Below are positions 1-64,000 of a stretch of 64,000 bases of DNA, piece after piece. Positions within the stretch are counted from its first letter, which is position 1, and every line of letters begins with the position of its first letter. The notes below the pieces were generated by a model that saw nothing but the letters and a program-made list of their open reading frames with translations, had not been told where the DNA came from and did not search any database. A program made the translations under genes and the position numbers. This stretch comes from Escherichia coli (GTDB lineage: Bacteria; Pseudomonadota; Gammaproteobacteria; Enterobacterales; Enterobacteriaceae), in NCBI RefSeq assembly GCF_024223415.1, contig NZ_CP100500.1; one strand, written 5' to 3'.

Positions 1-2
1 CT

Positions 3-314
3 TATTATTATTCCGGCATCAGCGACATTTTGACGCTCGACGAAACCATCAAACGTAATCCGCAGGCGCTGGTACAGCTTTGCCTCGGTGCCTTTAAAGC
101 CGGAATGCGTGAATTTACCGCCAATGTCAGCGGTAACGATCTGGTTCGCGTTACCGGTTATATGGTGCGTTTGTCAGATTTAGAAAAATATCGCGCCGAA
201 GGTTCACGCACCAACACCACCTGGCTGGGCGAAGAAGCCGCACGCAACACTCGTATTCTGGAACGCCAGCCGCGCGTGATAAGCCATGAACAGCAGATGC
301 GCTTTAGTCAGTAA
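3..314 (+). CDS. yjjI: YjjI (DUF3029, glycine-radical-enzyme-like), 3' end only; 5' end lies before the window
   Basis: Frame is open from the window edge to the stop at 312-314; sits directly upstream of the yjjW activase as in E. coli. Confidence 0.75.
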
Positions 315-1149
315 GATTATCCCCTTCTCCTGCGTTGACGGGCCAGGCAGTCGTCTGGCTCTGTTTTTGCAGGGCTGCAATCTGCGCTGCAAAAACTGTC
401 ACAATCCGTGGACGATGGGACGTTGCAATGACTGTGGGGAGTGCGTGCCGCAGTGTCCGCATCAGGCGTTGCAGATTGTTGACGGCAAAGTGGTGTGGAA
501 CGCTGTGGTTTGCGAGCAGTGTGATACCTGCCTGAAGATGTGTCCGCAACATGCCACACCAATGGCGCAATCCATGAGCGTGGACGAAGTGCTTAGCCAT
601 GTCCGCAAAGCAGTGCTGTTTATCGAAGGGATAACGGTGAGTGGCGGTGAAGCCACGACCCAGCTGCCGTTTGTGGTGGCGCTGTTTACTGCTATCAAAA
701 ACGATCCGCAACTGTGCCATCTCACCTGCCTCGTGGACAGTAACGGTATGTTGAGCGAAACCGGCTGGGAAAAATTACTCCCGGTGTGCGACGGCGCGAT
801 GCTCGATCTCAAAGCGTGGGGGAGCGAATGTCATCAACAATTAACCGGACGCGATAATCAGCAGATTAAGCGCAGCATCTGTTTGCTGGCAGAGCGCGGT
901 AAGCTGGCGGAACTGCGTTTGCTGGTAATCCCTGGCCAAGTGGATTATTTGCAACACATCGAAGAACTGGCGGCGTTTATCAAGGGAGTCGGCGATGTTC
1001 CGGTACGCCTGAACGCGTTTCATGCCCACGGCGTGTATGGCGAGGCGCAAAGCTGGGCGAGCGCCACGCCGGAAGACGTTGAGCCGTTGGCTGATGCGTT
1101 AAAGGTGCGCGGGGTGAGCCGGTTGATATTTCCGGCGCTCTATTTGTGA
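286..1149 (+). CDS. yjjW: Glycyl-radical enzyme activating protein (radical SAM)
   Basis: 287-aa ORF with radical-SAM CX3CX2C motif (CNLRCKNC) and a second Cys cluster; ATG at 286 overlaps the yjjI 3' end. Confidence 0.9.
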
Positions 1150-1575
1150 CATGCCGGATACGGCCTACGGTTCGGCACAGACTTGTAGGCCTGATAAGAC
1201 GCGTCAAGCGTCGCATCAGGCATTGTGCGCCAACTGCCGGATGCGGCGTGAACGCCTTATCCGGCCTACGGTTCGGCACAAACCTGTAGGCATGATAAGA
1301 CGCGACAAGCGTCGCATCAGGCATTGTGCGCCGACTGCCGGATGCGGCGTGAACGCCTTATCCGGCCTACGGTTCGGCACAGACTTGTAGGCATGATAAG
1401 ACGCGACAAGCGTCGCATCAGGCATTGTGCGCCAACTGCCGGATGCGGCGTGAACGCCTTATCCGGCCTACGGTTCGGCACAAACCTGTAGGCATGATAA
1501 GACGCGTTAAGCGTCGCATCAGGCATTGTGCGCCAACTGCCGGATGCGGCGTGAACGCCTTATCCGGCCTACGGC
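1150..1575. repeat. BIME/REP array, about four tandem copies of a 101-bp unit
   Basis: The motif ccggatgcggcgtgaacgccttatccggcctacgg recurs at 1237, 1338, 1439 and 1540 (period 101 bp); near-identical 69-aa shadow ORFs are offset by 101 bp. Confidence 0.9.
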
Positions 1576-2348
1576 ACGTTAAACAACGTATACGTGTTAT
1601 TAAGCAACGCTTGCGCAATCTCATCCGCCGGTTCCCGGCGCAACTCGCAAAGCACGGCAAACACACGGGCAGCATGCTCCGGGCGGTTAGGCTGCCCCTG
1701 AAAGCCGTTGAGCGGCATATCCGGCGCGTCGGTTTCCAGCAACAACGATGCCAGCGGTAATTTTGCGATGACATCGCGGGTTTTACTGGCGCGTGGATAG
1801 GTGATAGTACCGCCTACGCCGATTTTGTAGCCCAGCTGTACAAACCGTTCAGCCTGTTGCTGGCTGCCAGAAAATCCGTGGACAACACCAGCACGCGGCA
1901 AATCGTGGCGTTTAAGATGCATCGCCAGTTTGTCGTGTGTGCGCCGTGAATGCAGGATCACCGGCAGATCGTAGCGTTTCGCCAGTTTCAGTTGTTCGTC
2001 GAGCAACCACTGCTGCCTCTCAAATTGCGGATCGTCGCCAAAGAGATCCAGACCGATCTCCCCCACCGCCACCACCTTCGCCGGACGCCTTTGCAGCGCC
2101 TGCTGTAGCTGCTCAAGAGACACATCGCTATGTTTTTCCAACATACCAGGATGCAAGCCCAATGCGGCATACAGCGGTTGATAATTTTCCGCTAACGCCT
2201 GCACGCGGGCAAAATTTTCCGCCTCTGTCGCCGGAACAATGATCTTGCCTACGCCCGCTTGTGCCGCGCGTTGCAGGCTGGCCTCTTCATCGCCACTAAA
2301 CGGCGGGAAATCAAAATGGCAGTGGGTGTCGATAAAACGGCAAATCAA
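1569..2348 (-). CDS. yjjV: TatD-family metal-dependent hydrolase
   Basis: 259-aa ORF starting MICRFIDTHCHFDF (TatD-type HxH motif); synteny. Confidence 0.9.
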   Translation of the reverse strand: MICRFIDTHCHFDFPPFSGDEEASLQRAAQAGVGKIIVPATEAENFARVQALAENYQPLYAALGLHPGMLEKHSDVSLEQLQQALQRRPAKVVAVGEIGLDLFGDDPQFERQQWLLDEQLKLAKRYDLPVILHSRRTHDKLAMHLKRHDLPRAGVVHGFSGSQQQAERFVQLGYKIGVGGTITYPRASKTRDVIAKLPLASLLLETDAPDMPLNGFQGQPNRPEHAARVFAVLCELRREPADEIAQALLNNTYTLFNVP

Positions 2349-3454
2349 GCCAGATCCTCATTGTTAAATGTCGGGTCGTTCGCCTGCGGAGCGTCGATCA
2401 CTTCGGCAACCAGTGTATCGTTGGCGACTGGCGCAGGCGGAATGACAATCGATTCCGGCGTCACCACTGGCACCAGATGGCGGGTAAGCGGCGCTTTTTC
2501 AGTTAATAGCTTGCCAACCGTTGCCAGGAAATAACGACCGCATAAACGCCCAAGTTTATAGTCTTCGCGCAGCGCCGGAATCCGACTGCCAAGCGCGATA
2601 CTATGTAATGGCTTCGGCGGATAAATTTCGAATATCCGCAGCTTGCCCGGTGGTTTCTCAATAAATTGCTGAATGTCACGATAGCTGGTTTCATGATGCT
2701 GCACCAGATTGACCAGCGGCTGCAGGCTACTGTCACCCAGCCAGCGTTCCATGCGTTTGAACCACTGCGGCGTGTAGTACATTTGTGACGGCACAGTGCG
2801 GATGACGACCAACGTTTTAGCGCCCTGCCTTGCCGCCTCTTTAACCGGAATCGCATCACTGATCCCGCCATCCAGGTAGTTAATGCCTTCCAGCGACACT
2901 CCGCTACGATAAAAGCCAGGTATCGCACTGGAGGCGCGAATCACATCCAGCCAGTTTTGTTTGGTTGGTAAAAAGTAATTCGGCGCGTAGTCATCCTGAC
3001 GACAGGCGCACATATAAAACGATTTGCCGCTGTCAAACAACCGCGCGGCGGTATCCATTTGCAACGGCATCTGGCTTGCGGTGGCCTCCACCAGCCAGTC
3101 GAGATCGATAAGATTTCCTCCACGGACAAAGCGCAATGGATCGAAAAATTCGCGTTTTGTGGTATAGCGCATGATGACTTTGCGCGCGTAACCGGGCTGA
3201 TTGCAGATAAACGCCGAGAGGTTCTGCGCCCCGGCAGATGTGCCGAGATAAAGATCGAAAGGATTAAACTGCGCGCGCATAAACTCATCCAGCACGCCAG
3301 CCGTGAAAATTCCACGCTGCCCGCCGCCTTCGCACACCAGAGCTATTCGTCCAGGCTGGAACGGCCTTAGCGACAACGGCGCAATATTACCAAGCGTTAC
3401 AGGTATTCGCTGCCCCACTTCTGCCTTCCTGTTTTTGTTGTGAAAGAAAGACAA
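2345..3454 (-). CDS. yjjU: Patatin-like phospholipase
   Basis: ORF with GXSXG lipase motif (GTSAG); its 3' end overlaps the yjjV start; true start may be a few codons downstream. Confidence 0.85.
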   Translation of the reverse strand: MSFFHNKNRKAEVGQRIPVTLGNIAPLSLRPFQPGRIALVCEGGGQRGIFTAGVLDEFMRAQFNPFDLYLGTSAGAQNLSAFICNQPGYARKVIMRYTTKREFFDPLRFVRGGNLIDLDWLVEATASQMPLQMDTAARLFDSGKSFYMCACRQDDYAPNYFLPTKQNWLDVIRASSAIPGFYRSGVSLEGINYLDGGISDAIPVKEAARQGAKTLVVIRTVPSQMYYTPQWFKRMERWLGDSSLQPLVNLVQHHETSYRDIQQFIEKPPGKLRIFEIYPPKPLHSIALGSRIPALREDYKLGRLCGRYFLATVGKLLTEKAPLTRHLVPVVTPESIVIPPAPVANDTLVAEVIDAPQANDPTFNNEDLA

Positions 3455-3539
3455 AGTAACGCAATTTATTATTCGCTAAAACCGCAAAAGCCAGTCCGCT
3501 GGACTGGCTTTGGATAAAATTTTCTTAATGGTCTGAAAT

Positions 3540-3701
3540 CTAGGGTCGTTTTCGGCCCATGAACAAACTCACCAGGAACAGAATAATCCCGACGACAAAG
3601 ACAATTTTAGCTGCGCCTGCAGCGGTACCGGCCAGACCACCAAACCCAAGTGCGGCGGCGATTAACGCGATAACCAGAAATATGATGCCCCAACGAAACA
3701 T
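3540..3701 (-). CDS. ytjA: Small membrane protein YtjA (53 aa)
   Basis: Hydrophobic small [23 protein letters not shown]...; start placed at the internal Met of the 63-aa track ORF. Confidence 0.8.
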
Positions 3702-3827
3702 AAGCGTCTCCTTTACCATAGTTAATGTCACCGCTTGATATGAGCGTGAAAATCACTCAATGCGATATTTTTAGTGTGGTGCACATCGCGCCTCCCGACA
3801 AAGTTCGGGAGGACGAATTACGACGAA

Positions 3828-4433
3828 TTACTTAGTTTTCAGATCATTTTTAACGCTTTTCACACCATCTACCGCTTTGGCGATACTTTCAGCACGGTCA
3901 CTTTGTGCCTGAGAATCTACGGTACCGGAGAGCTGAACCACGCCATCGGTGGTTTCAACTTTCACTTTACGTGAAGGGACGATATCGTCCGCCAGCAGTT
4001 TGGCTTTGATTTCACTGGTGGTGGCGGTGTCACCCGCGTAGCCCTTCACCGAGCCTTCTTTAGCGTCGCGAACGTGCAGTTTGTCGCTGACAGAGGTCAC
4101 GCCTTCAACGCCTTTCGCCACTTTCACTGCCTCTTCGGCCTGGGCCTGACTTTCAACGAAACCGCTCAGGGTCACGACTTTTTGATCGGTTTTGACAGAG
4201 ATATCGGTGCTCTTGATGTTGTCATGATCCACCAGCGCCGCCTTCACTTTCGCGGTGATGGCGCTGTCATCCATGAAATTACCGACTTTATTCATAGAGC
4301 TATCGACTTTTTGCCCTGCGCTTTCATTGGTAGTCTGCGCGTTGTTTTCCGCGTAGGCAGAGCCGGTCGCGACGGCAGAGGTCAACATTACAGCCAGCAG
4401 AGTTTTCGAAATCTTCAGTCTTGTCATAGTCAT
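3828..4433 (-). CDS. osmY: Osmotically inducible periplasmic protein OsmY (BON domains)
   Basis: Signal peptide plus two BON-like repeats; start at internal ATG ([10 protein letters not shown]), 201 aa. Confidence 0.95.
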
Positions 4434-4825
4434 CGATTTATTCCTGTATGTTTGCTCGTAATTTGAGCCTGGCAACACGAGGTTGCATTGCTGAATAGGG
4501 AGAGACTTCACCCTCTACAGAAGTCAATGGTCGCCATCACAAAAGCGATGGGTGATGAATAACGACCATTACAGCCTCTGAATCAGTTATTAATATCGGT
4601 AGAATGACAATCGACGGCTTTAGATACTGATATCTACGCATTGAACGGTATTTAACGCCGTCAGAAATGTCATCACTTTGTTAAATATAGATCACAATTT
4701 TGAAACCGCTCGGGATATCAGCGAAAACATAAGCAAAAGTGAATGTTTTAAGAACATTCCGTAAGCGGCTAATAAGGAAGGGAAATTGACAGGGCGCAGC
4801 GGCTACCGCGCCCTGGAGGCAAGAA

Positions 4826-6415
4826 TTAATGCTCGCGGGTCTGGTGGAACTGAACGTCCGGATAACGTTCCTGCGCCAGGCGCAGATTGACCATGCTGGT
4901 AGCGATGTAAGCGAGGTTATCGCCGCCATCAAGCGCCAGTTGGCTTTCGTTCTTACGCTTGAACTCTTCGAATTTCTTCGCGTCCGCACATTCTACCCAC
5001 CGGGCGGTAGCAACGTTGACTGATTCATATACTGCTTCAACGTTGTATTCGCTCTTCAGGCGCGCTACCACCACATCAAACTGCAGCACACCAACCGCAC
5101 CAACGATCAGATCGTTGTTGGAGATTGGACGGAACACCTGCACCGCGCCCTCTTCGGAAAGCTGTACCAGCCCTTTGAGCAGCTGTTTTTGCTTCAGCGG
5201 ATCTTTCAGGCGGATACGACGGAACAGTTCTGGTGCGAAGTTCGGAATACCGGTGAACTTCATCATCTCACCCTGGGTAAAGGTGTCGCCGATCTGAATG
5301 GTGCCGTGGTTGTGCAGGCCGAGGATATCGCCCGGATACGCTTCTTCAACGTGCGAACGGTCACCCGCCATAAAGGTCAGCGCGTCGGAGATCACCACAT
5401 CTTTCGCAGTGCGCACCTGGCGCAGTTTCATGCCTTTTTCATATTTACCGGACACCACACGCATAAACGCCACGCGGTCGCGGTGTTTCGGGTCCATGTT
5501 GGCCTGAATTTTAAATACGAAGCCGGTAAATTTATCTTCGCTCGCTTCTACGGTACGGGTATCAGTCTGACGCGGCATCGGCGCAGGTGCCCACTCCACC
5601 AGGCCATCCAACATATGATCGACGCCGAAGTTACCCAGCGCAGTACCGAAGAATACCGGAGTGATTTCGCCCGCAAGGAACAGCTCTTTGTCGAACTCGT
5701 TAGACGCGCCTTTCACCAGTTCCAGTTCGTCACGCAGCTGCTGTGCCAGATCTTCACCAACCGCAGCATCGAGATCCGGGTTATTCAGCCCTTTAACAAT
5801 GCGGACTTCCTGAATAGTGTGCCCTTTACCGCTCTGATAGAGATAGGTTTCGTCTTTATAAAGGTGGTAAACGCCTTTAAACAGCTTGCCGCAGCCAATC
5901 GGCCAGGTGATCGGCGCACAGCCGATTTTCAGCTCGTTCTCAACTTCATCGAGCAGCTCCATCGGGTCGCGGATATCACGGTCAAGTTTGTTCATAAAGG
6001 TGAGGATCGGCGTGTCGCGCAGACGGGTAACTTCCATCAGCTTACGGGTACGATCTTCAACACCTTTTGCGGCGTCGATAACCATCAGGCAGCAGTCCAC
6101 CGCCGTCAGGGTACGATAGGTATCTTCCGAGAAGTCTTCGTGCCCCGGGGTGTCGAGCAGGTTAACCAGGCAATCGTGATACGGAAACTGCATCACAGAC
6201 GTAGTAATGGAGATCCCACGCTGCTTTTCCATCTCCATCCAGTCCGACTTAGCGTGCTGGTTGGAACCACGGCCTTTTACTGTACCGGCGGTCTGAATGG
6301 CCTGTCCGAACAGCAGCACCTTCTCGGTGATGGTAGTCTTACCGGCGTCCGGGTGAGAAATAATGGCAAAAGTGCGGCGCTTCGCCACCTCTTGCAAATA
6401 AGGAGACAACGTCAT
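4826..6415 (-). CDS. prfC: Peptide chain release factor 3 (GTPase)
   Basis: P-loop [12 protein letters not shown], translational GTPase architecture; start at [10 protein letters not shown] inside the 538-aa track ORF. Confidence 0.95.
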
Positions 6416-6505
6416 AATTCTTTCTTCTTGAGTAAGCGGCATCGCGCCGCGCTTGTTGAAAACGAAAAATTGCGGCTATTTTACCCATCAACGGGGGGGA
6501 GGCAA

Positions 6506-7183
6506 TCAGTGTTTACACAGGAGCTGCTCCAGTTCGTGCAACGAAGAAACGGTCCAGGTGGGCGCGATGCCTTCTGGTTGCTCGCGATGGTGTGCATTCA
6601 GCCAGCAGGTCGCAAGCCCGGCGTTGATGCCACCGAGAATATCGGACTCGGCAGTGTCGCCAACCATCAGCACGCGTGAACGGTCAGGATTGCCCGCCTG
6701 TTCCAGCGCATAATCGAAAATTTTCTTATTCGGTTTGGCAACGCCAACTTCTTCGGAAATCACCAGCAAATCGAAGTAATCACGCAGGCCCGTGCGTTCC
6801 AGACGCACCTGTTGCAAGGCACTAAAGCCGTTGGTGATGATGCCGATTTTGGCGTTGCCACGAATGGCGTTAAGCAGAGAAACCGCGCCCGGCAGCGGCG
6901 TGCAGATTTCCGCCATCGCATTAATAAAGGCTTCGTTGAGTTTACCTGGCTCGACGTTCAGCCGTTCGGCCCAGCTCTCAAACCGCCCGTGCTGAAGCTG
7001 TAATGAAGTGATCGCGCCGTTTTGATAATCCACCCACAGTGGCTTGTTAACGGCCTGATAGTCCTGAAAATCTTCAGCGGTAAAGGTGACGCTGTAATCA
7101 AGAAACATCCGCTGCAGGCCGGTGAATGAGTCAAAGGTAAACAGCGTTTCATCGGCATCAAAGAAAATCCAGTCCCACTTCAT
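6506..7183 (-). CDS. yjjG: HAD-family pyrimidine 5'-nucleotidase
   Basis: 225-aa ORF with HAD motif I (FFDADETL); synteny. Confidence 0.9.
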
Positions 7184-7197
7184 TATTCCACCTTGTA

Positions 7198-7644
7198 TTA
7201 CATACTGATTGGCAACGCCATGATGATGGCGTCTTCGCGACCGTCCGTGGTGGGGTAGTAATTGCGGCGAATCGTCGCCTCGTTAAAGCCTAAACTTTCG
7301 TACAGGGCAATGGCGGCAGCGTTTGAAGCACGGACTTCCAGCCATAGTGTCGCCACGCCGCGTTTTTCCAGTTCGTCGATCAGATGTTCCAGCAGCGCCC
7401 TTCCCAATCCCTGACGCTGATAGTCAGGATCGACCGCAATATTGAACAATGTAGCTTCATCCAGCACCACTTGCGTAATCGCAAACGCCGCCATTTTGCC
7501 GTTTTGCGTTAACTGAAAGTTGAGATAACGCTCGCCCTGGTTGCTGGCAAACGTTTTTTCACTCCACGGAAAGGCGTGGGCGCGTTGTTCAATGTGGTAA
7601 GCCGCCGGTAAATCAGTCGTTTCGAGGGAAGAAATCGTGTTCAT
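7198..7644 (-). CDS. rimI: Ribosomal protein S18 alanine N-acetyltransferase (GNAT)
   Basis: 148-aa GNAT-fold ORF ([10 protein letters not shown] acetyl-CoA motif); synteny. Confidence 0.9.
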
Positions 7645-8026
7645 ATGTGCAAATTTGTTGCCATAACGCGGCGCGTGCCGTTGGGTTTGCCCGTAAATCG
7701 GTGAGCGCCGGTGATGCCACCTGAGCGCCTTCCAGTGATAGCGGTTCGTCAGTACCCAACCGCCAACTGTTGCAGCGACTGCCTTGCGGCAGCATCGCGA
7801 TTTTTTCTGGCGTCAGTTGCAGCACCTGGTCGGGGCTGACGGTTAATGCGCGCAGAACATCGCTCACTAAAGGATCAGTCAGGGCGGGAAGATCGTTTGC
7901 CACCATCACCAGACGGACGTGTGCCGGGATCGCAATGGCAATCTCCCCCTGCAACGCGCCAGGGCGACGCAGCGACCACTGGGTAATGCCCAGTTGCTGT
8001 AACTGCCAGTCTCGTCGGGATGTCAT
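7613..8026 (-). CDS. holD: DNA polymerase III psi subunit
   Basis: 137-aa ORF overlapping the rimI start (holD-rimI operon arrangement). Confidence 0.9.
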   Translation of the reverse strand: MTSRRDWQLQQLGITQWSLRRPGALQGEIAIAIPAHVRLVMVANDLPALTDPLVSDVLRALTVSPDQVLQLTPEKIAMLPQGSRCNSWRLGTDEPLSLEGAQVASPALTDLRANPTARAALWQQICTYEHDFFPRND

Positions 8027-8128
8027 AGCGAATCGCTCCTGTTGTCAGGGGCGCAAATATAGCAAATTCGTCGATACCGCGCCAACATATGGCTATAATC
8101 GCCGCCAGTATCAATTGAGGAGCATTCC

Positions 8129-9160
8129 ATGTCTGCATTTACCCCGGCAAGTGAAGTCTTGCTGCGTCACAGTGATGATTTCGAACAAAGCCGTATTCTG
8201 TTTGCCGGAGACTTACAGGATGACCTGCCCGCGCGTTTAGATACCGCGGCCAGCCGTGCTCATACCCAGCAATTCCACCACTGGCAGGTATTAAGCCGCC
8301 AGATGGGGGATAACGCCCGTTTCAGTCTGGTCGCCACGGCGGATGACGTCGCAGATTGCGATACGCTGATTTACTACTGGCCGAAGAACAAACCGGAAGC
8401 CCAGTTCCAGTTGATGAATTTACTTTCTCTGCTGCCAGTGGGGACAGATATTTTTGTCGTTGGCGAGAACCGCAGCGGCGTGCGCAGCGCCGAGCAGATG
8501 CTGGCAGATTATGCGCCGTTGAATAAAGTCGACAGCGCTCGTCGCTGTGGCCTCTATTTTGGTCGTCTGGAAAAACAGCCGGTATTTGATGCGGAGAAAT
8601 TCTGGGGCGAATACAGCGTCGATGGCCTGACGGTCAAAACGCTGCCTGGCGTGTTTAGCCGCGACGGTCTGGATGTCGGTAGCCAGTTGCTGCTCTCGAC
8701 GTTAACTCCGCACACGAAAGGTAAAGTGCTGGATGTCGGCTGTGGCGCGGGCGTGCTTTCAGTTGCCTTTGCGCGCCATTCGCCGAAAATTCGTCTCACC
8801 TTGTGCGATGTCTCTGCCCCGGCGGTAGAAGCCAGCCGCGCAACACTTGCGGCCAACGGTGTTGAAGGTGAAGTCTTTGCCAGCAACGTCTTTTCCGAGG
8901 TGAAAGGTCGTTTTGATATGATCATCTCCAACCCGCCGTTCCACGATGGGATGCAAACCAGCCTGGATGCGGCGCAAACGCTGATTCGCGGTGCGGTGCG
9001 TCATCTTAATAGCGGCGGCGAGCTGCGAATTGTAGCGAACGCCTTCCTGCCTTATCCGGACGTGCTGGATGAGACATTTGGCTTCCACGAAGTGATCGCG
9101 CAAACAGGGCGCTTCAAGGTGTATCGCGCCATTATGACCCGCCAGGCGAAGAAAGGTTAA
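8129..9160 (+). CDS. rsmC: 16S rRNA m2G1207 methyltransferase
   Basis: 343-aa ORF with SAM-binding [11 protein letters not shown] and NPPFH motifs. Confidence 0.9.
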
Positions 9161-9170
9161 TTATCTCGCC

Positions 9171-9340
<170 letters not shown>

Positions 9341-9391
9341 TCTCCTGATGAACATTTTTCCAGCAATTACATCTCCGGCGATAATTAACTA

Positions 9392-9419
9392 TTGACGAAA
9401 AGCTGAAAACCACTAGAAT
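9392..9419 (+). promoter_or_regulatory. Sigma70 promoter of the leuQPV tRNA operon
   Basis: TTGACG, 16-bp spacer, TAGAAT, followed by GC-rich discriminator gcgcctcc about 40 bp before the first tRNA. Confidence 0.6.
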
Positions 9420-9460
9420 GCGCCTCCGTGGTAGCAATTCTTTTTAAGAATTGATGGTAT

Positions 9461-9547
9461 GCGAAGGTGGCGGAATTGGTAGACGCGCTAGCTTCAGGTG
9501 TTAGTGTCCTTACGGACGTGGGGGTTCAAGTCCCCCCCCTCGCACCA
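9461..9547 (+). tRNA. leuQ: tRNA-Leu(CAG), copy 1
   Basis: 87 nt GCGAAGGTGGCGGAATTGGTAGACGCG...; anticodon loop CTTCAGGTG; T-arm GGGGGTTCAAGTCCCCC; encoded CCA. Confidence 0.95.
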
Positions 9548-9575
9548 AAAACCACGTTGATATTGCTCGCACTGG

Positions 9576-9662
9576 GCGAAGGTGGCGGAATTGGTAGACG
9601 CGCTAGCTTCAGGTGTTAGTGTTCTTACGGACGTGGGGGTTCAAGTCCCCCCCCTCGCACCA
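9576..9662 (+). tRNA. leuP: tRNA-Leu(CAG), copy 2
   Basis: Same 87-nt sequence with one substitution (gttcttacgg instead of gtccttacgg in the variable arm). Confidence 0.95.
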
Positions 9663-9696
9663 AACGAGGCGATATCAAAAAAAGTAAGATGACTGT

Positions 9697-9782
9697 GCGA
9701 AGGTGGCGGAATTGGTAGACGCGCTAGCTTCAGGTGTTAGTGTCCTTACGGACGTGGGGGTTCAAGTCCCCCCCTCGCACCA
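9697..9782 (+). tRNA. leuV: tRNA-Leu(CAG), copy 3
   Basis: Same sequence, but the C-run before the 3' acceptor strand has 7 C instead of 8 (86 nt). Confidence 0.9.
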
Positions 9783-9820
9783 ATTATCTTTACTTCCTTT
9801 CTTGTTGCTTCCCTGTTTTA

Positions 9821-10057
9821 TCATCCCTGCCTCAAATTCATTATCATCAGCATGATGCCAGCAATAAGCGCCAGGCACGATGGTAGCAAAATGTAATGCC
9901 GTAACTGTTTGTGATACAGCATCACCGGCGTCAATATCAATCCCATCAGAATGACAATCCGCCACTGATCCGGCGATAAATCCGCATACATCAGCCCTGC
10001 AATCAGCAATCCCGGCAGCAACACTCCCCAGCCACTGCCCAGCGTACGTTGCAACAT
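9821..10057 (-). CDS. yjjZ: Small inner-membrane protein YjjZ (78 aa)
   Basis: Hydrophobic ORF MLQRTLGSGWGVLLPGLLIAG...; start at the internal Met of the 115-aa track ORF; Fur boxes immediately upstream. Confidence 0.7.
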   Translation of the reverse strand: MLQRTLGSGWGVLLPGLLIAGLMYADLSPDQWRIVILMGLILTPVMLYHKQLRHYILLPSCLALIAGIMLMIMNLRQG

Positions 10058-10075
10058 GGTTTCATCTCTTTCATT

Positions 10076-10115
10076 GATAATGATAACCAATATCATATGA
10101 TAATTTTTATCATTT
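10076..10115. promoter_or_regulatory. Fur boxes in the yjjZ/fhuF divergent region
   Basis: gataatgataaccaatatcatatgataatttttatcattt contains overlapping GATAAT/ATCATT hexamers of the Fur consensus. Confidence 0.6.
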
Positions 10116-10164
10116 GCAAGCCAGAGAAATCCCTTGCTATCGGGTAAACCTATCGCTAGGATTA

Positions 10165-10180
10165 GCAATCATTATCATTT
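10165..10180. promoter_or_regulatory. Fur box proximal to fhuF
   Basis: gcaatcattatcattt matches the ATAATCATTATC core of the Fur consensus, about 20 bp before the fhuF ATG. Confidence 0.55.
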
Positions 10181-10197
10181 AGATTACTATCCCGATT

Positions 10198-10986
10198 ATG
10201 GCCTATCGTTCCGCACCGCTCTATGAAGATATCATCTGGCGAACGCATCTCCAGCCACAGGATGCTAGGCTTGCACAAGCCGTACGTGCGACGATCGCCG
10301 AACATCGTGAACATTTGCTGGAGTTTATCCGCCTGGATGAACCCGCTCCGCTTAACGCCATGACGCTGGCGCAATGGTCATCACCGAATGCGCTAAGTTC
10401 TCTACTCGCGGTCTATTCCGATCATATCTATCGCAACCAACCAACGATGATCCGCGAGAACAAACCGCTGATCTCACTATGGGCACAATGGTATATCGGC
10501 CTGATGGTGCCACCATTAATGCTGGCGCTACTGACGCAGGAAAAAGCATTAGATGTGTCGCCGGAACATTTCCATGCTGAGTTTCACGAAACCGGACGCG
10601 TCGCCTGTTTCTGGGTCGATGTGTGTGAAGATAAAAACGCAACACCACATTCGCCGCAGCAGCGAATGGAAACGTTAATCAGCCAGGCGCTGGTTCCGGT
10701 TGTGCAGACACTAGAAGCGACCGGAGAGATCAACGGCAAACTTATCTGGAGTAATACCGGTTATTTGATCAACTGGTATCTTACTGAGATGAAGCAACTG
10801 CTCGGCGAGGCGACGGTTGAATCGCTGCGCCATGCCCTCTTTTTTGAGAAAACGCTTACTACCGGTGAAGATAATCCACTCTGGCGTACCGTGGTGCTAC
10901 GCGACGGCCTGCTGGTGCGCCGCACTTGCTGCCAGCGTTATCGCTTACCGGATGTGCAGCAATGTGGCGATTGTACGCTGAAATGA
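10198..10986 (+). CDS. fhuF: Ferric-siderophore reductase FhuF (2Fe-2S)
   Basis: 262-aa ORF with C-terminal C-C-x10-C-x2-C cluster (CCQRYRLPDVQQCGDC). Confidence 0.9.
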   Translation: MAYRSAPLYEDIIWRTHLQPQDARLAQAVRATIAEHREHLLEFIRLDEPAPLNAMTLAQWSSPNALSSLLAVYSDHIYRNQPTMIRENKPLISLWAQWYIGLMVPPLMLALLTQEKALDVSPEHFHAEFHETGRVACFWVDVCEDKNATPHSPQQRMETLISQALVPVVQTLEATGEINGKLIWSNTGYLINWYLTEMKQLLGEATVESLRHALFFEKTLTTGEDNPLWRTVVLRDGLLVRRTCCQRYRLPDVQQCGDCTLK

Positions 10987-11023
10987 AAGCACTGCCGGGG
11001 AAGTAAACCCGGCATCATGCGGA

Positions 11024-11701
11024 TTAATAGGGATGCAACACATTACTTGCTTCGCAATGCCGCATACATAACAGAATATCTGCGGCCTCCAACAACCCTG
11101 CATCAGAACTGACGCCCAGTTTCGACATCACATTAAATTTATGTGCACGGATCGTTTTGATATTGCGTTTAAGCTGCTCGGCAATTTGTGTCATTGAGTA
11201 GCCACGCGACATAAAGCGCAATATTTCTCTCTCCGTCGGGCTTAACGTCCGGCTTTGGTTAATGTACCACTGATTGTTCAGTCGGTCGGTCGCCTGACGT
11301 ACACCATTTAATGACAAAAAGAGTTCCTGATGAAAAATCTCCAGCGTTGACGCTTTACTTAATACACCGTCCAGCGGTGATGGCGACAATGAACCAATCA
11401 GCCGAGCTTCAATATCATCATCCGCAATAACTAAACGCCGGGTACGCGGAAACTTAATCGCCAGTTCAGTCAGGCAAGATAATCCCTCTCTGCGCTCACT
11501 TCTCATGGCAGAAAAAGAAAAAATGACCGCCGCAAACGAGATCCGCGACATGGCATCCTGAAATGACTCCTGACTGGTATAGGTATGGAGCTTATAAGGG
11601 TTACCCGCAAACTTTCTGAATAAACTCTCAATACCGATACTACTCATGACGCATTTTTCTATGAGTGCGACATTTCTCTTCTTAATTCGGCTGTGTTCCA
11701 T
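11024..11701 (-). CDS. bglJ: LuxR-family transcriptional regulator BglJ
   Basis: 225-aa ORF with C-terminal LuxR-type HTH; overlaps the yjjQ 3' end. Confidence 0.85.
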
Positions 11702-12384
11702 TCTGCGGCATCTCCATAAACAGAAGGCAAGTTAAGTTCTCTTGCACCCTGCGCGCTATTTATCCATGCATACATTTCAGCGTTGCTGTGAATTGCCAGT
11801 CGACGCATCGCACTGTTTTTTTGGGCGCTGATAGTTTTATTACTTTTCTTAAGCAATGAAGCTATCTGGTTGATGCCCCATCCTTTACCTAATAGCCGCA
11901 GTACCTTGCGCTCTGAAAGAGTGAGAATGACGGAGCGATAGCTAAAATCATGAGTTTCAGTCATTGCCGGGGAGGTCAGCATGGCGCTGATACGCTCTGC
12001 GTGCGTATTGCCGGAACGTACGGTCTTGACCAGATTCTCAATGGGTTCAACATCAGACAATAACGTCGCCGTAGGGCACATGAGCAGTTCTACTGCCTGG
12101 GAATACCAGGAGCGTGACACCATGAAAACCCAGTGAATTTCCCGATATTGTGAGATTAAAGAATAATAATGTTCACAAACAGAACGTGGATCTTCACTTT
12201 CACCGGCTAAATCAGCAATGACTAATCCGGAACGACGTAATTGTAATAAGGTAAGGTCCTCCGCAGAGGCGCTGGATATTATTTCATATTCAGGGAAGTG
12301 AGTCCTCATGACCTCTTTTAACCCTGCTTGCATAACAGGTATTTTACTGATAACAATTCCATTTTTGCAGCATCCTGGCAACAT
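11659..12384 (-). CDS. yjjQ: LuxR-family transcriptional regulator YjjQ
   Basis: 241-aa ORF with C-terminal LuxR HTH ([22 protein letters not shown]); AT-rich. Confidence 0.85.
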
Positions 12385-13002
12385 ATTTCCTCCACATCCA
12401 CTGTCTAAAAATTATGATGGTTTATTCAGGATATTCATTCCTTAAATGTTTCCAGCAAATTAATAGATTAAGCGAATAAATTATCCTTAGCATTCACTTT
12501 CATATCAGCATACTCCTGCTGCACAACAACTCCACTGCATGTGTCAGAAGGTTAGCATCAAATGATAACCTGGTGAAATAGCCTGGAGACATTTAAAATA
12601 TCTACATTAAGTTGTTAGGAATACTTAATGAAAAACAGAAATCACATTCATTTAATTTATAATTAAATGATATCCCTTCCCGCAGAATGCAAAATCACAC
12701 AACCAATATTTATTCAATGAAATCTGATGGTTTTAGCTTGTTAACATTAAAAAACGTGCCCGGTTATCTATTATCCTGATTCGTAAAGGCCAAACAATAA
12801 ATTCATTATGATGATAATATTCATGTGATAGTTTGTTTGCGGCGAGAGATAATTCGCTTTTTATCACCGAGCTTCTCCCGATAACCAGGATTAATCAGCG
12901 CAATTTTGATCTTAACCTACCGCAAAACAACCGTGCTTCATGATACAAATGGATTCTCATTATCTGAACAATACGCAGCACGTCTATGACAAAGGGCGAG
13001 TT

Positions 13003-13773
13003 ATGCAAACTGAGCAACAGCGAGCCGTAACACGGCTTTGTATCCAGTGTGGATTATTTCTTTTGCAACATGGTGCGGAAAGCGCGTTGGTTGATGAGCT
13101 TTCCTCACGACTGGGTCGGGCACTGGGAATGGACAGCGTCGAAAGTTCTATCTCTTCGAACGCCATAGTGCTGACAACTATTAAAGATGGGCAATGCCTG
13201 ACATCGACACGTAAAAATCACGATCGCGGCATTAATATGCATGTGGTGACTGAAGTCCAGCACATTGTGATTCTTGCGGAGCATCATCTGCTGGATTACA
13301 AAGGCGTAGAGAAACGATTTAGCCAAATTCAGCCATTACGTTACCCAAGATGGCTGGTAGCCTTAATGGTTGGCCTTTCTTGCGCCTGTTTCTGTAAACT
13401 CAATAACGGTGGCTGGGATGGTGCCGTCATCACCTTCTTTGCCAGTACGACCGCGATGTATATCCGCCAGCTGCTGGCACAACGTCATCTTCATCCACAG
13501 ATCAACTTTTGCCTTACCGCTTTCGCCGCCACCACCATTTCCGGATTGCTTTTGCAACTCCCCACTTTCAGCAATACCCCCACCATTGCGATGGCCGCCA
13601 GCGTTCTGCTGCTAGTGCCGGGCTTTCCGTTGATTAATGCCGTCGCCGATATGTTTAAAGGCCACATCAATACCGGACTGGCACGCTGGGCGATCGCCAG
13701 TCTGCTGACACTGGCTACCTGCGTCGGCGTAGTGATGGCACTGACGATTTGGGGGCTACGCGGATGGGTGTGA
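13003..13773 (+). CDS. yjjP: Inner membrane protein YjjP (ThrE family)
   Basis: Start at ATG 13003 ([12 protein letters not shown]) inside the 277-aa track ORF; multi-pass membrane protein. Confidence 0.85.
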
Positions 13774-14237
13774 TCGAATTTCTGTTAGCGTTGGCGCAGG
13801 ATATGATCCTCGCCGCCATTCCTGCGGTCGGCTTTGCGATGGTTTTCAACGTTCCCGTGCGGGCGTTACGCTGGTGTGCGCTGCTTGGCTCGATAGGTCA
13901 TGGTTCCCGAATGATCTTGATGACCAGCGGGTTGAATATTGAGTGGTCAACCTTTATGGCTTCGATGCTGGTCGGTACCATTGGTATTCAATGGTCGCGC
14001 TGGTATCTGGCGCATCCGAAAGTGTTTACCGTGGCGGCCGTTATCCCTATGTTCCCGGGCATATCGGCTTATACCGCAATGATTTCGGCGGTAAAAATCA
14101 GCCAGTTAGGTTACAGCGAACCGTTGATGATTACCCTGTTAACCAACTTTCTTACAGCTTCATCGATTGTTGGTGCGTTATCCATCGGTCTTTCCATTCC
14201 TGGATTATGGTTGTACCGCAAGCGCCCTCGCGTATAA
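13764..14237 (+). CDS. yjjB: Inner membrane protein YjjB
   Basis: Hydrophobic 157-aa ORF; start at ATG 13764 overlapping the yjjP 3' end. Confidence 0.85.
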
Positions 14238-14343
14238 AATTGCCTCGCTTAAGCACACGGATGAGAGACAGCCTCCTCTCCTCCGTGTGTTACTATAAAA
14301 GTTATCTCCCTTCTCGTTCATCGTTCCATATTTGAGAAACAGT

Positions 14344-14883
14344 ATGTCTTCCAGAGTTTTGACCCCGGACGTCGTTGGTATTGACGCCCTGGTACACGAT
14401 CACCAAACCGTTCTGGCAAAAGCTGAAGGCGGTGTGGTTGCCGTATTTGCTAACAATGCCCCGGCGTTTTATGCCGTCACGCCTGCACGCCTGGCTGAAC
14501 TGCTGGCGCTGGAAGAAAAGCTGGCGCGTCCGGGAAGCGATGTCGCTCTGGACGATCAACTCTATCAGGAACCGCAAGCCGCTCCCGTTGCTGTACCCAT
14601 GGGGAAATTCGCCATGTATCCGGACTGGCAACCCGATGCCGATTTTATCCGCCTGGCGGCGCTATGGGGCGTGGCGCTAAGAGAGCCGGTGACCACCGAA
14701 GAACTGGCCTCATTCATTGCCTACTGGCAGGCGGAAGGTAAAGTCTTTCACCATGTGCAGTGGCAACAAAAACTGGCGCGCAGCCTGCAAATCGGTCGTG
14801 CCAGCAACGGCGGACTGCCGAAACGAGATGTGAATACGGTCAGTGAACCTGACAGCCAAATTCCACCAGGATTCAGAGGGTAA
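14344..14883 (+). CDS. dnaT: Primosomal protein DnaT
   Basis: 179-aa [23 protein letters not shown]...; immediately upstream of dnaC. Confidence 0.9.
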
Positions 14884-14885
14884 CG

Positions 14886-15623
14886 ATGAAAAACGTTGGC
14901 GACCTGATGCAACGCCTGCAAAAAATGATGCCTGCCCATATCAAACCTGCATTCAAAACGGGTGAAGAGCTACTGGCCTGGCAGAAAGAACAAGGGGCGA
15001 TCCGCTCCGCCGCTCTCGAACGTGAAAATCGGGCGATGAAAATGCAGCGCACCTTTAACCGCTCCGGTATTCGTCCACTGCATCAGAACTGCTCCTTTGA
15101 GAACTATCGCGTTGAGTGTGAAGGGCAGATGAATGCGTTAAGCAAAGCGCGCCAGTATGTCGAAGAGTTTGACGGCAACATCGCCAGCTTCATCTTTTCT
15201 GGTAAGCCAGGAACCGGCAAAAACCATCTGGCGGCGGCAATCTGCAACGAGCTGCTGCTACGCGGTAAATCCGTATTGATCATCACCGTGGCCGATATTA
15301 TGTCGGCGATGAAAGATACCTTCAGGAATAGCGGAACCAGCGAAGAACAACTGCTTAACGATCTGAGCAACGTTGATCTGCTGGTGATCGATGAGATCGG
15401 CGTGCAGACCGAATCGAAATACGAAAAAGTGATCATCAACCAGATCGTCGATCGCCGCTCTTCTTCCAAACGCCCAACCGGGATGCTGACCAACAGTAAT
15501 ATGGAAGAGATGACCAAGTTGCTGGGCGAACGCGTGATGGACCGTATGCGCCTGGGTAACAGTTTGTGGGTGATCTTCAACTGGGATAGCTACCGTAGCC
15601 GTGTAACAGGTAAAGAGTATTAA
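14886..15623 (+). CDS. dnaC: Helicase loader DnaC (AAA+ ATPase)
   Basis: 245-aa ORF with Walker A GKPGTGKNHLAAA and Walker B LLVIDEIG. Confidence 0.95.
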   Translation: MKNVGDLMQRLQKMMPAHIKPAFKTGEELLAWQKEQGAIRSAALERENRAMKMQRTFNRSGIRPLHQNCSFENYRVECEGQMNALSKARQYVEEFDGNIASFIFSGKPGTGKNHLAAAICNELLLRGKSVLIITVADIMSAMKDTFRNSGTSEEQLLNDLSNVDLLVIDEIGVQTESKYEKVIINQIVDRRSSSKRPTGMLTNSNMEEMTKLLGERVMDRMRLGNSLWVIFNWDSYRSRVTGKEY

Positions 15624-15671
15624 TCCCCGTTTCTGGCGGTATACTGCGACACAATTCCACCTTGAGTAATG

Positions 15672-16166
15672 ATGATGAAAACTGTTAAACATCTTCTGTG
15701 CTGTGCCATTGCCGCCAGCGCATTAATTTCCACCGGGGTGCATGCTGCGTCCTGGAAAGATGCGCTCTCCAGCGCCGCCAGCGAACTTGGCAACCAAAAC
15801 AGCACGACACAGGAAGGCGGTTGGTCGCTCGCGTCATTAACTAACTTGCTTAGCAGCGGAAACCAGGCCTTAAGCGCAGATAACATGAACAATGCCGCAG
15901 GCATTCTGCAATACTGCGCGAAGCAAAAGCTGGCTTCGGTAACCGATGTCGAAAACATCAAGAACCAGGTGCTGGAAAAGCTGGGCCTGAACAGTGAAGA
16001 GCAAAAAGAAGACACCAACTATCTGGACGGCATTCAGGGTTTGCTGAAAACCAAAGATGGTCAGCAACTCAATCTGGATAACATCGGAACAACTCCGCTG
16101 GCAGAAAAGGTGAAAACCAAAGCCTGCGATCTGGTGTTAAAACAGGGGCTGAACTTCATTTCCTGA
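15672..16166 (+). CDS. yjjA: Secreted protein YjjA (DUF2501)
   Basis: ORF with N-terminal signal peptide (…ISTGVHA); three consecutive ATG, so the start is ambiguous by one or two codons. Confidence 0.8.
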   Translation: MMKTVKHLLCCAIAASALISTGVHAASWKDALSSAASELGNQNSTTQEGGWSLASLTNLLSSGNQALSADNMNNAAGILQYCAKQKLASVTDVENIKNQVLEKLGLNSEEQKEDTNYLDGIQGLLKTKDGQQLNLDNIGTTPLAEKVKTKACDLVLKQGLNFIS

Positions 16167-16419
16167 ACCGCGAAACGCCGCGTTTTAGCTGTTACCCGGC
16201 TGACGCGGCTCTCTCCTGCCCTTTTCCCTGCTCCTGGACGGTTTTCCCCCTGTTACACGGGAAGCGACCGCGATCAAAAAAGTCTGTTTATAAACTAATT
16301 CCTAACAACATCGCATTTTTTTGACACTAGAATTGCAGCAATATGGCGACGCCATTACATTGTGCTTCTCAAAAAGCTTAAACGTTGGCTAAACGGCCCG
16401 GTTTAGTGAGGATCGCCCG

Positions 16420-18711
16420 TTGTCAGAACTACTCTCTTTCGCCCTTTTTCTCGCCTCTGTGCTGATTTACGCATGGAAAGCGGGACGTAACACCTGGTGG
16501 TTTGCAGCCACATTAACGGTGCTGGGGCTATTTGTCGTTTTAAATATCACCCTGTTTGCCAGCGACTATTTTACTGGCGATGGTATTAACGACGCGGTTC
16601 TCTATACCTTAACCAACAGCCTGACCGGTGCTGGCGTCAGCAAATACATCCTGCCGGGTATCGGCATTGTGCTGGGGCTGACGGCGGTGTTCGGTGCGCT
16701 GGGCTGGATCCTGCGCCGTCGTCGTCATCATCCGCACCATTTTGGTTACAGCCTGCTGGCGCTCTTACTGGCGCTGGGTTCGGTGGACGCCAGCCCGGCA
16801 TTTCGTCAGATAACGGAACTGGTGAAATCCCAGTCACGCGATGGCGACCCGGACTTTGCGGCTTATTATAAAGAGCCGTCGAAAACTATCCCAGACCCGA
16901 AACTCAACCTGGTTTATATCTACGGCGAAAGTCTCGAGCGGACCTATTTTGATAACGAAGCTTTCCCGGATCTCACGCCTGAACTGGGCGCGTTGAAAAA
17001 TGAAGGCCTGGATTTCAGCCACACGCAGCAGCTGCCAGGAACGGATTACACGATTGCGGGCATGGTGGCTTCTCAGTGCGGCATACCGCTGTTTGCCCCC
17101 TTTGAAGGCAACGCCTCCGCTTCTGTTTCCAGCTTCTTCCCGCAGAACATCTGTCTGGGCGATATCCTGAAAAACTCGGGTTATCAGAACTATTTCGTGC
17201 AGGGCGCAAATCTGCGTTTTGCCGGTAAAGATGTGTTCCTGAAATCGCACGGCTTCGATCACTTATACGGCTCAGAAGAGCTGAAAAGCGTGGTGGCCGA
17301 CCCGCACTATCGCAACGACTGGGGATTCTACGACGATACCGTTCTCGATGAAGCGTGGAAAAAGTTTGAAGAGCTTTCCCGTTCTGGTCAGCGATTCTCA
17401 CTGTTTACCCTGACAGTCGATACCCATCACCCGGATGGTTTTATCTCTCGTACCTGTAACCGCAAAAAATATGATTTTGACGGTAAACCGAATCAGTCAT
17501 TCAGCGCGGTAAGTTGCAGCCAGGAGAATATCGCGACGTTTATCAACAAAATCAAAGCGTCACCGTGGTTTAAAGATACTGTCATCGTCGTCTCTTCTGA
17601 CCATTTAGCGATGAACAACACGGCGTGGAAATACCTCAATAAGCAGGATCGCAATAACCTGTTTTTTGTCATTCGTGGCGACAAGCCGCAGCAAGAGACG
17701 CTGGCAGTGAAGCGTAACACGATGGATAACGGCGCGACGGTGCTGGACATTCTCGGTGGCGATAACTATCTCGGACTTGGTCGTAGCAGTTTATCCGGGC
17801 AGTCGATGTCGGAAATCTTCCTCAATATCAAAGAGAAAACATTGGCGTGGAAGCCAGATATCATCCGCCTGTGGAAATTCCCTAAAGAGATGAAAGAGTT
17901 CACCATCGACCAGCAGAAAAACATGATTGCCTTCTCGGGTAGCCATTTCCGTTTGCCGCTGCTGTTGCGGGTTTCAGACAAACGCGTGGAACCGCTGCCG
18001 GAAAGCGAATACTCAGCACCGCTGCGTTTCCAGCTGGCCGATTTCGCTCCACGCGACAATTTCGTCTGGGTTGACCGTTGCTACAAGATGGCACAACTCT
18101 GGGCTCCGGAACTGGCACTTTCCACCGACTGGTGTGTCTCGCAGGGGCAACTTGGCGGTCAGCAAATTGTTCAGCATGTTGACAAAACAACATGGAAGAG
18201 CAAGACGGCATTTAAAGATACGGTCATCGACATGGCGCGTTACAAAGGCAATGTCGATACGCTGAAGATTGTTGATAACGATATTCGCTACAAAGCCGAC
18301 AGTTTCATCTTTAACGTCGCCGGTGCGCCAGAAGAGGTGAAACAGTTTAGCGGGATTTCCCGTCCGGAGTCGTGGGGCCGCTGGTCCAACGCGCAGCTGG
18401 GCGATGAAGTAAAAATCGAGTACAAGCATCCGCTGCCGAAGAAATTTGACCTGGTGATTACCGCCAAAGCATACGGCAATAACGCCAGCCGTCCTATTCC
18501 GGTACGCGTAGGCAATGAAGAACAAACTCTTGTGCTGGGCAATGAAGTGACCACCACCACACTGCATTTCGATAACCCAACCGATGCCGACACACTGGTA
18601 ATTGTGCCGCCGGAACCTGTCTCAACCAACGAAGGGAATATCCTCGGACACTCGCCGCGTAAGCTCGGGATCGGCATGGTGGAAATTAAAGTGGTAGAAC
18701 GTGAAGGGTAA
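16420..18711 (+). CDS. opgB: Phosphoglycerol transferase I (sulfatase family)
   Basis: 763-aa ORF with N-terminal TM segments and sulfatase-type domain; apparent TTG start. Confidence 0.9.
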
Positions 18712-18723
18712 TTCCTGACTGAT

Positions 18724-18752
18724 GTGTAGGTCGCATAGGGTGCGACCTACAC
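18724..18752. repeat. Perfect 12-bp inverted repeat hairpin after opgB
   Basis: gtgtaggtcgca-taggg-tgcgacctacac; no downstream T-run, so more REP-like than an intrinsic terminator. Confidence 0.5.
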
Positions 18753-18847
18753 ACCTTCTCCGGCTTACAACACATTATTAAGAAACAAAAAAACAGCGCC
18801 CAACACTTCCCCGGACGCTGCATGGCAACTTTAATAATCTCGCCTTA

Positions 18848-19870
18848 TCAGAAAGTAATTACGCCTTTAATTAACTCACGATTGTTAATCACATCGCGCT
18901 CGTAGGTTTCTGCCAGCGTGGCGAACGGATAGCGATGGGTTAACATCATGTCAGCAGTGATTTTTCCTTCCGCCATCAGTCGACCGACTTTAGCAAAATC
19001 TTCCGGCGTGGCGTTGCGGCTGCCCATCATCGTCGTTTCTTTTTTATGGAATTCCGGATCGGAGAACTGCAACTCACCTTTAAACAGGCCGACAAATACC
19101 ACCGTGCCGCCGTGACGAATCAGATTCACGGTGTTATTCATCGCATGTTGATTACCTGTCGCGTCGATCACTTTCTGCGCCAGCGAACCACCAAACTGCG
19201 CCCGCAGCTGCGCGTCAAAATCTTCGGCTGACGGGTCCAGCACGGGCAACTCCAGACGCGTTGCCACATGTTCACGGCGCGCCGGACTGGTATCCGCCAC
19301 CACCACCTGTGCGCCATCGGCTTTAGCGATTGCCGCCGCGCCCAGACCGATTGGCCCCGCCCCGACCACCAGCACCTGCTCGCCGGGAGCAATGGCTGCG
19401 CGACGCACCGCATGAGCGCTAATAGCGAAAGGTTCAATCAATGCGGCCGCCTGCGGGTCAATACCGTCTGCGGGCAAAATGTTCGCCACCGGCACGCTCA
19501 AATACTCACTAAAACCGCCATCCTGATGCACGCCAATGACTGAAATTTTTTCACAGCAATTGGTACGCCCGCTTTTACACGCCGGGCATTGCTGACAGGC
19601 AACATAAGGGATCACAGCAACTTGCTGACCATTTTTAAGATCAGCAATATTTTTACCCAGCCCAACAATCTCCCCACATATTTCATGGCCTAAAACCCGT
19701 GGATAACTAAAAAATGGTTGATTTCCACCCCAGGCATGAATATCGGTACCGCAAATCCCGACAGACTTAATTTTTATTAATGCTTCATTGTCACCCGGAA
19801 TAGGTATCTCGCGTTGTTTCCAGACTAATTCTTTCGGCTGCTGGCAAATTAAAACATTCATCGTAGACAT
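18848..19870 (-). CDS. lgoD: Zn-dependent L-galactonate 5-dehydrogenase
   Basis: MDR-family alcohol dehydrogenase signatures (GHEICGEIV, Rossmann GAGPIGLG); start at internal ATG (MSTMNVLI). Confidence 0.85.
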   Translation of the reverse strand: MSTMNVLICQQPKELVWKQREIPIPGDNEALIKIKSVGICGTDIHAWGGNQPFFSYPRVLGHEICGEIVGLGKNIADLKNGQQVAVIPYVACQQCPACKSGRTNCCEKISVIGVHQDGGFSEYLSVPVANILPADGIDPQAAALIEPFAISAHAVRRAAIAPGEQVLVVGAGPIGLGAAAIAKADGAQVVVADTSPARREHVATRLELPVLDPSAEDFDAQLRAQFGGSLAQKVIDATGNQHAMNNTVNLIRHGGTVVFVGLFKGELQFSDPEFHKKETTMMGSRNATPEDFAKVGRLMAEGKITADMMLTHRYPFATLAETYERDVINNRELIKGVITF

Positions 19871-20008
19871 GATTCGGCTCTCCATTTTTTGTTGCCTTAG
19901 ATATCAATGAAAATGAAAAATGGCAGCGGAACGGAAAATCTGTTTTGTGAAAACACACGCATAAAAATGTTTTAAATCGGGTTTTAATGGACTCACAAGG
20001 AGGAAAAT

Positions 20009-20923
20009 ATGAGTCGTTCACAAAATTTACGCCACAATGTGATTAACCAGGTCATTGATGATATGGCGCGGGGTCATATCCCTTCCCCACTTCCATCGCA
20101 AAGTGCGCTGGCGGAAATGTACAACATCAGCCGCACTACAGTGCGTCATATTCTCAGCCACTTACGCGAATGCGGCGTCTTAACGCAGGTTGGAAACGAC
20201 TATGTTATTGCGCGTAAACCTGACCATGATGACGGTTTCGCCTGCACTACCGCTTCAATGAGTGAACAAAACAAAGTGTTTGAGCAGGCTTTTTTCACGA
20301 TGATAAACCAGCGTCAGTTACGCCCTGGGGAAACTTTTTCTGAACTGCAACTGGCTCGGGCCGCGGGTGTCAGCCCGGTGGTTGTAAGAGAATATCTTTT
20401 AAAATTCGGCCGTTATAATCTTATTCAAAGCGAAAAGCGCGGCCAGTGGAGCATGAAGCAATTCGATCAATCCTACGCCGAGCAGCTGTTTGAGCTACGC
20501 GAAATGCTCGAAACACATTCACTTCAGCACTTTCTCAACCTGCCTGATCATGATCCCCGCTGGCTGCAGGCGAAAACCATGCTCGAACGTCATCGGCTAC
20601 TGCGTGACAACATCGGCAATAGCTTTCGCATGTTCTCGCAACTTGACAGAGATTTTCACTCCTTACTGCTTTCAGCTGCCGACAATATCTTTTTTGATCA
20701 ATCGCTTGAGATCATCTCAGTCATCTTTCATTTTCACTATCAATGGGACGAAAGCGATCTTAAACAGCGCAATATCATTGCCGTCGATGAGCATATGACC
20801 ATTCTCAGCGCTCTGATTTGCCGCAGTGACCTTGATGCCACCCTTGCGCTCCGTAACCATTTGAATTCAGCGAAACAATCAATGATTCGGTCCATTAATG
20901 AGAACACGCGTTATGCTCATTAA
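20009..20923 (+). CDS. lgoR: GntR-family regulator of L-galactonate catabolism
   Basis: 304-aa ORF with N-terminal GntR-type wHTH; divergent from lgoD. Confidence 0.85.
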   Translation: MSRSQNLRHNVINQVIDDMARGHIPSPLPSQSALAEMYNISRTTVRHILSHLRECGVLTQVGNDYVIARKPDHDDGFACTTASMSEQNKVFEQAFFTMINQRQLRPGETFSELQLARAAGVSPVVVREYLLKFGRYNLIQSEKRGQWSMKQFDQSYAEQLFELREMLETHSLQHFLNLPDHDPRWLQAKTMLERHRLLRDNIGNSFRMFSQLDRDFHSLLLSAADNIFFDQSLEIISVIFHFHYQWDESDLKQRNIIAVDEHMTILSALICRSDLDATLALRNHLNSAKQSMIRSINENTRYAH

Positions 20924-21137
20924 GTACGGATTAAAAACAGCAAACTATTAGCGGGTGCACGGTTTTATCAAAAGATAAATACCGGGAAATTCCCGCTTAC
21001 CTATGCTCACAATCAGTCGACTAAAAATGTTTTTGTGAGCGGTAGTAAAGTCCTAAAACTTTAACCTGCCGTTAATGTCAACCTTGCGTAATGCACAATT
21101 ACGTAAACAATTAAAATTATAAATACAGGAGTCCGGC

Positions 21138-22499
21138 GTGGAAAAAGAAAATATCACCCTCGATCCGCGTTCTTCATTTACTCCATCTTCGTCGGCAGAT
21201 ATTCCCGTGCCACCAGATGGATTAGTTCAACGCAGTACCCGAATTAAACGCATTCAAACCACCGCCATGTTGTTATTATTTTTTGCGGCGGTAATCAATT
21301 ATCTCGACCGCAGTTCGCTGTCGGTAGCAAATTTAACGATTCGTGAAGAATTGGGATTAAGTGCCACCGAAATCGGCGCTTTGCTCTCCGTGTTTTCACT
21401 CGCTTACGGCATTGCGCAACTTCCTTGCGGCCCACTATTGGATCGTAAAGGCCCACGCCTGATGCTGGGACTGGGGATGTTCTTCTGGTCACTGTTCCAG
21501 GCCATGTCTGGCATGGTGCACAGCTTTACGCAGTTCGTGTTGGTGCGTATCGGTATGGGGATTGGTGAAGCGCCGATGAACCCATGCGGTGTAAAAGTCA
21601 TTAACGACTGGTTCAACATCAAAGAGCGCGGACGCCCGATGGGCTTCTTCAACGCAGCTTCTACCATTGGCGTTGCCGTAAGCCCACCGATTCTGGCGGC
21701 GATGATGCTGGTGATGGGCTGGCGCGGGATGTTTATTACCATTGGTGTACTGGGGATTTTTCTCGCCATCGGCTGGTATATGCTCTATCGCAACCGCGAG
21801 CACGTAGAACTGACTGCCGTTGAACAAGCTTATCTCAATGCAGGTAGCGTCAATGCCCGCCGAGATCCGCTCAGTTTTGCCGAATGGCGCAGCCTGTTCC
21901 GTAACCGCACAATGTGGGGAATGATGCTCGGATTCAGTGGCATCAACTACACTGCGTGGCTGTATCTGGCCTGGCTTCCTGGTTACCTGCAAACAGCCTA
22001 TAACCTGGATTTAAAAAGCACAGGGTTGATGGCGGCTATCCCTTTCCTGTTTGGGGCTGCCGGGATGCTGGTCAACGGTTACGTTACTGACTGGCTGGTC
22101 AAAGGGGGAATGGCTCCGATTAAAAGCCGTAAGATCTGCATTATTGCCGGGATGTTCTGTTCTGCCGCCTTTACGCTGATAGTACCACAAGCGACAACAT
22201 CCATGATGGCGGTTCTGCTGATTGGCATGGCACTGTTCTGTATTCACTTTGCCGGAACATCCTGCTGGGGCTTGATCCACGTCGCAGTTGCTTCTCGCAT
22301 GACTGCGTCGGTGGGCAGTATCCAGAACTTTGCCAGCTTCATCTGCGCCTCTTTCGCGCCGATCATTACTGGTTTTATTGTTGATACAACCCACTCATTC
22401 CGTCTGGCACTAATCATTTGCGGTTGCGTCACCGCAGCGGGAGCACTGGCGTACATCTTCCTGGTTCGTCAGCCGATCAACGACCCGCGTAAAGATTAA
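21138..22499 (+). CDS. lgoT: MFS L-galactonate transporter
   Basis: 453-aa 12-TM MFS protein; GTG start. Confidence 0.85.
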   Translation: MEKENITLDPRSSFTPSSSADIPVPPDGLVQRSTRIKRIQTTAMLLLFFAAVINYLDRSSLSVANLTIREELGLSATEIGALLSVFSLAYGIAQLPCGPLLDRKGPRLMLGLGMFFWSLFQAMSGMVHSFTQFVLVRIGMGIGEAPMNPCGVKVINDWFNIKERGRPMGFFNAASTIGVAVSPPILAAMMLVMGWRGMFITIGVLGIFLAIGWYMLYRNREHVELTAVEQAYLNAGSVNARRDPLSFAEWRSLFRNRTMWGMMLGFSGINYTAWLYLAWLPGYLQTAYNLDLKSTGLMAAIPFLFGAAGMLVNGYVTDWLVKGGMAPIKSRKICIIAGMFCSAAFTLIVPQATTSMMAVLLIGMALFCIHFAGTSCWGLIHVAVASRMTASVGSIQNFASFICASFAPIITGFIVDTTHSFRLALIICGCVTAAGALAYIFLVRQPINDPRKD

Positions 22500-22508
22500 A
22501 CTCCCTAT

Positions 22509-22541
22509 GCCCGATAACATTTTGCTTATCGGGCATTTTTA
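22509..22541 (+). terminator. Intrinsic terminator after lgoT
   Basis: gcccgataa-cattttgc-ttatcgggc followed by atttttat. Confidence 0.6.
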
Positions 22542-22547
22542 TGGCGA

Positions 22548-24212
22548 TTAAAACGTTTCCCAGTTCTCCCCGCTATCTGCCACGGCCATTTTACGCAGCG
22601 CAGCTGGCGTCACGGTTTTTACCACAGCCGATGTTTCACGCTGCTGTTGCTGCTGTTGCTGAATCCGGAACACTGCCACAGCTTCGGTCAGGCGACTGGC
22701 CTGCTCTTCCAGCGCGGCGGCGGCGGCGGCAGATTCTTCCACCAGCGCGGCGTTCTGTTGAGTTACCCGGTCCATCTCAGCAACCGCTAAGCCAACCTGA
22801 TCGATACCACGGCTCTGCTCATCAGAAGCAGAAGCTATTTCGCCCATAATGTCCGTCACGCGGGTCACGGCACTGACAATCTCCGCCATTGTTTCCCCGG
22901 CGCTTTCGACCAGCGTAGAGCCAACATCCACTTTCCCCACCGAGTCTTCAATCAGGCTTTTAATTTCACGAGCCGCCTGGGCGCTACGCTGGGCCAGATT
23001 ACGCACTTCTCCCGCAACCACCGCAAAACCACGTCCTTGCTCACCCGCACGCGCTGCTTCAACCGCCGCGTTCAAAGCCAGAATATTGGTCTGGAAGGCA
23101 ATGCCGTCAATTACACTGATAATATCGGCGATTTTCTGCGAACTGGTGGAGATATCACGCATAGTCTGCACCACGTTATCTACCACTTTGCCGCCGCGTT
23201 GCGCCGTTTCAGAAGCACTTAATGCCAGATGGCTGGCCTGGCGCGCATTCTCGGCGTTCTGTTTCACCGTTGCGGTCAGTTGCTCCATGCTGGCTGCCGT
23301 CTCTTCCAGCGAAGCGGCCTGTTGCTCGGTGCGCGAAGAGAGATCGTTATTACCGGTAGCGATTTCGCTGGCACCGCTATAGATGGCATTGGCCCCGTTG
23401 CGCACATCACCGACGGTACGCATCAGTTCTCCCTGCATATGGCGCAAACTCTCTGCCAGTTGCCCCATCTCATTAGAGCCATCCACCTCAATCGGTTTCA
23501 CCAGATCGCCGCCTGCAATATGACGAATGCTGTCAATCAGGCGATTCATTGGCGCTACCAGCGAGGCTTTAATACCGAACCAGACGGCGAAGATGACCGC
23601 CAGTACGACGATCATCACGCCCACCAGAATCCACATCGCCTGGCTGTAGGAGGCATTGTTATCGCTGACGGCGATATCATAGAGCCGATCGTTTTGCTCC
23701 ATGTAAGCCACATACTGCTTCTCGAAACCGTCCTGATATCCCTGGGTCGGCTGATCAAAGAACTCGTTGATTTTGCCTGCACCTAACAGTTGGATCAGCT
23801 CCGCCAGCGCATTGTGATAAATATCGTAATTACGTTTGATCTCTGCCGCTGCGGCGGTGCTCTGACGCGGGTCACGCGGCAACGCTTCGTAATCCGCCCA
23901 GTTTTTTTCCGCCTGTTTCAGCGAAATACTGGCACTCCGCATCAGCTCAGCAACGGTTGAACCGCTACCAATATTATTCTGATCCATCATGTAGCGGATA
24001 CCCGCGCGGTTGAGGGTGTTACGCGTCTGCAACAACGCGACCCAGCTGCCATTCAGCGTGGATTGCTGCTGACGAATGGTTTGTAAAACAGTGAAATTTT
24101 CTTTGTCATTCTTTAAGGCATTAAAGAACAGACCGCCTGATGTCAGTTGTAAAAGGCCAAAAACGGCCAAAACCAGCAGTAAGCTGGTCACGATCTTGAT
24201 ACGTTTTAACAT
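22548..24212 (-). CDS. tsr: Methyl-accepting chemotaxis protein I (serine receptor)
   Basis: 554-aa MCP with HAMP domain, methylation helices and C-terminal NWETF pentapeptide; poly-Gln linker of 7 Q. Confidence 0.95.
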
Positions 24213-24242
24213 GGTTTCTCTTTCCTGTGGACCGATGCAAGA

Positions 24243-24269
24243 TTTTCGGCCTGAAATGAGAAAACTTTA
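24243..24269 (-). promoter_or_regulatory. Sigma28 (FliA) class-3 promoter of tsr
   Basis: Minus strand reads TAAAGTTT, 11-bp spacer, GCCGAAAA (consensus TAAAGTTT-N11-GCCGATAA), about 30-55 bp upstream of the tsr ATG. Confidence 0.65.
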
Positions 24270-24439
24270 TAGGTAGCGACTTGAAACTGGTTAATTTTAC
24301 CTCACTTTTTTAATTTTTGTTCAAAAATACAATAACCACTTATTGATACATTTTCTTTTCTTATTTTTTTCACACGAATTGTATCTATTTTGAACGAAAT
24401 ATTTTATAGAGTGTGGAATTTTAAGAAAGGACATCTGAA

Positions 24440-24982
24440 ATGTTAAACCGTGACTTCGATCATCTCTCAACGCTATTACATCTCTTTTTTGAACGTGAGG
24501 ATATTTGCCAAAAGCTTAATATTATTGACCAAAACAATATCACCGGTTGGGAAGTGTGGTTCCAGGTAGAGTTTGCTAATATGCTCTGCTCAACAGACCA
24601 TGAATGGTGGCGTGAACAAGCACTTTCCTGTGATATGCGCAAAAAACCTGAGCGCCCGACACTACGCACAGATTTCTTACTACGTAAAAAAGGCTGGGCA
24701 CAAGATAGCTATATCGCGCTTGAAATAAAACAAAACAGAGACGCGACCAGTTGTGTTAAAAATATGATCGCAGACTTAGAAAAAAGCGCAAAAATAAAAC
24801 GTTCCGAACTCGATTTACGCAGTTTCTGGACCTTGGGTATCACCCCTATGATAGACAGGGAAAGGCTGGACTCTCTCATCGATTGCTATTTAGATGAGAA
24901 ATTTTATCTTACTAAATCTCGTAAAAAACACGTTTTACTTAAAGAAATAAATAACACACCATATTGCTATATTGTTATTTAA
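24440..24982 (+). CDS. Hypothetical protein, AT-rich orphan ORF (180 aa) with possible PD-(D/E)xK-like motif
   Basis: ATG preceded by aagaaagga; markedly AT-rich versus flanking core genes; residues ...RTDFLL...IALEIKQ... resemble a D...ExK nuclease core; no family recognised. Confidence 0.4.
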   Translation: MLNRDFDHLSTLLHLFFEREDICQKLNIIDQNNITGWEVWFQVEFANMLCSTDHEWWREQALSCDMRKKPERPTLRTDFLLRKKGWAQDSYIALEIKQNRDATSCVKNMIADLEKSAKIKRSELDLRSFWTLGITPMIDRERLDSLIDCYLDEKFYLTKSRKKHVLLKEINNTPYCYIVI

Positions 24983-25090
24983 TATTTATAGCATGAATAT
25001 AATTTTTAAATGAGTTACACAACCGAGGGCTAAAAATCGCTTCGGTTGTGATCATCATCACATAAATAACCTTCATAAACCTTGCTCAAA

Positions 25091-25139
25091 ACCGCTCAAC
25101 CGCAAAACTGACCGCTTACGTCCCTAAAATAACCACTCA
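25091..25139 (+). promoter_or_regulatory. BtsR (YehT) binding motifs upstream of btsT
   Basis: Three direct copies of ACC(G/A)CT(C/T)A: ACCGCTCA (25091), ACCGCTTA (25111), ACCACTCA (25132); the last two are separated by 13 bp. Confidence 0.55.
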
Positions 25140-25274
25140 GTTATTTACCTTACTTTACGCGCGCGTAACTCTGGCAGCATCACTGCAGGATAGCGGTCAA
25201 TTTACCTCCTCAAACGCAACGCAAACCTAGAACGGCTTCGGCCAACTATTAATCAATACATGCCAGGTTTTACT

Positions 25275-27425
25275 ATGGATACGAAAAAACTATTCAAGCA
25301 CATACCCTGGGTGATTCTCGGAATCATCGGTGCATTCTGCCTCGCGGTAGTTGCATTACGTCGGGGGGAGCACGTCAGCGCCCTGTGGATCGTGGTCGCC
25401 TCTGTGTCGGTGTATCTGGTGGCGTATCGCTACTACAGTTTGTATATCGCCCAGAAGGTGATGAAACTCGACCCCACGCGCGCGACGCCTGCGGTTATTA
25501 ACAACGACGGTCTGAACTACGTTCCGACCAACCGTTACGTGTTGTTTGGTCACCACTTCGCCGCTATCGCCGGTGCTGGTCCGCTGGTTGGTCCGGTTCT
25601 CGCCGCGCAGATGGGCTATCTGCCTGGCACGCTGTGGCTGCTGGCGGGGGTAGTGCTGGCCGGTGCGGTACAGGACTTTATGGTGCTGTTTATCTCCTCT
25701 CGCCGTAACGGCGCATCTCTCGGTGAGATGATCAAAGAAGAGATGGGACCAGTACCGGGGACTATCGCGCTGTTTGGCTGTTTCTTAATCATGATCATCA
25801 TCCTCGCCGTCCTGGCGCTGATTGTGGTTAAAGCCCTGGCCGAAAGTCCGTGGGGTGTCTTCACCGTTTGCTCAACCGTACCGATTGCGCTGTTTATGGG
25901 TATCTACATGCGCTTTATCCGTCCGGGGCGTGTGGGTGAAGTCTCTGTTATTGGTATCGTGCTGCTGGTTGCCTCTATCTACTTCGGTGGCGTGATTGCT
26001 CACGATCCGTACTGGGGTCCGGCACTGACCTTTAAAGACACCACCATTACCTTCGCGCTGATTGGCTATGCGTTTGTTTCCGCGCTGCTGCCGGTGTGGC
26101 TGATCCTCGCACCACGCGACTATCTGGCAACCTTCCTGAAGATCGGCGTTATCGTCGGCCTGGCGCTGGGTATCGTGGTGCTGAACCCGGAACTGAAAAT
26201 GCCTGCGATGACCCAGTACATTGACGGTACTGGCCCGCTGTGGAAAGGCGCTCTGTTCCCGTTCCTGTTCATCACCATCGCCTGTGGTGCGGTATCTGGC
26301 TTCCACGCGCTGATCTCTTCCGGTACGACGCCGAAACTGCTGGCTAACGAAACCGACGCGCGTTTCATTGGCTACGGCGCAATGCTGATGGAGTCCTTCG
26401 TGGCGATTATGGCGCTGGTTGCAGCGTCCATCATCGAACCGGATCTTTACTTCGCGATGAACACCCCGCCTGCTGGCCTTGGCATCACCATGCCTAACCT
26501 GCATGAAATGGGTGGCGAGAACGCGCCGATCATCATGGCGCAGCTGAAAGACGTTACCGCACACGCGGCAGCGACCGTCAGCTCCTGGGGCTTCGTGATT
26601 TCGCCAGAGCAGATCCTGCAAACCGCGAAAGACATTGGTGAGCCTTCTGTCCTGAACCGTGCAGGTGGTGCACCAACGCTGGCGGTAGGTATCGCTCACG
26701 TGTTCCACAAAGTGCTGCCGATGGCTGACATGGGCTTCTGGTATCACTTCGGTATTCTGTTCGAAGCCCTGTTCATCCTGACCGCGCTGGATGCGGGTAC
26801 CCGTTCTGGCCGCTTTATGCTGCAAGACCTGCTGGGTAACTTCATCCCGTTCCTGAAAAAAACCGACTCTCTGGTTGCTGGTATCATCGGTACTGCGGGC
26901 TGTGTGGGTCTGTGGGGCTACCTGCTGTATCAGGGCGTTGTCGATCCGCTGGGCGGCGTTAAGAGCCTGTGGCCGCTGTTCGGTATCTCCAACCAGATGC
27001 TGGCAGCCGTAGCGCTGGTACTGGGCACCGTTGTGCTGATTAAGATGAAGCGCACCCAATACATCTGGGTAACTGTTGTTCCGGCTGTATGGCTGCTTAT
27101 CTGCACCACCTGGGCGCTGGGCCTGAAACTGTTCAGCACCAACCCGCAGATGGAAGGCTTCTTCTACATGGCAAGCCAGTACAAAGAGAAGATTGCTAAC
27201 GGTACTGACCTGACGGCACAGCAGATTGCCAACATGAACCACATCGTTGTGAACAACTACACCAACGCGGGCCTGAGTATTCTGTTCCTGATTGTGGTGT
27301 ACAGCATCATCTTCTACGGTTTCAAAACCTGGCTTGCGGTGCGTAACAGCGACAAACGTACTGACAAAGAAACACCGTACGTTCCAATCCCGGAAGGCGG
27401 CGTGAAGATCTCTTCGCACCACTAA
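25275..27425 (+). CDS. btsT: Pyruvate/H+ symporter BtsT (CstA family)
   Basis: 716-aa polytopic membrane protein; start at ATG 25275 (MDTKKLFKHIPW) inside the 721-aa track ORF. Confidence 0.9.
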   Translation: MDTKKLFKHIPWVILGIIGAFCLAVVALRRGEHVSALWIVVASVSVYLVAYRYYSLYIAQKVMKLDPTRATPAVINNDGLNYVPTNRYVLFGHHFAAIAGAGPLVGPVLAAQMGYLPGTLWLLAGVVLAGAVQDFMVLFISSRRNGASLGEMIKEEMGPVPGTIALFGCFLIMIIILAVLALIVVKALAESPWGVFTVCSTVPIALFMGIYMRFIRPGRVGEVSVIGIVLLVASIYFGGVIAHDPYWGPALTFKDTTITFALIGYAFVSALLPVWLILAPRDYLATFLKIGVIVGLALGIVVLNPELKMPAMTQYIDGTGPLWKGALFPFLFITIACGAVSGFHALISSGTTPKLLANETDARFIGYGAMLMESFVAIMALVAASIIEPDLYFAMNTPPAGLGITMPNLHEMGGENAPIIMAQLKDVTAHAAATVSSWGFVISPEQILQTAKDIGEPSVLNRAGGAPTLAVGIAHVFHKVLPMADMGFWYHFGILFEALFILTALDAGTRSGRFMLQDLLGNFIPFLKKTDSLVAGIIGTAGCVGLWGYLLYQGVVDPLGGVKSLWPLFGISNQMLAAVALVLGTVVLIKMKRTQYIWVTVVPAVWLLICTTWALGLKLFSTNPQMEGFFYMASQYKEKIANGTDLTAQQIANMNHIVVNNYTNAGLSILFLIVVYSIIFYGFKTWLAVRNSDKRTDKETPYVPIPEGGVKISSHH

Positions 27426-27433
27426 CCGTGTTT

Positions 27434-27461
27434 AGCCCCGCTTCGGCGGGGCTTTGTTCTT
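27434..27461 (+). terminator. Intrinsic terminator after btsT
   Basis: agccccgc-ttcg-gcggggct followed by ttgttctt, directly after the btsT stop and 14 bp before yjiX. Confidence 0.6.
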
Positions 27462-27474
27462 ATCAGAGTGAACT

Positions 27475-27678
27475 ATGTTTGGTAACTTAGGACAGGCAAA
27501 AAAATATCTCGGCCAGGCGGCGAAGATGTTGATTGGCATTCCAGACTACGACAACTACGTCGAGCATATGAAGACCAACCATCCCGACAAGCCGTACATG
27601 AGCTATGAAGAATTCTTCCGCGAACGCCAGAACGCGCGCTACGGCGGCGATGGTAAAGGCGGTATGCGCTGTTGTTAA
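27475..27678 (+). CDS. yjiX: CstA-associated small protein YjiX (DUF466)
   Basis: 67-aa ORF ending [11 protein letters not shown]; immediately downstream of btsT. Confidence 0.85.
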
Positions 27679-27688
27679 TGGAGAGAGC

Positions 27689-28645
27689 ATGAACCCGATT
27701 GCAGTTACCCTACTCACCGGTTTTTTAGGCGCGGGCAAAACCACCCTGCTGCGCCATATTCTTAATGAACAACACGGCTACAAGATTGCCGTGATTGAAA
27801 ACGAATTCGGCGAAGTCTCCGTTGATGATCAACTGATTGGCGACCGCGCCACGCAGATCAAAACGCTGACCAACGGCTGCATCTGCTGTTCGCGCTCCAA
27901 CGAGCTGGAAGACGCACTACTCGACCTGCTGGATAATCTCGATAAGGGCAATATTCAGTTCGATCGTCTGGTCATTGAATGCACCGGCATGGCCGATCCC
28001 GGCCCGATTATTCAGACCTTTTTCTCCCATGAGATTTTATGCCAGCGTTACCTGCTGGACGGCGTGATTGCGCTGGTGGATGCGGTACATGCCGATGAGC
28101 AGATGAACCAGTTCACCATCGCCCAGTCCCAGGTTGGCTACGCCGACCGTATTCTGCTGACGAAAACCGACGTCGCAGGCGAAGCAGAGAAACTGCTTGA
28201 ACGTCTGGCGCGCATCAACGCCCGTGCACCGGTCTACACCGTCACCCACGGCGACATCGACCTGGGTCTGCTGTTCAACACCAACGGTTTTATGCTGGAA
28301 GAGAATGTCGTCAGCACCAAACCGCGTTTCCACTTTATCGCGGACAAACAAAACGATATTTCGTCGATTGTGGTGGAACTGGATTACCCGGTAGATATCA
28401 GCGAAGTTTCCCGGGTGATGGAAAACCTGCTGCTGGAATCGGCAGATAAACTACTGCGTTACAAAGGGATGCTATGGATTGACGGCGAACCTAACCGCCT
28501 GCTGTTCCAGGGCGTCCAGCGCCTCTACAGCGCCGACTGGGACCGCCCGTGGGGCGATGAGAAACCGCATAGCACGATGGTGTTTATCGGGATTCAGCTG
28601 CCGGAGGATGAGATTCGGGCGGCGTTTGCGGGGTTGAGGAAGTAA
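27689..28645 (+). CDS. yjiA: CobW/ZNG1-family metal-chaperone GTPase
   Basis: P-loop LTGFLGAGKTTLL; CICC motif; start at ATG 27689 (MNPIAVTLL) rather than the upstream in-frame start that overlaps yjiX. Confidence 0.9.
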   Translation: MNPIAVTLLTGFLGAGKTTLLRHILNEQHGYKIAVIENEFGEVSVDDQLIGDRATQIKTLTNGCICCSRSNELEDALLDLLDNLDKGNIQFDRLVIECTGMADPGPIIQTFFSHEILCQRYLLDGVIALVDAVHADEQMNQFTIAQSQVGYADRILLTKTDVAGEAEKLLERLARINARAPVYTVTHGDIDLGLLFNTNGFMLEENVVSTKPRFHFIADKQNDISSIVVELDYPVDISEVSRVMENLLLESADKLLRYKGMLWIDGEPNRLLFQGVQRLYSADWDRPWGDEKPHSTMVFIGIQLPEDEIRAAFAGLRK

Positions 28646-28678
28646 TTTTGGATGATGGCCGCCATGTGGCGGCCTGAA

Positions 28679-28981
28679 TTATTTTTTGTTCTGATCGCGC
28701 AGCATCGCTTCACGTAAAATTGCGTTCAGGCGAGTTTGATAGCCTTTACCAGGTCGCTTCAGCCATTCCATCACATCAGCATCAATACGCACCGAAGCCT
28801 GGGTTTTCAATGGCCGATAAAACTTACCGCGTTCTGCGTTAGACCATTGCTCATCGCTGGAAGGCGGGATATCACTGTAATCAATATCTTCGTCGAATTT
28901 ATTCGCCAGTGCCTTCAGTTCGGCCTCATGCTGCACATCGAGTGTAGAGGGTGTCCCTCGTTTATGTTTAACCATGCTCAT
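28679..28981 (-). CDS. brnA: BrnA-like antitoxin (DUF4415/COG3514)
   Basis: C-terminal VRIDADVMEWLKRPGKGYQTRLNAILREAM is the hallmark BrnA motif; start at internal ATG (MSMVKHKRG) overlapping the brnT 3' end by 14 nt. Confidence 0.7.
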   Translation of the reverse strand: MSMVKHKRGTPSTLDVQHEAELKALANKFDEDIDYSDIPPSSDEQWSNAERGKFYRPLKTQASVRIDADVMEWLKRPGKGYQTRLNAILREAMLRDQNKK

Positions 28982-29255
28982 AGCGACTCCTCTCTTTACG
29001 ATCTGCTTTTCGTGCACTGATGATTCGAATAATTTCATTTCCGCTTTCGAAACGGATGGTATGCGCAACCAGAATAACCACGATACCGTGAACCAGGCCG
29101 ATAGTCTGCCAGCGATACTCACCGTTTTCTATGCGATCTTGCTGTGACAAATGTTGTGGATCATCAAACACTAACACCGCATCTTCAAAGCGGATGCCAT
29201 GTTTCACCCGATTACTTTTGGCCTTGTTTGCATCCCATTCAAACTCCATTGGCAT
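28968..29255 (-). CDS. brnT: BrnT-like toxin (DUF497/COG2929, RelE-fold ribonuclease)
   Basis: N-terminus ...MEFEWDANKAKSNRVKHGIRFEDAVLVFDD is the typical BrnT signature; toxin gene lies upstream of the antitoxin as in brnTA operons; start ambiguous among three nearby ATG (29249/29255/29264). Confidence 0.7.
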   Translation of the reverse strand: MPMEFEWDANKAKSNRVKHGIRFEDAVLVFDDPQHLSQQDRIENGEYRWQTIGLVHGIVVILVAHTIRFESGNEIIRIISARKADRKERSRYEHG

Positions 29256-29451
29256 AGTTGCCATCCCTAATTGTATATACAAAAATGTATCTACAATTAT
29301 TCTGCAATTATAGCGTTGATGTTGGAAATAGCATCACGTTTTGGATAATCAACCATGAAATTGACAATGAGTAAGTTGGACTTGATTCATCCAATAGAAT
29401 TTCTCGCCTGACATGGCACACTAAACACCTCGCTGTCGTTAAGGGATTACC

Positions 29452-30618
29452 GTGAAAAACTATAAAGTTATTACCCCGCTTTTTCCTACCTATGCACAGG
29501 TTAAAGCTATGATGAAAGCCGTCTCAGGCTATTCCCTGAAAGCGGTACGCAATATGATTACCGCCATTCGCGATCAAACCGGTACGCCGCAAAAACCCGT
29601 TGACTGGTCGGAACCTGACCTGTGGATCAGCGAACGCTTAACGGGCGAAGATGCCGACATCGCCCGTCGTATTTGGGATACAGATAATCACATATTGAAC
29701 CCGCGCCACAGCTACGGCTGCTACTTATTCCTCAACTATCCCCAGTTTGAGCTGATGGAAAGCACGCCAGATGATACCTGGCAGCCCACCTCGCGCGGGC
29801 AAAAATTCCTGCAAGATGACGAAAAAACGCTGCGTTCACTGGATGACCAGGAAGGCATTCTGCAACTGCTTGAGCTGCTGGCTGGCCGGGAAATGTCGCG
29901 CCGCGCCGATTTATTGCCGGAATGGCAGGCCTTTTTGCATCAGCATTCGAAATTCGCGTCTGCAAGTTCAGTGAAAAGCACGCTCTACTCCCGTCTCTAT
30001 AACCTTATTGACCGTGGCATGGTTACTCGCGAAGGTATGAGCTATTGCATCACCGATACCGGACGCGCCTGGCTTGGAAAAGCGTTGCCAGCACGAAAAA
30101 GCGATCCGCGTAAAGAGCTGTTGGAAGCGGTGAAACGCTACAACGAGCAGCAAAAAGAGCTGCTGCGCGAACAAATCAGCACGATGAACCCGTACAAATT
30201 TGAACAACTGGTCGGTCAATTACTGGAAGCAATGGGCTACGAGCAGGTCGAAGTGACCAAAGCCTCAGGCGATAAAGGTGTGGACGTGATTGGTCAGGTG
30301 CAGGTCGGCATCACCACTATTACCGAAGTGGTGCAGGTCAAAAGAATGCAGAACACCATCACTCGACCGTATATCGACCAGTTGCGCGGAGCGTTGCCTT
30401 ACCACAAAGCCATTCGCGGTACGCTCATCACCACCGGGAAATTTGCGGCGAAATGTGCAGAAGCGGCGCTCTTTCCGGGGGCAGCGCCCATTACGCTTAT
30501 CGACGGCGATCGCTTACTGGAACTGTTAATCGAAAATAACGTCGGCATTCGCCGCAGCAATGCAGTGGAATTGCTGGATGTAGATTTGCAGTTGTTTGAT
30601 GAGCTGGAGATGGATTAA
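29452..30618 (+). CDS. Mrr-family (type IV-like) restriction endonuclease with extended N-terminal region
   Basis: C-terminal Mrr_cat-like core (GDKGVDVIG...TEVVQVKR, D...QxK variant); GTG start preceded by aaggga; ends 63 bp before hsdM on the same strand. Confidence 0.75.
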   Translation: MKNYKVITPLFPTYAQVKAMMKAVSGYSLKAVRNMITAIRDQTGTPQKPVDWSEPDLWISERLTGEDADIARRIWDTDNHILNPRHSYGCYLFLNYPQFELMESTPDDTWQPTSRGQKFLQDDEKTLRSLDDQEGILQLLELLAGREMSRRADLLPEWQAFLHQHSKFASASSVKSTLYSRLYNLIDRGMVTREGMSYCITDTGRAWLGKALPARKSDPRKELLEAVKRYNEQQKELLREQISTMNPYKFEQLVGQLLEAMGYEQVEVTKASGDKGVDVIGQVQVGITTITEVVQVKRMQNTITRPYIDQLRGALPYHKAIRGTLITTGKFAAKCAEAALFPGAAPITLIDGDRLLELLIENNVGIRRSNAVELLDVDLQLFDELEMD

Positions 30619-30681
30619 AGGGCGAAATCTGCCGTCTCTACCATTACAATAGCGACCCAATTTATCTGAACAGAGTTCATC

Positions 30682-32301
30682 ATGGCCAAAGCACCAACTA
30701 AAAAAGCCAAAGCAAAGAAAGGCTTTGAAGAAACATTATGGGATACTGCAAACCAACTTCGCGGTAGCGTTGAGTCCTCCGAATACAAGCACGTGGTGTT
30801 AAGCCTCGTGTTCCTGAAATTCATCAGCGATAAGTTTGAAGCACGCCGCAAAAAAATGATTGCCGATGGGCAAGCTGACTTCCTTGAGATGGAAGTGTTC
30901 TACCAGCAGGACAACATTTTCTACCTGCCGGAAGAGGCGCGCTGGTCATTTATCAAACAAAATGCCAAACAGGACGATATTGCGGTTCGTATTGACACCG
31001 CCCTCTCGACCATTGAGAAACGTAACCCAACCCTGAAAGGCGCGCTGCCAGACAACTACTTCAGCCGTCAGAATCTGGAAACCAAAAAACTGGCGTCACT
31101 GATTGATACCATCGACAACGTCGAAACGCTGGCACACGAAACTGACGTTGAAACGTTGTCGAAAGAAGACCTGGTCGGACGCGTTTACGAATACTTCCTC
31201 GGTAAGTTTGCCGCAACCGAAGGCAAAGGCGGTGGTGAGTTCTACACGCCCAAATGTGTGGTTACGCTGTTAACTGAAATGCTCGAACCTTTCCAGGGCA
31301 AAATCTATGACCCATGCTGCGGCTCGGCGGGGATGTTCGTGCAGTCGGTGAAGTTTGTCGAGAGCCATCAGGGTAAAAGTCGTGATATCGCGCTGTATGG
31401 TCAGGAACTGACAGCCACGACGTATAAACTGGCAAAAATGAACCTCGCCATTCGCGGCCTTTCAGCAAACCTCGGCGAACGCCCGGCAGACACTTTCTTT
31501 AGCGACCAGCACCCGGACCTGAAAGCCGACTACATTCTGGCGAACCCGCCGTTCAACCTGAAAGACTGGCGTAATGAAGCCGAATTAACCAAAGATCCAC
31601 GTTTTGCTGGTTATCGTATGCCGCCAACCGGTAACGCCAACTACGGCTGGATTTTGCATATGCTCTCCAAGCTGTCGGCTAACGGCACAGCAGGTTTTGT
31701 GCTGGCAAACGGTTCGATGAGTTCTAACACCAGCGGTGAAGGCGAGATCCGTGCGCAGATGATCGAAAATGATCTGATCGACTGCATGATCGCCCTACCT
31801 GGTCAGTTGTTTTACACCACGCAGATCCCGGTGTGTTTATGGTTTATGACCAAATCGAAGGCTGCCGACCCGGCCAAAGGTTATCGTGATCGTCAGGGCG
31901 AGACGCTGTTTATTGATGCGCGTAACCTCGGCACCATGATTAGCCGCACAACTAAAGAGTTAACGGCGGAAGATATTGCCACCATCGCCGATACCTACCA
32001 TGCATGGCGCAGTACGCCGGAAGAACTGGCTGCACGGATTGCGCGTGGTGACAGCAAGCTGGAAAAATATGAAGACCAGGCAGGCTTCAGCAAAGTTGCG
32101 ACCCTGCAAGATATTAAAGATAACGACTACGTGCTGACGCCGGGCCGCTATGTGGGTGCAGCCGAGCAGGAAGAGGACGGCGTGGCATTTGAGACAAAAA
32201 TGCGGGAGTTGTCGAAGACGTTGTTTGAGCAGATGAAGCAGGCGGAAGAACTGGATTGTGCGATTCGCCAGAATCTGGAGGCGCTGGGTTATGGGGAGTA
32301 A
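30682..32301 (+). CDS. hsdM: Type I R-M N6-adenine DNA methyltransferase subunit
   Basis: 539-aa ORF with SAM-binding motif I (DPCCGSAGMF) and catalytic NPPF (ILANPPFNL); N-terminus unlike EcoKI HsdM. Confidence 0.9.
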   Translation: MAKAPTKKAKAKKGFEETLWDTANQLRGSVESSEYKHVVLSLVFLKFISDKFEARRKKMIADGQADFLEMEVFYQQDNIFYLPEEARWSFIKQNAKQDDIAVRIDTALSTIEKRNPTLKGALPDNYFSRQNLETKKLASLIDTIDNVETLAHETDVETLSKEDLVGRVYEYFLGKFAATEGKGGGEFYTPKCVVTLLTEMLEPFQGKIYDPCCGSAGMFVQSVKFVESHQGKSRDIALYGQELTATTYKLAKMNLAIRGLSANLGERPADTFFSDQHPDLKADYILANPPFNLKDWRNEAELTKDPRFAGYRMPPTGNANYGWILHMLSKLSANGTAGFVLANGSMSSNTSGEGEIRAQMIENDLIDCMIALPGQLFYTTQIPVCLWFMTKSKAADPAKGYRDRQGETLFIDARNLGTMISRTTKELTAEDIATIADTYHAWRSTPEELAARIARGDSKLEKYEDQAGFSKVATLQDIKDNDYVLTPGRYVGAAEQEEDGVAFETKMRELSKTLFEQMKQAEELDCAIRQNLEALGYGE

Positions 32302-33604
32302 TGCTATTACAACAATAATTGGTGAACACTTGCTGATTAGAAATGGCAAATCTTCGCCATCAAGAGCCATAACAGGAGAATATCCTGTTTATGGTTCAAA
32401 TGGAATAATAGGTTATTCAGATGAATATAACGCTAATGAAAATACAATAATTATCGGGCGTGTTGGGTCATATTGTGGTTCAGTTTATATTTCCGATAAA
32501 AAATGTTGGGTCACTGATAATGCAATAATTGGAACCGCAAAGAATGAAAATGAAAGTCATTTTTGGTTCTATCTTTTAAAAAAAATAGATTTGAACAATT
32601 ATAGTACTGGTTCAGGCCAACCTCTCATTAACCAAACAATAATTAATACAATATCCGTTACCATTCCTAAGCTCAGTGAGAAAAGAGTAGCCATTGGACA
32701 TTTTTTACGCCACTTTGATCAAAAGATAAATTTATCTCTTAATATCAATCAATCCTTGGAACAAATGTCCCAAACCTTGTTCAAATCCTGGTTTGTGGAT
32801 TTCGATCCGGTGATTGATAACGCGCTGGACGCGGGAAACCCAATCCCGGAAGCGATGCAATCTCGCGCAGAACTGCGTCAAAAAGTACGTAATAGTGCAG
32901 ATTTTAAACCGCTTCTAGCGGAAATCCGCTCGCTTTTCCCAAGTGAATTTGAAGAAACCGAACCAGGATGGTTACCTAAGGGCTGGAAACATGGTAATTT
33001 AAATGATGTCACGAAGATCTTAAGTGGGTTTGCTTTTAAGAGTAAAGACTTTGGTGATGAAGGTAAAAGTGTCATAAAAATAAAGAACATTAATATCGAT
33101 AAAACAATTGATATAGATCATACTCAAAAAATTTCTGATATCGTAGCCAAAGACGTAAAGCGTTTTCAATTATTTGATGCCGATATTTTGATGGCTATGA
33201 CTGGTGCCACGGTCGGTAAATTTGGAATATTAGCATCAAAAAATCATGAAGAATATTATCTTAACCAACGAGTTGCGAAGTTTGAAACAGATAAAAAAGC
33301 TTACCTTTATTGTATATTGAATCAAGAAAGTACCGAAAGATTTATAATCAATACAGCTCAGGGCAGTGCACAACCAAATATCAGTGCTAAAGATATTTTA
33401 AGTATTCCACTCACACTACCATCAAACGAAATAATAACTATATTCAATACATTTGTTGATCCTTTATTCTACAGAATGATAGCGAATACAAAAGTTAGTT
33501 TAAGTCTAACAGAACTCCGCGACACCTTGCTCCCAAAACTCATCTCCGGCGAGCTCTCCCTGGAAGATCTTCCGGATCTCAGCACCAATACAGAAGCCGC
33601 ATAA
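32291..33604 (+). CDS. hsdS: Type I R-M specificity subunit
   Basis: Two AT-rich variable target-recognition regions separated by a conserved central region (SLEQMSQTLFKSWFVDFDP) plus conserved C-terminal helix (LTELRDTLLPKLISGEL); ATG at 32291 overlaps the hsdM 3' end. Confidence 0.85.
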   Translation: MGSNAITTIIGEHLLIRNGKSSPSRAITGEYPVYGSNGIIGYSDEYNANENTIIIGRVGSYCGSVYISDKKCWVTDNAIIGTAKNENESHFWFYLLKKIDLNNYSTGSGQPLINQTIINTISVTIPKLSEKRVAIGHFLRHFDQKINLSLNINQSLEQMSQTLFKSWFVDFDPVIDNALDAGNPIPEAMQSRAELRQKVRNSADFKPLLAEIRSLFPSEFEETEPGWLPKGWKHGNLNDVTKILSGFAFKSKDFGDEGKSVIKIKNINIDKTIDIDHTQKISDIVAKDVKRFQLFDADILMAMTGATVGKFGILASKNHEEYYLNQRVAKFETDKKAYLYCILNQESTERFIINTAQGSAQPNISAKDILSIPLTLPSNEIITIFNTFVDPLFYRMIANTKVSLSLTELRDTLLPKLISGELSLEDLPDLSTNTEAA

Positions 33605-33612
33605 CGCATTTT

Positions 33613-33637
33613 GCCCCTGTAAAATCAGGGGCTTTCT
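33613..33637 (+). terminator. Hairpin with T-run between hsdS and hsdR (possible attenuator)
   Basis: gcccctg-taaaat-caggggc followed by tttct, 9 bp after the hsdS stop and about 60 bp before the hsdR ATG. Confidence 0.45.
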
Positions 33638-33698
33638 GGTAAGGTTTTCTACTGATACGGGAATGCTTACCAGAAATTAGCCAGGGTTGGAGCGCGAT

Positions 33699-36600
33699 AT
33701 GAGTCTCTCTTTCAGTGAAGCAAAATTAGAACAAGCGATCATTGAACTGCTGCAGGATCAGGGATATCAACACCTGATCGGCGATAATGTCCCACGTTCA
33801 AGTCTCGATCAGGTCATCATCGAAGACGATCTCCGTCATTATTTAGCGGCACGCTACCAGCCTGATGGCATTACTGAAGAAGAGATTCAACGGCTGATCA
33901 AACAGTTCACCACGCTTCCGGCCTCCGACCTTTATGAAAGCAACAAAACATTTTGTCGCTGGCTGGCAAATGGTTTTCTGTTCAAACGCGACGATCGGCA
34001 ACAAAAAGATCTCTATATTGAATTGCTCGACACCCGGCATCTACCCGCCGCACTGCGCCAGATATTTGACACCGACGATGTCCCGTTGCAACAGGCGGCG
34101 GAACTCCCGCCTTCCTATATTAATCCGCCGCTTAACCGGATTAAGATTGTTAACCAGCTTAAAATCTCCGGTAAAGATAATCAGACTCGTATTCCTGACG
34201 GCATTCTCTATATCAACGGTCTGCCACTGGTCGTCTTTGAATTTAAAAGTGCGGTGCGCGAGCAAGAAGCCAGTATTGGCGATGCCTGGAAGCAGCTCTG
34301 TAAACGCTATCGCCGGGATATTCCGCAACTGTTTATCTACAACGCGCTCTGCGTTATCAGCGATGGCGTAAATAACCGGATGGGCAACCTGTTTGCGCCC
34401 TATGAATACTTTTACTCATGGCGCAAAGTCACCGGTAATGAAAACCGTGAACAGGACGGAATTCCATCATTGCACTCAATGATTCAGGGGCTGTTTCATC
34501 CGGTACGTCTGCTGGACGTGATTAAAAACTTTATCTGCTTCCCGGATAAAGCCAAGCACGAAGTAAAAATTTGCTGCCGATATCCGCAGTACTATGCCGC
34601 CCGCAAACTCTATTACAGCATCAAGCAAGCGCGTAAACCTTTCGGTAGCGGTAAAGGCGGCACCTACTTTGGCGCAACGGGCTGTGGCAAAAGTTACACC
34701 ATGCAATTTTTAACGCGTCTTTTGATGAAGAGCGTGGAGTTTGCCAGCCCGACCATTGTTTTGATCACCGACCGCACCGATCTGGACGATCAGCTTTCTG
34801 CGCAAATGTGCAACGCCAAAAATTACATTGGCGACGACACCATCGTTCCTGTTACCAGCCGTGAAGATTTGCGTAATCAACTGGCGGGACGCAATAGTGG
34901 CGGTGTATTCCTGACAACGATCCATAAATTCACCGAAGACACCGAACTCCTTTCTGAACGCAGCAATATCATTTGCATCTCGGACGAAGCACATCGCAGC
35001 CAGGTTAACCTCGACCAGAAAGTCATCGTCGATAAAGAAAGCGGAAAAGTGCGCAAAACTTATGGCTTTGCGAAATACCTGCACGATTCACTGCCAAACG
35101 CCACCTATGTTGGCTTTACCGGCACACCGATTGACGCGACGCTCGATGTCTTCGGTGAGGTGATCGACAGTTACACCATGACCGAATCCGTTCAGGATGA
35201 AATCACTGTACGCATCGTGTACGAAGGCCGTGCGGCTAAAGTGATCCTGGACTCCAGTAAACTGGAAGAAGTTGAAAAGTATTACGAAGAGTGCGCAAAC
35301 GCAGGCACCAATGAGTGGCAAATCGACGAAAGCAAAAAAGCCACCGCAACCATGAATGCGGTACTGGGTGATGAAGATCGGTTAAAAGCCCTCGCGGAAG
35401 ATTTTGCCAAACATTATGAAAAACGCGTAGACGAAGGTTCCACCGTAAAAGGCAAAGCCATGTTTGTTTGTGCCAGCCGTGAAATTGCCTGGGATTTCTA
35501 CCGTCAGCTTAAAGCTATTCGCCCTGCCTGGTTTGAAGTGAAGCAAGCACCCGATGGCGTCGTCCTGACGGAACAGGAGCAGAAAGAGTTACCGCCTTCA
35601 GAAATGGTGAAGATGGTCATGACGCGCGGTAAAGATGACGACGAGGCGCTTTATGATTTACTGGGCACAAAAGAATATCGTAAAGAGCTGGATAAACAGT
35701 TTAAAAACGCTAAATCGAATTTCAAAATTGCCATTGTTGTTGATATGTGGCTGACCGGTTTCGACGTCCCGGAACTGGATACCATCTATATTGATAAACC
35801 CTTACAAAAACATAATCTTATCCAGACCATTTCTCGCGTTAACCGTAAACTGGAAGGCAAAAGTAAAGGGTTAGTGGTGGACTACATCGGCATTAAAAGT
35901 CAGATGAACCAGGCACTGGCAATGTATTCCCGCATTGATGCCACCAACTTTGAAGATATTCAGCAATCGGTAATAGAAGTTAAAAACCATCTCGATTTGT
36001 TGGGGCAAGTCTTTTACGAATTTGACAGTCGGGATTATTTTAGTGGTGAGCCACAAGCGCAATTATCCTGCCTCAACCGCGCGGCGGAATTTGTTCTGCG
36101 TACCCAGAAAGTTGAACGTCGTTTTATGGGACTGGTTAAACGCATGAAAGCCGCCTACGACGTCTGCTGCGGCAGCGAAGCATTATCACAGACAGAACGT
36201 GACTATATTCACTATTATCTTGCTGTTCGTTCAATTGTTTTCAAACTGACGAAAGGTGACGCACCGGATGTCACCCAGATGAATGCACGCGTTCGTGAAA
36301 TGATTGCAGAAGCGTTAAAAGCTGATGGCGTAGAAGAGATTTATTTTCTTGGCGATAAAAAAGCGGAATCCATCGATATTTTTGACGAAGATTATCTGGC
36401 ACGAATTAACAAGATCAAACTTCCGGCAACGAAGATCCAGTTATTACAAAAATTACTGGAAAAAGCGATCAGCGACTTCAAGAAAGTGAACCAGTTGCAA
36501 GGGATTAACTTCACCCGCCGCTTCCAGGCAATTATAGATCGTTATAATGAGCGGCGAGAAGATGATGTACTCAACGGTGAAGAATTCGATACATTCAGTC

Positions 36601-36962
36601 AGGAAATGACCGATATTATCTATGATATTAAAACCGAAATGGGCACCTGGGCCGATTTAGGCATTGATATTGAAGAAAAAGCGTTTTTCGACATTCTTGC
36701 TCATATGCGCGATAAATATCAGTTCACCTATGACGATGAAAAAATGCTGTCACTGGCAAAAGAGATGAAAAGCGTGGTTGACAACACATCGAAATATCCT
36801 GACTGGAGTAAACGTGATGATATTAAAGCGAAACTGAAAGTTGAACTTATTCTGCTTCTACACAAGCATAAGTTCCCGCCAGTAGCGAATGATGATGTTT
36901 ATATGGGTGTGCTGGCACAGGCAGAGAATTTTAAAGAACACCATATGAGTGCTTTAAATTAA
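33699..36962 (+). CDS. hsdR: Type I R-M restriction subunit (nuclease/helicase)
   Basis: N-terminal PD-(D/E)xK (…LPLVVFEFKS), Walker A (GATGCGKS), DEAH box (ISDEAHRSQ); ATG 33699 preceded by ggag. Confidence 0.9.
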   Translation: MSLSFSEAKLEQAIIELLQDQGYQHLIGDNVPRSSLDQVIIEDDLRHYLAARYQPDGITEEEIQRLIKQFTTLPASDLYESNKTFCRWLANGFLFKRDDRQQKDLYIELLDTRHLPAALRQIFDTDDVPLQQAAELPPSYINPPLNRIKIVNQLKISGKDNQTRIPDGILYINGLPLVVFEFKSAVREQEASIGDAWKQLCKRYRRDIPQLFIYNALCVISDGVNNRMGNLFAPYEYFYSWRKVTGNENREQDGIPSLHSMIQGLFHPVRLLDVIKNFICFPDKAKHEVKICCRYPQYYAARKLYYSIKQARKPFGSGKGGTYFGATGCGKSYTMQFLTRLLMKSVEFASPTIVLITDRTDLDDQLSAQMCNAKNYIGDDTIVPVTSREDLRNQLAGRNSGGVFLTTIHKFTEDTELLSERSNIICISDEAHRSQVNLDQKVIVDKESGKVRKTYGFAKYLHDSLPNATYVGFTGTPIDATLDVFGEVIDSYTMTESVQDEITVRIVYEGRAAKVILDSSKLEEVEKYYEECANAGTNEWQIDESKKATATMNAVLGDEDRLKALAEDFAKHYEKRVDEGSTVKGKAMFVCASREIAWDFYRQLKAIRPAWFEVKQAPDGVVLTEQEQKELPPSEMVKMVMTRGKDDDEALYDLLGTKEYRKELDKQFKNAKSNFKIAIVVDMWLTGFDVPELDTIYIDKPLQKHNLIQTISRVNRKLEGKSKGLVVDYIGIKSQMNQALAMYSRIDATNFEDIQQSVIEVKNHLDLLGQVFYEFDSRDYFSGEPQAQLSCLNRAAEFVLRTQKVERRFMGLVKRMKAAYDVCCGSEALSQTERDYIHYYLAVRSIVFKLTKGDAPDVTQMNARVREMIAEALKADGVEEIYFLGDKKAESIDIFDEDYLARINKIKLPATKIQLLQKLLEKAISDFKKVNQLQGINFTRRFQAIIDRYNERREDDVLNGEEFDTFSQEMTDIIYDIKTEMGTWADLGIDIEEKAFFDILAHMRDKYQFTYDDEKMLSLAKEMKSVVDNTSKYPDWSKRDDIKAKLKVELILLLHKHKFPPVANDDVYMGVLAQAENFKEHHMSALN

Positions 36963-36969
36963 TTATGAA

Positions 36970-37000
36970 GGCCGGATACACTTTGTTATCCGGCCATTCT
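36970..37000 (+). terminator. Hairpin after hsdR
   Basis: ggccggata-cactttgt-tatccggcc followed by attct; weak T-tract. Confidence 0.45.
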
Positions 37001-37082
37001 GAATTAACGTTAATTTCTCTTCCAGATCTTTCCAGTAACGCTTTTATTATTTTCTATTTTTAGCTGGACTATCCCTGTATTT

Positions 37083-37098
37083 ACTGATGATATATCCA
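37083..37098. promoter_or_regulatory. LexA (SOS) box upstream of symE
   Basis: CTGATGATATATCCAG fits CTG-N10-CAG with an AT-rich centre, about 80 bp upstream of the symE ATG. Confidence 0.6.
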
Positions 37099-37104
37099 GG
37101 TATT

Positions 37105-37183
37105 TAGCGCGGTGCGGATGTGCGCCAACACACCCGCACCGCTCATCACAATCACTATTTTCAAGGAATAGCAGTTATGACTG
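37105..37183 (-). ncRNA. symR: SymR antisense sRNA (approximate coordinates)
   Basis: Placed by analogy with the K-12 symE/SymR type I TA arrangement, where a ~77-nt antisense RNA overlaps the symE RBS and start codon; boundaries not determined from sequence. Confidence 0.35.
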
Positions 37184-37515
37184 ACACGCATTCTATTGCA
37201 CAACCGTTCGAAGCAGAAGTCTCCCCGGCAAATAACCGCCAATTAACCGTGAGTTATGCGAGTCGCTACCCGGATTACAGCCGTATTCCCGCCATCACTC
37301 TGAAAGGTCAGTGGCTGGAAGCCGCCGGTTTTGCTACCGGCACGGCGGTAGATGTCAAAGTGATGGACGGCTGTATTGTCCTCACCGCCCAACCACCCGC
37401 CGCCGAAGAGAGCGAACTGATGCAGTCGCTACGCCAGGTGTGCAAACTGTCGGCACGTAAACAAAAGCAGGTGCAGGAGTTTATTGGGGTGATTAGTAGC
37501 AAAACGCCACGCTAA
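37177..37515 (+). CDS. symE: SOS-induced toxin SymE (AbrB-fold)
   Basis: [55 protein letters not shown]...; start at internal ATG 37177 with RBS aagga. Confidence 0.85.
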
Positions 37516-37557
37516 GTTTCTCTCCCCTTCCCCATACGTGAAGGGGAATTGCCCCCA

Positions 37558-37722
37558 TCACTCCACATCCTCCTTGCGTAACCCAATATCCCTCAACCGT
37601 TCATCACTCATTTGCTGTAACACTCGTCGGGTCTGCATTTGTCGCCGCCAACGCCTCACCGCCTGCCAGAGTTGCACAAGTCTGATAAACGGCGTTTTGG
37701 CTTTGTTTTCGTGAAATTCCAT
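37558..37722 (-). CDS. yjiS: DUF1127 small protein YjiS (54 aa)
   Basis: Hand translation of the minus strand: MEFHENKAKTPFIRLVQLWQAVRRWRRQMQTRRVLQQMSDERLRDIGLRKEDVE with RBS gaggagg; below the 60-aa cutoff so absent from the ORF track. Confidence 0.8.
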   Translation of the reverse strand: MEFHENKAKTPFIRLVQLWQAVRRWRRQMQTRRVLQQMSDERLRDIGLRKEDVE

Positions 37723-37898
37723 CTGCTGCCTCCTCATCTTTCAGAGGCTTCATCATCCGCCTTCTGGCAGTTCACAATACAGATGCAAATATTAGTTTTA
37801 TTTAACATACAGACAGGTTAAAACAGCATCTGCATCCGGTTTTTTAGCCTCATCTGTACCGGTTTTTCTCTCTGTATGGTCTAAATAAGGAATACAGC

Positions 37899-39311
37899 AT
37901 GACGCGTTATCAACATCTGGCAACTCTGCTTGCCGAGCGGATTGAGCAAGGGCTGTATCGTCACGGGGAGAAATTGCCGTCGGTGCGCAGCTTAAGTCAG
38001 GAGCACGGCGTCAGCATCAGCACCGTGCAGCAGGCGTATCAGACGCTGGAGACGATGAAGCTCATCACTCCGCAGCCGCGTTCGGGGTATTTTGTCGCAC
38101 AACGTAAAGCCCAGCCGCCAGTGCCGCCGATGACGCGTCCGGTGCAGCGCCCGGTGGAAATTACCCAGTGGGATCAGGTACTGGATATGCTGGAGGCGCA
38201 TAGCGACAGTTCCATTGTTCCGTTAAGCAAAAGCACGCCGGATGTCGAAACGCCCAGCCTGAAACCACTCTGGCGGGAGCTAAGCCGGGTGGTACAGCAT
38301 AATCTGCAAACCGTTCTCGGTTATGACTTGCTAGCCGGTCAGCGGGTATTGCGCGAGCAGGTTGCCCGCCTGATGCTCGACAGCGGCTCGGTGGTCACCG
38401 CCGATGACATCATTATCACCAGCGGCTGCCATAACTCGATGTCGCTGGCGTTAATGGCGGTGTGTAAACCGGGCGATATTGTCGCGGTCGAATCCCCCTG
38501 TTATTACGGTTCGATGCAGATGCTGCGCGGCATGGGTGTGAAAGTGATTGAAATCCCAACCGATCCAGAAACTGGCATCAGCGTTGAAGCGCTGGAACTG
38601 GCGCTGGAACAGTGGCCGATTAAAGGCATCATTCTGGTGCCAAACTGTAATAATCCGCTGGGATTTATTATGCCGGACGCGCGCAAACGGGCCGTTCTCT
38701 CTCTCGCTCAGCGTCATGATATTGTGATTTTTGAAGATGATGTCTACGGCGAACTGGCAACGGAGTATCCGCGCCCGCGGACCATTCATTCCTGGGATAT
38801 CGACGGGCGAGTGCTGTTGTGCAGCTCGTTCAGTAAAAGTATTGCTCCAGGCCTGCGGGTGGGTTGGGTCGCACCGGGGCGCTATCACGATAAACTGCTG
38901 CATATGAAATACGCCATCAGCAGCTTTAATGTACCGTCCACGCAAATGGCGGCGGCAACGTTTGTGCTGGAAGGTCACTATCATCGCCATATCCGGCGGA
39001 TGCGGCAGATCTATCAGCGCAATTTGGCGCTTTATACCTGCTGGATACGGGAATATTTTCCCTGCGAAATCTGTATTACGCGCCCGAAAGGCGGATTTTT
39101 ACTGTGGATCGAATTGCCTGAACAGGTCGATATGGTCTGCGTCGCGCGGCAGCTATACCGCATGAAAATCCAGGTGGCGGCAGGCTCGATTTTCTCGGCT
39201 TCCGGCAAATACCGTAATTGTCTACGTATCAACTGCGCTTTGCCGCTCAACGAAACCTATCGCGAAGCACTGAAGCAAATTGGCGAGGCCGTGTATCGGG
39301 CAATGGAATAA
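37899..39311 (+). CDS. yjiR: MocR-family regulator (GntR HTH fused to aminotransferase-like domain)
   Basis: 470-aa ORF with N-terminal GntR wHTH (LPSVRSLSQEHGVSISTVQQAY) and PLP-fold domain (SFSKSIAPGLRVG). Confidence 0.85.
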   Translation: MTRYQHLATLLAERIEQGLYRHGEKLPSVRSLSQEHGVSISTVQQAYQTLETMKLITPQPRSGYFVAQRKAQPPVPPMTRPVQRPVEITQWDQVLDMLEAHSDSSIVPLSKSTPDVETPSLKPLWRELSRVVQHNLQTVLGYDLLAGQRVLREQVARLMLDSGSVVTADDIIITSGCHNSMSLALMAVCKPGDIVAVESPCYYGSMQMLRGMGVKVIEIPTDPETGISVEALELALEQWPIKGIILVPNCNNPLGFIMPDARKRAVLSLAQRHDIVIFEDDVYGELATEYPRPRTIHSWDIDGRVLLCSSFSKSIAPGLRVGWVAPGRYHDKLLHMKYAISSFNVPSTQMAAATFVLEGHYHRHIRRMRQIYQRNLALYTCWIREYFPCEICITRPKGGFLLWIELPEQVDMVCVARQLYRMKIQVAAGSIFSASGKYRNCLRINCALPLNETYREALKQIGEAVYRAME

Positions 39312-39427
39312 ATTCGAATTAGTGGCGAAGCACCTGATTTATTCTCACGAATCGCCTGTGACTCGTTTTATCTTTGCAGGATCATAGCCACGTTCCGGCA
39401 TGGCTTAGTAAAGTGCGCTTCGTTCAT

Positions 39428-39530
39428 GCCGGATGCGGCGTGAACGCCTTATCCGGCTTACAAATCGCGCAAATTCAATAGATTGCAGAGGTAATGTAGG
39501 TCTGATAAGCGTAGCACATCAGGCAGCTTT
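39428..39530. repeat. REP pair between yjiR and rpnD
   Basis: gccggatgcggcgtgaacgccttatccggcttac plus an inverted degenerate copy gtaggtctgataagcgtagcacatcaggcagc. Confidence 0.8.
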
Positions 39531-39551
39531 GCGTTTGTCATCAGTCTCTGA

Positions 39552-40496
39552 TTAGTACTCGATCCATGGATCGCGCTTGCTTTCAGGCAAGGGTTGCTCT
39601 AATGCCTGCATTTGCTCTGCCGAAAGTCCAGTATATCGTTGTATCCATTCAGGATCCGCACCGTTCTGCAAAAGCAATCTAAGGAGGCGTTGTTCCCCTT
39701 CTTCTTTCCCCTTTTCCATCCCTAACAGCCATCCATCATTATGAATTCGCTCTGCAATCGTCATTATTCGCTCCCTGTGTTGTGGCATTCGACTGGTTAG
39801 TTCGCTGATAAACTCTTTAAAACTCGCTTCATCGCCAGCCAGTAAAATGTAATTTAACAGCGCGGTTATCTGGCTGTCATTAGCGCACCCTGTAACCAGT
39901 AATACTGCCAGTTGATCAATAAGCCCCATTAGATCGCGCTGGCGAATATGCTTTTGGATCAACTCCAACAGGGCGACTCTGCGGTGCTGCACAATCTCGT
40001 CGTCTGGCACGACAGTGATATCCACCAGCGGGAACGCGGCATTATAAAGTTTCCGTGCGGTAGTCGGGTCGGCAAATTCGTCCAGCCAGCACAGGGACCA
40101 GGGGTAAGGACTACGGCTACCGTGATAAAACAGCATCGGGATGACCAGCGGTAGCTGCCGGCGTTTATCATGCTCGATATGGCGCTGCATCACCGCCATG
40201 GAATAGCGCATCAGGCGAAAGGCCATATGAATATCCTCACGGCTCTGATGTTCAATCACCACATAAATATAGCCATCGCCTTCGCGGGTCTTTACCGACC
40301 ACAGAATATCGGAATGTAGCGCCCGCAATTTTTCATCGACAAAGCTGGCGGATTCCAGTTTTAAGCTGTCGAGATCGCACAGTTCCCGTAAATCTTTAGG
40401 TAAGTGGATCTCCATAAAATCCCGCGCGGTGTCAGGGTGCATGAGAAAGGATTTAAATAATGCGTCATGCGGCGTGCTGGTCGTGAAGTTTGTCAT
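39552..40496 (-). CDS. rpnD: Rpn-family recombination-promoting nuclease (YhgA-like)
   Basis: 314-aa ORF with N-terminal HDALFKSF... and VVIEHQS PD-(D/E)xK-like core typical of Rpn/YhgA; intact reading frame. Confidence 0.75.

Positions 40497-64000: not shown

What the first reader, a model, noticed from the sequence alone, without database searches (positions are those of the whole stretch)
1150..1575. Four tandem 101-bp BIME units immediately after yjjW
A highly regular array with period 101 bp made of REP palindromes. It generates a ladder of near-identical shadow ORFs on both strands and is a likely hotspot for copy-number change or DNA gyrase/IHF binding. It is not CRISPR: there are no unique spacers.
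Basis: seen in the sequence. Interest (0 to 1): 0.25.

Follow-up and report, generated by a model that had tools for sequence, protein, structure and literature searches.

The report
Known REP array (BIME-2) between yjjW/yjjV
The repeat is a real but ordinary and already catalogued E. coli element: a tandem array of paired REP hairpins (a BIME-2, named REP352 in K-12) that fills the gap between two convergent genes and changes copy number quickly between strains.

Summary
TRF finds period 101, 4.1 copies and 96% identity at 1161-1574. The array is a 16-nt truncated Y REP followed by four units of [16-nt linker | Z2 REP | 14-nt linker | Y REP]. It fills the whole gap between convergent yjjW and yjjV. 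This is a textbook BIME-2, and its K-12 counterpart is EcoCyc REP352a-h.

- **Copy number:** the locus is strongly polymorphic. A sample of 59 E. coli genomes has 0-5 units, and one other Escherichia species has 10.9. Two genomes with identical 500-nt flanks carry 1 and 5 units.
- **Origin:** the linker junction occurs only at this locus, so the array grew by local amplification.
- **IHF:** rejected. There is no IHF-like site even with 2 mismatches; the IHF site belongs to BIME-1.
- **Gyrase:** a property of the BIME-2 class, not tested at this locus.
- **naRNA4:** all four units match Rfam naRNA4 above its threshold, but a 2026 preprint disputes that RNA's nucleoid role.
- **Most likely function:** a two-way 3'UTR hairpin block that attenuates read-through and stabilises both mRNAs.
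- **yjjV stop codon:** in this allele the last Y REP's GTAG supplies it, and the hairpin starts on the next base.

Novelty: already known. Interest is low.

The parts
286..1149 (+). yjjW (glycyl-radical enzyme activase), the upstream convergent gene; stop codon TGA at 1147-1149
   Evidence: ORF; annotated as yjjW in matching RefSeq genomes
1153..1572 (.). The whole BIME-2 array: a truncated Y followed by 4 x [linker1 | Z2 | linker2 | Y]. Counterpart of EcoCyc REP352a-h in K-12
   Evidence: named REP352 in bioRxiv 10.1101/2024.07.17.603846
1153..1168 (-). Truncated Y REP, GCCGGATACGGCCTAC: a Y with an 18-nt internal deletion. With linker 1 it forms a weak RNA hairpin at 1152-1177 (-12.4 kcal/mol, z = -2.4) that starts 2 nt after the yjjW stop
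   Evidence: The 39-bp allele has a full Y at this position (L005)
1169..1184 (.). Linker 1 (16 nt, GGTTCGGCACAGACTT, variant 'a'), joining the CTAC/GTAG ends of Y and Z2. The other copies are at 1270-1285 (variant 'b', AAACCT), 1371-1386 (a) and 1472-1487 (b)
   Evidence: The junction is specific to this locus
1185..1221 (+). Z2 REP of unit 1, reading 5'-GTAG on the + strand. Perfect stem; RNA hairpin -20.4 kcal/mol
1222..1235 (.). Linker 2 (14 nt, ATTGTGCGCCAACT). The other copies are at 1323-1336, 1424-1437 and 1525-1538
1236..1269 (-). Y REP of unit 1, reading 5'-GTAG on the - strand; exact consensus
1286..1322 (+). Z2 REP of unit 2; one mismatch in the outer stem, -13.8 to -14.7 kcal/mol
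1337..1370 (-). Y REP of unit 2
1387..1423 (+). Z2 REP of unit 3
1438..1471 (-). Y REP of unit 3
1488..1524 (+). Z2 REP of unit 4
1539..1572 (-). Y REP of unit 4. Its GTAG tetranucleotide (1572-1569 on the - strand) contains the yjjV stop codon TAG (1571-1569). The RNA hairpin (-20.9 kcal/mol, z = -4.3) starts at the first base after the stop
1188..1266 (-). Match to Rfam RF02564 naRNA4 (83.1 bits; gathering score 59.5). Equivalent matches lie at 1289-1367 (76.7), 1390-1468 (76.7) and 1491-1569 (75.4), all on the - strand, which is the yjjV sense strand
1569..2348 (-). yjjV (TatD-family metal-dependent hydrolase), the downstream convergent gene; 259 aa, ending ...NVP*

Best explanation
The feature is a BIME-2 (bacterial interspersed mosaic element, type 2) and the counterpart of the K-12 element catalogued as REP352a-h. 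One inverted doublet of REP palindromes (Y and Z2, with 16- and 14-nt linkers; 101 bp) was amplified in place into four tandem copies. The array fills the entire spacer between convergent yjjW and yjjV. Shown here: its anatomy, its class, its amplification at this locus, and its fast gain and loss of whole units between strains. Unit gain and loss is most simply explained by unequal recombination or replication slippage between 101-bp direct repeats, possibly helped by the REP-associated transposase TnpA-REP/RAYT. Inferred from work on the sister array REP325 and on REPs genome-wide: transcripts entering from either gene fold into up to eight stable hairpins. These hairpins block 3'-to-5' exonucleases, which stabilises both mRNAs. 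They also attenuate read-through, partly through Rho, so the two convergent transcription units do not run into each other. There is no intrinsic terminator here to do that job. In this K-12-type allele the last Y hairpin starts on the base after the yjjV stop codon, which itself comes from the REP's GTAG. That places it inside the 15-nt range in which REPs are reported to stall terminating ribosomes and lower translation of the upstream gene. Gyrase cleavage at the Y REPs is plausible as a class property.
For: - Anatomy and significance.
- BIME-2 definition (y + z2, tandem copies, short linkers, copy number variable between strains): PMC3333891.
- Same element named REP352a-h in K-12, noted to overlap yjjV and to lie within the 15-nt limit: bioRxiv 10.1101/2024.07.17.603846.
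- Stable hairpins on both strands: RNA, Y -19.5 to -21.3 and Z2 -13.8 to -20.4 kcal/mol, with z-scores of -4.3 to -6.6 for the three REP hairpins that were shuffle-tested. Whole array z = -12 and -10.
- No intrinsic terminator or sigma-70 promoter in the spacer.
- Stems are conserved and loops and linkers vary: 4 of 48 stem columns variable against 22 of 54 others, Fisher p = 2e-4, over 26 distinct units.
- Local amplification: the exact Y-linker-Z2 junction occurs 1-4 times per genome (median 2), which equals the number of such units at this locus. Among about 100,000 species representatives it is found only in two Escherichia genomes, both at this locus.
- Copy-number dynamics: 0, 1, 2, 3, 4 and 5 units in 2, 16, 12, 3, 9 and 16 of 59 sampled genomes (my arithmetic). 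There are 10.9 units in Escherichia sp. MOD1-EC7003. Strains S3 (1 unit) and LR-03 (5 units) have 0 mismatches in 500 flanking nt, and the order of linker variants is mosaic between strains.
- Function by analogy: REP325 is a partially Rho-dependent terminator and an mRNA stabiliser, and REPs between convergent genes go with higher expression of both genes (bioRxiv 10.64898/2026.03.23.713779).
- Stop-codon geometry. The 15-nt rule of Liang et al. 2015 is taken as cited in PMC12306157.
Against: - No expression, 3'-end or half-life data for this locus were available, so every functional step is by analogy.
- Harris et al. 2026 stress that REP effects vary widely with context, and that terminal REPs do not have longer mRNA half-lives genome-wide.
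- REP352 does not appear in the part of their Rho-terminator table that is held, although the neighbouring REP351 does.
- Alleles range from a single Y REP to about 11 units with no known phenotype. This fits a mostly neutral element as well as a tuned one.
- No compensatory base changes were seen (0 of 24 pairs). The conserved stems could therefore reflect recent common descent, gene conversion or protein recognition rather than selection on RNA folding.
- REP352 was the only one of eight stress-responsive REP regions that RAREFAN did not predict as a RAYT-associated REPIN, which weakens the RAYT part.
Confidence: 0.85

Rival explanations
1. Essentially neutral selfish DNA: a REP doublet that amplified here and now drifts in copy number. 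Any effects on the neighbouring genes are incidental.
For: Copy number runs from 0 to 5 in E. coli and reaches about 11 in another Escherichia, with no dominant class. Identical flanks carry 1 and 5 units. Alleles with a truncated terminal Y and a different YjjV C-terminus coexist. REP effects are weak and context-dependent genome-wide.
Against: Every allele examined keeps at least one REP-derived element in the spacer. Stems are much more conserved than linkers and loops. Convergent gene pairs with REPs are expressed more highly than pairs without.
Confidence: 0.35
2. A strong, transcription-independent DNA gyrase site that acts as a topological barrier between the two convergent transcription units.
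For: Gyrase cleavage sites are over-represented in BIME-2 elements, mainly in y REPs, and increase when transcription is blocked (PMC6379681). This array has four exact-consensus Y REPs between convergent genes, where positive supercoils accumulate.
Against: Only a subset of BIME-2 elements is cleaved. The loci highlighted in that paper are sucC-sucB and tldD-yhdP, and yjjV/yjjW do not occur in the supplements held. Nothing was tested at this locus.
Confidence: 0.3
3. A source of naRNA4-like nucleoid-associated RNAs that, together with HU, condense the chromosome.
For: All four units exceed the Rfam naRNA4 gathering score on the yjjV sense strand (75-83 bits against 59.5). The orientation relative to the upstream gene is the same as in REP325. 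Original model: Qian et al. 2015, PMC4550694.
Against: The Rfam model is in effect a Y-linker-Z2 doublet, so any BIME-2 scores; another BIME in the window at 9239-9321 also passes. The scores here are well below those of REP325 (95-111 bits) because the linkers differ. Harris et al. 2026 found that deleting or overexpressing REP325 or naRNA4 had no effect on nucleoid volume, and found no stable HU-naRNA4-cruciform DNA complex and no REP-REP contacts in Hi-C.
Confidence: 0.07
4. An IHF-binding element (RIP/RIB, BIME-1).
For: It contains Y REPs, which are also a component of BIME-1.
Against: There is no Z1 REP and no long L linker. There is no match to WATCAANNNNTTR with up to 2 mismatches, G+C is 60%, and the longest A/T run is 4. 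A true Y-L-Z1 element elsewhere in the window (39428-39520) does carry the expected site at 39473-39485.
Confidence: 0.02
5. An assembly artefact (collapsed or expanded repeat), a CRISPR array, or real small genes.
For: The regular 101-bp period and the ORF ladder give a superficial resemblance to each of these.
Against: K-12 reference genomes have the identical structure, and one complete genome matches at 100%. Size classes across genomes are discrete steps of 101 bp. The spacers are not unique. The ORFs have no Pfam hit and are unannotated, and 101 is not a multiple of 3.
Confidence: 0.02

Closest known systems
REP352a-h of E. coli K-12 MG1655 (EcoCyc), the yjjV-yjjW intergenic BIME
   Same: It is the same locus with the same 419-nt intergenic length. 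It has the same eight complete palindromic units (4 Z2 + 4 Y) after a truncated Y, the same a-b-a-b order of linker variants, and the same overlap with the yjjV stop codon.
   Different: There are a few point differences: one in a Y loop and one in linker 2 within the array, and 8 in 500 flanking nt. The window is from, or identical to, strain SCU-316 rather than K-12.
REP325 (yjdM-yjdN), the experimentally studied BIME-2 and type locus of Rfam naRNA4
   Same: It is also a tandem array of Y/Z2 doublets with a period of about 100 bp. It starts close to the stop codon of the upstream gene, and its naRNA4-sense strand is the sense strand of that gene.
   Different: It has period 100 and 5.8 copies, against 101 and 4.1 here. 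Both linkers have unrelated sequences. It lies between tandem genes of one operon rather than between convergent genes. Its naRNA4 scores are 95-111 bits, against 75-83 here.
BIME-1 / RIP / RIB elements
   Same: They also contain a Y REP paired with an inverted second REP at the 3' ends of transcription units.
   Different: BIME-1 uses Z1, not Z2. It has a long conserved L linker with an IHF site and occurs as a single copy. None of these features holds here.
[quoted passage not shown]
   Same: Each Y-linker-Z2 doublet folds as single-stranded DNA into one long imperfect hairpin. That fold (-25.8 kcal/mol) is more stable than the two separate hairpins together (-11 and -9.5). The units carry the GTAG/CTAC guide tetranucleotide and the stem mismatch that TnpA-REP requires.
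   Different: REP352 was not predicted as a RAYT-associated REPIN by RAREFAN, and no circular intermediates were seen. Here the doublet is tandemly amplified rather than dispersed, and its linkers are unique to this locus.
CRISPR arrays
   Same: Both have regularly spaced short palindromic repeats.
   Different: Here the intervening sequences are themselves repeated at about 96% identity. Two different palindromes alternate in opposite orientation. There is no leader and no cas gene nearby.

Membership tests
REP / palindromic unit (Y and Z2 types) | A 30-40 nt imperfect palindrome able to form a hairpin | tested here: met
   Y is 34 nt and Z2 is 37 nt. Both fold as RNA and as DNA far better than shuffles: DNA z = -3.7 and -4.3, RNA z = -4.3 to -6.6.
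REP / palindromic unit (Y and Z2 types) | A conserved GTAG tetranucleotide 5' of the stem foot (PMC3333891) | tested here: met
   All 8 units end in GTAG/CTAC. GTAG is near-invariant across the 34 units from 9 genomes: one unit reads GCAG and one Y tail reads TTAC.
REP / palindromic unit (Y and Z2 types) | Extragenic location | tested here: inconclusive
   The array is intergenic, except that the last Y overlaps yjjV: its GTAG covers the stop codon TAG (1569-1571) and the last base of the final Pro codon (1572). The same overlap is reported for K-12, stated as 2 nt.
REP / palindromic unit (Y and Z2 types) | High copy number dispersed through the genome | tested here: met
   There are 4 further Y matches elsewhere in the 64-kb window against 0 expected. 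A query containing the array finds a median of 24 places per E. coli genome, and this is a lower bound.
BIME-2 | Composed of y and z2 REPs in alternating, inverted orientation | tested here: met
BIME-2 | Short linkers and multiple tandem copies | tested here: met
   The linkers are 16 and 14 nt, and TRF reports 4.1 copies.
BIME-2 | Copy number at a locus varies between strains while units at one locus stay alike | tested here: met
   Units number 0-5 in E. coli and about 11 in Escherichia sp.. Mean column identity is 96% over 34 units.
BIME-2 | Bound and cleaved by DNA gyrase | not testable with these tools
   This is a property of a subset of the class. The locus is not named in the supplements held.
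BIME-1 / RIP / RIB (IHF-binding) | A Z1 REP and a long L linker with an IHF consensus site; single copy | tested here: not met
   The second REP is Z2. The linkers are 14 and 16 nt. No IHF-like site is found with up to 2 mismatches. There are four tandem copies.
Rfam RF02564 naRNA4 | Covariance-model score at or above the gathering threshold (59.5 bits) | tested here: met
   The scores are 83.1, 76.7, 76.7 and 75.4 bits on the - strand.
Rfam RF02564 naRNA4 | Expressed and processed as a roughly 77-nt RNA that binds HU and affects the nucleoid | not testable with these tools
   No expression data are available. The function is itself disputed for the type locus.
RAYT/TnpA-REP substrate (REPIN) | A REP with 5' GTAG and a stem mismatch, paired with an inverted REP; a RAYT gene in the genome | tested here: inconclusive
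   The sequence features are present. The RAYT gene lies outside the window and was not searched for. RAREFAN did not call REP352 a RAYT-associated REPIN.
CRISPR | Identical repeats separated by unique spacers; leader and cas genes | tested here: not met
   All inter-palindrome segments are repeated. The flanking genes are yjjW and yjjV.

The most novel reading that the evidence does not exclude
The array could be a fast-evolving, heritable 'dial'. Gain or loss of a unit (0 to about 11 units, differing even between genomes with identical flanks) and the choice between two junction alleles would set how much YjjV and YjjW are made. One junction puts a REP-derived stop codon directly against a -21 kcal/mol hairpin. 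The other puts the stop 40 nt from the first full hairpin. The array could also be transcribed on its own from the sigma-54 sites that converge on it (355-371 + and 1738-1754 -), giving naRNA-like RNAs under specific activator control.
Probability: 0.1. Interest if true: 0.35.

Novelty: already known. Interest (0 to 1): 0.1.

Why it matters
This matters little for discovery. The element class was described in 1991-1997, and this very locus is catalogued as REP352 and discussed in recent papers. It has three practical uses. First, it should be masked in gene finding, because the ORF ladder is spurious, and it is prone to collapse in short-read assemblies since the 425-bp array exceeds read length. 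Second, its discrete and rapidly changing unit number could serve as a fine-scale strain marker. Third, nature has already supplied an allelic series at one convergent gene pair: 0, 1, 2, 3, 4, 5 and about 11 units, with two stop-codon junction types. That series would be a convenient test bed for the current debate over what REP arrays do, whether as terminator and stabiliser, translation brake, gyrase site or nothing.

Tried and rejected
- **IHF site:** an exact search and searches allowing 1 or 2 mismatches found nothing in the array.
- **Terminators and promoters:** none in the spacer.
- **Coding potential of the ORF ladder:** no Pfam hits.
- **Covariation test of the hairpins:** uninformative. 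Of the 24 pairs, 20 never vary and none shows a compensatory change. Only the contrast between conserved stems and variable linkers could be used. A first version of that count was inflated by one misaligned unit and was redone without it.
- **Whole-array folds:** the minimum-energy folds pair distant Y and Z2 units. I treat these as thermodynamic artefacts of folding 461 nt at once, because folding during transcription favours local hairpins.
- **First BLAST with the array inside the query:** it hit the 40-piece limit because REPs are everywhere. I replaced it with a flank-only query.
- **First fuzzy-regex decomposition:** it missed some units, and a later regex had a length error. Both were fixed.
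- **Literature not obtainable:** Liang et al. 2015 and Gilson et al. 1991. The 15-nt rule is therefore cited at second hand, and the historical linker motif names (S, s, l, r) are not assigned.
- **Supplements:** those of the gyrase paper, of Ton-Hoang 2012 and of Harris 2026 gave no REP-related entry for this locus; the one hit was yjjW as a gene in an expression table.
- **RefSeq annotation:** the K-12 record in this collection lists no REP features.
Full report

Yes. Tandem Repeats Finder reports a single array at 1161-1574 with period 101, 4.1 copies, 96% matches, no indels and score 765. The repeat finder independently gives 202-nt copies spaced 101 nt apart at 95-96% identity.

The unit is made of two different palindromes. 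A 34-nt Y-type REP (GCCGGATGCGGCGTGAACGCCTTATCCGGCCTAC) occurs four times without a mismatch, at 1236, 1337, 1438 and 1539. A 37-nt Z2-type REP occurs four times in the opposite orientation, at 1185, 1286, 1387 and 1488. Shuffled sequence gave 0.00 expected matches for either pattern.

In register, the array is a 16-nt truncated Y (1153-1168) followed by four copies of [16-nt linker | Z2 | 14-nt linker | Y]. It begins 3 nt after the yjjW stop codon (1147-1149) and ends inside yjjV. The stop codon of yjjV (1571-1569 on the minus strand) lies within the last Y REP. The array is therefore the entire 419-nt spacer between two convergent genes.

It is an artefact of the repeat. The ORFs have no Pfam match. 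They are not annotated in any of the four RefSeq genomes inspected. They also disappear or change in alleles with other unit numbers.

**2. What is it?**

By the published definitions it is a BIME-2. That class consists of y and z2 REPs in alternating inverted orientation, with short linkers, in multiple tandem copies whose number differs between strains (Ton-Hoang et al. 2012, PMC3333891).

The window is 100% identical over 1301 nt to E. coli SCU-316 and 97.6% identical to K-12, which has the same 419-nt spacer and the same unit order. In K-12 the element is catalogued in EcoCyc as REP352a-h, meaning eight palindromic units. This agrees with my count of 4 Z2 + 4 Y. A 2024 preprint states that it overlaps yjjV and lies within 15 nt of an upstream stop codon (bioRxiv 10.1101/2024.07.17.603846). 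The element is therefore already known and named.

**3. IHF and gyrase.**

The IHF site of BIMEs belongs to the long L linker of BIME-1, which pairs Y with Z1. The array has no match to WATCAANNNNTTR even with two mismatches allowed. It is 60% G+C and has no A/T run longer than 4. The window offers a built-in positive control. A Y-L-Z1 element at 39428-39520 carries a one-mismatch IHF site in its 34-nt linker, at 39473-39485. IHF binding to the array is therefore rejected.

Gyrase cleavage sites are over-represented in a subset of BIME-2 elements. They fall mostly in y REPs and are independent of transcription (Sutormin et al. 2019, PMC6379681). This locus is not mentioned in the supplements held for that paper. 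Gyrase binding here is thus a reasonable inference from the class, not a result.

**4. Copy-number change.**

A query made only of the two flanks (250 nt of yjjW plus 250 nt of yjjV) matched 5,423 of 5,426 complete E. coli genomes. In 5,389 of them both flanks lie within one place.

The tool lists 60 records taken at even steps down the ranking. In 59 of them both flanks matched, so the spacer length could be read. The lengths (span minus 500, my arithmetic) fall into discrete classes:

| Spacer | Units | Genomes |
|---|---|---|
| about 39 bp | 0 | 2 |
| about 122 bp | 1 | 16 |
| about 222 bp | 2 | 12 |
| about 323 bp | 3 | 3 |
| about 425 bp | 4 | 9 |
| about 525 bp | 5 | 16 |
| 150 bp | odd allele | 1 |

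The sample is ordered by score and contains several K-12-derived laboratory strains, so these proportions are rough.

Representatives of each class were fetched and dissected. The 39-bp allele is one complete Y REP. The others are a truncated Y followed by n units.

The order of the two variants of linker 1 (a = AGACTT, b = AAACCT) and of the Z2-loop variants differs between strains. It is a-b-a-b here and in K-12, a-b-a-a-b in Eco889, a-a-a-b-b in LR-03, a-b-b in JS316, a-b in O157 and b in S3. This is the mosaic pattern expected from unequal exchange between repeats.

Strains S3 (1 unit) and LR-03 (5 units) have no mismatch in the 500 flanking nucleotides. Unit number therefore changes faster than point substitutions accumulate.

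Outside E. coli, Escherichia sp. E1V33 has 2 units. Escherichia sp. MOD1-EC7003 has 10.9 units (1123 bp) between the same two genes.

**5. Origin.**

The exact 46-nt junction (Y tail, linker 1 variant b, Z2 head) occurs 1-4 times per E. coli genome, with a median of 2. This equals the number of b-type units at this one locus: O157 has 1 and K-12-derived HB101 has 2. In one genome for each of about 100,000 species, the junction pattern was found only in the two Escherichia genomes above, and only at this locus.

The sister array REP325 has unrelated linkers. The array therefore arose by amplification of one founder doublet in place, not by repeated insertion. Whether the REP-associated transposase took part cannot be decided here. 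It cleaves and recombines BIMEs in vitro. However, REP352 was the one stress-responsive REP region that RAREFAN did not class as RAYT-associated, and no circular junction reads were found.

**6. Structure and constraint.**

Each REP folds well on either strand. As RNA, Y gives -19.5 to -21.3 kcal/mol and Z2 gives -13.8 to -20.4 kcal/mol; the hairpins that were shuffle-tested have z-scores of -4.3 to -6.6. As single-stranded DNA the values are -11 and -9.5 kcal/mol.

A Y-linker-Z2 doublet can also fold into one long REPIN-like hairpin. Its DNA energy (-25.8 kcal/mol) is better than the two local hairpins combined.

Over 26 distinct units from nine genomes, 4 of 48 stem columns vary against 22 of 54 loop and linker columns (Fisher p = 2e-4). 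This matches the genome-wide pattern reported by Harris et al. 2026. There is not a single compensatory change. The data therefore show conserved stems but cannot separate selection on folding from recent descent, gene conversion or protein recognition.

**7. The junction with yjjV.**

In this window, in K-12 and in the single-Y allele, the yjjV mRNA ends ...AAC GUG CCG UAG|GCCGGAUAAGG... The stop codon is the UAG of the REP's conserved GUAG. The Y hairpin (-20.9 kcal/mol) begins on the next base.

A second allele family (Eco889, S3, O157, JS316, LR-03) has a YjjV that is one residue longer, ending ...SVSG* or ...NVRG*. Its stop codon lies 10 nt short of a 16-nt truncated Y that cannot fold. 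The first full hairpin (Z2) is 40 nt away.

The two natural alleles therefore make opposite predictions for YjjV output.

On the yjjW side, only a weak non-canonical hairpin lies within 15 nt of the stop codon. It is formed by the truncated Y plus linker 1 (-12.4 kcal/mol, z = -2.4). The first canonical REP starts 36 nt after the stop.

**8. The naRNA4 match.**

All four units exceed the gathering score of Rfam RF02564 on the minus strand (75-83 bits against 59.5). The minus strand is the yjjV sense strand. The type locus REP325 has the same orientation with respect to its upstream gene yjdM and scores 95-111 bits.

Formally the units are family members. In practice the model describes a Y-linker-Z2 doublet, and another BIME in the window (9239-9321) also passes.

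The proposed function was HU-dependent nucleoid condensation (Qian et al. 2015, PMC4550694). A 2026 preprint whose authors include the senior author of the 2015 study contradicts it. It finds that REP325 has no effect on nucleoid volume or Hi-C contacts. [quoted passage not shown]

**9. Most likely mechanism.**

The spacer has no intrinsic terminator, and the genes converge. The best-supported reading is therefore a two-way 3'UTR element. Its hairpins would stop 3' exonucleases and attenuate read-through from both sides. The yjjV-proximal hairpin may add a translation brake in this allele. This is inference by analogy. No expression data for the locus were available, and REP352 does not appear in the part of the Harris et al. 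Rho-terminator table that is held, although the neighbouring REP351 does.

The main rival is that the array is largely neutral. That variation is now shown, but phenotype remains untested.

**10. Verdict.**

The element is a textbook BIME-2, already catalogued as REP352. Novelty is 'already known' and interest is low.

The modest additions from this work are:
- the full allelic series at the locus;
- the evidence for amplification specific to this locus;
- the REP-derived stop codon, with two junction alleles;
- the two sigma-54 sites that converge on the array.

Noticed in passing
window 355-371 (+) and 1738-1754 (-): These are sigma-54 binding motifs reported by ChIP in K-12 (sites IS57 in yjjW and IS56 in yjjV; PMC4591121). 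They are present here as CTGGCTCTGTTTTTGCA (exact) and CTGGCATCGTTGTTGCT (1 mismatch). Both are sense-oriented, so they converge on the BIME array. The yjjV site lies about 167 nt upstream of the yjjV stop codon and, if ever activated, would transcribe the array in the naRNA4-sense direction.
   Followed up: partly
window 9180-9324: A second BIME (Y - Z2 - Y, period about 111 bp, with linkers unrelated to those of the main array) lies upstream of the leu tRNA genes. It matches Rfam naRNA4 at 9239-9321 (-) with 65.3 bits. It probably corresponds to K-12 REP351 (rsmC-leuQ), which a supplement of Harris et al. 2026 lists as overlapping a NusG-dependent Rho termination region.
   Followed up: partly
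window 39428-39520: A BIME-1-like element: Y REP, then a 34-nt linker, then an inverted Z1-like REP. The linker contains an IHF-like site, ATTCAATAGATTG (39473-39485, 1 mismatch).
   Followed up: partly
window 63384-63429: A single exact-consensus Y REP (63396-63429) is immediately preceded by an exact IHF consensus, AATCAAATTTTTG (63384-63396). The window has only 2 exact IHF matches against 3.35 expected, so the adjacency may be chance.
   Followed up: no
window 46122-48491 (+): A 789-aa ORF contains all three other notable tandem repeats of the window in frame: 6 bp x 8.3 (KD repeats, 46481-46530), 18 bp x 9.6 (THKIPG-like, 47642-47813) and 24 bp x 10.9 (STEKQAND-like, 48125-48385). Pfam finds Pentapeptide repeats (PF00805, E = 2e-35). 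This looks like a strain-variable repeat protein in the region beyond hsd/symE.
   Followed up: partly
window 37106-37182 (-): SymR antitoxin sRNA (Rfam RF01809, 91.7 bits).
   Followed up: no
window 9461-9783 (+): Three tandem tRNA genes at a spacing of about 115 bp (TRF period 115; Rfam tRNA hits at 9461, 9576 and 9697). By position these are presumably the leuQPV cluster.
   Followed up: no
L006 (E. coli BS-01, NZ_CP172816.1) positions 551-700: An odd allele of the same spacer (150 bp). It has one Z2 unit followed by about 60 nt of unrelated sequence flanked by two copies of TGCCGGATGCTGC, and a third YjjV C-terminus (...SVGN*). The origin of the insert was not determined.
   Followed up: no
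L014 (Escherichia sp. MOD1-EC7003, NZ_PTRE01000059.1) positions 3230-4352: This is the largest allele seen: 10.9 units (1123 bp) between yjjW and yjjV, with a secondary 201-bp periodicity and 11 naRNA4-model hits. The right-hand junction is K-12-like (YjjV ends ...NVS*), so the REP-derived stop codon is not confined to E. coli proper.
   Followed up: partly

What the first reader, a model, noticed from the sequence alone, without database searches (positions are those of the whole stretch)
9461..9782. Three tandem tRNA-Leu(CAG) genes are not identical
Copy 2 has a C-to-T change in the variable arm (gttcttacgg), and copy 3 has 7 instead of 8 C in the run preceding the 3' acceptor strand. This could be true paralog divergence or a homopolymer sequencing error. 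The operon has a strong upstream TTGACG-N16-TAGAAT promoter.
Basis: seen in the sequence. Interest (0 to 1): 0.2.

Follow-up and report, generated by a model that had tools for sequence, protein, structure and literature searches.

The report
E. coli leuQPV tRNA-Leu operon variant
This is the well-known E. coli operon of three tandem leucine-tRNA genes; the middle gene's one-base difference is the normal ancient allele, and the last gene has lost one C from an eight-C run, most likely a real but ordinary strain-private slippage mutation at a site where database genomes are often mis-sequenced.

Summary
The window holds the E. coli leuQ-leuP-leuV operon (tRNA-Leu, anticodon CAG) between rsmC and yjjZ/fhuF. 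From the TTGACG-N16-TAGAAT promoter onward it is identical to K-12 except for one missing C.

The C-to-T change in copy 2 is the normal K-12 leuP allele. At least 4,841 of 5,426 complete E. coli genomes carry it, and the C-T-C order is kept in the three-copy arrays of many enterobacterial genera. It turns a C-G pair into U-G in the variable arm.

The 7-C run in copy 3 (leuV) is private to this strain; all its closest relatives have 8 C. Two lines of evidence pull in opposite directions.
- For an artefact: 7-C calls are common in deposited genomes, often in several copies at once, including K-12 derivatives.
- For a real deletion: independent Logan contigs of run SRR19977205, the same strain with 18.1 kb and no differences, also read 7 C at leuV only. 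One contig starts exactly where a k=31 graph predicts for C7 at leuV and C8 elsewhere.

I judge a real one-base slippage deletion most likely (about 0.78) and an artefact about 0.2. If real, the tRNA is 86 nt with a six-pair, bulged acceptor stem and is probably a weakened or dead copy among four redundant genes. Low interest.

The parts
9392..9419 (+). leuQPV promoter: -35 TTGACG (9392-9397), 16-nt spacer, -10 TAGAAT (9414-9419), followed by a G+C-rich stretch GCGCCTCC
   Evidence: Consensus scan gives 10 of 12 matches. The sequence is 100% identical to K-12 upstream of leuQ. That the G+C-rich stretch acts as a stringent-control discriminator is established knowledge for tRNA and rRNA promoters, not tested here.
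9461..9547 (+). leuQ, tRNA-Leu(CAG) copy 1, 87 nt, C8 run at 9532-9539, encoded CCA
   Evidence: ARAGORN; Rfam RF00005 48.5 bits; identical to K-12 leuQ.
9548..9575 (+). leuQ-leuP spacer (28 nt), cut by RNase P at the leuP 5' end
   Evidence: Identical to K-12. RNase-P-only processing of this operon is shown in PMC2190699.
9576..9662 (+). leuP, tRNA-Leu(CAG) copy 2, 87 nt, with T at 9623 (tRNA position 48, variable-arm stem: C48-G55 becomes U48-G55)
   Evidence: Same T in K-12 leuP. T-type leuP region in 4,841 of 5,426 genomes. C-T-C order in 19 of 23 three-copy loci across genera. The cloverleaf is 2.9 kcal/mol weaker.
9663..9696 (+). leuP-leuV spacer (34 nt)
   Evidence: Identical to K-12.
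9697..9782 (+). leuV, tRNA-Leu(CAG) copy 3, 86 nt: C7 run (9768-9774) instead of C8. One base is missing from the 3' acceptor strand opposite A5.
   Evidence: 40.8 bits, with the deletion placed opposite A5. It is the only indel against four close relatives in window 1-45,000. C7 is reproduced in the Logan contig of SRR19977205.
9783..9820 (+). leuV 3' trailer, with no intrinsic terminator; convergent yjjZ ends at 9821
   Evidence: No +-strand terminator-like site was found. PMC2190699 states that an unstructured Rho-dependent terminator follows leuV.

Best explanation
The region is the E. coli leuQ-leuP-leuV operon. One strong sigma-70 promoter drives a tricistronic precursor of three tRNA-Leu(CAG) (tRNA-Leu1) genes. 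RNase P alone cuts the precursor into single pre-tRNAs, and a Rho-dependent terminator ends it (known from the literature).

The T in copy 2 is the ordinary, ancient leuP allele. It is a structure-preserving C-G to U-G change in the variable-arm stem.

The missing C in copy 3 is most likely a real, recent one-base deletion private to this strain, made by replication slippage in the C8 tract. That tract spans the 3' strand of the T stem (5 C) and the start of the 3' acceptor strand (3 C).

Inferred consequence: the 86-nt product loses the C that normally faces A5 as an A-C mismatch. The acceptor stem then becomes six pairs with A5 bulged, and the acceptor/T-arm stack is one position shorter. 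Such a tRNA is probably poorly processed or poorly used, so leuV would be a weakened or dead copy. The cell tolerates this because leuQ, leuP and leuT encode the same tRNA.

Shown: the identity of the operon, the allele states, their population frequencies, and read-derived support. Inferred: the slippage origin and the loss of function.
For: Identity:
- Synteny rsmC - three tRNA-Leu - yjjZ - fhuF, as in K-12.
- 100% identity to K-12 from the promoter to beyond leuV, except one C.

leuP T:
-.

leuV C7 private:
- Four nearest genomes all have C8/C8/C8, and the C deletion is the only indel in 45 kb.
- On the same 3' flank haplotype, 257 genomes have C8, 5 have C7 and none has C9.

Real rather than artefact:
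- The window's FhuF (A171T) and YjiM (E213K) are private alleles.
- Exact-protein look-ups lead to Logan contigs of SRR19977205 that are 11,242/11,242 and 6,884/6,884 identical to the window. They include C7 at leuV, the private SNPs, and a second private C-run deletion (C6 to C5 at 45697) plus a TTTTTA unit loss.
- The Logan contig begins at window 9745, exactly where my k=31 de Bruijn simulation puts the unitig start if leuV is C7 and other copies are C8. With C8 at leuV it would start 10 bases later.
- Only leuV is shortened, although leuQ has the same 71 nt upstream and 9 nt downstream of the run. A context-driven systematic error should hit all copies, as it does in the artefact genomes.
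- Phylogenetic nesting is coherent. Sister assembly GCA_044079975.1 shares three private SNPs, lacks the fourth (20890), and reads C8 next to the leuV flank.

Structure:
- Rfam drops from 48.5 to 40.8 bits.
- The cloverleaf with A5 bulged is -29.5 against -30.0 kcal/mol for wild type.
- Total length of 87 nt is kept in 170 of 177 copies across Enterobacterales.
Against: - This homopolymer is a proven hotspot for technical miscalls. C7 appears in copy 1 in 177 complete genomes and in copy 2 in 141. At least 60 genomes have both (about 4.6 expected if independent). K-12 derivatives are deposited as C7/C7/C7 (C600, ER1709) or with C9 (ER2796, a re-sequenced MG1655).
- A PacBio-only E. coli assembly carries about 37 residual indels, mostly G/C-homopolymer deletions (PMC8574707). 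That is about 0.5 per 64 kb, which would fit one or two such events in this window.
- I could not learn the sequencing platform of SRR19977205.
- That run may be the very read set behind the window's assembly. The agreement would then show the deletion is in the reads, not that two samples agree.
- I could inspect only one informative Logan contig. The second (SRR19977217) starts inside the C run, and similar contigs were hidden by the tool's de-duplication.
- The sister assembly's array is collapsed to one copy, so its C8 is weak evidence.
- Loss of function is inferred, not measured.
Confidence: 0.78

Rival explanations
1. The 7-C run is a sequencing or consensus artefact: a homopolymer undercall in the reads or assembly. 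The strain really has the normal C8 leuV, so all three genes are as in K-12.
For: - C-run miscalls at these tRNA genes are frequent in deposited complete genomes and cluster within assemblies: 177 and 141 genomes, at least 60 with both.
- Direct counts include K-12 derivatives and genomes with C6, C9, C10 and C12.
- The expected residual-error density of long-read-only assemblies, mostly G/C-run deletions, fits one or two events per 64 kb (PMC8574707).
- The C8 runs are the longest G/C homopolymers in the window.
- The window has a second private C-run contraction at 45697.
Against: - A read-derived k=31 assembly (Logan SRR19977205) of the same strain reproduces C7 at leuV. It also reproduces the second C-run deletion, with zero differences over 18.1 kb.
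- Its contig boundary matches the C7-specific graph prediction.
- Contigs of 7 to 30 kb that are perfectly identical argue for accurate reads.
- leuQ and leuP, in identical sequence context, are C8.
- All other runs of 7 or more in the window agree with relatives. In the 45.9-46.3 kb region, where run lengths differ from SCU-316, it is SCU-316 and not the window that disagrees with the other three genomes.
Confidence: 0.19
2. The culture or sample was mixed, with a 7-C subpopulation arising during growth. Alternatively, the three near-identical copies were mis-joined, so that the C7 belongs to another copy or to no fixed genotype.
For: Tandem 87-nt repeats are hard for short-read assemblers. 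The sister assembly collapses the array to one copy. A re-sequenced MG1655 shows C instead of T in leuP, which suggests cross-copy polishing effects in some deposits.
Against: In the Logan contig, single 31-mers contain both the complete C7 run and the leuV-specific flank. The contig runs on leftwards past the run without a branch, so no abundant C8+leuV-flank k-mers were present. The window's spacers and flanks are collinear with K-12 and with four relatives.
Confidence: 0.03

Closest known systems
E. coli K-12 leuQ-leuP-leuV operon (b4370, b4369, b4368; tRNA-Leu1, anticodon CAG)
   Same: Same neighbours (rsmC upstream, yjjZ and fhuF downstream), same promoter, same spacers, same leuQ, and the same leuP including the variable-arm T. 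Identity is 100% from the promoter to past leuV apart from one base. The processing mode (RNase P only, Rho-dependent terminator) is taken from PMC2190699.
   Different: leuV has C7 instead of C8, so it is 86 rather than 87 nt. The window also has an extra REP-like unit between rsmC and the promoter.
Homopolymer-length miscalls in deposited long-read assemblies (for example C600 CM181231, ER1709 CP030240, strain 504239 CP025859)
   Same: The same site and the same apparent one-C loss in a tRNA-Leu(CAG) gene.
   Different: In those genomes several copies are shortened together, sometimes with other run lengths (C6, C9-C12). Here one copy only is affected, and the change is reproduced in an independent k-mer assembly of reads.
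Morganellaceae-type tRNA-Leu(CAG) (Photorhabdus, Xenorhabdus, Morganella): C7 followed by TT
   Same: A seven-C run at the same place.
   Different: There the eighth position is a U that pairs with A5, so it is a substitution. The tRNA is still 87 nt with a full 7-bp acceptor stem. In the window the position is absent.

Membership tests
tRNA (Rfam RF00005), type II tRNA-Leu(CAG) | Cloverleaf recognised above the curated threshold, with anticodon CAG | tested here: met
   ARAGORN finds three tRNA-Leu(cag) genes. Rfam scores are 48.5, 48.5 and 40.8 bits against a gathering score of 29.
tRNA (Rfam RF00005), type II tRNA-Leu(CAG) | Long variable arm with its own stem-loop | tested here: met
   A 12-nt insertion at the variable region in the Rfam alignment. 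A 4-bp stem, G46-C57 to C49-G54, was used in the cloverleaf evaluation. Copy 2 keeps it as U48-G55.
tRNA (Rfam RF00005), type II tRNA-Leu(CAG) | Seven-position acceptor stem stacked on a 5-bp T stem; discriminator A73 and encoded CCA | tested here: not met
   This status applies to copy 3. Copies 1 and 2 meet the feature, with six pairs plus an A5-C68 mismatch. Copy 3 has one position missing, giving six pairs with A5 bulged or a 4-bp T stem. A73 and CCA are present in all three.
E. coli leuQPV operon | Three tandem tRNA-Leu(CAG) genes between rsmC and yjjZ/fhuF with the K-12 promoter and spacers | tested here: met
   Annotated relatives and K-12; alignment to K-12; promoter scan.
E. coli leuQPV operon | Middle gene (leuP) carries U in the variable-arm stem; outer genes carry C | tested here: met
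   The window is C-T-C, as are K-12 and 12 of the 13 other E. coli loci I counted. 19 of 23 three-copy loci across genera are also C-T-C.
E. coli leuQPV operon | Transcription as one precursor, RNase P-only processing, aminoacylation of all three products | not testable with these tools
   Known for K-12 from PMC2190699. No expression data exist for this strain.
Homopolymer sequencing artefact | The same miscall appears in the other identical-context copies of the same assembly | tested here: not met
   The window is C8/C8/C7. Artefact genomes are typically C7/C7/C7 or mixed.
Homopolymer sequencing artefact | Not reproduced by an independent assembly from reads | tested here: not met
   The Logan SRR19977205 contig has C7 at leuV and the predicted graph boundary. 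The platform of that run is unknown, so this is strong but not final.
Homopolymer sequencing artefact | Other unexplained homopolymer indels nearby in the same assembly | tested here: inconclusive
   There is one further private C-run deletion at 45697, but it too is present in the Logan contig. All other runs of 7 or more match relatives.

The most novel reading that the evidence does not exclude
The C8 tract was created in Enterobacteriaceae when U68 became C. It may act as a slippage-prone site that repeatedly switches individual tRNA-Leu(CAG) gene copies off, or alters them, in natural lineages. On this reading the leuV C7 allele here, and some of the single-copy C7 calls in other genomes such as the two ST38-like isolates, are real events. 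They might be tolerated or even selected to tune the dosage of the most-used leucine tRNA. The window's strain might also have passed through a mutator phase, given its private changes: six transitions plus three repeat or homopolymer indels.
Probability: 0.07. Interest if true: 0.45.

Novelty: already known. Interest (0 to 1): 0.12.

Why it matters
Biologically it matters little. The operon, its promoter and the leuP variant are textbook E. coli, and losing one of four redundant tRNA-Leu(CAG) genes by a slippage deletion is an ordinary kind of strain-level decay.

The practical lesson is about data quality. The C8 run in these tRNA genes is miscalled in a few percent of 'complete' RefSeq E. 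coli genomes, often in several copies at once, and the annotation pipeline still labels the 85-, 86- and 88-nt products as tRNA-Leu. Single-base differences in tRNA genes taken from assemblies therefore need read-level support. Here such support could be obtained indirectly, and it points to a real deletion.

Tried and rejected
- Minimum-free-energy folding of the three tRNAs did not recover the cloverleaf for any copy, so it says nothing. I replaced it with explicit evaluation of the cloverleaf.
I revised this after the Logan contigs.
- The scan of species-representative genomes did not find the window's source. It served instead for cross-species conservation.
- Exact look-ups of the window's pentapeptide-repeat protein with two start codons found nothing. 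The YjiM allele worked instead.
- A wider flank did not expose the 13 similar contigs hidden by de-duplication. I therefore could not see leuV in the 5.56-Mb sister chromosome or in the other Logan runs.
- A paper search for the SRR and GCA identifiers found nothing, so the platform and project remain unknown.
- The collapsed array in GCA_044079975.1 (C8) was considered as evidence of the ancestral state but given little weight.
- I checked whether 28Eco12 and Nord58 (copy 3 only C7) show an inherited allele. They are two sporadic cases within a lineage where at least 58 other genomes have C8, so this decides nothing.

Full report
**What is there**

ARAGORN finds three tRNA-Leu(CAG) genes on the + strand. 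Rfam's tRNA model scores them 48.5, 48.5 and 40.8 bits against a gathering score of 29. By homology the genes are 9461-9547, 9576-9662 and 9697-9782. Aligning them shows exactly two differences:
- T instead of C at tRNA position 48 of copy 2 (window 9623).
- A C7 run in copy 3 (9768-9774) where the others have C8.

The promoter TTGACG-N16-TAGAAT is at 9392-9419.

**Identity**

The window is E. coli chromosome. The closest complete genomes (SCU-316, O78 strain 3, FDAARGOS_1250, NCTC10444) are about 99.98% identical and annotate rsmC, three tRNA-Leu genes, yjjZ and fhuF at this place. K-12 MG1655 has the same arrangement, named leuQ, leuP and leuV in transcription order.

From the promoter to beyond the third gene the window is 100% identical to K-12, except for the missing C. 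For K-12 it has been shown that this operon is transcribed as one precursor. RNase P alone, without RNase E, separates the precursor, and an unstructured Rho-dependent terminator follows leuV (PMC2190699). Consistent with that, I found no intrinsic terminator downstream on the + strand.

**The T in copy 2**

K-12 leuP has the same T.
- An exact 89-nt match to T + C8 + this spacer occurs in 3,402 complete genomes, and the T-type leuP region occurs in 4,841 of 5,426.
- Only about 138 genomes have a C-type tRNA in front of the leuP-leuV spacer. These include the O55:H7 lineage and ETEC H10407.
- In one genome per species across Enterobacterales, 19 of 23 three-copy loci have the order C-T-C. Examples are E. 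albertii, Salmonella arizonae, Citrobacter, Klebsiella oxytoca and Raoultella.

The change turns C48-G55 into U48-G55 in the variable-arm stem. The pair is kept, at a cost of 2.9 kcal/mol. This is old, conserved and already-known paralog divergence.

**The missing C in copy 3: evidence for an artefact**

The allele is rare and private.
- All four nearest genomes are C8/C8/C8.
- Among genomes with the same 3' flank, 257 have C8, 5 have C7 and none has C9.

The same apparent deletion is common in deposits.
- Copy 1 is C7 in 177 genomes and copy 2 in 141.
- A query with C7 in both returned at least 60 genomes whose best piece has the E-value of a perfect 179-nt match. Independence predicts about 4.6.

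Direct counts show clear artefacts.
- K-12 derivatives C600 and ER1709 are C7/C7/C7.
- ER2796 and a re-sequenced MG1655 have C9 at leuV.
- Strain 504239 is C7/C7/C7, and LS45 is C8/C6/C7.

Across species, 170 of 177 copies are exactly 87 nt. The deviants include an assembly with C10/C9/C12. A published analysis found 37 residual indels in a PacBio-only E. coli assembly: 29 deletions, 32 in homopolymers and 25 of those in G/C runs (PMC8574707). That is about 0.5 per 64 kb. The tRNA C8 runs are the longest G/C runs in this window. On base rates alone an artefact looked likely.

**The missing C in copy 3: evidence that it is real**

Against four relatives, the C deletion is the only indel in the first 45 kb. 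It is accompanied by private transitions at 5816, 10708, 20245 and 20890. The 10708 change makes FhuF A171T a private protein allele.

An exact-sequence look-up found 16 contigs that carry this allele. One, from the Logan assembly of run SRR19977205, is 11,242/11,242 identical to window 9745-20986. It includes the three private SNPs in range and reads seven C joined to the leuV-specific flank.

I simulated a k=31 de Bruijn graph of the locus.
- With C7 at leuV and C8 elsewhere, the unitig holding the leuV flank must start at window 9745 with CTTACGGACG. This is exactly what is observed.
- With C8 at leuV it would start 10 bases further on.
- The contig continues leftwards past the run without a branch, so k-mers joining C8 to the leuV flank were absent or negligible.

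A second private allele, YjiM E213K, is carried by only two contigs on record, both from Logan. The one from SRR19977205 is 6,884/6,884 identical to window 39632-46515. It reproduces a second private C-run deletion (C6 to C5 at 45697), the loss of one TTTTTA unit (45565) and two more private SNPs. I had found all of these by comparison with four relatives.

In the same region, SCU-316 and not the window is the outlier at five other homopolymer runs (T6, C9, A11, A4 and T4 in SCU-316). The window's assembly therefore does not generally compress homopolymers.

Sister assembly GCA_044079975.1 shares three private SNPs, keeps the ancestral base at 20890, and reads C8 next to the leuV flank. Its array is collapsed to one copy, which weakens that point.

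Finally, leuQ has the same 71 nt upstream and 9 nt downstream of the run yet is C8. A context-driven error should not single out leuV.

**Weighing the evidence**

The deletion is in the reads of at least one run of this strain. Those reads behave like accurate ones: contigs of 7 to 30 kb, perfectly identical, breaking where a k=31 graph should break. What I cannot exclude is that the run used a platform with a peculiar homopolymer bias. It may also be the same read set that produced the window, so the agreement may not be independent at the level of the sample.

I put a real one-base slippage deletion at about 0.78, an artefact at about 0.19, and a mixture or mis-join at about 0.03.

**Likely consequence (inferred)**

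In the normal tRNA the eight C form the 3' strand of the T stem (five) and the first three positions of the 3' acceptor strand. The third of these faces A5 as a non-standard pair, which Rfam marks. In Morganellaceae that position is U and pairs with A5 (C7 followed by TT, still 87 nt).

With seven C, the covariance model deletes the base opposite A5. The best cloverleaf has six acceptor pairs with A5 bulged, at -29.5 against -30.0 kcal/mol. Folding stability is therefore hardly touched, but the acceptor/T-arm stack is one position short. ARAGORN can restore a 7-bp stem only by pairing the base before the 5' end with the discriminator.

Enzymes and factors that measure this stack are RNase P, EF-Tu and the ribosome. 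They would be expected to handle such a tRNA poorly (general knowledge, not tested). Three other genes (leuQ, leuP and leuT) encode the same tRNA, so the cost of losing leuV should be small.

**Novelty and interest**

Nothing here is a new kind of element. The operon and the leuP variant are known, and the leuV allele is a private variant of an ordinary kind. Interest is low (0.12).

The useful by-product is a caution. The C-run of tRNA-Leu(CAG) genes is wrong in a few percent of complete E. coli genomes in RefSeq.

Noticed in passing
window 45560-48500: A hypervariable gene and its upstream region. An intact 789-aa pentapeptide-repeat protein (46122-48491, +; Pfam PF00805, 2e-35) contains three in-frame tandem arrays: 6 nt x 8.3, 18 nt x 9.6 and 24 nt x 10.9. 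Repeat copy numbers differ among all five close genomes compared. SCU-316 has C9, A11 and other run changes and is annotated as frameshifted there. The window alone has C5 at 45697 and one TTTTTA unit fewer at 45565; both are confirmed in the Logan contig.
   Followed up: partly
not in the window: leuQ, leuP and leuV in RefSeq complete E. coli genomes (for example L007, L012, L013, L014, L015): Data-quality issue. The C8 run of tRNA-Leu(CAG) genes is deposited as C7 in copy 1 (177 genomes) and copy 2 (141), with at least 60 genomes having both. C6, C9, C10 and C12 are also seen. Affected genomes include the K-12 derivatives C600, ER1709, ER2796 and a re-sequenced MG1655, which also has C instead of T in leuP. 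All are still annotated as tRNA-Leu.
   Followed up: yes
window 9200-9345: REP/BIME-like palindromic units between rsmC and the leuQ promoter. The window has an extra unit of about 31 nt relative to K-12 (the repeat CTTATCCGAC-TACAAAACCTGCACGTTAG occurs twice).
   Followed up: no
window 9461-9782, and L016-L135: The C8 tract exists because position 68 is C in Enterobacteriaceae, giving an A5-C68 mismatch in the acceptor stem. Morganellaceae (Photorhabdus, Xenorhabdus, Morganella) keep U68, a normal A5-U68 pair and only C7. In several genera the single-copy locus also carries the T variant of the variable arm.
   Followed up: partly
E. coli complete genomes, leuQPV locus: About 580 of 5,426 genomes gave no match to the leuP-type query, and some hits are annotated with only two tRNA-Leu genes. 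This suggests copy-number variation of the tandem array, either by loss of one repeat unit or by divergent spacers.
   Followed up: no
window 5816, 10708, 20245, 20890, 45587, 46146: All six private SNPs that could be polarised against four relatives are transitions. They come with three private repeat or homopolymer indels (leuV C, 45697 C, 45565 TTTTTA). This is a weak hint of elevated slippage or a past mutator phase. The sample is too small to conclude anything.
   Followed up: no

What the first reader, a model, noticed from the sequence alone, without database searches (positions are those of the whole stretch)
10058..10197. Fur boxes in the divergent yjjZ/fhuF control region
Two AT-rich clusters matching the GATAATGATAATCATTATC consensus lie between the divergent start codons of yjjZ and fhuF, consistent with iron-responsive repression of both genes.
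Basis: partly seen in the sequence, partly recalled or inferred. Interest (0 to 1): 0.25.

Follow-up and report, generated by a model that had tools for sequence, protein, structure and literature searches.

The report
Known Fur operators between yjjZ and fhuF
The two AT-rich clusters are real binding sites for the iron-sensing repressor Fur in an E. coli control region that was footprinted in 2007; the result is ordinary, with the small added point that each cluster belongs to one of the two genes.

Summary
The window is E. coli. Positions 10058-10197 are exactly the 140-bp gap between yjjZ (minus strand) and fhuF (plus strand).

I built a Fur weight matrix from 18 other K-12 sites, leaving fhuF out. 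It scores 21.6, 21.4 and 15.7 bits in cluster 1 (10073-10114) and 13.8 and 6.7 bits in cluster 2 (10161-10185). These are four of the six best sites in the 64 kb, and shuffles of the gap almost never reproduce them.

All five sites are identical in K-12. There, Chen et al. 2007 found two Fur-protected regions by DNase I footprinting. They map to 10069-10121 (high affinity) and 10151-10204 (low affinity).

Cluster 1 covers the yjjZ promoter (start site 10084). Cluster 2 covers the fhuF start site (10167/10168).

In 80 enterobacterial species the fhuF-proximal site is always present, and the strong site always sits about 31 bp from the yjjZ ATG. In 65 species a diguanylate cyclase gene of about 1.1 kb separates the two.

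So these are two independent operators, brought together in Escherichia by loss of that gene. Interest is low.

The parts
9821..10057 (-). yjjZ coding sequence (78 aa, DUF1435 small membrane protein)
   Evidence: ORF. Pfam PF07256, E 1.3e-36. Annotated as yjjZ in E. coli genomes.
10069..10121 (.). High-affinity Fur footprint 'fhuF1' of Chen et al. 2007, mapped onto the window
   Evidence: NC_000913.2 4603763-4603815. Mapping is window = 4613884 - coordinate, fixed by the two start codons given in that paper. The sequence is identical to K-12 over this range.
10073..10114 (.). Cluster 1: three overlapping or adjacent 19-bp Fur sites (10073-10091, 15.7 bits; 10079-10097, 21.6 bits; 10096-10114, 21.4 bits). 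This is the yjjZ operator.
   Evidence: Matrix scan. 17/19 match to the consensus. A homologous strong site lies 28-37 bp from the yjjZ ATG in 75 of 75 loci.
10092..10119 (-). yjjZ sigma-70 promoter: -35 TTGCAA (10119-10114), 16-nt spacer, -10 TATGAT (10097-10092)
   Evidence: Promoter scan. Same hexamers reported in PMC10301672. The block is nearly invariant in 76 sequences.
10084..10084 (-). yjjZ transcription start site (27-nt leader)
   Evidence: MG1655 position 4,605,777 in PMC10301672. Mapped with window = 4615861 - coordinate (NC_000913.3; fhuF start).
10122..10126 (.). Junction between the yjjZ-side module and the fhuF-side module, where other genera carry a GGDEF diguanylate cyclase gene and its flanks
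   Evidence: Cross-genus homology from the yjjZ side ends near 10122. Homology from the fhuF side starts near 10127. The gene is shown.
10134..10162 (+). fhuF sigma-70 promoter: -35 TTGCTA (10134-10139), 17-nt spacer, -10 TAGGAT (10157-10162; TATGAT in K-12)
   Evidence: Placed from the published start sites. The pattern TTGCnn-17-TAnnnT is found in 70 of 80 species, and 64 of those 70 have TAGGAT. Alignment.
10167..10168 (+). fhuF transcription start sites (31-nt leader)
   Evidence: NC_000913.2 4603717 and 4603716, from the Figure 5 legend of PMC2189734.
10161..10185 (.). Cluster 2: two 19-bp Fur sites offset by 6 bp (10161-10179, 13.8 bits; 10167-10185, 6.7 bits). This is the fhuF operator, spanning -6 to +19.
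   Evidence: Matrix scan. A homologous site of 11.1-24.2 bits lies 26-37 bp from the fhuF ATG in 80 of 80 species. The sequence AATCATTATCATTTAGATT is identical in 69 of 80.
10151..10204 (.). Low-affinity Fur footprint 'fhuF2' of Chen et al. 2007, mapped onto the window
   Evidence: NC_000913.2 4603680-4603733. One difference from K-12 in this range, at 10159, which lies outside the Fur 19-mers.
10198..10986 (+). fhuF coding sequence (262 aa, ferric-siderophore reductase)
   Evidence: ORF. Pfam PF06276 and PF11575. Annotation.
10139..10175 (.). Tentative OxyR-like site: 13 of 20 specified positions of ATAGnTnnnAnCTAT-N7-ATAGnTnnnAnCTAT
   Evidence: This is weak: 15 positions in the window score 13 or more. 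OxyR repression of fhuF is reported (PMC8115020), but the primary paper with the footprint was not readable.

Best explanation
The 140-bp gap holds two back-to-back sigma-70 promoters whose start sites are 83 bp apart. Each promoter has its own Fur operator.

**yjjZ operator (cluster 1).** When iron is sufficient, Fe2+-Fur dimers fill cluster 1. Its three sites and the published high-affinity footprint span -37 to +16 of the yjjZ promoter. That covers the -35 and -10 hexamers and the start site, so RNA polymerase is excluded and yjjZ is tightly off.

**fhuF operator (cluster 2).** Fur binds cluster 2 more weakly. Its two sites are offset by 6 bp, and the published low-affinity footprint spans -16 to +38 of fhuF. 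That covers the end of the -10 hexamer, the start site and the leader, which blocks initiation of fhuF. The weak operator fits the use of fhuF::lacZ as the readout of the Fur titration assay.

**Origin.** The two operators are separate ancestral modules. In most Enterobacteriaceae they lie about 1.4 kb apart, with a diguanylate cyclase gene between them. In Escherichia that gene is missing and the modules abut at about 10122-10127.

**Shown:** the sites, their scores, their positions relative to the promoters, and their conservation. **From the literature:** Fur binding and Fur-dependent expression. **Inferred:** that each cluster acts mainly on its own gene in E. coli.
For: - **Matrix scores and shuffle controls:**
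- **Sequence identity to K-12 at all five Fur sites:**
- **Two Fur DNase I footprints in K-12, and the fhuF start sites:** PMC2189734.
- **yjjZ start site.** It is silent in wild type, active in a fur deletion strain, and strong in vitro: PMC10301672.
[quoted passage not shown] It is iron-repressed in Salmonella.
- **fhuF-side conservation.** 80 of 80 species have a Fur site of 11-24 bits centred 26-37 bp upstream of the fhuF ATG. Control 60-bp segments inside the fhuF coding sequence reach 11 bits in 0 of 720 cases.
- **yjjZ-side conservation.** 75 of 75 loci with a detectable yjjZ start have a strong site centred 28-37 bp upstream of it. This holds whether fhuF is 140 bp or 1395-1444 bp away.
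- **Limits of homology.** Cross-genus homology stops just outside each promoter-operator module.
- **Conservation within E. coli.** The 53-bp high-affinity footprint region around cluster 1 (10069-10121) is 100% identical in 3738 genomes. The 45 bp over cluster 2 and the fhuF start (10160-10204) are 100% identical in at least 4122.
Against: - No experiment read here separates the contribution of each cluster to each gene in E. coli. Chen et al. treat both as 'fhuF promoter' clusters.
- The high-affinity footprint ends at -46 relative to the fhuF start. Fur bound there could still affect fhuF, for example by blocking contacts of the polymerase alpha subunit or by cooperating with cluster 2.
- The block around cluster 2 is more invariant than the Fur matrix requires. 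OxyR and UvrY are also reported at this promoter, so part of the constraint may not come from Fur.
- The -10 hexamer sits only 5-6 nt from the mapped fhuF start sites, which is slightly close.
Confidence: 0.88

Rival explanations
1. The two clusters act as one shared operator. Fur bound at the strong cluster 1 helps load or stabilise Fur at the weak cluster 2, by polymerising along the DNA or by looping over the 65 bp between site centres. On this view cluster 1 is needed for full repression of fhuF as well as yjjZ in E. coli.
For: - The clusters are only 65 bp apart, centre to centre.
- Both are footprinted on one fragment, and Fur is described as spreading at higher concentrations ('secondary footprinting').
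- Chen et al. assign both clusters to the fhuF promoter.
- The high-affinity footprint reaches -46 of fhuF.
Against: - In 65 of 80 species the clusters are about 1.4 kb apart, and the fhuF-proximal site is conserved there on its own. Cluster 2 therefore suffices in those species.
- The 30 bp between the two footprints (10122-10150) holds no site above 0 bits.
- The spacing between modules differs among Escherichia (140 bp), Leclercia and Silvania (153-166 bp). That argues against a constrained helical phase between the clusters.
Confidence: 0.15
2. The conserved block at cluster 2 exists mainly for another purpose: an OxyR or UvrY site, or a function of the 31-nt fhuF leader RNA. On this view Fur binding there is secondary.
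For: - AATCATTATCATTTAGATT is identical in 69 of 80 species, which is tighter than the matrix demands.
- There is a 13/20 match to the OxyR consensus at 10139-10175.
- OxyR repression of fhuF is reported.
- A top-group UvrY ChIP-exo peak and a gel shift are reported at fhuF.
- The leader has no Shine-Dalgarno-like 4-mer.
Against: - Fur protects exactly this region in vitro.
- The matrix score is 11-24 bits in all 80 species.
- fhuF is Fur-repressed in vivo.
- The OxyR match is weak: 15 positions in the window are as good.
- These functions could coexist with Fur binding rather than replace it.
Confidence: 0.05
3. The matches are chance resemblances in AT-rich promoter DNA and have no Fur function.
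For: - The region is 67% A+T.
- Fur-box hexamers resemble -10 and -35 elements.
- Cluster 2 matches only 12 of 19 positions of the consensus.
- Matrix hits of 12-16 bits also occur inside AT-rich restriction-modification genes of the window.
Against: - Shuffle controls.
- Published footprints on identical sequence.
- Conservation across 80 species.
- Fur-dependent expression of both genes.
Confidence: 0.01

Closest known systems
The fhuF/yjjZ Fur binding-site clusters of E. coli K-12 (fhuF1 and fhuF2; Chen et al. 2007, NAR 35:6762)
   Same: This is the same locus. All five Fur 19-mers are identical. The window differs from K-12 at only three of the 140 intergenic positions, none of them in a Fur site. 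My fhuF-free matrix gives 15.7, 21.6 and 21.4 bits for cluster 1 and 13.8 and 6.7 bits for cluster 2. The published values are 16.1, 20.8 and 22.3, and 14.6 and 9.3.
   Different: The window strain has -10 TAGGAT where K-12 has TATGAT (10159 G versus T). The window form is the majority E. coli allele and the enterobacterial consensus.
The fepB-entC divergent Fur-regulated control region of E. coli (Brickman et al. 1990; listed as two footprints in Table 3 of PMC2189734)
   Same: Two divergent iron-regulated genes. Each has its own separately footprinted Fur region within one intergenic space.
   Different: Different genes. Both fepB and entC belong to one pathway (enterobactin). Here, yjjZ and fhuF became neighbours only through loss of an intervening gene in Escherichia.
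The fepA-fes and fepD-entS bidirectional promoters (Escolar 1998 and Christoffersen 2001, as cited in PMC2189734)
   Same: Divergent Fur-repressed promoters in a short intergenic region.
   Different: Each of these regions is listed with a single footprinted Fur region in Table 3 of PMC2189734. From my own knowledge, that one region serves both promoters. Here there are two regions, 30 bp apart, each over one promoter.

Membership tests
Fur operator (Fur box) of the enterobacterial Fur regulon | A 19-bp 9-1-9 inverted-repeat match to the Fur matrix or consensus at the level of proven sites | tested here: met
   Scores of 21.6, 21.4, 15.7 and 13.8 bits, against a leave-one-out range of 7.4-27.3 bits for 18 proven sites. 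17/19 match to the consensus for cluster 1. Cluster 2 passes by the matrix only; it matches 12/19 of the consensus.
Fur operator (Fur box) of the enterobacterial Fur regulon | Sites clustered at offsets of 3 or 6 bp, allowing several dimers (Chen et al. 2007) | tested here: met
   Site centres are at 10082 and 10088 (6 bp apart) and at 10170 and 10176 (6 bp apart). The centre at 10105 lies 17 bp from 10088, so that site is adjacent to the pair rather than offset by 3 or 6 bp.
Fur operator (Fur box) of the enterobacterial Fur regulon | Overlap with core promoter elements or the start site, so that binding excludes RNA polymerase | tested here: met
   Cluster 1 spans -30 to +12 of yjjZ (start site). 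Cluster 2 spans -6 to +19 of fhuF (start site). The hexamers were located.
Fur operator (Fur box) of the enterobacterial Fur regulon | [quoted passage not shown] | not testable with these tools
   Reported for the identical K-12 sequence: DNase I footprints at 50 nM Fur with Mn2+, and a gel shift of the strong cluster (PMC2189734).
Fur operator (Fur box) of the enterobacterial Fur regulon | Expression of the adjacent gene depends on iron and on Fur | not testable with these tools
   Reported in the literature: the core Fur pan-regulon, yjjZ on in a fur deletion strain, the CFT073 and MG1655 direct regulons, the Salmonella yjjZ reporter, and the fhuF::lacZ titration assay.
Fur operator (Fur box) of the enterobacterial Fur regulon | Conservation of the site at orthologous promoters | tested here: met
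   Present in 80 of 80 species at fhuF and in 75 of 75 loci at yjjZ.
OxyR binding site | Four ATAG/CTAT elements at 10-bp spacing (ATAGnTnnnAnCTAT-N7-ATAGnTnnnAnCTAT) | tested here: inconclusive
   13 of 20 positions match at 10139-10175, which is not exceptional in the window. The primary paper with the footprint (Zheng et al. 2001) is not held.

The most novel reading that the evidence does not exclude
Loss of the diguanylate cyclase gene in Escherichia placed the strong yjjZ operator 46-98 bp upstream of the fhuF start site. That operator contains a promoter-like element facing fhuF: TTGATA-16-TATGAT at 10074-10101, matching 10 of 12 positions. E. coli fhuF may therefore have gained an extra layer of Fur control that other enterics lack. 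The layer could be cooperative binding between the clusters, or a second upstream promoter embedded in Fur sites.
Probability: 0.12. Interest if true: 0.3.

Novelty: already known. Interest (0 to 1): 0.1.

Why it matters
It matters little as a discovery. This is a textbook Fur-regulated region, and fhuF::lacZ is the standard reporter of the Fur titration assay.

The check is useful as a calibration: a reader working from raw sequence alone found a real, experimentally footprinted operator pair at exact coordinates.

The comparative result adds a modest clarification. The strong cluster, usually listed under fhuF, is ancestrally the yjjZ operator. The weak cluster is the universal fhuF operator. 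The two became neighbours through a gene loss. That may help explain why fhuF responds to small drops in free Fur while yjjZ stays tightly silent.

Tried and rejected
- **Supplement of Chen et al. 2007.** Not held. I rebuilt a matrix from K-12 coordinates in their Tables 3 and 4 instead. Two sites, cir and exbB, needed a +2 shift between genome versions.
- **Zheng et al. 2001 (OxyR site and fhuF primer extension).** Not held. The OxyR site could only be scanned by consensus, and the result is weak.
- **Consensus-only matching for cluster 2.** It gives 12/19, which is not significant. The matrix and conservation were needed.
- **First search for yjjZ within 700 bp of fhuF.** It suggested that only 10 of 80 loci had yjjZ. 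A search of the whole loci showed yjjZ at the locus edge in 65 more. I dropped the idea that yjjZ had been inserted in Escherichia and replaced it with loss of the intervening gene.
- **tRNA-Leu as an insertion landmark.** It is present upstream only where the cyclase gene is absent, simply because the fetched loci are too short elsewhere. This was not informative.
- **Rfam scan of 9000-11200.** No RNA family lies in the intergenic region.
- **Other matrix hits in the window.** Sites at 32543-32567, 33430-33448 and 47469-47487 are intragenic and lie in DNA of 61-67% A+T. I judged them probable chance matches.

Full report
**What is at the coordinates**

The window is E. coli. A 641-bp query around the finding matches 5424 of 5426 complete genomes, where the genes are annotated yjjZ, fhuF and tRNA-Leu. 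The yjjZ reading frame (78 aa, Pfam DUF1435) runs on the minus strand with its ATG at 10057. fhuF (262 aa, FhuF and FhuF_C domains) starts at 10198 on the plus strand. The finding's 10058-10197 is therefore exactly the 140-bp intergenic region. Three tandem tRNA-Leu(CAG) genes lie just beyond yjjZ.

Shuffles of the window give 0.03 matches on average. A second cluster 1 site matches 15/19. Cluster 2 reaches only 12/19, which is unremarkable, since about 180 19-mers on both strands do as well.

- I took 18 proven K-12 sites from the coordinates in Tables 3 and 4 of Chen et al. 2007 (PMC2189734).
- I fetched them from NC_000913.3 and checked them by eye.
- I symmetrised the matrix. Its consensus is AATGATAATCATTATCATT, and leave-one-out scores of the training sites span 7.4-27.3 bits.

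| Site | Score (bits) | Cluster |
|---|---|---|
| 10079-10097 | 21.6 | 1 |
| 10096-10114 | 21.4 | 1 |
| 10073-10091 | 15.7 | 1 |
| 10161-10179 | 13.8 | 2 |
| 10167-10185 | 6.7 | 2 |

Four of the six sites in the window that reach 12 bits lie in these 140 bp. Dinucleotide shuffles of the 140 bp reach 21 bits in 0.16% of trials and never give four sites of 12 bits or more (0 of 5000). Shuffles of the cluster 2 segment reach 13.84 bits in 0.18% of trials. The refutation criterion, matrix scores below threshold, is not met.

**Comparison with published footprints**

Chen et al. [quoted passage not shown] They gave 16.1, 20.8 and 22.3 bits for one cluster and 14.6 and 9.3 bits for the other. They then showed two DNase I footprints, one of high and one of low affinity.

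Using the two start codons given in that paper, the mapping is window = 4613884 - coordinate. This gives:
- fhuF1 (high affinity) = 10069-10121
- fhuF2 (low affinity) = 10151-10204
- fhuF start sites = 10167 and 10168

The primers of their footprinting fragment are recognisable at about 9995-10020 and 10231-10256. The window differs from K-12 at only three intergenic positions (10059, 10126, 10159), and none is in a Fur 19-mer. The footprints therefore transfer directly. The authors also noted that only the strong region was found by the consensus sequence, which agrees.

**Anatomy**

- **yjjZ.** Its start site is MG1655 4,605,777 (PMC10301672), which maps to 10084 on the minus strand. The promoter is TTGCAA (10119-10114), a 16-nt spacer, and TATGAT (10097-10092). 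Cluster 1 spans -30 to +12, and footprint fhuF1 spans -37 to +16. That paper reports no yjjZ transcription in wild type, transcription in a fur deletion strain, and a strong start site in vitro.
- **fhuF.** The promoter is TTGCTA (10134-10139), a 17-nt spacer, and TAGGAT (10157-10162), with starts at 10167/10168 and a 31-nt leader. Cluster 2 spans -6 to +19, and footprint fhuF2 spans -16 to +38.
- The two start sites are 83 bp apart, back to back.
- No Rfam family lies in the gap.

**Comparative evidence**

A scan of one genome per species with FhuF as query returned 80 enterobacterial loci with 65-95% protein identity.

On the fhuF side:
- Every locus has a Fur site of 11.1-24.2 bits (median 16.4) centred 26-37 bp upstream of the fhuF ATG.
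- Of 720 control 60-bp segments inside fhuF, none reaches 11 bits.
- The block TTGCnn-17-TAGGAT...AATCATTATCATTTAGATT is nearly invariant. Homology between genera ends just upstream of the -35 hexamer, near 10127.

On the yjjZ side:
- The cluster 1 homologue seemed at first to be limited to the 10 loci with yjjZ close by.
- Searching the whole loci showed the yjjZ N-terminus in 75 loci. In 65 of them it lies 1395-1444 bp from the fhuF ATG.
- In all 75, a strong site (mostly 21.6 bits) is centred 28-37 bp, usually 31 bp, upstream of the yjjZ ATG.
- The block GATAATGATAACCAATATCATATGA...CATTTG is nearly invariant. Homology ends near 10122.

Between the two modules, those 65 genomes carry a gene of about 350 aa for a membrane protein with a GGDEF domain. 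It runs in the same direction as fhuF. Escherichia has a 140-bp gap instead, and Leclercia and Silvania have 153-166 bp. Their junction sequences differ from that of Escherichia, which suggests separate deletions.

Within E. coli, the 53-bp high-affinity footprint region around cluster 1 (10069-10121) is 100% identical in 3738 genomes. The 45 bp over cluster 2 and the fhuF start (10160-10204) are 100% identical in at least 4122.

**Mechanism**

- **Shown here:** two clusters of high-scoring Fur sites, each overlapping one promoter and each conserved with its own gene.
- **From the literature:** Fur protects both regions. Both genes are Fur- and iron-regulated.
- **Inferred:** cluster 1 is the yjjZ operator and gives tight occlusion of the whole promoter. 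Cluster 2 is the fhuF operator and is weaker, acting at the start site. The weakness fits the use of fhuF::lacZ as the readout of the Fur titration assay.
- **Open:** whether cluster 1 also contributes to fhuF repression in E. coli. I give that about 15%.

OxyR repression of fhuF is reported, and a UvrY ChIP-exo peak is reported at this promoter. I found only a weak OxyR-like match, 13/20, at 10139-10175.

**Verdict**

The feature is already known. The only additions are two: the strong cluster, usually listed under fhuF, is ancestrally the yjjZ operator, and the compact divergent region arose through loss of a diguanylate cyclase gene. Interest is low.

Noticed in passing
window 10122-10127; compare L038 316-1380 and L095 348-1394: In 65 of 80 enterobacterial species, a gene of about 350 aa for a membrane GGDEF diguanylate cyclase lies between yjjZ and fhuF. 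Escherichia lacks it. Leclercia and Silvania also lack it, with different junction sequences, which suggests independent deletions.
   Followed up: partly
window 10159: The fhuF -10 hexamer is TAGGAT here and TATGAT in K-12 MG1655. TAGGAT is the consensus across genera: 64 of the 70 species in which the promoter pattern was found. In E. coli, 3536 of 5426 genomes are identical to the window over 10127-10190. The laboratory strain therefore carries the minority allele, which is closer to the sigma-70 consensus.
   Followed up: partly
window 10074-10101, plus strand: The best promoter-like match in the region (TTGATA-16-TATGAT, 10 of 12 positions) lies inside cluster 1 and faces fhuF. Its -10 hexamer overlaps the yjjZ -10 hexamer in the palindrome ATCATATGAT. 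I found no start-site evidence for it. It may only reflect the resemblance between Fur boxes and promoter hexamers.
   Followed up: partly
window 10167-10197: The 31-nt fhuF leader contains no Shine-Dalgarno-like 4-mer, yet its first 19 nt are identical in 69 of 80 species. How translation starts on this leader is not obvious.
   Followed up: partly
window 32543-32567 and 33430-33448; also 47469-47487: Fur matrix hits of 11-16 bits lie inside type I restriction-modification genes (S, M and R subunits). A 12-bit hit lies inside a pentapeptide-repeat protein gene. All are intragenic, in DNA of 61-67% A+T, and are probably chance matches.
   Followed up: partly
window 31800-34300: This type I restriction-modification segment is covered at 80% or more in only 8 of 5426 E. 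coli genomes. Another 868 genomes match only part of it. It is a variable island, unlike the near-universal fhuF region.
   Followed up: no
window 9144-9321: REP-type repeats between rsmC and the tRNA-Leu genes match Rfam naRNA4. The match at 9239-9321 on the minus strand scores 65.3 bits, above the gathering score of 59.5.
   Followed up: no
window 9461-9781: There are three tandem tRNA-Leu(CAG) genes. The third (9696-9781) is one base shorter and scores lower against the Rfam tRNA model (40.8 versus 48.5 bits).
   Followed up: no
window 10058-10204 (matches in public records): Three plasmid records in the E. coli genome collection also carry this chromosomal region. I did not examine them.
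   Followed up: no
window 10139-10175: A 13/20 match to the OxyR consensus spans the fhuF promoter spacer, the -10 hexamer and the start site. This is compatible with reported OxyR repression of fhuF, but it is statistically weak.
   Followed up: partly

Follow-up and report, generated by a model that had tools for sequence, protein, structure and literature searches.

The long AT-rich spacer between yjjQ-bglJ and yjjP-yjjB of Escherichia coli: very probably a shared regulatory region repressed by H-NS and relieved by LeuO

The AT-rich promoters of bgl, leuO and the CRISPR-Cascade operon cas are silenced by H-NS (together with StpA) and are relieved of silencing by LeuO. The intergenic region between the divergent genes yjjQ and yjjP resembles them in these properties. 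It also shares a regulatory network with them, in which bgl and leuO are activated by BglJ-RcsB and the yjjQ-bglJ operon is activated by LeuO. Repression of yjjQ-bglJ by H-NS and activation by LeuO are mentioned, with reference to Stratmann et al. 2008 (J Bacteriol 190:926), in several papers (PMC5025477; PMC4264507; PMC2646131), and are also described in a further one, according to which the operon "would otherwise be expressed" in hns stpA mutants (PMC3950696). Stratmann et al. 2008 and later papers from the same laboratory are reported to show repression of both yjjQ-bglJ and yjjP by H-NS, and their activation by LeuO. A genomic SELEX table places an H-NS site and sites for the RpoD RNA polymerase holoenzyme in the yjjP/yjjQ spacer in vitro (PMC3946193). 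The H-NS-silenced status of the spacer is already known, having been published since 2008. The original prediction for this DNA, made from the sequence alone, had proposed an H-NS-silenced promoter region here, and it matches the literature both on H-NS repression of yjjQ-bglJ and on the SELEX H-NS site within the spacer.

We consider it very probable that the entire spacer, positions 12385-13002, is a shared regulatory region of the yjjQ-bglJ operon and of yjjP-yjjB that is repressed by H-NS and relieved of repression by LeuO. In the proposed arrangement, core promoters would lie near the two ends of the spacer, and the AT-rich centre would recruit H-NS, helped by StpA, to form a repressive nucleoprotein complex. 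This complex would keep both divergent units almost silent in laboratory culture. LeuO, a LysR-type regulator, would bind inside the spacer and remodel or displace the H-NS complex, and repression would thereby be relieved. The arrangement would include a loop, with LeuO itself repressed by H-NS, BglJ-RcsB activating leuO, and LeuO activating yjjQ-bglJ; the LeuO/BglJ feedback loop has been described as having little effect under laboratory conditions (PMC5025477). Within this framework, we infer from the sequence which footprint binds which protein and exactly where transcription starts.

We analyzed the spacer in its setting, a 64-kb stretch of E. coli DNA (the window). The window is 98-99% identical to MG1655 in the parts that the two share, and its hsd/mcr region is different, indicating that the strain is not K-12. 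Segments that are non-homologous to MG1655 or strongly diverged from it, 28645-37046 and 45760-56453, are located around the hsd/mcr 'immigration control' region, and 48763-50791 has merely 81.6% identity to MG1655. The 818 bp around the spacer (12285-13102) are 100% identical to E. coli K-12 strains and derivatives. On the left side of the spacer is the silenced target, the yjjQ-bglJ operon (11024..12384, minus strand). Its open reading frames, yjjQ (11659-12384) and bglJ (11024-11701, overlapping the end of yjjQ), are the same as those in RefSeq, and each encodes a LuxR/FixJ-type regulator. On the right side is the divergent target, yjjP-yjjB (13003..14237, plus strand), in which RefSeq places yjjP at 13003-13773, followed by yjjB at 13764-14237. 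Both are ThrE-family exporter genes, and a role of yjjP-yjjB in succinate export has been mentioned (PMC13192267).

To compare the locus between species, we scanned species-representative genomes for YjjQ and obtained 80 loci from Escherichia, Citrobacter, Salmonella, Klebsiella, Enterobacter, Kluyvera, Raoultella and others. The yjjP gene was found in 77 of the 80 loci, and its orientation was divergent from yjjQ-bglJ in every one of the 77. These loci bear on where the spacer ends. The original prediction described a 555-bp untranslated region at 12385-12939, of which the left border holds and the right border does not. The figure of 555 bp comes from an old model of yjjP with 277 amino acids and a start codon at 12940..12942 (plus strand), and the abstract of the 2008 study by Stratmann and colleagues is likewise said to give a 555-bp intergenic region. 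In RefSeq, YjjP has 256 amino acids and begins at the ATG at 13003. Several observations agree with RefSeq. Among the 77 species loci, the ATG aligned with residue 22 of the 277-aa YjjP is kept in 61, and the 21-codon N-terminal extension of the old model is interrupted by stop codons in 34 of them. The ATG at 12940 overlaps the TG of a conserved extended -10 promoter-like module, described below. In a natural isolate with an IS10 insertion at 12969-12981, the 256-aa yjjP is still annotated by RefSeq as a complete coding sequence. The ATG at 12940 is therefore probably not a start codon, and we take yjjP to start at 13003. It follows that the divergent non-coding spacer extends from 12385 to 13002 and is 618 bp long; the 555-bp interval is this spacer minus its last 63 bp.

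The AT content of the spacer is far over background. The full spacer has 34.5% GC, and the interval 12385-12939 has 33.9% GC, compared to 49.5% for the 64-kb window. Only 2.9% of all 555-bp windows in the 64 kb are as AT-rich as this interval. In the annotation of the matching 64-kb stretch of MG1655, the yjjQ/yjjP spacer is the longest of 41 intergenic regions, and it is among the top three for AT-richness when intergenic regions longer than 200 bp are ranked. The claim of a long, AT-rich spacer between divergent yjjQ and yjjP was thus correct. Measured in 50-bp steps, GC content falls to 24-28% at 12435-12484, 12585-12734 and 12785-12834. The most AT-rich core of the spacer, 12585..12734, is likely to be the zone of H-NS nucleation and binding. 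In the 2008 work of Stratmann and colleagues, the DNA bound by H-NS is reportedly in the middle of the spacer, away from the two divergent promoters.

There were other AT-rich places in the window. Additional 555-bp windows with minimum GC contents of 29.5-35.5% are present at 45757-46612, 47285-47816, 32841-33083 and 24047-24264, and we list these as candidates for H-NS-bound regions. A second long AT-rich untranslated region had been proposed at 60952-61613, upstream of iraD and yjiC. This region is indeed AT-rich (31.6% GC). It is not untranslated, since K-12 RefSeq annotates the small genes idlP and ytiD and a 33-aa ORF between iraD and yjiC. Of these, the window has intact ORFs for ytiD and for idlP, which encodes the leader peptide of iraD. 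Control of iraD by H-NS was reportedly described by Battesti et al. in 2012.

We analyzed the spacer for features beyond base composition that might be expected of an H-NS target. The high-affinity consensus TCGATAAATT is said to come from Lang et al. 2007. We scanned the spacer with this 10-bp nucleation consensus and compared the number of matches to that in shuffled sequences. There was no match with one mismatch or fewer in the spacer. Three matches were found with up to two mismatches, compared to 1.7 ± 1.4 in shuffles, and 16 with up to three mismatches, compared to 10.9 ± 3.3, a number reached by 9% of the shuffles. By this comparison the 10-bp motif is not clearly enriched in the spacer over what its composition provides, and recruitment of H-NS to the spacer therefore looks composition-driven. 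Phased A-tract curvature is often cited for H-NS-silenced promoters and is not obligatory. The curved-DNA-like A/T tracts that had been attributed to the spacer were not borne out. There were nine runs of at least four A or T in the spacer, compared to 11.0 ± 2.4 in dinucleotide-preserving shuffles, and so no excess. The phasing of AA/TT at 10-11 bp within the spacer was not significant, with 11% of shuffles reaching the same level.

Could the AT-richness be no more than a trace of foreign DNA that was acquired recently, a xenogeneic island to which H-NS binds incidentally and which has no dedicated regulatory architecture? The composition of the genes is in keeping with this explanation. The GC contents of yjjQ (45.0%) and bglJ (45.3%) are below the 49.5% of the window, and the GC content of yjjQ is lower than that of yjjP in 74 of 74 species loci; the description of the operon as itself AT-rich is true, if only to a modest degree. 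The distribution of the locus argues against it. A 3.3-kb query around the spacer matched 5424 of 5426 complete E. coli genomes, and the genes beneath the matches were bglJ, yjjQ, yjjP and yjjB. The gene arrangement is the same in the 77 Enterobacteriaceae species loci and is not patchy, and the spacer contains conserved motifs at specific positions. Near-universal presence, conserved gene order and conserved motifs together indicate an old and maintained regulatory region instead of a recent arrival, and we regard a foreign-DNA origin of the AT-richness as very unlikely.

Comparison of species also indicated the side of the spacer to which the AT-rich tract belongs. The yjjQ and yjjP genes are adjacent in 54 of the 77 loci and separated in the other 23. 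Among the 54 adjacent spacers, the median length is 443 bp (mostly 384-709 bp) and the median GC content is 36.4%, compared to 51.6% for the loci, with the smallest gap being 7.7 percentage points. In the 23 separated species, a gene for an FAD-dependent (FAD-binding) monooxygenase is located between yjjP and yjjQ. The genera with this insert are Klebsiella, Kluyvera, Raoultella, Pseudocitrobacter, Intestinirhabdus and, for some of its species, Citrobacter. Two inserts were examined: that of Klebsiella pneumoniae (locus L071, 1653-3735) contains the monooxygenase gene and a gene for an AraC-family regulator, and the shorter one of Pseudocitrobacter (locus L031, 2455-3645) contains the monooxygenase gene alone. 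Measurements in 22 of these 23 loci gave a median GC content of 34.4% for the 250 bp upstream of yjjQ and values of 43-58% for the 150 bp upstream of yjjP. Because the DNA upstream of yjjQ is AT-rich and that upstream of yjjP is near normal when the two genes are apart, the AT-rich tract belongs to the yjjQ-bglJ side, where it is conserved across Enterobacteriaceae.

We aligned 46 of the adjacent spacers. Overall conservation was low, with a mean of 0.33, and the least conserved stretch was 12655-12890, with approximately 8-34% column identity. There were discrete conserved footprints in the alignment: the ribosome binding sites and start codons of both genes, the -10 element of yjjQ, a dyad in the centre of the spacer, and a module proximal to yjjP.

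At the yjjQ end, the Shine-Dalgarno sequence GGAGG (12389..12393, minus strand) is 5-9 nt upstream of the ATG and is part of a block, 12376-12395, that is conserved in the 46 spacers. A consensus scan predicted a sigma-70 promoter for yjjQ, CTGATA-17-GATAAT, on the minus strand (-35, 12508..12503; -10, 12485..12480). The same hexamers were located independently from the SELEX table, in which CTGATA-17-GATAAT is the best-match yjjQ promoter (PMC3946193). The -10 element at 12485..12480 is kept, as GATAAT or GATAAA, in Escherichia, Citrobacter and Salmonella. From these positions, transcription of yjjQ would start near 12474.

At the yjjP end there were two candidate promoters. The SELEX 'best-match' in the direction of yjjP, ATGAAA-17-TTTAAT, was placed by its sequence at 12628..12656 on the plus strand (PMC3946193). 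It has no conservation outside Escherichia, and yjjP is probably transcribed mainly from another promoter. The second candidate is the conserved yjjP-proximal module at 12906..12949 (plus strand), which consists of TTGATC (12906-12911), 29 nt, and TGnTAnA (12941-12947). In our sequence the latter part is an extended -10 element, TG-A-TACAAA (12941-12949), with TACAAA (12944-12949) as the hexamer. The TTGATC...TGnTAnA module was found in 49 of the 54 adjacent loci and in 5 of the 23 separated ones (54 of 77 in total), compared to 9 of 15,400 shuffles, and it is located 33-62 nt upstream of the conserved yjjP ATG across species. TTGATC is invariant and includes a Dam GATC site (12908-12911), and its distance from the extended -10 is fixed at 28-29 nt in approximately 54 species. 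We propose that TGnTACAAA is the extended -10 promoter of yjjP, from which transcription would start near 12956. The supplement of transcription start sites of Kim et al. 2012 has no entries for yjjP or yjjQ.

Other readings of the TTGATC block were tried and set aside. As a -35 element, TTGATC would be 32 nt from the -10 hexamer, which is too far, and there is no conserved -10 element 16-18 nt downstream of it. Readings of the block as a site for FNR, CRP or an alternative sigma factor were a poor fit as judged by eye.

A hidden product, such as a small protein, a small RNA, or an extended and structured yjjP leader that includes an attenuator, might also explain the length of the spacer. The spacer contains mechanically called ORFs of 44-45 aa, and a terminator-like hairpin followed by a T-run is present on the plus strand at 12841-12858 (to 12868), upstream of the yjjP module. 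In addition, the promoter predicted at 12628-12656 would give a yjjP leader of approximately 340 nt. Several results speak against such a product. The one terminator-like site found compares to 0.6 expected by chance, and conservation of the hairpin does not extend across genera. The least conserved stretch, noted above, lies in the spacer interior, and the 46-spacer alignment has no cross-genus conserved stretch in the interior that would be long enough for a small ORF. Most adjacent spacers in other genera are shorter than that of E. coli, commonly approximately 390-520 bp. The conserved yjjP module is only approximately 55 nt from the ATG. There was no Rfam family in the spacer, either at the gathering threshold or at E ≤ 1, apart from a chance lncRNA match with E = 0.94. 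We regard a hidden product as very unlikely. Elsewhere in the window, naRNA4 (Rfam; a nucleoid-associated ncRNA of the REP repeat type) is present in four tandem copies approximately 101 bp apart at 1188-1569, between yjjW and yjjV, with a fifth copy at 9239-9321, upstream of three tRNA-Leu genes. The SymR antitoxin RNA is at 37106-37182.

The dyad in the centre of the spacer is the footprint that we associate with LeuO. This conserved 13-bp sequence, TTAGGAATACTTA, is located at 12615..12627 and has the form TTAG-N5-CTWA, which is a T-N11-A box of the LysR type. The dyad occurs once per spacer in 31 of the 46 adjacent spacers, compared to 6% of shuffles, and its distance from the yjjQ start codon is always approximately 190-250 bp. 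Among the 23 separated species, 9 have the dyad upstream of yjjQ as well. The core site of LeuO has been described as palindromic, with 5 bp between its half-sites and with a T-N11-A motif (PMC6698644). The dyad has the same architecture, both in its T-N11-A box and in the 5-bp separation of its half-sites, and we therefore read it as a candidate LeuO core site.

It is also conceivable that the main control is exerted by a LuxR/FixJ-type protein bound to the dyad, through autoregulation by YjjQ or through an RcsB-containing dimer, with LeuO not being the principal regulator and H-NS being secondary. On its opposite strand the dyad reads TAAGTATTCCTAA, and this sequence has both half-sites of the RcsA-RcsB box, TaAGaa followed by tatTCctA (PMC3950696). 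The half-sites in the dyad are 2 bp closer together than in the RcsAB box, a spacing too short for the dyad to be a canonical box of this kind, whereas the dyad agrees with the LeuO site both in its T-N11-A pattern and in having 5 bp between the half-sites. The position of the dyad is also relevant. LeuO sites were reportedly mapped by Stratmann and colleagues to the middle of the spacer, away from the yjjQ promoters, and to DNA overlapping the yjjP promoter. We judge primary control by a LuxR/FixJ-type protein to be unlikely, and we favor relief of H-NS repression by LeuO.

The spacer varies among natural E. coli isolates. Some have insertion sequences inside it, at 12385-12389, 12831-12839, 12930-12942 and 12969-12981. 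In the four such isolates that we examined, there was an IS3 adjoining the yjjQ ATG, IS1 at two sites, and an IS10/ISVsa5 just upstream of yjjP. An uninterrupted copy of the spacer was absent in approximately 24 of the 5424 genomes, and IS1 was found in 2 of 60 evenly sampled matches. Insertions of IS elements in the yjjP/yjjQ region have been reported as adaptive during evolution in the mouse gut (PMC5094792), and patterns of SNPs in the intergenic region between yjjP and yjjQ-bglJ have been reported as host-informative biomarkers of sheep- and pig-derived E. coli (PMC11267920). A more speculative idea, which we think rather improbable, is that the dyad and the TTGATC element with its Dam GATC site may dock a further regulator or form a methylation-sensitive switch. 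Such a regulator or switch could supply the natural signal that opens the H-NS-locked node, in which case the recurrent IS insertions in the spacer would bypass it genetically.

A small regulatory hub is controlled from this spacer. YjjQ acts as a repressor and binds regulatory DNA of flhDC, and BglJ acts with RcsB to activate bgl, leuO and roughly a dozen further loci. Conceptually, our analysis adds nothing to the H-NS lock and LeuO key that were published in 2008. What it adds is the corrected border, with yjjP starting at 13003, the finding that the AT-rich tract goes with yjjQ, and three conserved motifs placed with enough precision to be mutated. The locus of Stratmann et al. 2008 is the same region as the one analyzed here, and the only difference is that the spacer now extends to 13002 following the re-annotation of yjjP.

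Compared to bgl, leuO and cas, the yjjQ/yjjP spacer differs in that it serves two divergent units, and no BglJ-RcsB site has been reported within it. Silencing of bgl also uses a downstream H-NS site within the transcription unit. The yjjP/yjjQ spacer is also comparable to other 'type-A' divergent spacers. Those between nanC and fimB and between yjgM and yjgN bind the RNA polymerase holoenzyme and H-NS in vitro, as does yjjP/yjjQ (PMC3946193), and csgD/csgB and flhDC/uspC are other long AT-rich divergent spacers of this type with H-NS sites. The specific regulators of these four spacers differ from those of yjjQ/yjjP, and several spacers of this kind are known targets of IS elements.

Follow-up and report, generated by a model that had tools for sequence, protein, structure and literature searches.

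The serine chemoreceptor gene tsr of Escherichia coli carries a perfect 9-bp tandem repeat in the part of its sequence that encodes the flexible C-terminal tether of the receptor. Strains differ in this repeat by whole units. In the window studied here, by which we mean the whole 64-kb stretch of E. coli DNA that was analysed, two units and a final CAG encode seven glutamines. Our preferred reading, to which we assign a probability of roughly 0.75, is that the window carries the common, two-copy form of a repeat whose copy number has changed recurrently by slippage, that the seven-codon length is ancestral, and that the differences in length have a small and nearly neutral effect.

The gene itself is well known, and the seven-glutamine allele is already annotated in thousands of genomes. 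Nearly all quantitative work on Tsr uses the K-12 protein, with a tether of 30 residues, whereas about three-quarters of sequenced E. coli have 33. The tails of related genera are equivalent in length to the seven-glutamine form. K-12 is thus atypical for E. coli in its tether length, a fact that matters slightly for models of chemotaxis.

The tsr gene and its locus

The features of the window on which the analysis turns are the following.

22548..24212, minus strand: tsr, encoding the serine chemoreceptor MCP-I, 554 aa and a stop codon (ORF translation)
22551..22565, minus strand: C-terminal NWETF pentapeptide (translation; function from PMC7390727, PMC10561060 and PMC4692393)
22566..22664, minus strand: flexible C-terminal tether of 33 residues, Ile517-Glu549 (I517 taken as its first residue, after PMC10561060)
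22641..22661, minus strand: perfect 9-bp tandem repeat, (CAGCAACAG)x2 + CAG, Gln518-Gln524 (sequence, Tandem Repeats Finder and strain comparison)

The 1,665-nt open reading frame encodes a protein with the architecture of Tsr orthologues: a Tar-type four-helix periplasmic ligand-binding domain, a HAMP domain and an MCP signalling domain (Pfam TarH, 1.7e-54; HAMP, 2e-12; MCPsignal, 2.7e-62). The DNA of the window gene matches the tsr annotated in E. coli SCU-316 without a difference (100% identity), and 5,385 of 5,426 complete genomes of E. coli have an annotated tsr with 97-100% nucleotide identity to it. The gene order btsT-tsr-lgoT is that of K-12, as expected of an orthologue of K-12 tsr; lgoT lies on one side and btsT on the other, with a 180-aa unannotated ORF between btsT and tsr. 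The protein ends in ...SGENWETF. A Tsr orthologue should bear NWETF at the end of a non-conserved tail some 30-35 residues long, and here there are 33 from I517 to the pentapeptide. By domains, identity, position and tail, the window gene is the Tsr/MCP-I orthologue.

A perfect 9-bp repeat in the tether

Read along the coding strand from 22661 to 22641, the tract consists of CAG CAA CAG CAG CAA CAG CAG, seven glutamines at residues 518-524. TTC CGG ATT (FRI) precedes it and CGT GAA ACA TCG (RETS) follows. A sequence-only reading of the window had reported seven glutamines at 22620-22665 in a 554-aa ORF; the tract is there, with its exact limits inside that interval. Tandem Repeats Finder describes 22640-22661 as period 9, 2.4 copies and 100% match. 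Perfect head-to-tail units of this length exceed chance: the window contains one perfect period-9 repeat of at least 21 nt, this tract, where 200 first-order Markov simulations lead one to expect 0.005. What we see in the window is the two-copy allele of an in-frame repeat that occurs elsewhere in one, two or three copies.

Could the length of the tract be an artefact of sequencing or assembly in a low-complexity region? Some technologies can miscall short repeats. Yet any read is far longer than 21 nt, the length and the sequence of the tract recur unchanged in about 4,056 independent complete genomes, and lengths step only in whole 9-bp units. Seven glutamines are also present in a cloned construct, the Af1503 HAMP-Tsr fusion of PDB 3ZX6 (the K-12 form is found in PDB 6S1K). 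We give an artefact practically no credence. The tract is real, non-random and an ordinary in-frame repeat polymorphism.

The majority allele of E. coli

The alleles were counted by BLAST, with allele-specific queries, in 5,426 complete genomes of E. coli; 5,382 of these contain the region. Megablast queries of 117 and 90 nt split their alignments at the repeat into two perfect pieces, which made the identity bands unusable. Queries of 51-69 nt run with blastn were adopted; with these, coverage and identity jointly separate the length classes. The shares below count genomes and not independent lineages, and they are biased by over-sequenced clones, the four-glutamine class being swollen by laboratory K-12 and B derivatives:

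Perfect 7 Gln: about 4,056 genomes (75%)
4 Gln: about 1,170-1,215 genomes (23%)
10 Gln, three units: about 72 genomes (1.3%)
Interrupted QQEQQRQ, same length as 7 Gln: about 40 genomes (0.7%)

A 108-nt seven-glutamine query divided the records into 4,059 that reach at least 95% identity with no difference in length and 1,323 that carry a 9-nt gap and stay below that threshold. A 51-nt query gave 4,100 records at 95% or more, 39 at 90-95% and 1,243 at 80-90%; 44 of the 4,100 matches are partial, and the one of these that was checked is a four-glutamine allele with a SNP in the flank. For the three-unit allele a 60-nt query found 72 full-length matches at 95% or more, the number left when the 3,610 records of the 80-90% band are taken from the 3,682 that are well covered. 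A cross-check gave 68, and at least 60 records are listed individually, including LF82, NRG857C and HS.

Strains differ, then, by whole units, and the only other class has the same length as the two-copy form. The 39 records at 90-95% identity might have been alleles three nucleotides longer or shorter; they are instead the interrupted allele, CAG CAA GAG CAG CAA CGC CAG (QQEQQRQ), carried by ETEC O6:H16 strains among others. There is thus no sign of +/-3-nt alleles (5, 6 or 8 Gln) in the BLAST census of 5,382 genomes. Among the best matches listed there are no alleles with 1 or 13 glutamines, and the 40 genomes with the interrupted allele contain no length variants of it.

Seven glutamines are found in O157:H7, O111, O121, E. 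coli C, ATCC 8739 and Nissle-type strains; ten are found in the LF82/NRG857C lineage, HS and mouse-gut isolates. Hosts are mixed within the listed records of each allele. The seven-glutamine form is the majority allele of E. coli and no peculiarity of the window strain.

Comparison with K-12

The sequence-only reading gave K-12 Tsr four glutamines and 551 residues, and this was correct. A K-12 MG1655 derivative reads CAG CAA CAG CAG, a single unit giving 4 Gln and 551 aa, and the source of the 551-aa protein calls it MCP1_ECOLI. The 9-nt-shorter match was obtained in K-12 MG1655, C600, RV308 and BL21(DE3). One 9-bp in-frame unit is therefore the exact difference between window and K-12 (7 against 4 Gln, 554 against 551 aa, a tether of 33 against 30 residues), and the possibility that K-12 and all other strains share seven glutamines did not materialize.

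In other respects the two proteins are the same gene product at the same btsT-tsr-lgoT locus, with the same TarH-HAMP-MCPsignal domains and the same NWETF end. Window and K-12-derivative Tsr share 99% protein identity; besides the repeat the window protein has E92R, H178Y, P536L and E545G, the last two being residues 539 and 548 in its own numbering. The repeat count, the unit, the frame and the location had all been read rightly from the sequence: the tract lies at residues 518-524, just after I517, in the tether that presents NWETF. What finds no support is the view of the tract as an allele peculiar to the window strain, which about 75% of the 5,382 genomes and PDB 3ZX6 contradict, and as a duplication relative to K-12, for which the direction is probably reversed (see below). 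It is the K-12 form that is the minority allele, with about 23% of E. coli genomes.

Recurrent change in copy number

Full reading of 14 tsr alleles shows one form of the tract throughout, exactly (CAGCAACAG)n+CAG, with n equal to 1, 2 or 3 (4, 7 or 10 Gln). Near-identical alleles differ in n: EE72d (7 Gln) and BEN2908 (4 Gln) are 2 nt apart in 1,656. A common 3' haplotype unites O157 F8797 (7 Gln) with ET350 (10 Gln), and another unites MS1657 (4 Gln) with LF82/GmF052 (10 Gln). The K-12-type, O157-type and REAS-type tail haplotypes each occur with four and with seven glutamines. Across the 14 alleles and the proteins of the 90% identity cluster, four glutamines appear on at least six tail haplotypes, and 2013C-4282 has four on a very divergent tsr allele. 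Near-identical alleles and several haplotypes that carry different copy numbers indicate that the copy number has changed many times. The only alternative to recurrence is very short recombination tracts, and transfer of the tract in this way could inflate the number of apparently independent events.

Which length is ancestral?

For outgroups we scanned species-representative genomes with a degenerate DNA pattern for (E/Q)AVAVFRI. Most of the listed matches are chance occurrences in GC-rich genomes; about 25 of the matches listed are usable enterobacterial loci, and through these 18 taxa contributed a Tsr orthologue. Citrobacter, Enterobacter, Leclercia, Lelliottia, Kluyvera, Pluralibacter, Pseudescherichia and Superficieibacter are among them; the set is without E. 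albertii, E. fergusonii, E. marmotae, Shigella and Salmonella. In the 18 taxa, among the matches listed, the Tsr tail after FRI is 36-39 residues long, with a mode of 37. The corresponding E. coli tails have 37 residues with seven glutamines, 34 in K-12, which is below the outgroup range, and 40 with ten, which is above it.

The outgroup orthologues also show an imperfect three-codon periodicity at the position of the tract, for example QQE-QQK-A. The closest outgroup among those obtained, L130, is labelled E. coli, but at 87.6% nucleotide identity its species is uncertain; it has QQAQQRQ, again seven codons. Within E. coli the divergent allele of EC42405 has QQEQQRQ, also seven codons. We infer the polarity from these distant outgroups and from the closer L130. 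Outgroup tail lengths, seven-codon interrupted forms, the wide distribution of seven glutamines, the scatter of four and an asymmetry in slippage, described below, together argue for a seven-codon ancestor and recurrent 9-bp deletions to the K-12 form. This is the best reading of the sequences, and we regard it as very probable.

The reverse polarity would make four glutamines, as in K-12, ancestral and give the window lineage a 9-bp in-frame duplication and with it a longer tether, as the sequence-only reading supposed. Both units read CAG CAA CAG, without a difference even at synonymous positions, as a young duplication would predict, and expansion does happen, since ten-glutamine alleles exist. 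A four-glutamine intermediate also lies on one of the two routes from the interrupted QQEQQRQ to the perfect tract. That route comprises a deletion, a point change and a re-duplication; the other comprises three point mutations; at three events each they are equally parsimonious. Against a duplication stand the presence of seven glutamines in about 75% of genomes, from O157:H7, O111 and O121 to E. coli C and ATCC 8739, and the tail length of this form, which is the mode of the 18 outgroup taxa where the four-glutamine length is outside their range. Seven codons are also found in the interrupted tracts of the outgroup L130 and of the divergent EC42405 allele. Finally, four glutamines on at least six haplotypes would need many identical duplications, each from only 3 nt of homology. 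We consider it unlikely that the window allele arose by duplication from a K-12-like ancestor.

How would a seven-codon ancestor have given rise to the present alleles? In our proposal, the older state was the imperfect motif QQx-QQx-Q, of which the outgroup forms and the interrupted allele in about 0.7% of E. coli would be survivors. Conversion of this motif into a perfect repeat would have made its length unstable, with replication slippage between perfect direct repeats changing the copy number by 9 bp. Contraction from seven glutamines to four should be easy, as it can draw on 12 nt of register-shifted identity; re-expansion from four to seven should be harder, with only 3 nt of identity left. 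The four-glutamine form of K-12 would then be the product of a recurrent 9-bp deletion from seven ancestral codons. That the seven-glutamine allele stands at 75% despite so easy a route to deletion could reflect purifying selection.

Tether length and its expected effect

Conservation of the Tsr sequence ends with residue 517 (PMC4692393). The chain beyond it presents NWETF to CheR and CheB (PMC7390727, PMC4692393). Counted from I517, the tether of K-12 Tsr is 30 residues long, against 34 for that of Tar, and is treated as disordered (PMC10561060); direct EPR evidence for the disorder comes from Tar (PMC7390727, PMC10561060). By allele, the Tsr tether measures 30 residues with four glutamines, as in K-12, 33 with seven and 36 with ten. 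It has been argued that the tether of Tsr is shorter than the 34 residues of Tar because the methylation sites of Tsr lie nearer to the tether point (PMC10561060). The common allele, with 33 residues, almost equals Tar, so that this argument is specific to K-12.

In Tar constructs with tethers of 22, 29, 34 and 46 residues, the fitted position of CheR shifts linearly by 0.128 +/- 0.048 nm per residue; tether length alters the precision of adaptation, and the contour length is 0.36 nm per residue (PMC10561060). Each unit of the tsr repeat would lengthen the disordered chain by three uncharged residues, a contour of about 1.1 nm, and would modestly shift the reach of CheR and CheB-P, which the tether keeps close to the methylation sites by way of NWETF. 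As the added residues are uncharged, the charge pattern noted for such linkers is unchanged. By extrapolation of Tar-fitted parameters, which derive from constructs differing by 5-12 residues where the Tsr steps are of 3, the density of CheR at the methylation sites of Tsr would be reduced by about 25% or less with seven glutamines relative to four, and by about 45% or less with ten. Natural pentapeptide tethers span 29-91 residues, and K-12, with four glutamines, is the fully chemotactic reference strain. On these grounds the functional effect of copy number is expected to be small. With so small a consequence the polymorphism is probably nearly neutral or weakly selected, and the narrow 36-39-residue range of the orthologues, together with the persistence of the seven-glutamine form, may leave room for weak selection.

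A stronger role for selection can be envisaged. The copy-number alleles might differ in function and be kept by selection: tether length would tune the reach of CheR and CheB, and so the rate and precision of adaptation to serine or AI-2, with optima that differ between niches. Such a view agrees with our preferred explanation on the structure of the polymorphism and departs from it only on neutrality. It can point to Tar, where tether length shifts the position of CheR and changes the precision of adaptation (PMC10561060), to the confinement of orthologue tails to 36-39 residues, which suggests constraint, to the persistence of seven glutamines as the majority form despite the easy path to deletion, and to the occurrence of ten in the LF82/NRG857C lineage, HS and mouse-gut isolates. 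But steps of three residues are small beside the 5-12 residues of the Tar series, and the extrapolated effect of one step is about 25% or less; natural tethers vary far more widely, from 29 to 91 residues; K-12 is fully chemotactic with four glutamines; and the hosts are mixed for each allele. We find selective maintenance of the alleles doubtful. The sharper proposal that the repeat is a selected dial on tether length, with seven glutamines optimal for most E. coli and four or ten measurably altering the speed and precision of adaptation to serine or AI-2, seems to us decidedly unlikely. If it were true, chemotaxis would be specific to lineage or niche, and the reference parameters of K-12 would be unrepresentative of E. 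coli.

The glutamines might instead have a structural role, extending the C-terminal helix of the four-helix bundle or mediating Gln-Gln contacts between receptors, so that copy number would alter bundle stability or array packing and not the reach of the tether. The tract follows directly on the last conserved residues of the helix, F515-R516-I517; a glutamine-rich QQxQQ motif is kept in the orthologues, which hints at a constraint on composition; and poly-glutamine next to coiled coils can be helical. The literature, however, treats the chain from I517 as unstructured, with the direct EPR evidence coming from Tar (PMC7390727, PMC10561060), and three tract lengths coexist in nature. A structural role is in our judgement highly improbable.

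Related systems

Judged by its sequence, the tsr tract is an in-frame tandem-repeat polymorphism. It resembles coding polymorphisms of the VNTR type in its perfect short units, in variation among strains by whole units and in its recurrence on different backgrounds; it differs from a typical VNTR in its very low copy number (1-3) and in a mutation rate that is presumably modest. With phase-variable contingency loci it shares slippage at a simple repeat inside a sensing or surface gene. The 9-bp unit, however, keeps the frame, so that length changes and not an on/off state. All tsr alleles are in frame, as intact ORFs of 551, 554 or 557 aa, and the repeat is therefore no contingency locus.

Eukaryotic genes carry CAG poly-glutamine tracts interrupted by CAA. 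The tsr tract is like these in its mixture of CAG and CAA, by which the slipping unit is not a single triplet. It is much shorter and bacterial, and it lies in a tether and not in an aggregation-prone domain. The analogy extends to mutational behaviour only. A functional or aggregation-prone poly-glutamine domain would have tens of glutamines; here there are 4-10, in what the literature describes as a disordered tether.

A functional parallel exists in engineered Tar. The natural Tsr alleles and the Tar variants of 22, 29, 34 and 46 residues (PMC10561060) both change nothing but how long the disordered stretch from helix to NWETF is. The Tar variants are artificial and differ by steps of 5-12 residues or more, whereas the Tsr variation is natural and proceeds in pure-glutamine steps of three residues at the helix-proximal end. 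The natural series of 4, 7 and 10 glutamines (30, 33 and 36 residues) offers a minimally invasive set of lengths for models of tethered enzymes. Li and Hazelbauer are said to have made receptor linker truncations in 2006 that are comparable as tether-length variants. Neither the seven-glutamine tail string nor a description of the polymorphism was found in the searchable literature, outside which most subscription journals lie.

A second repeat in tsr

The same gene contains another in-frame microsatellite upstream of the glutamine tract.

22713..22730, minus strand: (GCC/GCG)6, Ala495-Ala500, in the methylation helix (Tandem Repeats Finder, period 3, 5.7 copies)

In other strains this poly-alanine repeat is polymorphic, with A4, A6 and A8 forms; the protein P0006 has A8. 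The 552-aa Tsr of TUM14664 could be taken from its length for a five-glutamine allele. Its sequence has seven glutamines, and a 6-bp deletion in the poly-alanine repeat, giving A4, accounts for the shorter protein.

Substitutions in the tether and at its root

The Tsr protein encoded here differs from other alleles within the tether itself, the flexible C-terminal chain that presents the NWETF peptide to CheR and CheB.

22596-22598, minus strand: Leu at codon 539 of tsr, where other alleles have Pro

At this mid-tether residue the Tsr of the window reads PAALRK, as against PAAPRK or PATPRK elsewhere. The exact 554-residue protein found no match in a collection of 15 billion proteins; despite this, DNA identical to the tsr of the window is present in strain SCU-316. 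Another substitution lies at the root of the tether, in the tsr of EE72d (locus L012), where codon 516 specifies Leu in place of the conserved Arg516, giving FLI rather than FRI. Position 516 of Tsr is the tethering point in PMC10561060.

A second microsatellite in tsr

Besides the Gln tract, tsr carries another in-frame microsatellite, (GCC/GCG)6, which encodes a run of six alanines.

22713-22730, minus strand: (GCC/GCG)6, Ala6, codons 495-500 of tsr

The run falls between E493 and E502, both known methylation sites of Tsr. Its length varies among strains in steps of 6 bp: TUM14664 has Ala4 in an allele that is otherwise the same as that of Seattle 1946, and Ala8 occurs in a protein of 556 residues found on five contigs. 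The gain or loss of two residues within the helical bundle should, we predict, shift the heptad register, and such a change may impair the receptor.

Gene content around tsr

The surroundings of tsr were compared among genomes downstream (loci L004, L005, L008, L011, L012, L013 and L136) and upstream (L007 and L135). In some strains, genes for TRAP-transporter permeases replace lgoT on the downstream side; in some, a MurR/RpiR regulator replaces btsT or a 180-residue ORF on the upstream side. Given these differences from strain to strain, tsr lies where stretches of variable gene content meet.

24440-24982, plus strand: ORF of 180 aa between tsr and btsT

This ORF is annotated in SCU-316 as a hypothetical protein (WP_000934391.1), and comparison with Pfam and NCBIfam returned no match to it. 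A K-12 derivative is without it, and there the gap between btsT and tsr is only 377 bp.

The outgroup locus L130, NZ_JAATUR010000013.1, comes from a species-representative genome labelled E. coli SCPM-O-B-8794. The 3' half of its tsr shares only 87.6% identity with E. coli tsr alleles, and its Tsr has a distinct tail, QQAQQRQHEALPVV...; this genome may represent a mislabelled or divergent Escherichia lineage.

A pentapeptide-repeat protein elsewhere in the window

46122-48491, plus strand: pentapeptide-repeat protein of 789 aa (Pfam Pentapeptide, 2.3e-35)
46486-46530, plus strand: (KD)7 within this protein, a 45-nt DNA repeat of period 6

The protein shows a weak, sub-threshold resemblance to models of the type III effectors PipB, PipB2 and SopA. 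Several tandem repeats lie within it: besides (KD)7, IPGTHK is repeated about four times and an NDSTEKQA-like unit about ten times. Its gene is probably a further one of variable length.

What the first reader, a model, noticed from the sequence alone, without database searches (positions are those of the whole stretch)
25085..25145. Three direct copies of the BtsR (YehT) recognition octamer upstream of btsT
ACCGCTCA, ACCGCTTA and ACCACTCA occur at roughly 20-21 bp spacing about 140-180 bp upstream of the btsT ATG. My recollection is that the described site is a direct repeat of ACC(G/A)CT(C/T)A with a 13-bp spacer, which fits copies 2 and 3; copy 1 may be an additional half-site.
Basis: partly seen in the sequence, partly recalled or inferred. 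Interest (0 to 1): 0.3.

Follow-up and report, generated by a model that had tools for sequence, protein, structure and literature searches.

The report
BtsR operator of the btsT promoter
The three 8-base repeats are real and form the already described binding region of the pyruvate-responsive regulator BtsR in front of the pyruvate transporter gene btsT; the upstream third repeat, usually left out of the description, is conserved across enteric bacteria and is probably a working third binding site.

Summary
Observation confirmed. ACCGCTCA (25091-25098), ACCGCTTA (25111-25118) and ACCACTCA (25132-25139) lie on the + strand. Their starts are 20 and 21 bp apart, the spacers are 12 and 13 nt, and they sit 184, 164 and 143 nt before the btsT ATG at 25275. 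A same-strand triple at this spacing is expected about 2e-7 times per window.

The window is E. coli chromosome. From 25092 on, the region matches the published K-12 "yjiY YehT binding site" fragment apart from one spacer base. This is therefore the known BtsR (YehT) operator of a known target promoter.

What I add:
- In 71 promoters anchored on a conserved extended -10, copy 1 is kept as well as copies 2 and 3 (mean 7.6, 7.9 and 7.7 of 8), while the spacers vary freely.
- A CRP-like site sits 44 nt upstream of copy 1 in 64 of the 71.
- K-12 has GCCGCTCA at copy 1. E. coli genomes split about evenly between the G form and the perfect A form found here.

Most likely three BtsR protomers bind one DNA face at about -92, -72 and -51 of an inferred start site. 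Triple-repeat operators are known for the LytTR proteins RcoM-1 and CoxC. BtsR binding and the start site were not tested. Ordinary; low novelty.

The parts
25047..25062 (.). CRP-like site TGTGATCATCATCACA (TGTGA-N6-TCACA, 10 of 10 half-site bases), centred about -132.5 from the inferred start site
   Evidence: Read. The site starts exactly 44 nt upstream of copy 1 in 64 of 71 species, and 43-45 nt in 70 of 71. Its half-sites are invariant islands in alignment A3. cAMP-CRP control of btsT is published (PMC5431176, PMC5936718).
25091..25098 (+). Octamer copy 1, ACCGCTCA (distal), centred about -92.5. K-12 has GCCGCTCA here.
   Evidence: Mean cross-species match is 7.62 of 8: 47 of 71 are perfect and 22 of 71 match 7 of 8. 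Genus-weighted information is 1.7, 2.0, 2.0, 1.1, 1.7, 1.7, 1.0 and 0.7 bits, against mostly 0-0.8 bits in the flanks apart from the A just 5' of the octamer. C25092, C25093 and T25096 are invariant in A3.
25111..25118 (+). Octamer copy 2, ACCGCTTA (central, best conserved), centred about -72.5
   Evidence: Mean 7.90 of 8; 64 of 71 perfect. A, C, C and T are invariant in A3.
25132..25139 (+). Octamer copy 3, ACCACTCA (promoter-proximal), centred about -51.5. It typically carries A at position 4 and C at position 7.
   Evidence: Mean 7.72 of 8. Position 4 is A in 67% of genus-weighted sequences, against 7% in copy 2.
25172..25180 (+). Inferred extended -10 element TGgCAGCAT (TG, one base, then hexamer CAGCAT). 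The start site is inferred at about 25187 +/- 2.
   Evidence: A TGnCAnnAT-like element lies 39-40 nt after the start of copy 3 in 71 of 72 anchored species. G25173, A25176, A25179 and T25180 are invariant, and T25172 and C25175 are kept in at least 90% of sequences, in A3. The start site is inferred, not measured. The simple sigma-70 scan found nothing because there is no good -35.
25275..27425 (+). btsT (yjiY) coding sequence, 716 aa, the regulated gene
   Evidence: Annotated as pyruvate/proton symporter BtsT in identical genomes. It belongs to the CstA family by NCBIfam.
24251..25091 (.). Allele-specific low-GC segment (34.7% GC) upstream of the operator. It holds a 180-aa hypothetical ORF (24440-24982, +) and supplies the first A of copy 1.
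   Evidence: Alignment with K-12. Found in 364 of 5426 complete E. coli genomes, including O157:H7 strains. GC content.

Best explanation
[quoted passage not shown] BtsR is the output of the pyruvate sensor BtsS.

Shown: three same-strand octamers of the BtsR motif lie two helical turns apart (20 and 21 bp). A CRP-like site lies upstream at a fixed distance. An extended -10 element without a good -35 lies downstream. All three elements are conserved in sequence and spacing across Enterobacterales.

Inferred: when BtsS senses external pyruvate, activated BtsR occupies the three half-sites head-to-tail on one face of the DNA, at about -92, -72 and -51. The best-conserved central copy probably nucleates binding. 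The divergent proximal copy (ACCACTCA) next to the -35 region is probably filled last, and its protomer contacts RNA polymerase. cAMP-CRP, bound in helical phase at about -132, is needed in addition, which gives the published catabolite repression.

Copy 1 is therefore a genuine third half-site, not a chance look-alike. In K-12, where the site was defined, copy 1 carries one mismatch (GCCGCTCA), so the site was described as a two-copy repeat.
For: - Sequence and position.
- Gene identity.
- From 25092 the window is identical to the published K-12 YehT-binding fragment except for one spacer base (A to G at 25120).
- Chance expectation for the triple is about 2e-7 per window.
- Nearly every species returned by the genome scan carries at least three in-phase copies at 20-21 bp.
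- Anchored scores are 7.62, 7.90 and 7.72 of 8 for copies 1-3. The next positions upstream and downstream score 3.96 and 3.88, and background is 4.1.
- Spacer columns carry mostly 0-0.5 bits and octamer columns 1-2 bits. The invariant islands are visible in A3.
- Within E. coli, three upstream alleles differ at 17-20 of the 28 bases between the CRP site and copy 1. One allele also differs at 6 of the 12 bases of spacer 1. Copy 1 (7-8 of 8) and every length stay the same.
- The CRP-like site starts 44 nt before copy 1 in 64 of 71 species.
- btsR is present in 5425 of 5426 E. coli genomes.
- Published: BtsS/BtsR activates btsT, with additional control by cAMP-CRP, LeuO and CsrA (PMC5431176, PMC5936718).
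- Published: LytTR sites are direct repeats separated by 11-13 nt (PMC4847170).
- Published: the LytTR proteins RcoM-1 and CoxC use three 8-bp repeats with 12-13-nt spacers, and CoxC needs all three for efficient binding (PMC11347149).
Against: - No binding or expression data can be produced here.
- The published description, as I recall it, names only two repeats. K-12, with an imperfect copy 1, still induces btsT strongly, so a perfect copy 1 is not required.
- In the Enterobacter/Lelliottia/Leclercia group copy 1 ends in G (ACCACTCG or ACCGCTCG), and position 8 of copy 1 carries only 0.7 bits, so the constraint there is weaker.
- The start site, and hence the -92/-72/-51 positions, is inferred from a conserved extended -10 and not measured. 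It was not found in the Cappable-seq supplements.
- Copy positions in other species were chosen as the best of four offsets, which inflates scores slightly. The background best-of-four is 4.1, and 7 or more occurs in under 4% of positions.
- The order of occupancy is borrowed from the YpdB 'AB-BA' model and is untested for BtsR.
Confidence: 0.72

Rival explanations
1. Only a BtsR dimer ever binds. The three copies offer two overlapping registers (1+2 and 2+3). The dimer sits on the distal register as a standby or decoy and shifts to the proximal register to activate, or the registers compete to shape the short expression pulse.
For: Both pairs have LytTR-compatible spacers of 12 and 13 nt. Sequential binding and rapid clearance were shown for the paralogue YpdB on a two-site operator (PMC4847170). 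Copy 2, shared by both registers, is the best conserved (7.90 of 8).
Against: There is no evidence for register switching in any LytTR protein in the papers read. CoxC needs all three repeats for efficient binding, which favours simultaneous occupancy. The rigid phasing of all three copies with CRP and the -10 fits one extended complex.
Confidence: 0.15
2. The functional BtsR operator is copies 2 and 3 only, as first described. Copy 1 is conserved for another reason, such as the site of a different protein (LeuO, for example), a DNA-shape or bending element between CRP and BtsR, or a slowly decaying remnant of an ancestral tandem duplication.
For: The published definition, as recalled, is a two-copy repeat. 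K-12 works with an imperfect copy 1. LeuO represses btsT (PMC5936718) and its site is not mapped in anything I could read.
Against: Copy 1 keeps the same octamer as copies 2 and 3, not merely some conserved sequence. It survives in about 23 genus-level groups while both flanks are randomised. A decaying remnant would look like copy 0 (5.18 of 8) or copy 4 (3.88 of 8), not 7.62 of 8.
Confidence: 0.1
3. The three octamers are a chance cluster with no function.
For: Single octamers are common: 11 in the window against 5.6 expected.
Against: The expected number of such triples is about 2e-7 per window. The location matches the published binding fragment. The array is conserved across Enterobacterales.
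Confidence: 0.005

Closest known systems
BtsR (YehT) binding site in the E. coli K-12 yjiY/btsT promoter (Kraxenberger et al. 2012, J Bacteriol 194:4272; fragment 'yjiY YehT bs' in PMC4847170)
   Same: It is the same gene and the same position. The sequence from 25092 to 25143 is identical except for one spacer base. Copies 2 and 3 are identical, with a 13-nt spacer.
   Different: Copy 1 is a perfect ACCGCTCA here and GCCGCTCA in K-12. The 45 nt upstream (CRP site to copy 1) belong to a different allele, with only 11 of 28 spacer bases identical to K-12. A 180-aa ORF lies between tsr and the promoter.
YpdB (PyrR) operator of yhjX: two GGCATTTCAT direct repeats with an 11-nt spacer, 'AB-BA' sequential binding (PMC4847170)
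   Same: YpdB is a paralogous LytS/LytTR pyruvate-sensing system. It also uses direct repeats about 21 bp apart upstream of a transporter gene, and activation is pulsed.
   Different: The motif is different. Two sites are described, although by eye the published 58-nt footprint-sized fragment also holds a degenerate upstream copy (GTCATTCAT) about 20 bp before site A. I did not follow that up.
RcoM-1 (Paraburkholderia xenovorans) and CoxC (Afipia carboxidovorans) LytTR operators (PMC11347149)
   Same: Both use three 8-bp direct repeats evenly spaced by 12-13 nt and bound by a LytTR domain. CoxC needs all three repeats for efficient binding. The geometry is the same as here (8-bp repeats, 12- and 13-nt spacers).
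   Different: The motif is unrelated (TTCNNGCA or TTNNNGCN). The input domains differ (haem-PAS, MHYT) and they are not two-component response regulators. The CoxC operator overlaps the -35 and represses, whereas this array lies upstream of the -35 region and the published effect of BtsR is activation.
AgrA P2/P3, ComE and other canonical LytTR operators
   Same: They use direct repeats of 9-11 bp separated by 11-13 nt (10-13 nt in another account), usually upstream of the -35, and the regulator activates (PMC4847170, PMC11347149).
   Different: The canonical form has two repeats. Here three are conserved, and a CRP site is locked in phase upstream.

Membership tests
BtsR (YehT) operator of the btsT/yjiY promoter | Direct repeat of ACC[G/A]CT[C/T]A separated by 13 nt (definition recalled from Kraxenberger et al. 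2012; paper not held) | tested here: met
   Copies 2 and 3 (25111-25118 and 25132-25139) are exact matches with a 13-nt spacer.
BtsR (YehT) operator of the btsT/yjiY promoter | Lies in the promoter region directly upstream of btsT (yjiY) | tested here: met
   btsT is annotated at 25275-27425 in 100% identical genomes. The array lies 143-184 nt upstream of the ATG and 39-40 nt upstream of a conserved extended -10.
BtsR (YehT) operator of the btsT/yjiY promoter | Sequence identity with the experimentally used K-12 YehT-binding fragment | tested here: met
   The published fragment is CCTTTGCCGCTCAACCGCAAAACTGACCGCTTACATCCCTAAAATAACCACTCAGTTA (PMC4847170). The window is identical from CCGCTCA onward except for A to G at 25120. 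The 6 nt at the 5' end of the fragment differ.
BtsR (YehT) operator of the btsT/yjiY promoter | Cognate regulator gene btsR present in the organism | tested here: met
   btsR is not in the window, but it is found in 5425 of 5426 complete E. coli genomes.
BtsR (YehT) operator of the btsT/yjiY promoter | BtsR binds the DNA, and btsT induction by pyruvate depends on it | not testable with these tools
   This needs EMSA, footprinting or reporter assays. It is published for K-12 and Salmonella (PMC5431176, PMC9504724), not for this allele.
Canonical LytTR operator (AgrA, ComE, YpdB type) | Direct repeats of 8-11 bp separated by 10-13 nt | tested here: met
   The repeats are 8 bp with spacers of 12 and 13 nt. 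The family description comes from PMC4847170 and PMC11347149.
Canonical LytTR operator (AgrA, ComE, YpdB type) | Exactly two repeats | tested here: not met
   Three in-phase copies are present here and conserved in 69 of 71 species at 7 or more of 8 matches.
Triple-repeat LytTR operator (RcoM-1, CoxC type) | Three 8-bp direct repeats evenly spaced by 12-13 nt | tested here: met
   The description of RcoM-1 and CoxC is in PMC11347149.
Triple-repeat LytTR operator (RcoM-1, CoxC type) | All three repeats needed for efficient binding | not testable with these tools
   Conservation of all three is the only indirect support.
CRP-co-dependent promoter | CRP consensus TGTGA-N6-TCACA in the promoter, with published cAMP-CRP dependence | tested here: met
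   TGTGATCATCATCACA at 25047-25062 matches 10 of 10 half-site bases. Its distance to copy 1 is fixed in 64 of 71 species. cAMP-CRP dependence of btsT is published. CRP binding to this particular site was not tested here.

The most novel reading that the evidence does not exclude
The natural BtsR operator is a three-site array, not a two-site array. It is locked in helical phase with a CRP site 44 nt upstream, across Enterobacterales. The two-site description reflects K-12, which carries a weakened distal site (GCCGCTCA). E. coli is split about evenly: 2633 genomes carry the G form and 2622 the perfect A form, including O157:H7 and this window. This natural polymorphism may tune the threshold or amplitude of pyruvate-induced btsT expression. 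It would also place BtsR with RcoM-1 and CoxC as a LytTR protein that works on triple repeats.
Probability: 0.45. Interest if true: 0.35.

Novelty: already known. Interest (0 to 1): 0.22.

Why it matters
The site is the single known output switch of the BtsS/BtsR high-affinity pyruvate-sensing system, so it matters for understanding pyruvate scavenging in enteric bacteria. It is already described, however.

The useful increment is that the operator appears to have three conserved half-sites in fixed phase with a CRP site. The laboratory strain used to define it has the weaker version of the distal half-site, while about half of E. coli, including O157:H7, has the perfect version.

That gives a cheap, direct experiment: swap A and G at one base, or scramble copy 1. 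It would test how many LytTR protomers are needed for activation and whether strains differ in pyruvate response.

Tried and rejected
- The primary paper (Kraxenberger et al. 2012) and two companion J Bacteriol papers are not in the held library. Full-text searches for the motif wording found nothing. The exact published definition, and whether the authors already discussed a third copy, therefore rest on memory.
- I looked for a measured btsT start site in the Cappable-seq supplements. There were no hits, so the start site stays inferred.
- The simple sigma-70/terminator scan of 24950-25300 found nothing. The promoter lacks a -35 consensus and is recognisable only by cross-species conservation of an extended -10.
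- Rfam found no match in 24200-25400. The 5' UTR does not fold better than shuffles (z = +1.0), so I do not propose a structured leader.
- A sigma-54-like match (TGGCAG-N5-CTGCA, 25172-25187) was considered and rejected. K-12 has CTACA at the -12 element, other genera differ there, and BtsR has no AAA+ activator domain.
- A fourth copy upstream ('copy 0', between CRP and copy 1) is only weakly supported: mean 5.18 of 8 against 4.1 for background, and 4 of 8 in this window. I did not count it.
- A fourth copy downstream, at the -35 region, exists in Pantoea, Erwinia and Kosakonia but not in Escherichia.
- The 180-aa ORF gave only sub-threshold hits (TnsA-like N-terminal, E = 0.068; orphan methyltransferase model, E = 9e-4; no NCBIfam hit). 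It was left unassigned.

Full report
**1. Observation**

The window reads ...CTCAAAACCGCTCAACCGCAAAACTGACCGCTTACGTCCCTAAAATAACCACTCAGTTA.... An exact search for ACCRCTYA places three + strand matches at 25091-25098 (ACCGCTCA), 25111-25118 (ACCGCTTA) and 25132-25139 (ACCACTCA).

- The starts are 20 and 21 bp apart, and the spacers are 12 and 13 nt.
- The starts are 184, 164 and 143 nt upstream of the btsT ATG at 25275.
- The ORF lister starts the frame at an in-frame ATG at 25260. RefSeq annotates the 716-aa protein from 25275.

The octamer alone is not informative: the window has 11 matches against 5.6 expected. A same-strand triple at 19-22 bp steps is expected about 2e-7 times per window and about 1.5e-5 times per genome. 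None of 300 Markov simulations gave even a pair.

**2. What the locus is**

The window is E. coli chromosome, 100% identical over 1.3 kb to several complete genomes. The local order is lgoT, tsr (- strand, 22548-24212), a 180-aa hypothetical ORF (24440-24982), btsT, yjiX, yjiA.

A paper from the group that characterised the system lists a 58-nt K-12 fragment named 'yjiY YehT bs': CCTTTGCCGCTCAACCGCAAAACTGACCGCTTACATCCCTAAAATAACCACTCAGTTA (PMC4847170 Table 1). It spans all three octamer positions. From CCGCTCA onward the window is identical to it except for one spacer base, A to G at 25120. The feature is therefore the known BtsR/YehT operator.

The held literature also states the following:
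- BtsS/BtsR has btsT as its single target.
- btsT is also under cAMP-CRP, LeuO and CsrA control.
- btsT expression is absent in a Salmonella btsSR deletion mutant.

The paper that defined the motif (Kraxenberger et al. 2012) is not held. It fits copies 2 and 3.

**3. Copy 1 in K-12 and in the E. coli population**

Aligned with MG1655, near-identity begins exactly at 25092. K-12 reads TTTGCCGCTCA, so its copy 1 is GCCGCTCA (7 of 8). The window's first A (25091) belongs to an allele-specific upstream segment (24251-25091, 34.7% GC against 49.5% for the whole window).

Allele-specific 73-mers sort the complete E. coli genomes into three classes:

| Class | Genomes | Upstream neighbour | Copy 1 | Examples or notes |
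|---|---|---|---|---|
| K type | 2633 | tsr | GCCGCTCA | K-12, an O25:H4 strain |
| W type | 364 | 180-aa ORF | ACCGCTCA | this window, O157:H7 strains |
| H type | 2258 | hpaC or an amino-acid deaminase gene | ACCGCTCA | spacer 1 differs (CCGCCATTCCTG) |

The three alleles are co-linear from the CRP-like site to copy 3. They share only 8-11 of the 28 bases between the CRP site and copy 1, and H differs from W and K at 6 of the 12 bases of spacer 1. Yet copy 1 is 7-8 of 8, copies 2 and 3 are 8 of 8, and no length changes. Copy 1 is thus an island of identity with diverged sequence on both sides, within one species. At least one recombinant exists, with K-type upstream sequence and H-type spacer 1.

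**4. Cross-species footprint**

A scan of one genome per species with BtsT returned 80 loci at 90-100% protein identity. They run from Escherichia, Salmonella, Citrobacter, Klebsiella, Raoultella, Kluyvera, Kosakonia and Enterobacter to Pantoea, Erwinia, Mixta, Rahnella and Leminorella. Chaining octamer-like words at 19-22 bp steps finds at least three in-phase copies in nearly every locus with enough upstream sequence.

I anchored the arrays on a conserved TGnCAnnAT element that lies 39-40 nt after the proximal copy in 71 of 72 anchored loci. The mean matches to the octamer are:

| Position | Mean match (of 8) | Notes |
|---|---|---|
| Copy 3 | 7.72 | |
| Copy 2 | 7.90 | |
| Copy 1 | 7.62 | 47 perfect, 22 with one mismatch, of 71 |
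| Next position upstream ('copy 0') | 5.18 | |
| One further upstream | 3.96 | |
| One downstream | 3.88 | |
| Background (best of four offsets) | 4.1 | |

With genus-level weighting, the copy 1 columns carry 1.7, 2.0, 2.0, 1.1, 1.7, 1.7, 1.0 and 0.7 bits. The flanks carry mostly 0-0.8 bits, apart from the A just 5' of the octamer at 1.4 bits.

A 31-sequence alignment (A3) shows the same pattern. The invariant or nearly invariant columns fall in the CRP half-sites, AACCGCT of copy 1, ACCGCT.A of copy 2, ACC.CT.A of copy 3 and T.TG.CA..AT. Almost everything else varies.

The copies are not interchangeable. Copy 2 is nearly always ACCGCTTA. Copy 3 usually has A at position 4 (67%, against 7% in copy 2) and C at position 7.

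The CRP-like site starts exactly 44 nt before copy 1 in 64 of 71 species, and 43-45 nt before it in 70 of 71.

**5. Mechanism**

Shown:
- The operator matches the published BtsR-binding fragment.
- Three conserved same-strand half-sites lie two helical turns apart.
- A conserved CRP-like site and an extended -10 lie at fixed distances.
- btsR is present in 5425 of 5426 E. coli genomes.

Inferred:
- The -10 hexamer is CAGCAT (25175-25180), preceded by TG (25172-25173). The invariant A25176 and T25180 are its -11 and -7 bases.
- The start site is then about 25187.
- That places copies 1, 2 and 3 at about -92.5, -72.5 and -51.5, and CRP at about -132.5, all on one face of the helix.
- There is no good -35, as expected for an activator-dependent promoter.

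I propose that activated BtsR fills the three sites as a head-to-tail array. The proximal protomer contacts RNA polymerase, and CRP acts in phase from upstream. The order of filling (central or distal sites first, the divergent proximal site last) is borrowed from the YpdB 'AB-BA' model (PMC4847170) and is untested.

A triple array is not exotic for LytTR domains. RcoM-1 and CoxC use three 8-bp repeats with 12-13-nt spacers, and CoxC needs all three for efficient binding (PMC11347149).

Rivals:
- One dimer uses two alternative registers.
- Copy 1 is conserved for a non-BtsR reason.
- The cluster is chance, which is refuted.

**6. Comparison, novelty and verdict**

The feature is a member of the known BtsR operator. 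It met every testable defining feature. Binding itself cannot be tested here. It departs from the canonical two-repeat LytTR operator in having three conserved repeats, and it shares its geometry with the RcoM-1/CoxC operators but not their motif.

The increment from this work has three parts: the distal copy is as conserved as the two described ones, a CRP site is phase-locked to it, and E. coli is split about evenly between a perfect copy 1 and the one-mismatch copy 1 of K-12. I could not establish whether the primary paper already discusses the distal copy. The published fragment includes it, and a later paper cites the primary paper, among others, for the statement that flanking DNA also seems to matter for binding.

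Interest is low (0.22). If the three-site model and the strain polymorphism prove functional, it would be a modest refinement (about 0.35).

**7. Dead ends**

These are listed under Tried and rejected.

Noticed in passing
window 24251-25091 (ORF 24440-24982, + strand): A low-GC segment (34.7% against 49.5% for the window) lies between tsr and the btsT promoter and encodes a 180-aa hypothetical protein. It is present in only 364 of 5426 complete E. coli genomes, including O157:H7 strains. The only hits are sub-threshold: TnsA-like endonuclease N-terminal (E = 0.068) and an orphan-methyltransferase defence model (E = 9e-4). NCBIfam gives nothing.
   Followed up: partly
window 24213-25091; loci L083-L088: The tsr-btsT interval is a gene-content hot spot in E. 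coli. Alternative upstream neighbours of the btsT promoter are tsr itself (K-12 type), the 180-aa ORF, hpaC (the hpa cluster) or an amino-acid deaminase gene. All variants converge at the CRP site and copy 1. One strain has IS26 inserted in place of the start of btsT.
   Followed up: partly
L084:567-689; also L003, L005, L016; the insertion point corresponds to window about 25258-25259: A roughly 123-bp element is inserted in the btsT 5' UTR about 15 nt before the ATG in 2065 of 5426 E. coli genomes, and in Escherichia sp. E1V33, E. albertii and Citrobacter portucalensis. By eye its core matches the ERIC1R and ERIC2 primer sequences, so it looks like an ERIC/IRU element. It is absent from this window and from K-12. 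Its effect on translation or CsrA control is unknown.
   Followed up: partly
window 25047-25062: A perfect CRP-type palindrome (TGTGATCATCATCACA) is kept at exactly 44 nt from copy 1 in 64 of 71 species, although the 28 nt in between are not conserved. At about -132.5 this is unusually far upstream for a CRP activator site.
   Followed up: yes
window 25143-25166: The block ATTTACCTTACTTTACGCGCGCG between copy 3 and the -10 is conserved in Escherichia, Salmonella, Citrobacter, Klebsiella and Enterobacter. It is replaced in Pantoea, Erwinia and Kosakonia, where a fourth octamer-like copy (ACCGCTCA, ACCGCTGA or ACCGCTTT) occupies that position. Its role (a weak -35, another factor's site or a decayed fourth copy) is unexplained.
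   Followed up: partly
window 25172-25187: A sigma-54-like word, TGGCAG-N5-CTGCA, overlaps the inferred -10 and start site. It is not conserved: K-12 has CTACA and other genera differ. It is probably chance.
   Followed up: yes
published yhjX fragment in PMC4847170 Table 1 (not in the window): The 58-nt YpdB fragment of the paralogous system, sized to the DNase I footprint, also contains a degenerate upstream copy (GTCATTCAT) about 20 bp before site A. A third distal half-site may be a shared feature of both E. coli LytTR operators.
   Followed up: no
window 25260 versus 25275: An in-frame ATG 15 nt upstream of the annotated btsT start would extend the ORF to 721 aa. Annotation and the cross-species alignment support 25275.
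   Followed up: partly
window 24335-24342: A further single + strand octamer match (ACCACTTA) lies in the tsr-to-ORF spacer. It is isolated, with no partner at 19-22 bp, and is consistent with the chance rate.
   Followed up: yes

Follow-up and report, generated by a model that had tools for sequence, protein, structure and literature searches.

A probably leaky intrinsic terminator between btsT and yjiX in the pyruvate-responsive btsT-yjiX-yjiA locus of Escherichia coli

The DNA analysed here, referred to as the window, is a stretch of 64,000 nucleotides of the Escherichia coli contig NZ_CP100500.1 (assembly GCF_024223415.1), in which btsT, yjiX and yjiA follow one another on the same strand (Table 1). 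A 1-kb stretch around the btsT-yjiX spacer has a match of at least 95% identity in 5,380 of 5,426 complete E. coli genomes, several of them at 100%, and positions 27301-27700 are identical to K-12 MG1655. The first gene, btsT, was formerly called yjiY, and the system that activates it, BtsSR, is the former YehUT. BtsT matches the CstA family of NCBIfam (E = 5.6e-304); its open reading frame opens at 25260, the annotated start lies at 25275 and the stop codon is a TAA (27423-27425). YjiX is 73% identical to YbdD. It ends in the residues RCC and scores below threshold against the NCBIfam 'KCU-star family selenoprotein' model (E = 5e-17, 61.9 bits with a cutoff of 85), which suggests that it is a cysteine-containing relative of this selenoprotein family. 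The AGAG upstream of the yjiX ATG presumably acts as its Shine-Dalgarno sequence, and relatives carry CAGGA or GGAG in its place. Past yjiA, a terminator-like hairpin found by pattern scan probably marks the end of the operon in this strain. The K-12 sequence 3' of yjiA differs from that of the window, and the Term-seq 3' end of yjiA has been mapped there to 4587866(-) (Adams 2021, PMC7815308).

The flanks of the three genes hold further features. Between tsr and btsT lies an ORF for the hypothetical protein WP_000934391.1, which has no NCBIfam or Pfam match and is absent from K-12, where the tsr-btsT gap measures 377 bp as against ~1,060 bp here. On the other side of yjiA (~28679-33000), comparison with an annotated genome identifies a BrnT/BrnA toxin-antitoxin pair, a restriction endonuclease and a type I restriction-modification system. 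This region varies from strain to strain, its place in K-12 being taken by mrr and hsdR.

Table 1. Features of the btsT-yjiX-yjiA locus; positions are those of the window unless another locus is named.
Feature	Position	Strand	Description and basis
Hypothetical protein WP_000934391.1	24440-24982	+	180-aa ORF between tsr and btsT
btsT (yjiY) CDS	25275-27425	+	pyruvate/H+ symporter; RefSeq annotation of identical strains and ORF list
btsT-yjiX spacer	27426-27474		49 nt
Terminator hairpin	27434-27453	+	5' arm 27434-27441 AGCCCCGC; UUCG loop (TTCG) 27442-27445; 3' arm 27446-27453 GCGGGGCT
Interrupted U-run	27454-27463	+	TTGTTCTTAT
Weak Shine-Dalgarno-like AGAG	27465-27468	+	6 nt before the yjiX ATG; read from sequence
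yjiX	27475-27678	+	67-aa small protein of the YbdD/YjiX family; PF04328 (Pfam Sel_put), E = 3e-27
yjiA	27689-28645	+	COG0523/CobW-type GTPase, start 10 nt past the yjiX stop codon; family search
Terminator-like hairpin after yjiA	28657-28684	+	GGCCGCC-ATGT-GGCGGCC plus TGAATTATTT; pattern scan only
Long spacer, first example	1531-1647 of locus L083		long allele of the btsT-yjiX spacer
Long spacer, second example	1531-1660 of locus L084		long allele of the btsT-yjiX spacer

The spacer between btsT and yjiX had caught the eye of the initial annotation, whose interval spans the whole 49 nt. The GC-rich 8-bp stem with tetraloop and T-run that it described directly behind the btsT stop is indeed present: the hairpin has eight base pairs, seven of them G-C, and a 4-nt TTCG loop. 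Its stem is separated by 8 nt from the stop codon and by 21 nt from the yjiX ATG; the distance of 14 bp first given for the terminator holds only when its end is set at 27460, that is, when the first seven bases of the tail are included. The closing G-C pair is followed by TTTGTTCTTAT, with six U in the first eight nucleotides, and the run is interrupted (UUUGUUCUU) by a G and a C. Both elements that define an intrinsic terminator are thus found, a G-C-rich stem-loop on the transcribed strand and a U-rich tract directly 3' of it. Folded alone the hairpin reaches -17.0 kcal/mol, and its pairs form with a probability of ~1.0 in each of five flanking contexts folded. On either strand of the 64-kb window it is the sole hairpin with at least eight pairs, at least seven of them G-C, and a T-run, and dinucleotide shuffles contain a mean of 0.6 such hairpins per 64-kb window. 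One hairpin of this kind somewhere in 64 kb is unremarkable; the chance of one in this particular 49-nt gap is ~2e-4, and its placement between btsT and yjiX is non-random. As a separate observation, in a read-through RNA (27455-27501) base pairing is predicted between the U-run segment UUGUUCU and the AGGACAG of yjiX codons 7-9. It would form a small stem-loop of low energy that stands beside the terminator hairpin and encloses the weak Shine-Dalgarno sequence and the AUG.

The initial annotation had proposed Term-seq or RNA-seq coverage as a check, and published Term-seq data give a 3' end at this site. A Term-seq survey in eLife lists a dominant 3' end at MG1655 position 4589097(-) with 59,788 reads, which it assigns to yjiY as its primary 3' end (Adams 2021, PMC7815308, supplementary file 1); the entry stands on the first tab of the file, which from its place there corresponds to LB at OD 0.4. 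The flanking sequence given for this end is exactly the window hairpin. Placed by string match and by the K-12 coordinates of btsT (4589129-4591279), the end falls on T27457, so that the RNA finishes in ...GCGGGGCU-UUGU, 4 nt past the stem. With this end inside the U-run, the hairpin behaves as a terminator in vivo; it is a real terminator, of the intrinsic type by its sequence, that has already been mapped experimentally. A second supplementary file of the same study reports no bicyclomycin-sensitive (Rho-dependent) region for yjiY or yjiX on the btsT strand, which amounts to absence of evidence only. Term-seq by itself does not separate termination from exonucleolytic trimming of 3' ends, and the 4 nt beyond the stem, fewer than the usual 7-9 nt, suggest some trimming. 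We infer that the end at 27457 is made by termination rather than by processing. The call of a 'strong' intrinsic terminator is upheld as far as the terminator goes, by the 3' end at 27457, and is not upheld for its strength: the U-run is interrupted, and the co-regulation of yjiX with btsT described below argues for a leak.

The junction has kept its architecture across the Enterobacterales. In a comparative set of 80 loci, one genome per species, with the species related and the counts consequently not independent, the order btsT-yjiX-yjiA is found in 80 of 80. Spacers range from 48 to 319 nt, and few are shorter than the E. coli form. At a cutoff of -8 kcal/mol, 71 of the 80 spacers contain a closed hairpin that leads into a T-rich tail; in 64 it is at -15 kcal/mol or better, compared with 4.6% of dinucleotide-shuffled spacers. 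The distance from the end of the stem to the yjiX ATG is 16-27 nt in 46 species. These hairpins are not homologous throughout and fall into three types, namely the GCCCCGC type of the window, a REP-derived type (Klebsiella, Enterobacter, Salmonella, Citrobacter and Kluyvera) and a long A-T-rich type (Pectobacterium, Serratia, Brenneria and Xenorhabdus). The GCCCCGC/GCGGGGC stem is spread over many genera (16 species) and mostly stands 7-18 nt past the btsT stop codon, with ten different loops and compensatory G-C to A-T changes at pairs 2 and 7. Because the loops vary and the changes compensate one another, it is the structure and not the sequence that is maintained.

Within E. coli the spacer exists as two alleles, which together account for the 5,380 genomes with the locus. 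The short 49-nt spacer of K-12 and of the window is present in 4,203 genomes (77%) and a long spacer of 117-130 nt, found for example in NC101, in 1,177 (22%). The long allele contains one or two REP elements, which match a median of 28 places per genome, and closes with the hairpin AGCCCGG-ACCTT-CCGGGCT and the tail TTACGCAT, ending 21 nt before the ATG. In the comparison of the last hairpins, the long allele reaches -12.2 kcal/mol against -15.4 kcal/mol for the short one and has three U in the first eight tail positions against six. With its weaker stem and fewer U, the long allele is predicted to terminate less well than the short. The short spacer matches a median of one place per genome and so lacks the multi-copy character of REP/BIME elements; a REP/BIME identity of the window hairpin is ruled out, given that it is single-copy, unrelated to REP and followed by a proper U-run. 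The long-allele E. coli genomes (22%), many relatives and the cstA-ybdD spacer do have REP hairpins at the equivalent position, where they may play the same role. The malE-malF spacer is the familiar case of an intercistronic region bearing REP/BIME elements.

The paralogous pair cstA-ybdD offers a parallel. In K-12 its spacer measures 182 nt (L085 3001-3182) and holds boxC-like and REP hairpins without a U-run, and a Term-seq 3' end is reported at 632098(+), 84 nt upstream of ybdD (Adams 2021, PMC7815308). A structured 3' end between a transporter gene and a small PF04328 gene is common to btsT-yjiX and cstA-ybdD. Pyruvate uptake that depends on CstA reportedly requires YbdD (PMC5847655).

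These comparisons bear on whether the hairpin works mainly as an mRNA stability element. Polymerases would then read through efficiently, and 3' exonucleases would trim the message back to the UUCG hairpin; the btsT mRNA would be protected and the operon would undergo differential decay, as with REP elements. The mapped 3' end only 4 nt beyond the stem is what such trimming could leave, many relatives and the long E. coli allele have at the equivalent place a REP-derived hairpin followed by a poor U-run, and the cstA-ybdD hairpins yield a Term-seq 3' end even though no U-run follows them. In addition, of all genes yjiY shows the strongest reported up-regulation in a mutant of poly(A) polymerase (pcnB), with a log2 change of 4.76 (PMC5389530); poly(A)-dependent turnover of the mRNA with its terminal hairpin may lie behind this, or the effect may be indirect. 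The K-12-type hairpin, however, is a single-copy structure and no REP, its six U in eight nucleotides are typical of working intrinsic terminators, and T-rich tails stand behind the hairpin in most species. Moreover, termination and stabilisation can both hold for one hairpin. Taken as its main function, we consider stabilisation unlikely, and the same judgement applies to differential decay within the operon.

A further possibility is that the terminator is a regulated attenuator, with read-through switched by an alternative fold, by a bound factor or by a ribosome at the btsT stop codon that masks the 5' arm. The stop codon is close to the stem, the GCCCCGC-type hairpin lies 7-18 nt past it in 14 of its 16 species, and condition-dependent read-through is documented at other E. 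coli terminators (Yan 2018). Against this, none of the five contexts folded contains a competing or antiterminator structure, and an Rfam search returned no riboswitch, sRNA or other family, only sub-threshold noise. Across species the distance from stop codon to hairpin runs from 4 to 140 nt, and masking by the ribosome is therefore not a conserved arrangement. Regulated attenuation is highly improbable, and its riboswitch or two-state form is ruled out by the lack of mutually exclusive folds and of an Rfam aptamer match.

How, then, are yjiX and yjiA transcribed? The initial annotation saw no obvious promoter in the gap, and two scans agree. Neither a pattern scan nor one at relaxed stringency of the + strand between 26900 and 27495, an interval that takes in the spacer and the last ~500 nt of btsT, finds a sigma-70-like promoter even at 8 of 12 matches, the scans being confined to the sigma-70-type consensus. 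Synonymous-site variation, measured as third-codon-position entropy in 37 Enterobacteriaceae, does not fall convincingly over the final 200 nt of btsT; dips do occur further upstream in the gene (near 26730, 26965 and 27140) and are left without interpretation because codon bias confounds this measure. The Term-seq survey retained 3' ends upstream of ORFs only where a transcription start had been mapped no more than 200 nt upstream (Adams 2021, PMC7815308). The btsT 3' end lies 18 nt upstream of yjiX and is absent from the resulting 5'-UTR list, which implies that no start was mapped within those 200 nt.

The regulation of the genes points in the same direction. Microarrays of S. Typhi yehU, yehT and yehUT mutants give log2 changes of about -6.5 for btsT (t4582), -4.0 for yjiX (t4581) and -2.3 for yjiA (t4580) (PMC3875573), equivalent without yehUT to drops of ~91-fold, ~16-fold and ~5-fold. 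The spacer hairpin of Salmonella is a different one, of REP type with a weaker U-run, and the S. Typhi data therefore speak for co-regulation of the operon and not for the behaviour of the window hairpin. In K-12, independent-component analysis of RNA-seq data groups yjiY and yjiX (b4353) in the 'Pyruvate' iModulon (BtsR/YpdB/PdhR), co-membership being a correlation, and leaves yjiA outside it (PMC6892915 supplement). A figure list in that work also places 'yjiX' in the MetJ module, although b4353 is tabulated only under 'Pyruvate' (PMC6892915); the MetJ entry probably refers to the paralog ybdD, which lies next to ybdH and ybdL and goes by the same name. Control of yjiX by MetJ was considered and rejected, as the window contains no tandem met box within three mismatches and the best local match reaches 10 of 16.

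A promoter of its own, within the last part of btsT or across the terminator, could in principle supply most of the yjiX-yjiA transcript, with a near-complete terminator insulating two units. The fold-change that shrinks from btsT to yjiA in S. Typhi fits a BtsSR-independent component, and could reflect such extra yjiX-yjiA transcription rather than array background; yjiA is also missing from the 'Pyruvate' iModulon. Genomic SELEX has in addition placed an RpoS-holoenzyme site inside yjiY, but in mid-gene, ~1.2 kb upstream of the btsT stop, a position relative to the gene that we estimate by allowing for the shift in coordinates from one MG1655 sequence version to another. Set against these points are the want of a promoter-like hexamer pair in 26900-27495, of a clear dip in synonymous variation and of a mapped start close upstream, together with the loss of most yjiX expression in Salmonella without BtsSR and its co-variation with btsT in E. 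coli. A separate promoter as the main source is quite improbable; an internal promoter finds no support here and may at most make a minor contribution. Of the two routes that the initial annotation had offered for yjiX-yjiA, read-through or a promoter inside btsT, the first is thereby backed by the S. Typhi and iModulon data, while the second has neither a motif nor an entropy dip to recommend it.

The reading that we favour, and regard as likely, is that of a leaky internal Rho-independent terminator within a btsT-yjiX-yjiA unit, with yjiX and yjiA expressed by read-through. It is preferred because no promoter motif was found and because yjiX is co-regulated with btsT; these are also two marks of a leaky internal terminator, the former coming from a weak test limited to sigma-70 and the latter, the dependence on the upstream regulator, from the literature. 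Transcription would start at the btsT promoter controlled by BtsR and CRP. For the majority of polymerases transcription would end in the U-run, and the product would be a monocistronic btsT mRNA with a very stable C(UUCG)G hairpin at its 3' end; a minority would continue to produce a btsT-yjiX-yjiA message. The terminator itself would be constitutive, and yjiX and yjiA would be regulated by pyruvate/BtsSR like btsT but expressed less highly. We infer that yjiX-yjiA mRNA in E. coli comes mainly from read-through, and the fraction of polymerases that read through is likewise deduced. On the same Term-seq tab, 31,772 reads are listed for the yjiA 3' end and 59,788 for that of btsT, and these counts put an upper bound of roughly one third on read-through, a rough and only indicative figure that assumes equal stability of the two ends and a single promoter.

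The terminator between btsT and yjiX belongs to an ordinary, well-documented class and is already known. Like canonical intrinsic terminators of E. coli it combines a G-C-rich stem-loop and a U-run behind a stop codon with a 3' end in the U-run, and nothing essential sets it apart from them; its U-run is interrupted and the next gene begins 21 nt past the stem. Internal leaky terminators such as those of sdhCDAB-sucABCD, prs-dauA and dapA-bamC (Conway 2014, Yan 2018) are likewise located between co-directional genes, and as at those loci the downstream genes are without an evident promoter and follow the regulation of the upstream gene at a lower level. Among 1,774 mapped E. coli terminators, 264 were found within operons with partial read-through (Conway 2014), and at 75% of termination sites read-through amounts to at least 5%, with ~40% extending into further genes (Yan 2018). 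What is new here is minor, namely the deep conservation of a hairpin at the btsT-yjiX junction despite turnover of its sequence, and the two-allele polymorphism of the spacer in E. coli. More speculatively, the spacer could be a tuned valve whose setting differs by lineage, so that the two E. coli alleles would give heritably different levels of YjiX and YjiA relative to BtsT, and the 8-nt gap between stop codon and stem could tie read-through to how closely the ribosome trails the polymerase; this extension we hold to be doubtful.

The analysis defines the transcription-unit structure of a pyruvate-responsive locus, and implies that the poorly understood small protein YjiX and the GTPase YjiA belong to the BtsSR pyruvate response. 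Deletions or insertions in btsT may be polar, which bears on how they are read and on the assignment of a function to yjiX. A leaky terminator is an ordinary bacterial route to lower expression of downstream genes.

Follow-up and report, generated by a model that had tools for sequence, protein, structure and literature searches.

A type ID cassette with a probably reassorted hsdS allele at the immigration control region of Escherichia coli

We examined the yjiA-yjiS interval in a stretch of 64,000 nucleotides from Escherichia coli (contig NZ_CP100500.1 of assembly GCF_024223415.1), hereafter the window. Between the two anchors lie, in order, brnA and brnT, a gene for a 388-aa nuclease with an Mrr_cat domain, hsdM-hsdS-hsdR, and symR and symE with a LexA box (Table 1). 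Gene names follow the RefSeq annotation of the near-identical locus in SCU-316. All listed genes were found where the original prediction, made from the sequence, had placed them, and the gene content and order that it gave agree with the ORFs and their Pfam, PADLOC, and NCBIfam matches. The ORFs are all intact and the catalytic motifs are present. The locus is an ordinary and already known type ID form of the variable E. coli immigration control region.

Table 1. Features of the yjiA-yjiS interval, with positions in the window.
Feature	Position	Strand	Description	Evidence
yjiA	27689..28645	+	Conserved left anchor	RefSeq annotation of SCU-316 locus; blastn breakpoints
GC-rich hairpin, terminator-like	28657..28674	.	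Between convergent yjiA and brnA; 7 pairs, all G-C	Terminator scan
brnA	28679..28981	-	Predicted type II antitoxin, 100 aa; WP_000063148.1	Pfam BrnA_antitoxin 3.1e-17, full model
brnT	28968..29255	-	Predicted type II ribonuclease toxin, 95 aa; WP_001295743.1	Pfam BrnT_toxin 7.1e-25, full model
Mrr-family nuclease	29452..30618	+	388 aa; presumed type IV	Pfam Mrr_cat 3.8e-29; PADLOC candidate PDC-S02
hsdM	30682..32301	+	Type ID m6A methyltransferase subunit, 539 aa	PADLOC MTase_I 2e-192
hsdS	32291..33604	+	Specificity subunit, 437 aa	PADLOC Specificity_I 4e-122
HsdS TRD1	32291-32740	+		S.EcoMII alignment, per-domain identities, GC by segment
HsdS central conserved region	32741-32995	+		S.EcoMII alignment, per-domain identities, GC by segment
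HsdS TRD2	32996-33490	+		S.EcoMII alignment, per-domain identities, GC by segment
HsdS C-terminal conserved region	33491-33604	+		S.EcoMII alignment, per-domain identities, GC by segment
Hairpin with weak T-tract	33613..33632	+	Between hsdS and hsdR	Terminator scan; sequence
hsdR	33699..36962	+	Type ID translocase-nuclease subunit, 1087 aa	PADLOC REase_I 1717 bits
LexA box CTG-N10-CAG	37084..37099	+	CTGATGATATATCCAG, symE promoter	Sequence
symR	37106..37182	-	Antisense RNA, symE antitoxin	Rfam RF01809 91.7 bits (gathering score 61), E 2.5e-17, full length
symE	37177..37515	+	SOS-induced toxin / nucleoid-associated protein, 112 aa	NCBIfam equivalog 222.7 bits, cut-off 132
yjiS	37558..37722	-	Right anchor	blastn breakpoints; annotations

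The immigration control region of K-12 has the same yjiA and yjiS anchors and the same symE/symR module with its LexA box, and it likewise combines a type I system with a type IV enzyme. By blastn, homology to K-12 breaks off with the stop codon of yjiA (28645) and returns at 37046, just upstream of symR. Within these breakpoints K-12 lacks brnTA, its mrr is convergent with yjiA, divergent from hsdR and different in its N-terminal domain, and its type I system is the type IA EcoKI. The EcoKI proteins are only 24% (HsdM) and 25% (HsdR, over 219 aa) identical to those of the window and the genes are in the order R-M-S rather than M-S-R, which rejects type IA for the window and bears out the predicted difference between its HsdM and that of K-12. 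K-12 also has mcrBC, yjiV, and yjiT; about 57 bp (37495-37551) stand in place of the 7.6 kb that holds them. K-12 McrB and McrC queries gave no tblastn match at E<=1e-3 anywhere in the window, in line with the predicted absence of mcrBC. Given the breakpoints and the low HsdM and HsdR identities, the prediction of an alternative allele set of known families at the immigration control region stands. The cassette stands in place of the mrr-hsdRMS(IA) segment of K-12, an exchange that probably took place by homologous recombination between the conserved flanking regions.

The interval begins and ends with toxin-antitoxin genes. BrnT/BrnA is a type II system first described in Brucella abortus. 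Here too it is a toxin-first, overlapping two-gene operon (brnT upstream of brnA, 14-nt overlap), with both domains encoded by an adjacent, co-oriented pair. At this locus, brnTA is predicted to be a type II toxin-antitoxin pair and an independent module. It is encoded in 2111 of 5426 complete E. coli genomes and adjoins yjiA in 39% of E. coli genomes, even beside an otherwise empty locus. At the right end, SymE is 94% identical to K-12 SymE, and the LexA box predicted for symE is present and differs from the K-12 site by one base, within the N10 spacer. The antisense SymR, detected by Rfam, was absent from the original prediction. With the SymE protein, a SymR antisense to the 5' end of symE, and a promoter that contains a LexA box, symE/symR is a conserved LexA-controlled type I toxin-antitoxin pair, again an independent module.

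The hsd genes encode what is expected of a type I system: an HsdM with the SAM-binding motif I and the catalytic motif, in the predicted forms DPCCGSAGM and NPPF, an HsdS with two TRDs set apart by conserved regions, and an HsdR with PD-(D/E)xK nuclease and DEAD/H-box motor motifs (VFEFK, GATGCGKS, and DEAH, again as predicted). HsdR scores 469.7 bits in NCBIfam (cut-off 284.55). HsdM reaches 172 bits against the generic NCBIfam hsdM model, under the curated cut-off of 243, which reflects distance from the seed sequences of the model and no defect. The hsdM and hsdS reading frames overlap by 11 nt. The hairpin between hsdS and hsdR may be an attenuator, and hsdR may have a promoter of its own.

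Type I families have a mutual identity of less than about 40%. HsdM is 99% identical (534/539) to M.EcoMII of the ST131 strain EC958 and HsdR is 99% identical (1080/1087) to R.EcoMII. An hsdM-hsdS-hsdR operon encodes EcoMII, whose R subunit shares 92% identity with that of StySBLI (Forde 2015, PMC4659465), the type ID prototype. By transitivity through this reported value, the system of the window belongs to the family founded by StySBLI, EcoR9I, and KpnAI. Two further families were rejected. HsdM shares 27% identity with its CFT073 counterpart in the type IB system EcoCFTI, HsdR had no match there at E<=0.01, type IB HsdR proteins are about 810 aa compared with 1087 aa, and the order M-S-R again contrasts with R-M-S. 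Matches to the type IC EcoR124 were only distant in phmmer (HsdM 1.5e-38; HsdR 1.9e-24, partial).

As in established type I biology, HsdM2-HsdS1 would methylate one adenine per strand of a bipartite target set by the two TRDs of HsdS. With two HsdR added, the complex would bind unmethylated targets on incoming DNA, pull the DNA in an ATP-driven manner and cut at a distance. We consider it very unlikely that the system is decayed or confined to methylation with its restriction lost. There are seven HsdR and five HsdM substitutions relative to EC958, and the literature found shows restriction for no close relative; for EcoMII, methylation was demonstrated and restriction was not (Forde 2015, PMC4659465). 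However, there are no frameshifts or stops, both proteins equal their EC958 counterparts in length, and VFEFK, the Walker A sequence GATGCGKS, DEAH, and both methyltransferase motifs (I and IV) are preserved without substitution.

Unlike HsdM and HsdR, HsdS diverges from EcoMII. It is 39% identical to S.EcoMII overall and conserved in the center and the C-terminus only, where the two are nearly identical. Identity across TRD1 is 23%, and TRD2 gives only a local match of 65 aa at 29%. The GC content of hsdS follows the same division, with 0.327 (aa 1-150) and 0.309 (aa 236-400) compared with 0.463 and 0.491 in the conserved parts, so the two AT-rich variable regions of the original prediction are real. 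The EcoMII target, AAC(N4)CTTT, was assigned by knockout and SMRT sequencing, and transcription of M.EcoMII was above that of dam (Forde 2015, PMC4659465). As both TRDs are unlike those of EcoMII, the HsdS of the window is predicted to recognize a different sequence. A specificity different from those of StySBLI, EcoR9I, and KpnAI (CGA(N6)TACC, AGCA(N6)TGA, and GGCA(N6)TTC) is also expected. Type ID members have 6 bp between the methylated adenines of their targets (review table, PMC12707154).

To find where the two TRDs occur, we compared them with other alleles. The full-length hsdS allele is encoded in 8 of 5426 complete E. coli genomes, the carriers including chicken, turkey, calf, and human isolates, and the exact combination of TRD1 and TRD2 forms one cluster of 40 sequences. 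Taken singly, TRD1 is shared at 97-100% identity by most of the E. coli type ID alleles listed, in proteins of at least six lengths. Among the matches listed, TRD2 is 99% identical in three alleles with other TRD1s; it is also found at 77-84% identity in Citrobacter, Enterobacter, and Kluyvera. That TRD2 stands beside different TRD1s identifies the hsdS allele as a reassortment, which probably arose when a crossover within the conserved center of the gene joined two separately circulating type ID TRDs. A phase-variable system, with a shufflon or a repeat-switched hsdS, was rejected, as a second hsdS and significant repeats, whether inverted or direct, are absent from 28300-37800.

EcoMII (RM.EcoMII, EC958_0076-0078), with the adjacent 'Mrr' (EC958_0079), occupies the same site with the same neighbors, order and orientation; the 'Mrr' gene was noted beside EcoMII in a syntenic position (Forde 2015, PMC4659465). 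We are therefore confident, from the alignments, that the cassette shares its haplotype with the EcoMII locus of EC958 and departs from it in carrying another hsdS allele, a reassorted one. By the original prediction, a near-identical match to a characterized type I system would make the allele a known one; EcoMII provides that match in HsdM, HsdR, and the neighboring genes but not in HsdS.

The original prediction had also allowed for novelty in the combination of genes. Every gene between yjiA and symE does differ from K-12, and the full-length hsdS allele is rare. However, the whole interval in the same order is found in at least 789 of the 5426 complete genomes (about one in seven), including those of EC958 and Nissle 1917, and the conserved parts of type ID hsdS are found in 860. 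A 2025 review describes this locus as holding type IA, IB, or ID systems and type IV enzymes, brnAT, symE/symR, and rpn, with type ID in 12% of loci and no type IC there (PMC12707154). As the order recurs in at least 789 genomes, in the characterized EC958 locus and in that description, the gene set is not new, and with both TRDs known from other alleles a new or rare defence combination, or an allele set new as a whole, is extremely improbable. The only unusual part of the cassette is hsdS, a reshuffle of two TRDs known from other strains.

The remaining gene, encoded in 880 of the 5426 genomes, codes for a protein whose N-terminal module (aa ~1-215) is of winged-helix type and precedes an Mrr_cat PD-QxK domain (aa 243-359). 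Its D278...Q295-x-K297 motif is near-invariant in 40 homologues, and the fold is a MarR/PadR-type winged helix followed by an AF1548/AspBHI/MspJI-type nuclease. Like EcoKMrr of K-12, the protein has a C-terminal Mrr_cat domain with D...QxK (31% identity over 173 aa), which places it in the Mrr family by its catalytic domain, and an N-terminal DNA-binding region of winged-helix type. It is longer than EcoKMrr (388 compared with 304 aa), and its first 215 aa are without detectable homology, having no significant Pfam match, Mrr_N included, and no BLASTP similarity to EcoKMrr. In other organisms the N-terminal module is joined with nuclease domains of further kinds: HNH, REase_II-like, and NsnA-like. 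In a literature search we found no experimental test of any member of this 388-aa family.

The protein most likely works by itself, as a modification-dependent (type IV) nuclease. Alternatively, it could work together with the type ID system, as a fourth component or a co-regulated effector. Its gene and type ID hsdS co-occur nearly one to one (880 compared with 860 genomes), and it is co-oriented with hsdM and 63 bp upstream, with a gap in which no terminator is predicted, whereas K-12 mrr is divergent from hsdR. We regard such a partnership as unlikely. The protein is identical at 388/388 positions to its counterpart in EC958, a strain with a different HsdS specificity, so its target cannot track type I methylation. 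A 46%-identical homologue adjoins an SNF2 helicase, an MmeI/Eco57I-type methyltransferase-nuclease, and an Mrr_N protein, with no type I system. Type IA and IB cassettes each have their own unrelated type IV gene beside yjiA, and fusion of the N-terminal module to various nucleases is typical of self-contained reader-plus-nuclease enzymes. For the stand-alone type IV enzyme, a fuller proposal is possible though doubtful: that the N-terminal module is a portable reader of DNA or its modification, with a specificity unlike that of EcoKMrr and independent of the linked type ID methylation, and that, separately, the reassorted HsdS defines a type ID target new to the literature.

Beyond bookkeeping, the locus is of little import. 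The Mrr-like family is the one real gap at it. The locus is a textbook case of type I specificity diversifying by TRD reassortment across a conserved central region. The cassette would act as a restriction barrier to incoming DNA in the roughly 15% of E. coli that carry type ID systems, and the target of this allele, once known, would aid the transformation of carrier strains and the prediction of plasmid and phage host range.

The gene order between yjiA and yjiS was taken from the open reading frames (ORFs) of the window and from the RefSeq annotation of E. coli SCU-316, which matches it at 100.0% over 28600-37600. The families and order named in the original prediction are borne out by the ORFs, the annotation, Pfam, PADLOC and NCBIfam, and all the motifs it quoted are found in the translations. 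Every feature it listed is real, including the LexA box of symE; the SymR antisense RNA, found with Rfam, was missing from its list. McrB, McrC and YjiT of K-12 have no tblastn match anywhere in the window, in agreement with the claimed lack of mcrBC. The GC content is patchy, as had also been noted. The two variable parts of hsdS are at 0.327 and 0.309 and its conserved parts at 0.463 and 0.491, compared to 0.495 for the whole window. The intergenic region between brnT and the mrr-like gene is at 0.367 and the 3' half of hsdR at 0.429. A promoter scan returned no more sites than in shuffled sequence.

Features of the window, with the evidence for each
Feature	Position	Strand	Evidence or remark
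Tandem array, yjjV-yjjW intergenic	1161-1574		4.1 copies of a 101-bp unit, 96% matches
tsr-btsT segment	24271-25091		821 bp
ORF for WP_000934391.1	24440-24982	+	180-aa hypothetical protein
btsT, yjiX	upstream of yjiA		ORFs and SCU-316 annotation
yjiA	27689-28645	+	ORFs and SCU-316 annotation
brnA	28679-28981	-	Pfam BrnA_antitoxin 3e-17
brnT	28968-29255	-	Pfam BrnT_toxin 7e-25
mrr-like gene (388-aa "restriction endonuclease")	29452-30618	+	Pfam Mrr_cat 3.8e-29, residues 243-359
N-terminal module of the Mrr-like protein	29452-30096	+	aa 1-215
hsdM	30682-32301	+	PADLOC MTase_I 2e-192
hsdS	32291-33604	+	PADLOC Specificity_I 4e-122
hsdR	33699-36962	+	PADLOC REase_I 1717 bits; NCBIfam HsdR 469.7 bits, cut-off 284.55
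LexA box CTGATGATATATCCAG	37084-37099		one spacer base differs from the K-12 site
SymR antisense RNA	37106-37182	-	Rfam 91.7 bits, gathering score 61
symE	37177-37515	+	NCBIfam SymE 222.7 bits, cut-off 132
yjiS	37558-37722	-	ORFs and SCU-316 annotation
yjiR, rpn, mdtM	beyond yjiS, in that order
rpn	39552-40496	-	314 aa, intact
Pentapeptide-repeat protein	46122-48491	+	789 aa, uninterrupted
Region without EC958 counterpart	50831-56452
iatD	51057-56297	+	1746 aa; inverse autotransporter IatD in SCU-316

Homology to K-12 ends at the yjiA stop codon (28645) and restarts at 37046, just upstream of symR/symE, with 93.8% identity to 37494; the replaced cassette is thus 28646-37045. A second restart lies at 37552, in yjiS. 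Where K-12 has mcrBC, yjiV and yjiT in 7.6 kb, the window has about 57 bp. The cassette is flanked by neither direct nor inverted repeats, and the locus has no second hsdS and no simple-sequence repeat, so nothing indicates a mobile element or phase variation. Beyond yjiS, the gene for the Rpn-family recombination-promoting nuclease sits at the position of the rpnD pseudogene of K-12.

The restriction-modification genes are distant from the type IA system EcoKI (24% identity for HsdM; 25% over 219 aa for HsdR) and from the type IB system of CFT073 (27% for HsdM, no match for HsdR). EcoR124, of type IC, gave distant matches only. In contrast, the gene order of the window from yjiA to mdtM recurs unchanged in EC958, an ST131 strain, with identical residues at 1080 of 1087 positions in HsdR, 534 of 539 in HsdM and all 388 in the Mrr-like protein. 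The EC958 system, named EcoMII, is an hsdM-hsdS-hsdR operon with a syntenic "Mrr" adjoining (Forde et al. 2015, PMC4659465). Between its R subunit and that of StySBLI, the type ID prototype, identity reaches 92%; AAC(N4)CTTT was assigned to the EC958 system by knockout and SMRT sequencing, and the transcript level of M.EcoMII exceeds that of dam (PMC4659465). Given the near-identity to EC958 and the reported similarity of EcoMII to StySBLI, the window system can be placed, indirectly, in type ID.

Outside the locus, the tsr-btsT segment is absent from both K-12 and EC958 and is present in 365 of the 5426 complete E. coli genomes sampled, O157:H7 strains included. For WP_000934391.1, encoded in it, neither Pfam nor PADLOC gives a significant match (the best is TnsA-like N-terminal, E 0.11); an "ALEIK" stretch is reminiscent of the PD-(D/E)xK nuclease motif. 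The pentapeptide-repeat gene, between yjiK-like and DUF3343 (ytiA-like) genes, is likewise missing in K-12 and EC958, and in the annotation of SCU-316, a near-identical strain, it is a pseudogene with a frameshift; internal repeats lie around 48125-48398. K-12 has no gene at the position of iatD, between kptA and yjiJ. The repeat unit between yjjV and yjjW has a REP/BIME-type palindromic sequence inside.

The full-length hsdS allele is found in only eight of the 5426 genomes (SCU-316, Ec-RL2-1X, O78 strain 3, FDAARGOS_1250, G5, 3908, GPEC1446 and NCTC10444); in a large protein collection it corresponds to a single 90% cluster with 40 members. Its product is 39% identical overall to S.EcoMII, the HsdS of EcoMII. 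The center (aa ~150-235) and C-terminus (aa ~405-437) are near-identical while both target recognition domains (TRDs) differ, which rules out the AAC(N4)CTTT specificity of EcoMII. We scored the TRDs domain by domain against the best 120 homologues. TRD1 (aa 1-150) recurs at 97-100% identity in most E. coli alleles among the matches listed. Proteins sharing it vary in length, with at least six lengths represented and one such allele on at least 1000 contigs, and no listed allele sharing TRD1 has detectable similarity to TRD2 of the window. TRD2 (aa 236-400) recurs at 99% identity in E. coli alleles with other TRD1s (homologues P0002, P0004 and P0005), and Citrobacter, Enterobacter and Kluyvera have versions of it at 77-84% identity. 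Judged by these identities, the allele is a product of the classical shuffling of recognition domains about the conserved central region. Against the S subunits of known specificity of EcoKI, EcoCFTI and EcoMII, TRD identity does not exceed 29%, too low for a half-site to be transferred. In the PDB, the recognition domain of 7EEW, an M-S fusion mentioned in a single paper, on crystallographic methods, shares about 50% identity with TRD1. The full-text literature search returned no methylome data on the carrier strains or the HsdS accession, WP_097177238.1, and an ST101 methylome preprint has no matching hsdS allele.

K-12 Mrr resembles only the C-terminal 173 aa of the Mrr-like protein (31% identity), with the D...QxK catalytic residues aligned; D278, Q295 and K297 are nearly invariant among 40 homologues. 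Residues 1-215, a winged-helix module, have no significant Pfam match, and in other organisms the module also occurs in fusions with HNH, REase_II-like and NsnA-like nuclease domains (P0240, P0237, P0255, P0259, P0270, P0243). The full-length architecture has 161 representatives at E<=1e-30 (50% clustering), and PADLOC holds the family as candidate PDC-S02. A less likely reading makes the protein a fourth subunit of the type I enzyme. The protein is, however, identical in two strains whose HsdS specificities differ. Furthermore, among three distant homologues outside E. coli, two are on contigs too short to show a neighborhood and the other, 46% identical, adjoins an unrelated restriction-modification gene set. 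This argues against a fourth subunit and for what is probably a self-contained, modification-dependent nuclease.

Among the 5426 genomes, the Mrr-like gene is present in 880, always as a single chromosomal copy, and the conserved parts of the window hsdS are matched in 860. These counts indicate that the Mrr-like gene and type ID hsdMSR travel together as a unit. The brnTA segment is fixed more widely beside yjiA (2111 genomes) than this unit. One carrier is B7A, whose locus is otherwise empty save an IS1. There (locus record L007, 12001-13700) brnTA is followed by an IS1 pseudogene, a dienelactone hydrolase gene fragment and directly mdtM; symE, yjiS, yjiR and rpn are missing from its immigration control region. 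CFT073 has a third version, with a DUF262 protein, type IB hsdRMS, symE and GmrSD but no brnTA.

At least 80% of 28600-37600 is found in one place in 789 of the 5426 genomes, Nissle 1917 and numerous ST131 strains among them. According to the 2025 EcoSal Plus review (PMC12707154), which covers 9040 enterobacterial genomes, type IA systems are at the locus in 14%, IB in 11% and ID in 12%. As the two agree, the combination is known and common, and the novelty suggested for it does not hold, the EC958 locus having the same arrangement. Anything new here would be confined to the sequence recognised through the rare, reassorted hsdS allele and to what the neighbouring Mrr-like nuclease does. The observation was accurate and the identification right, but what they describe is an ordinary haplotype that is already documented.
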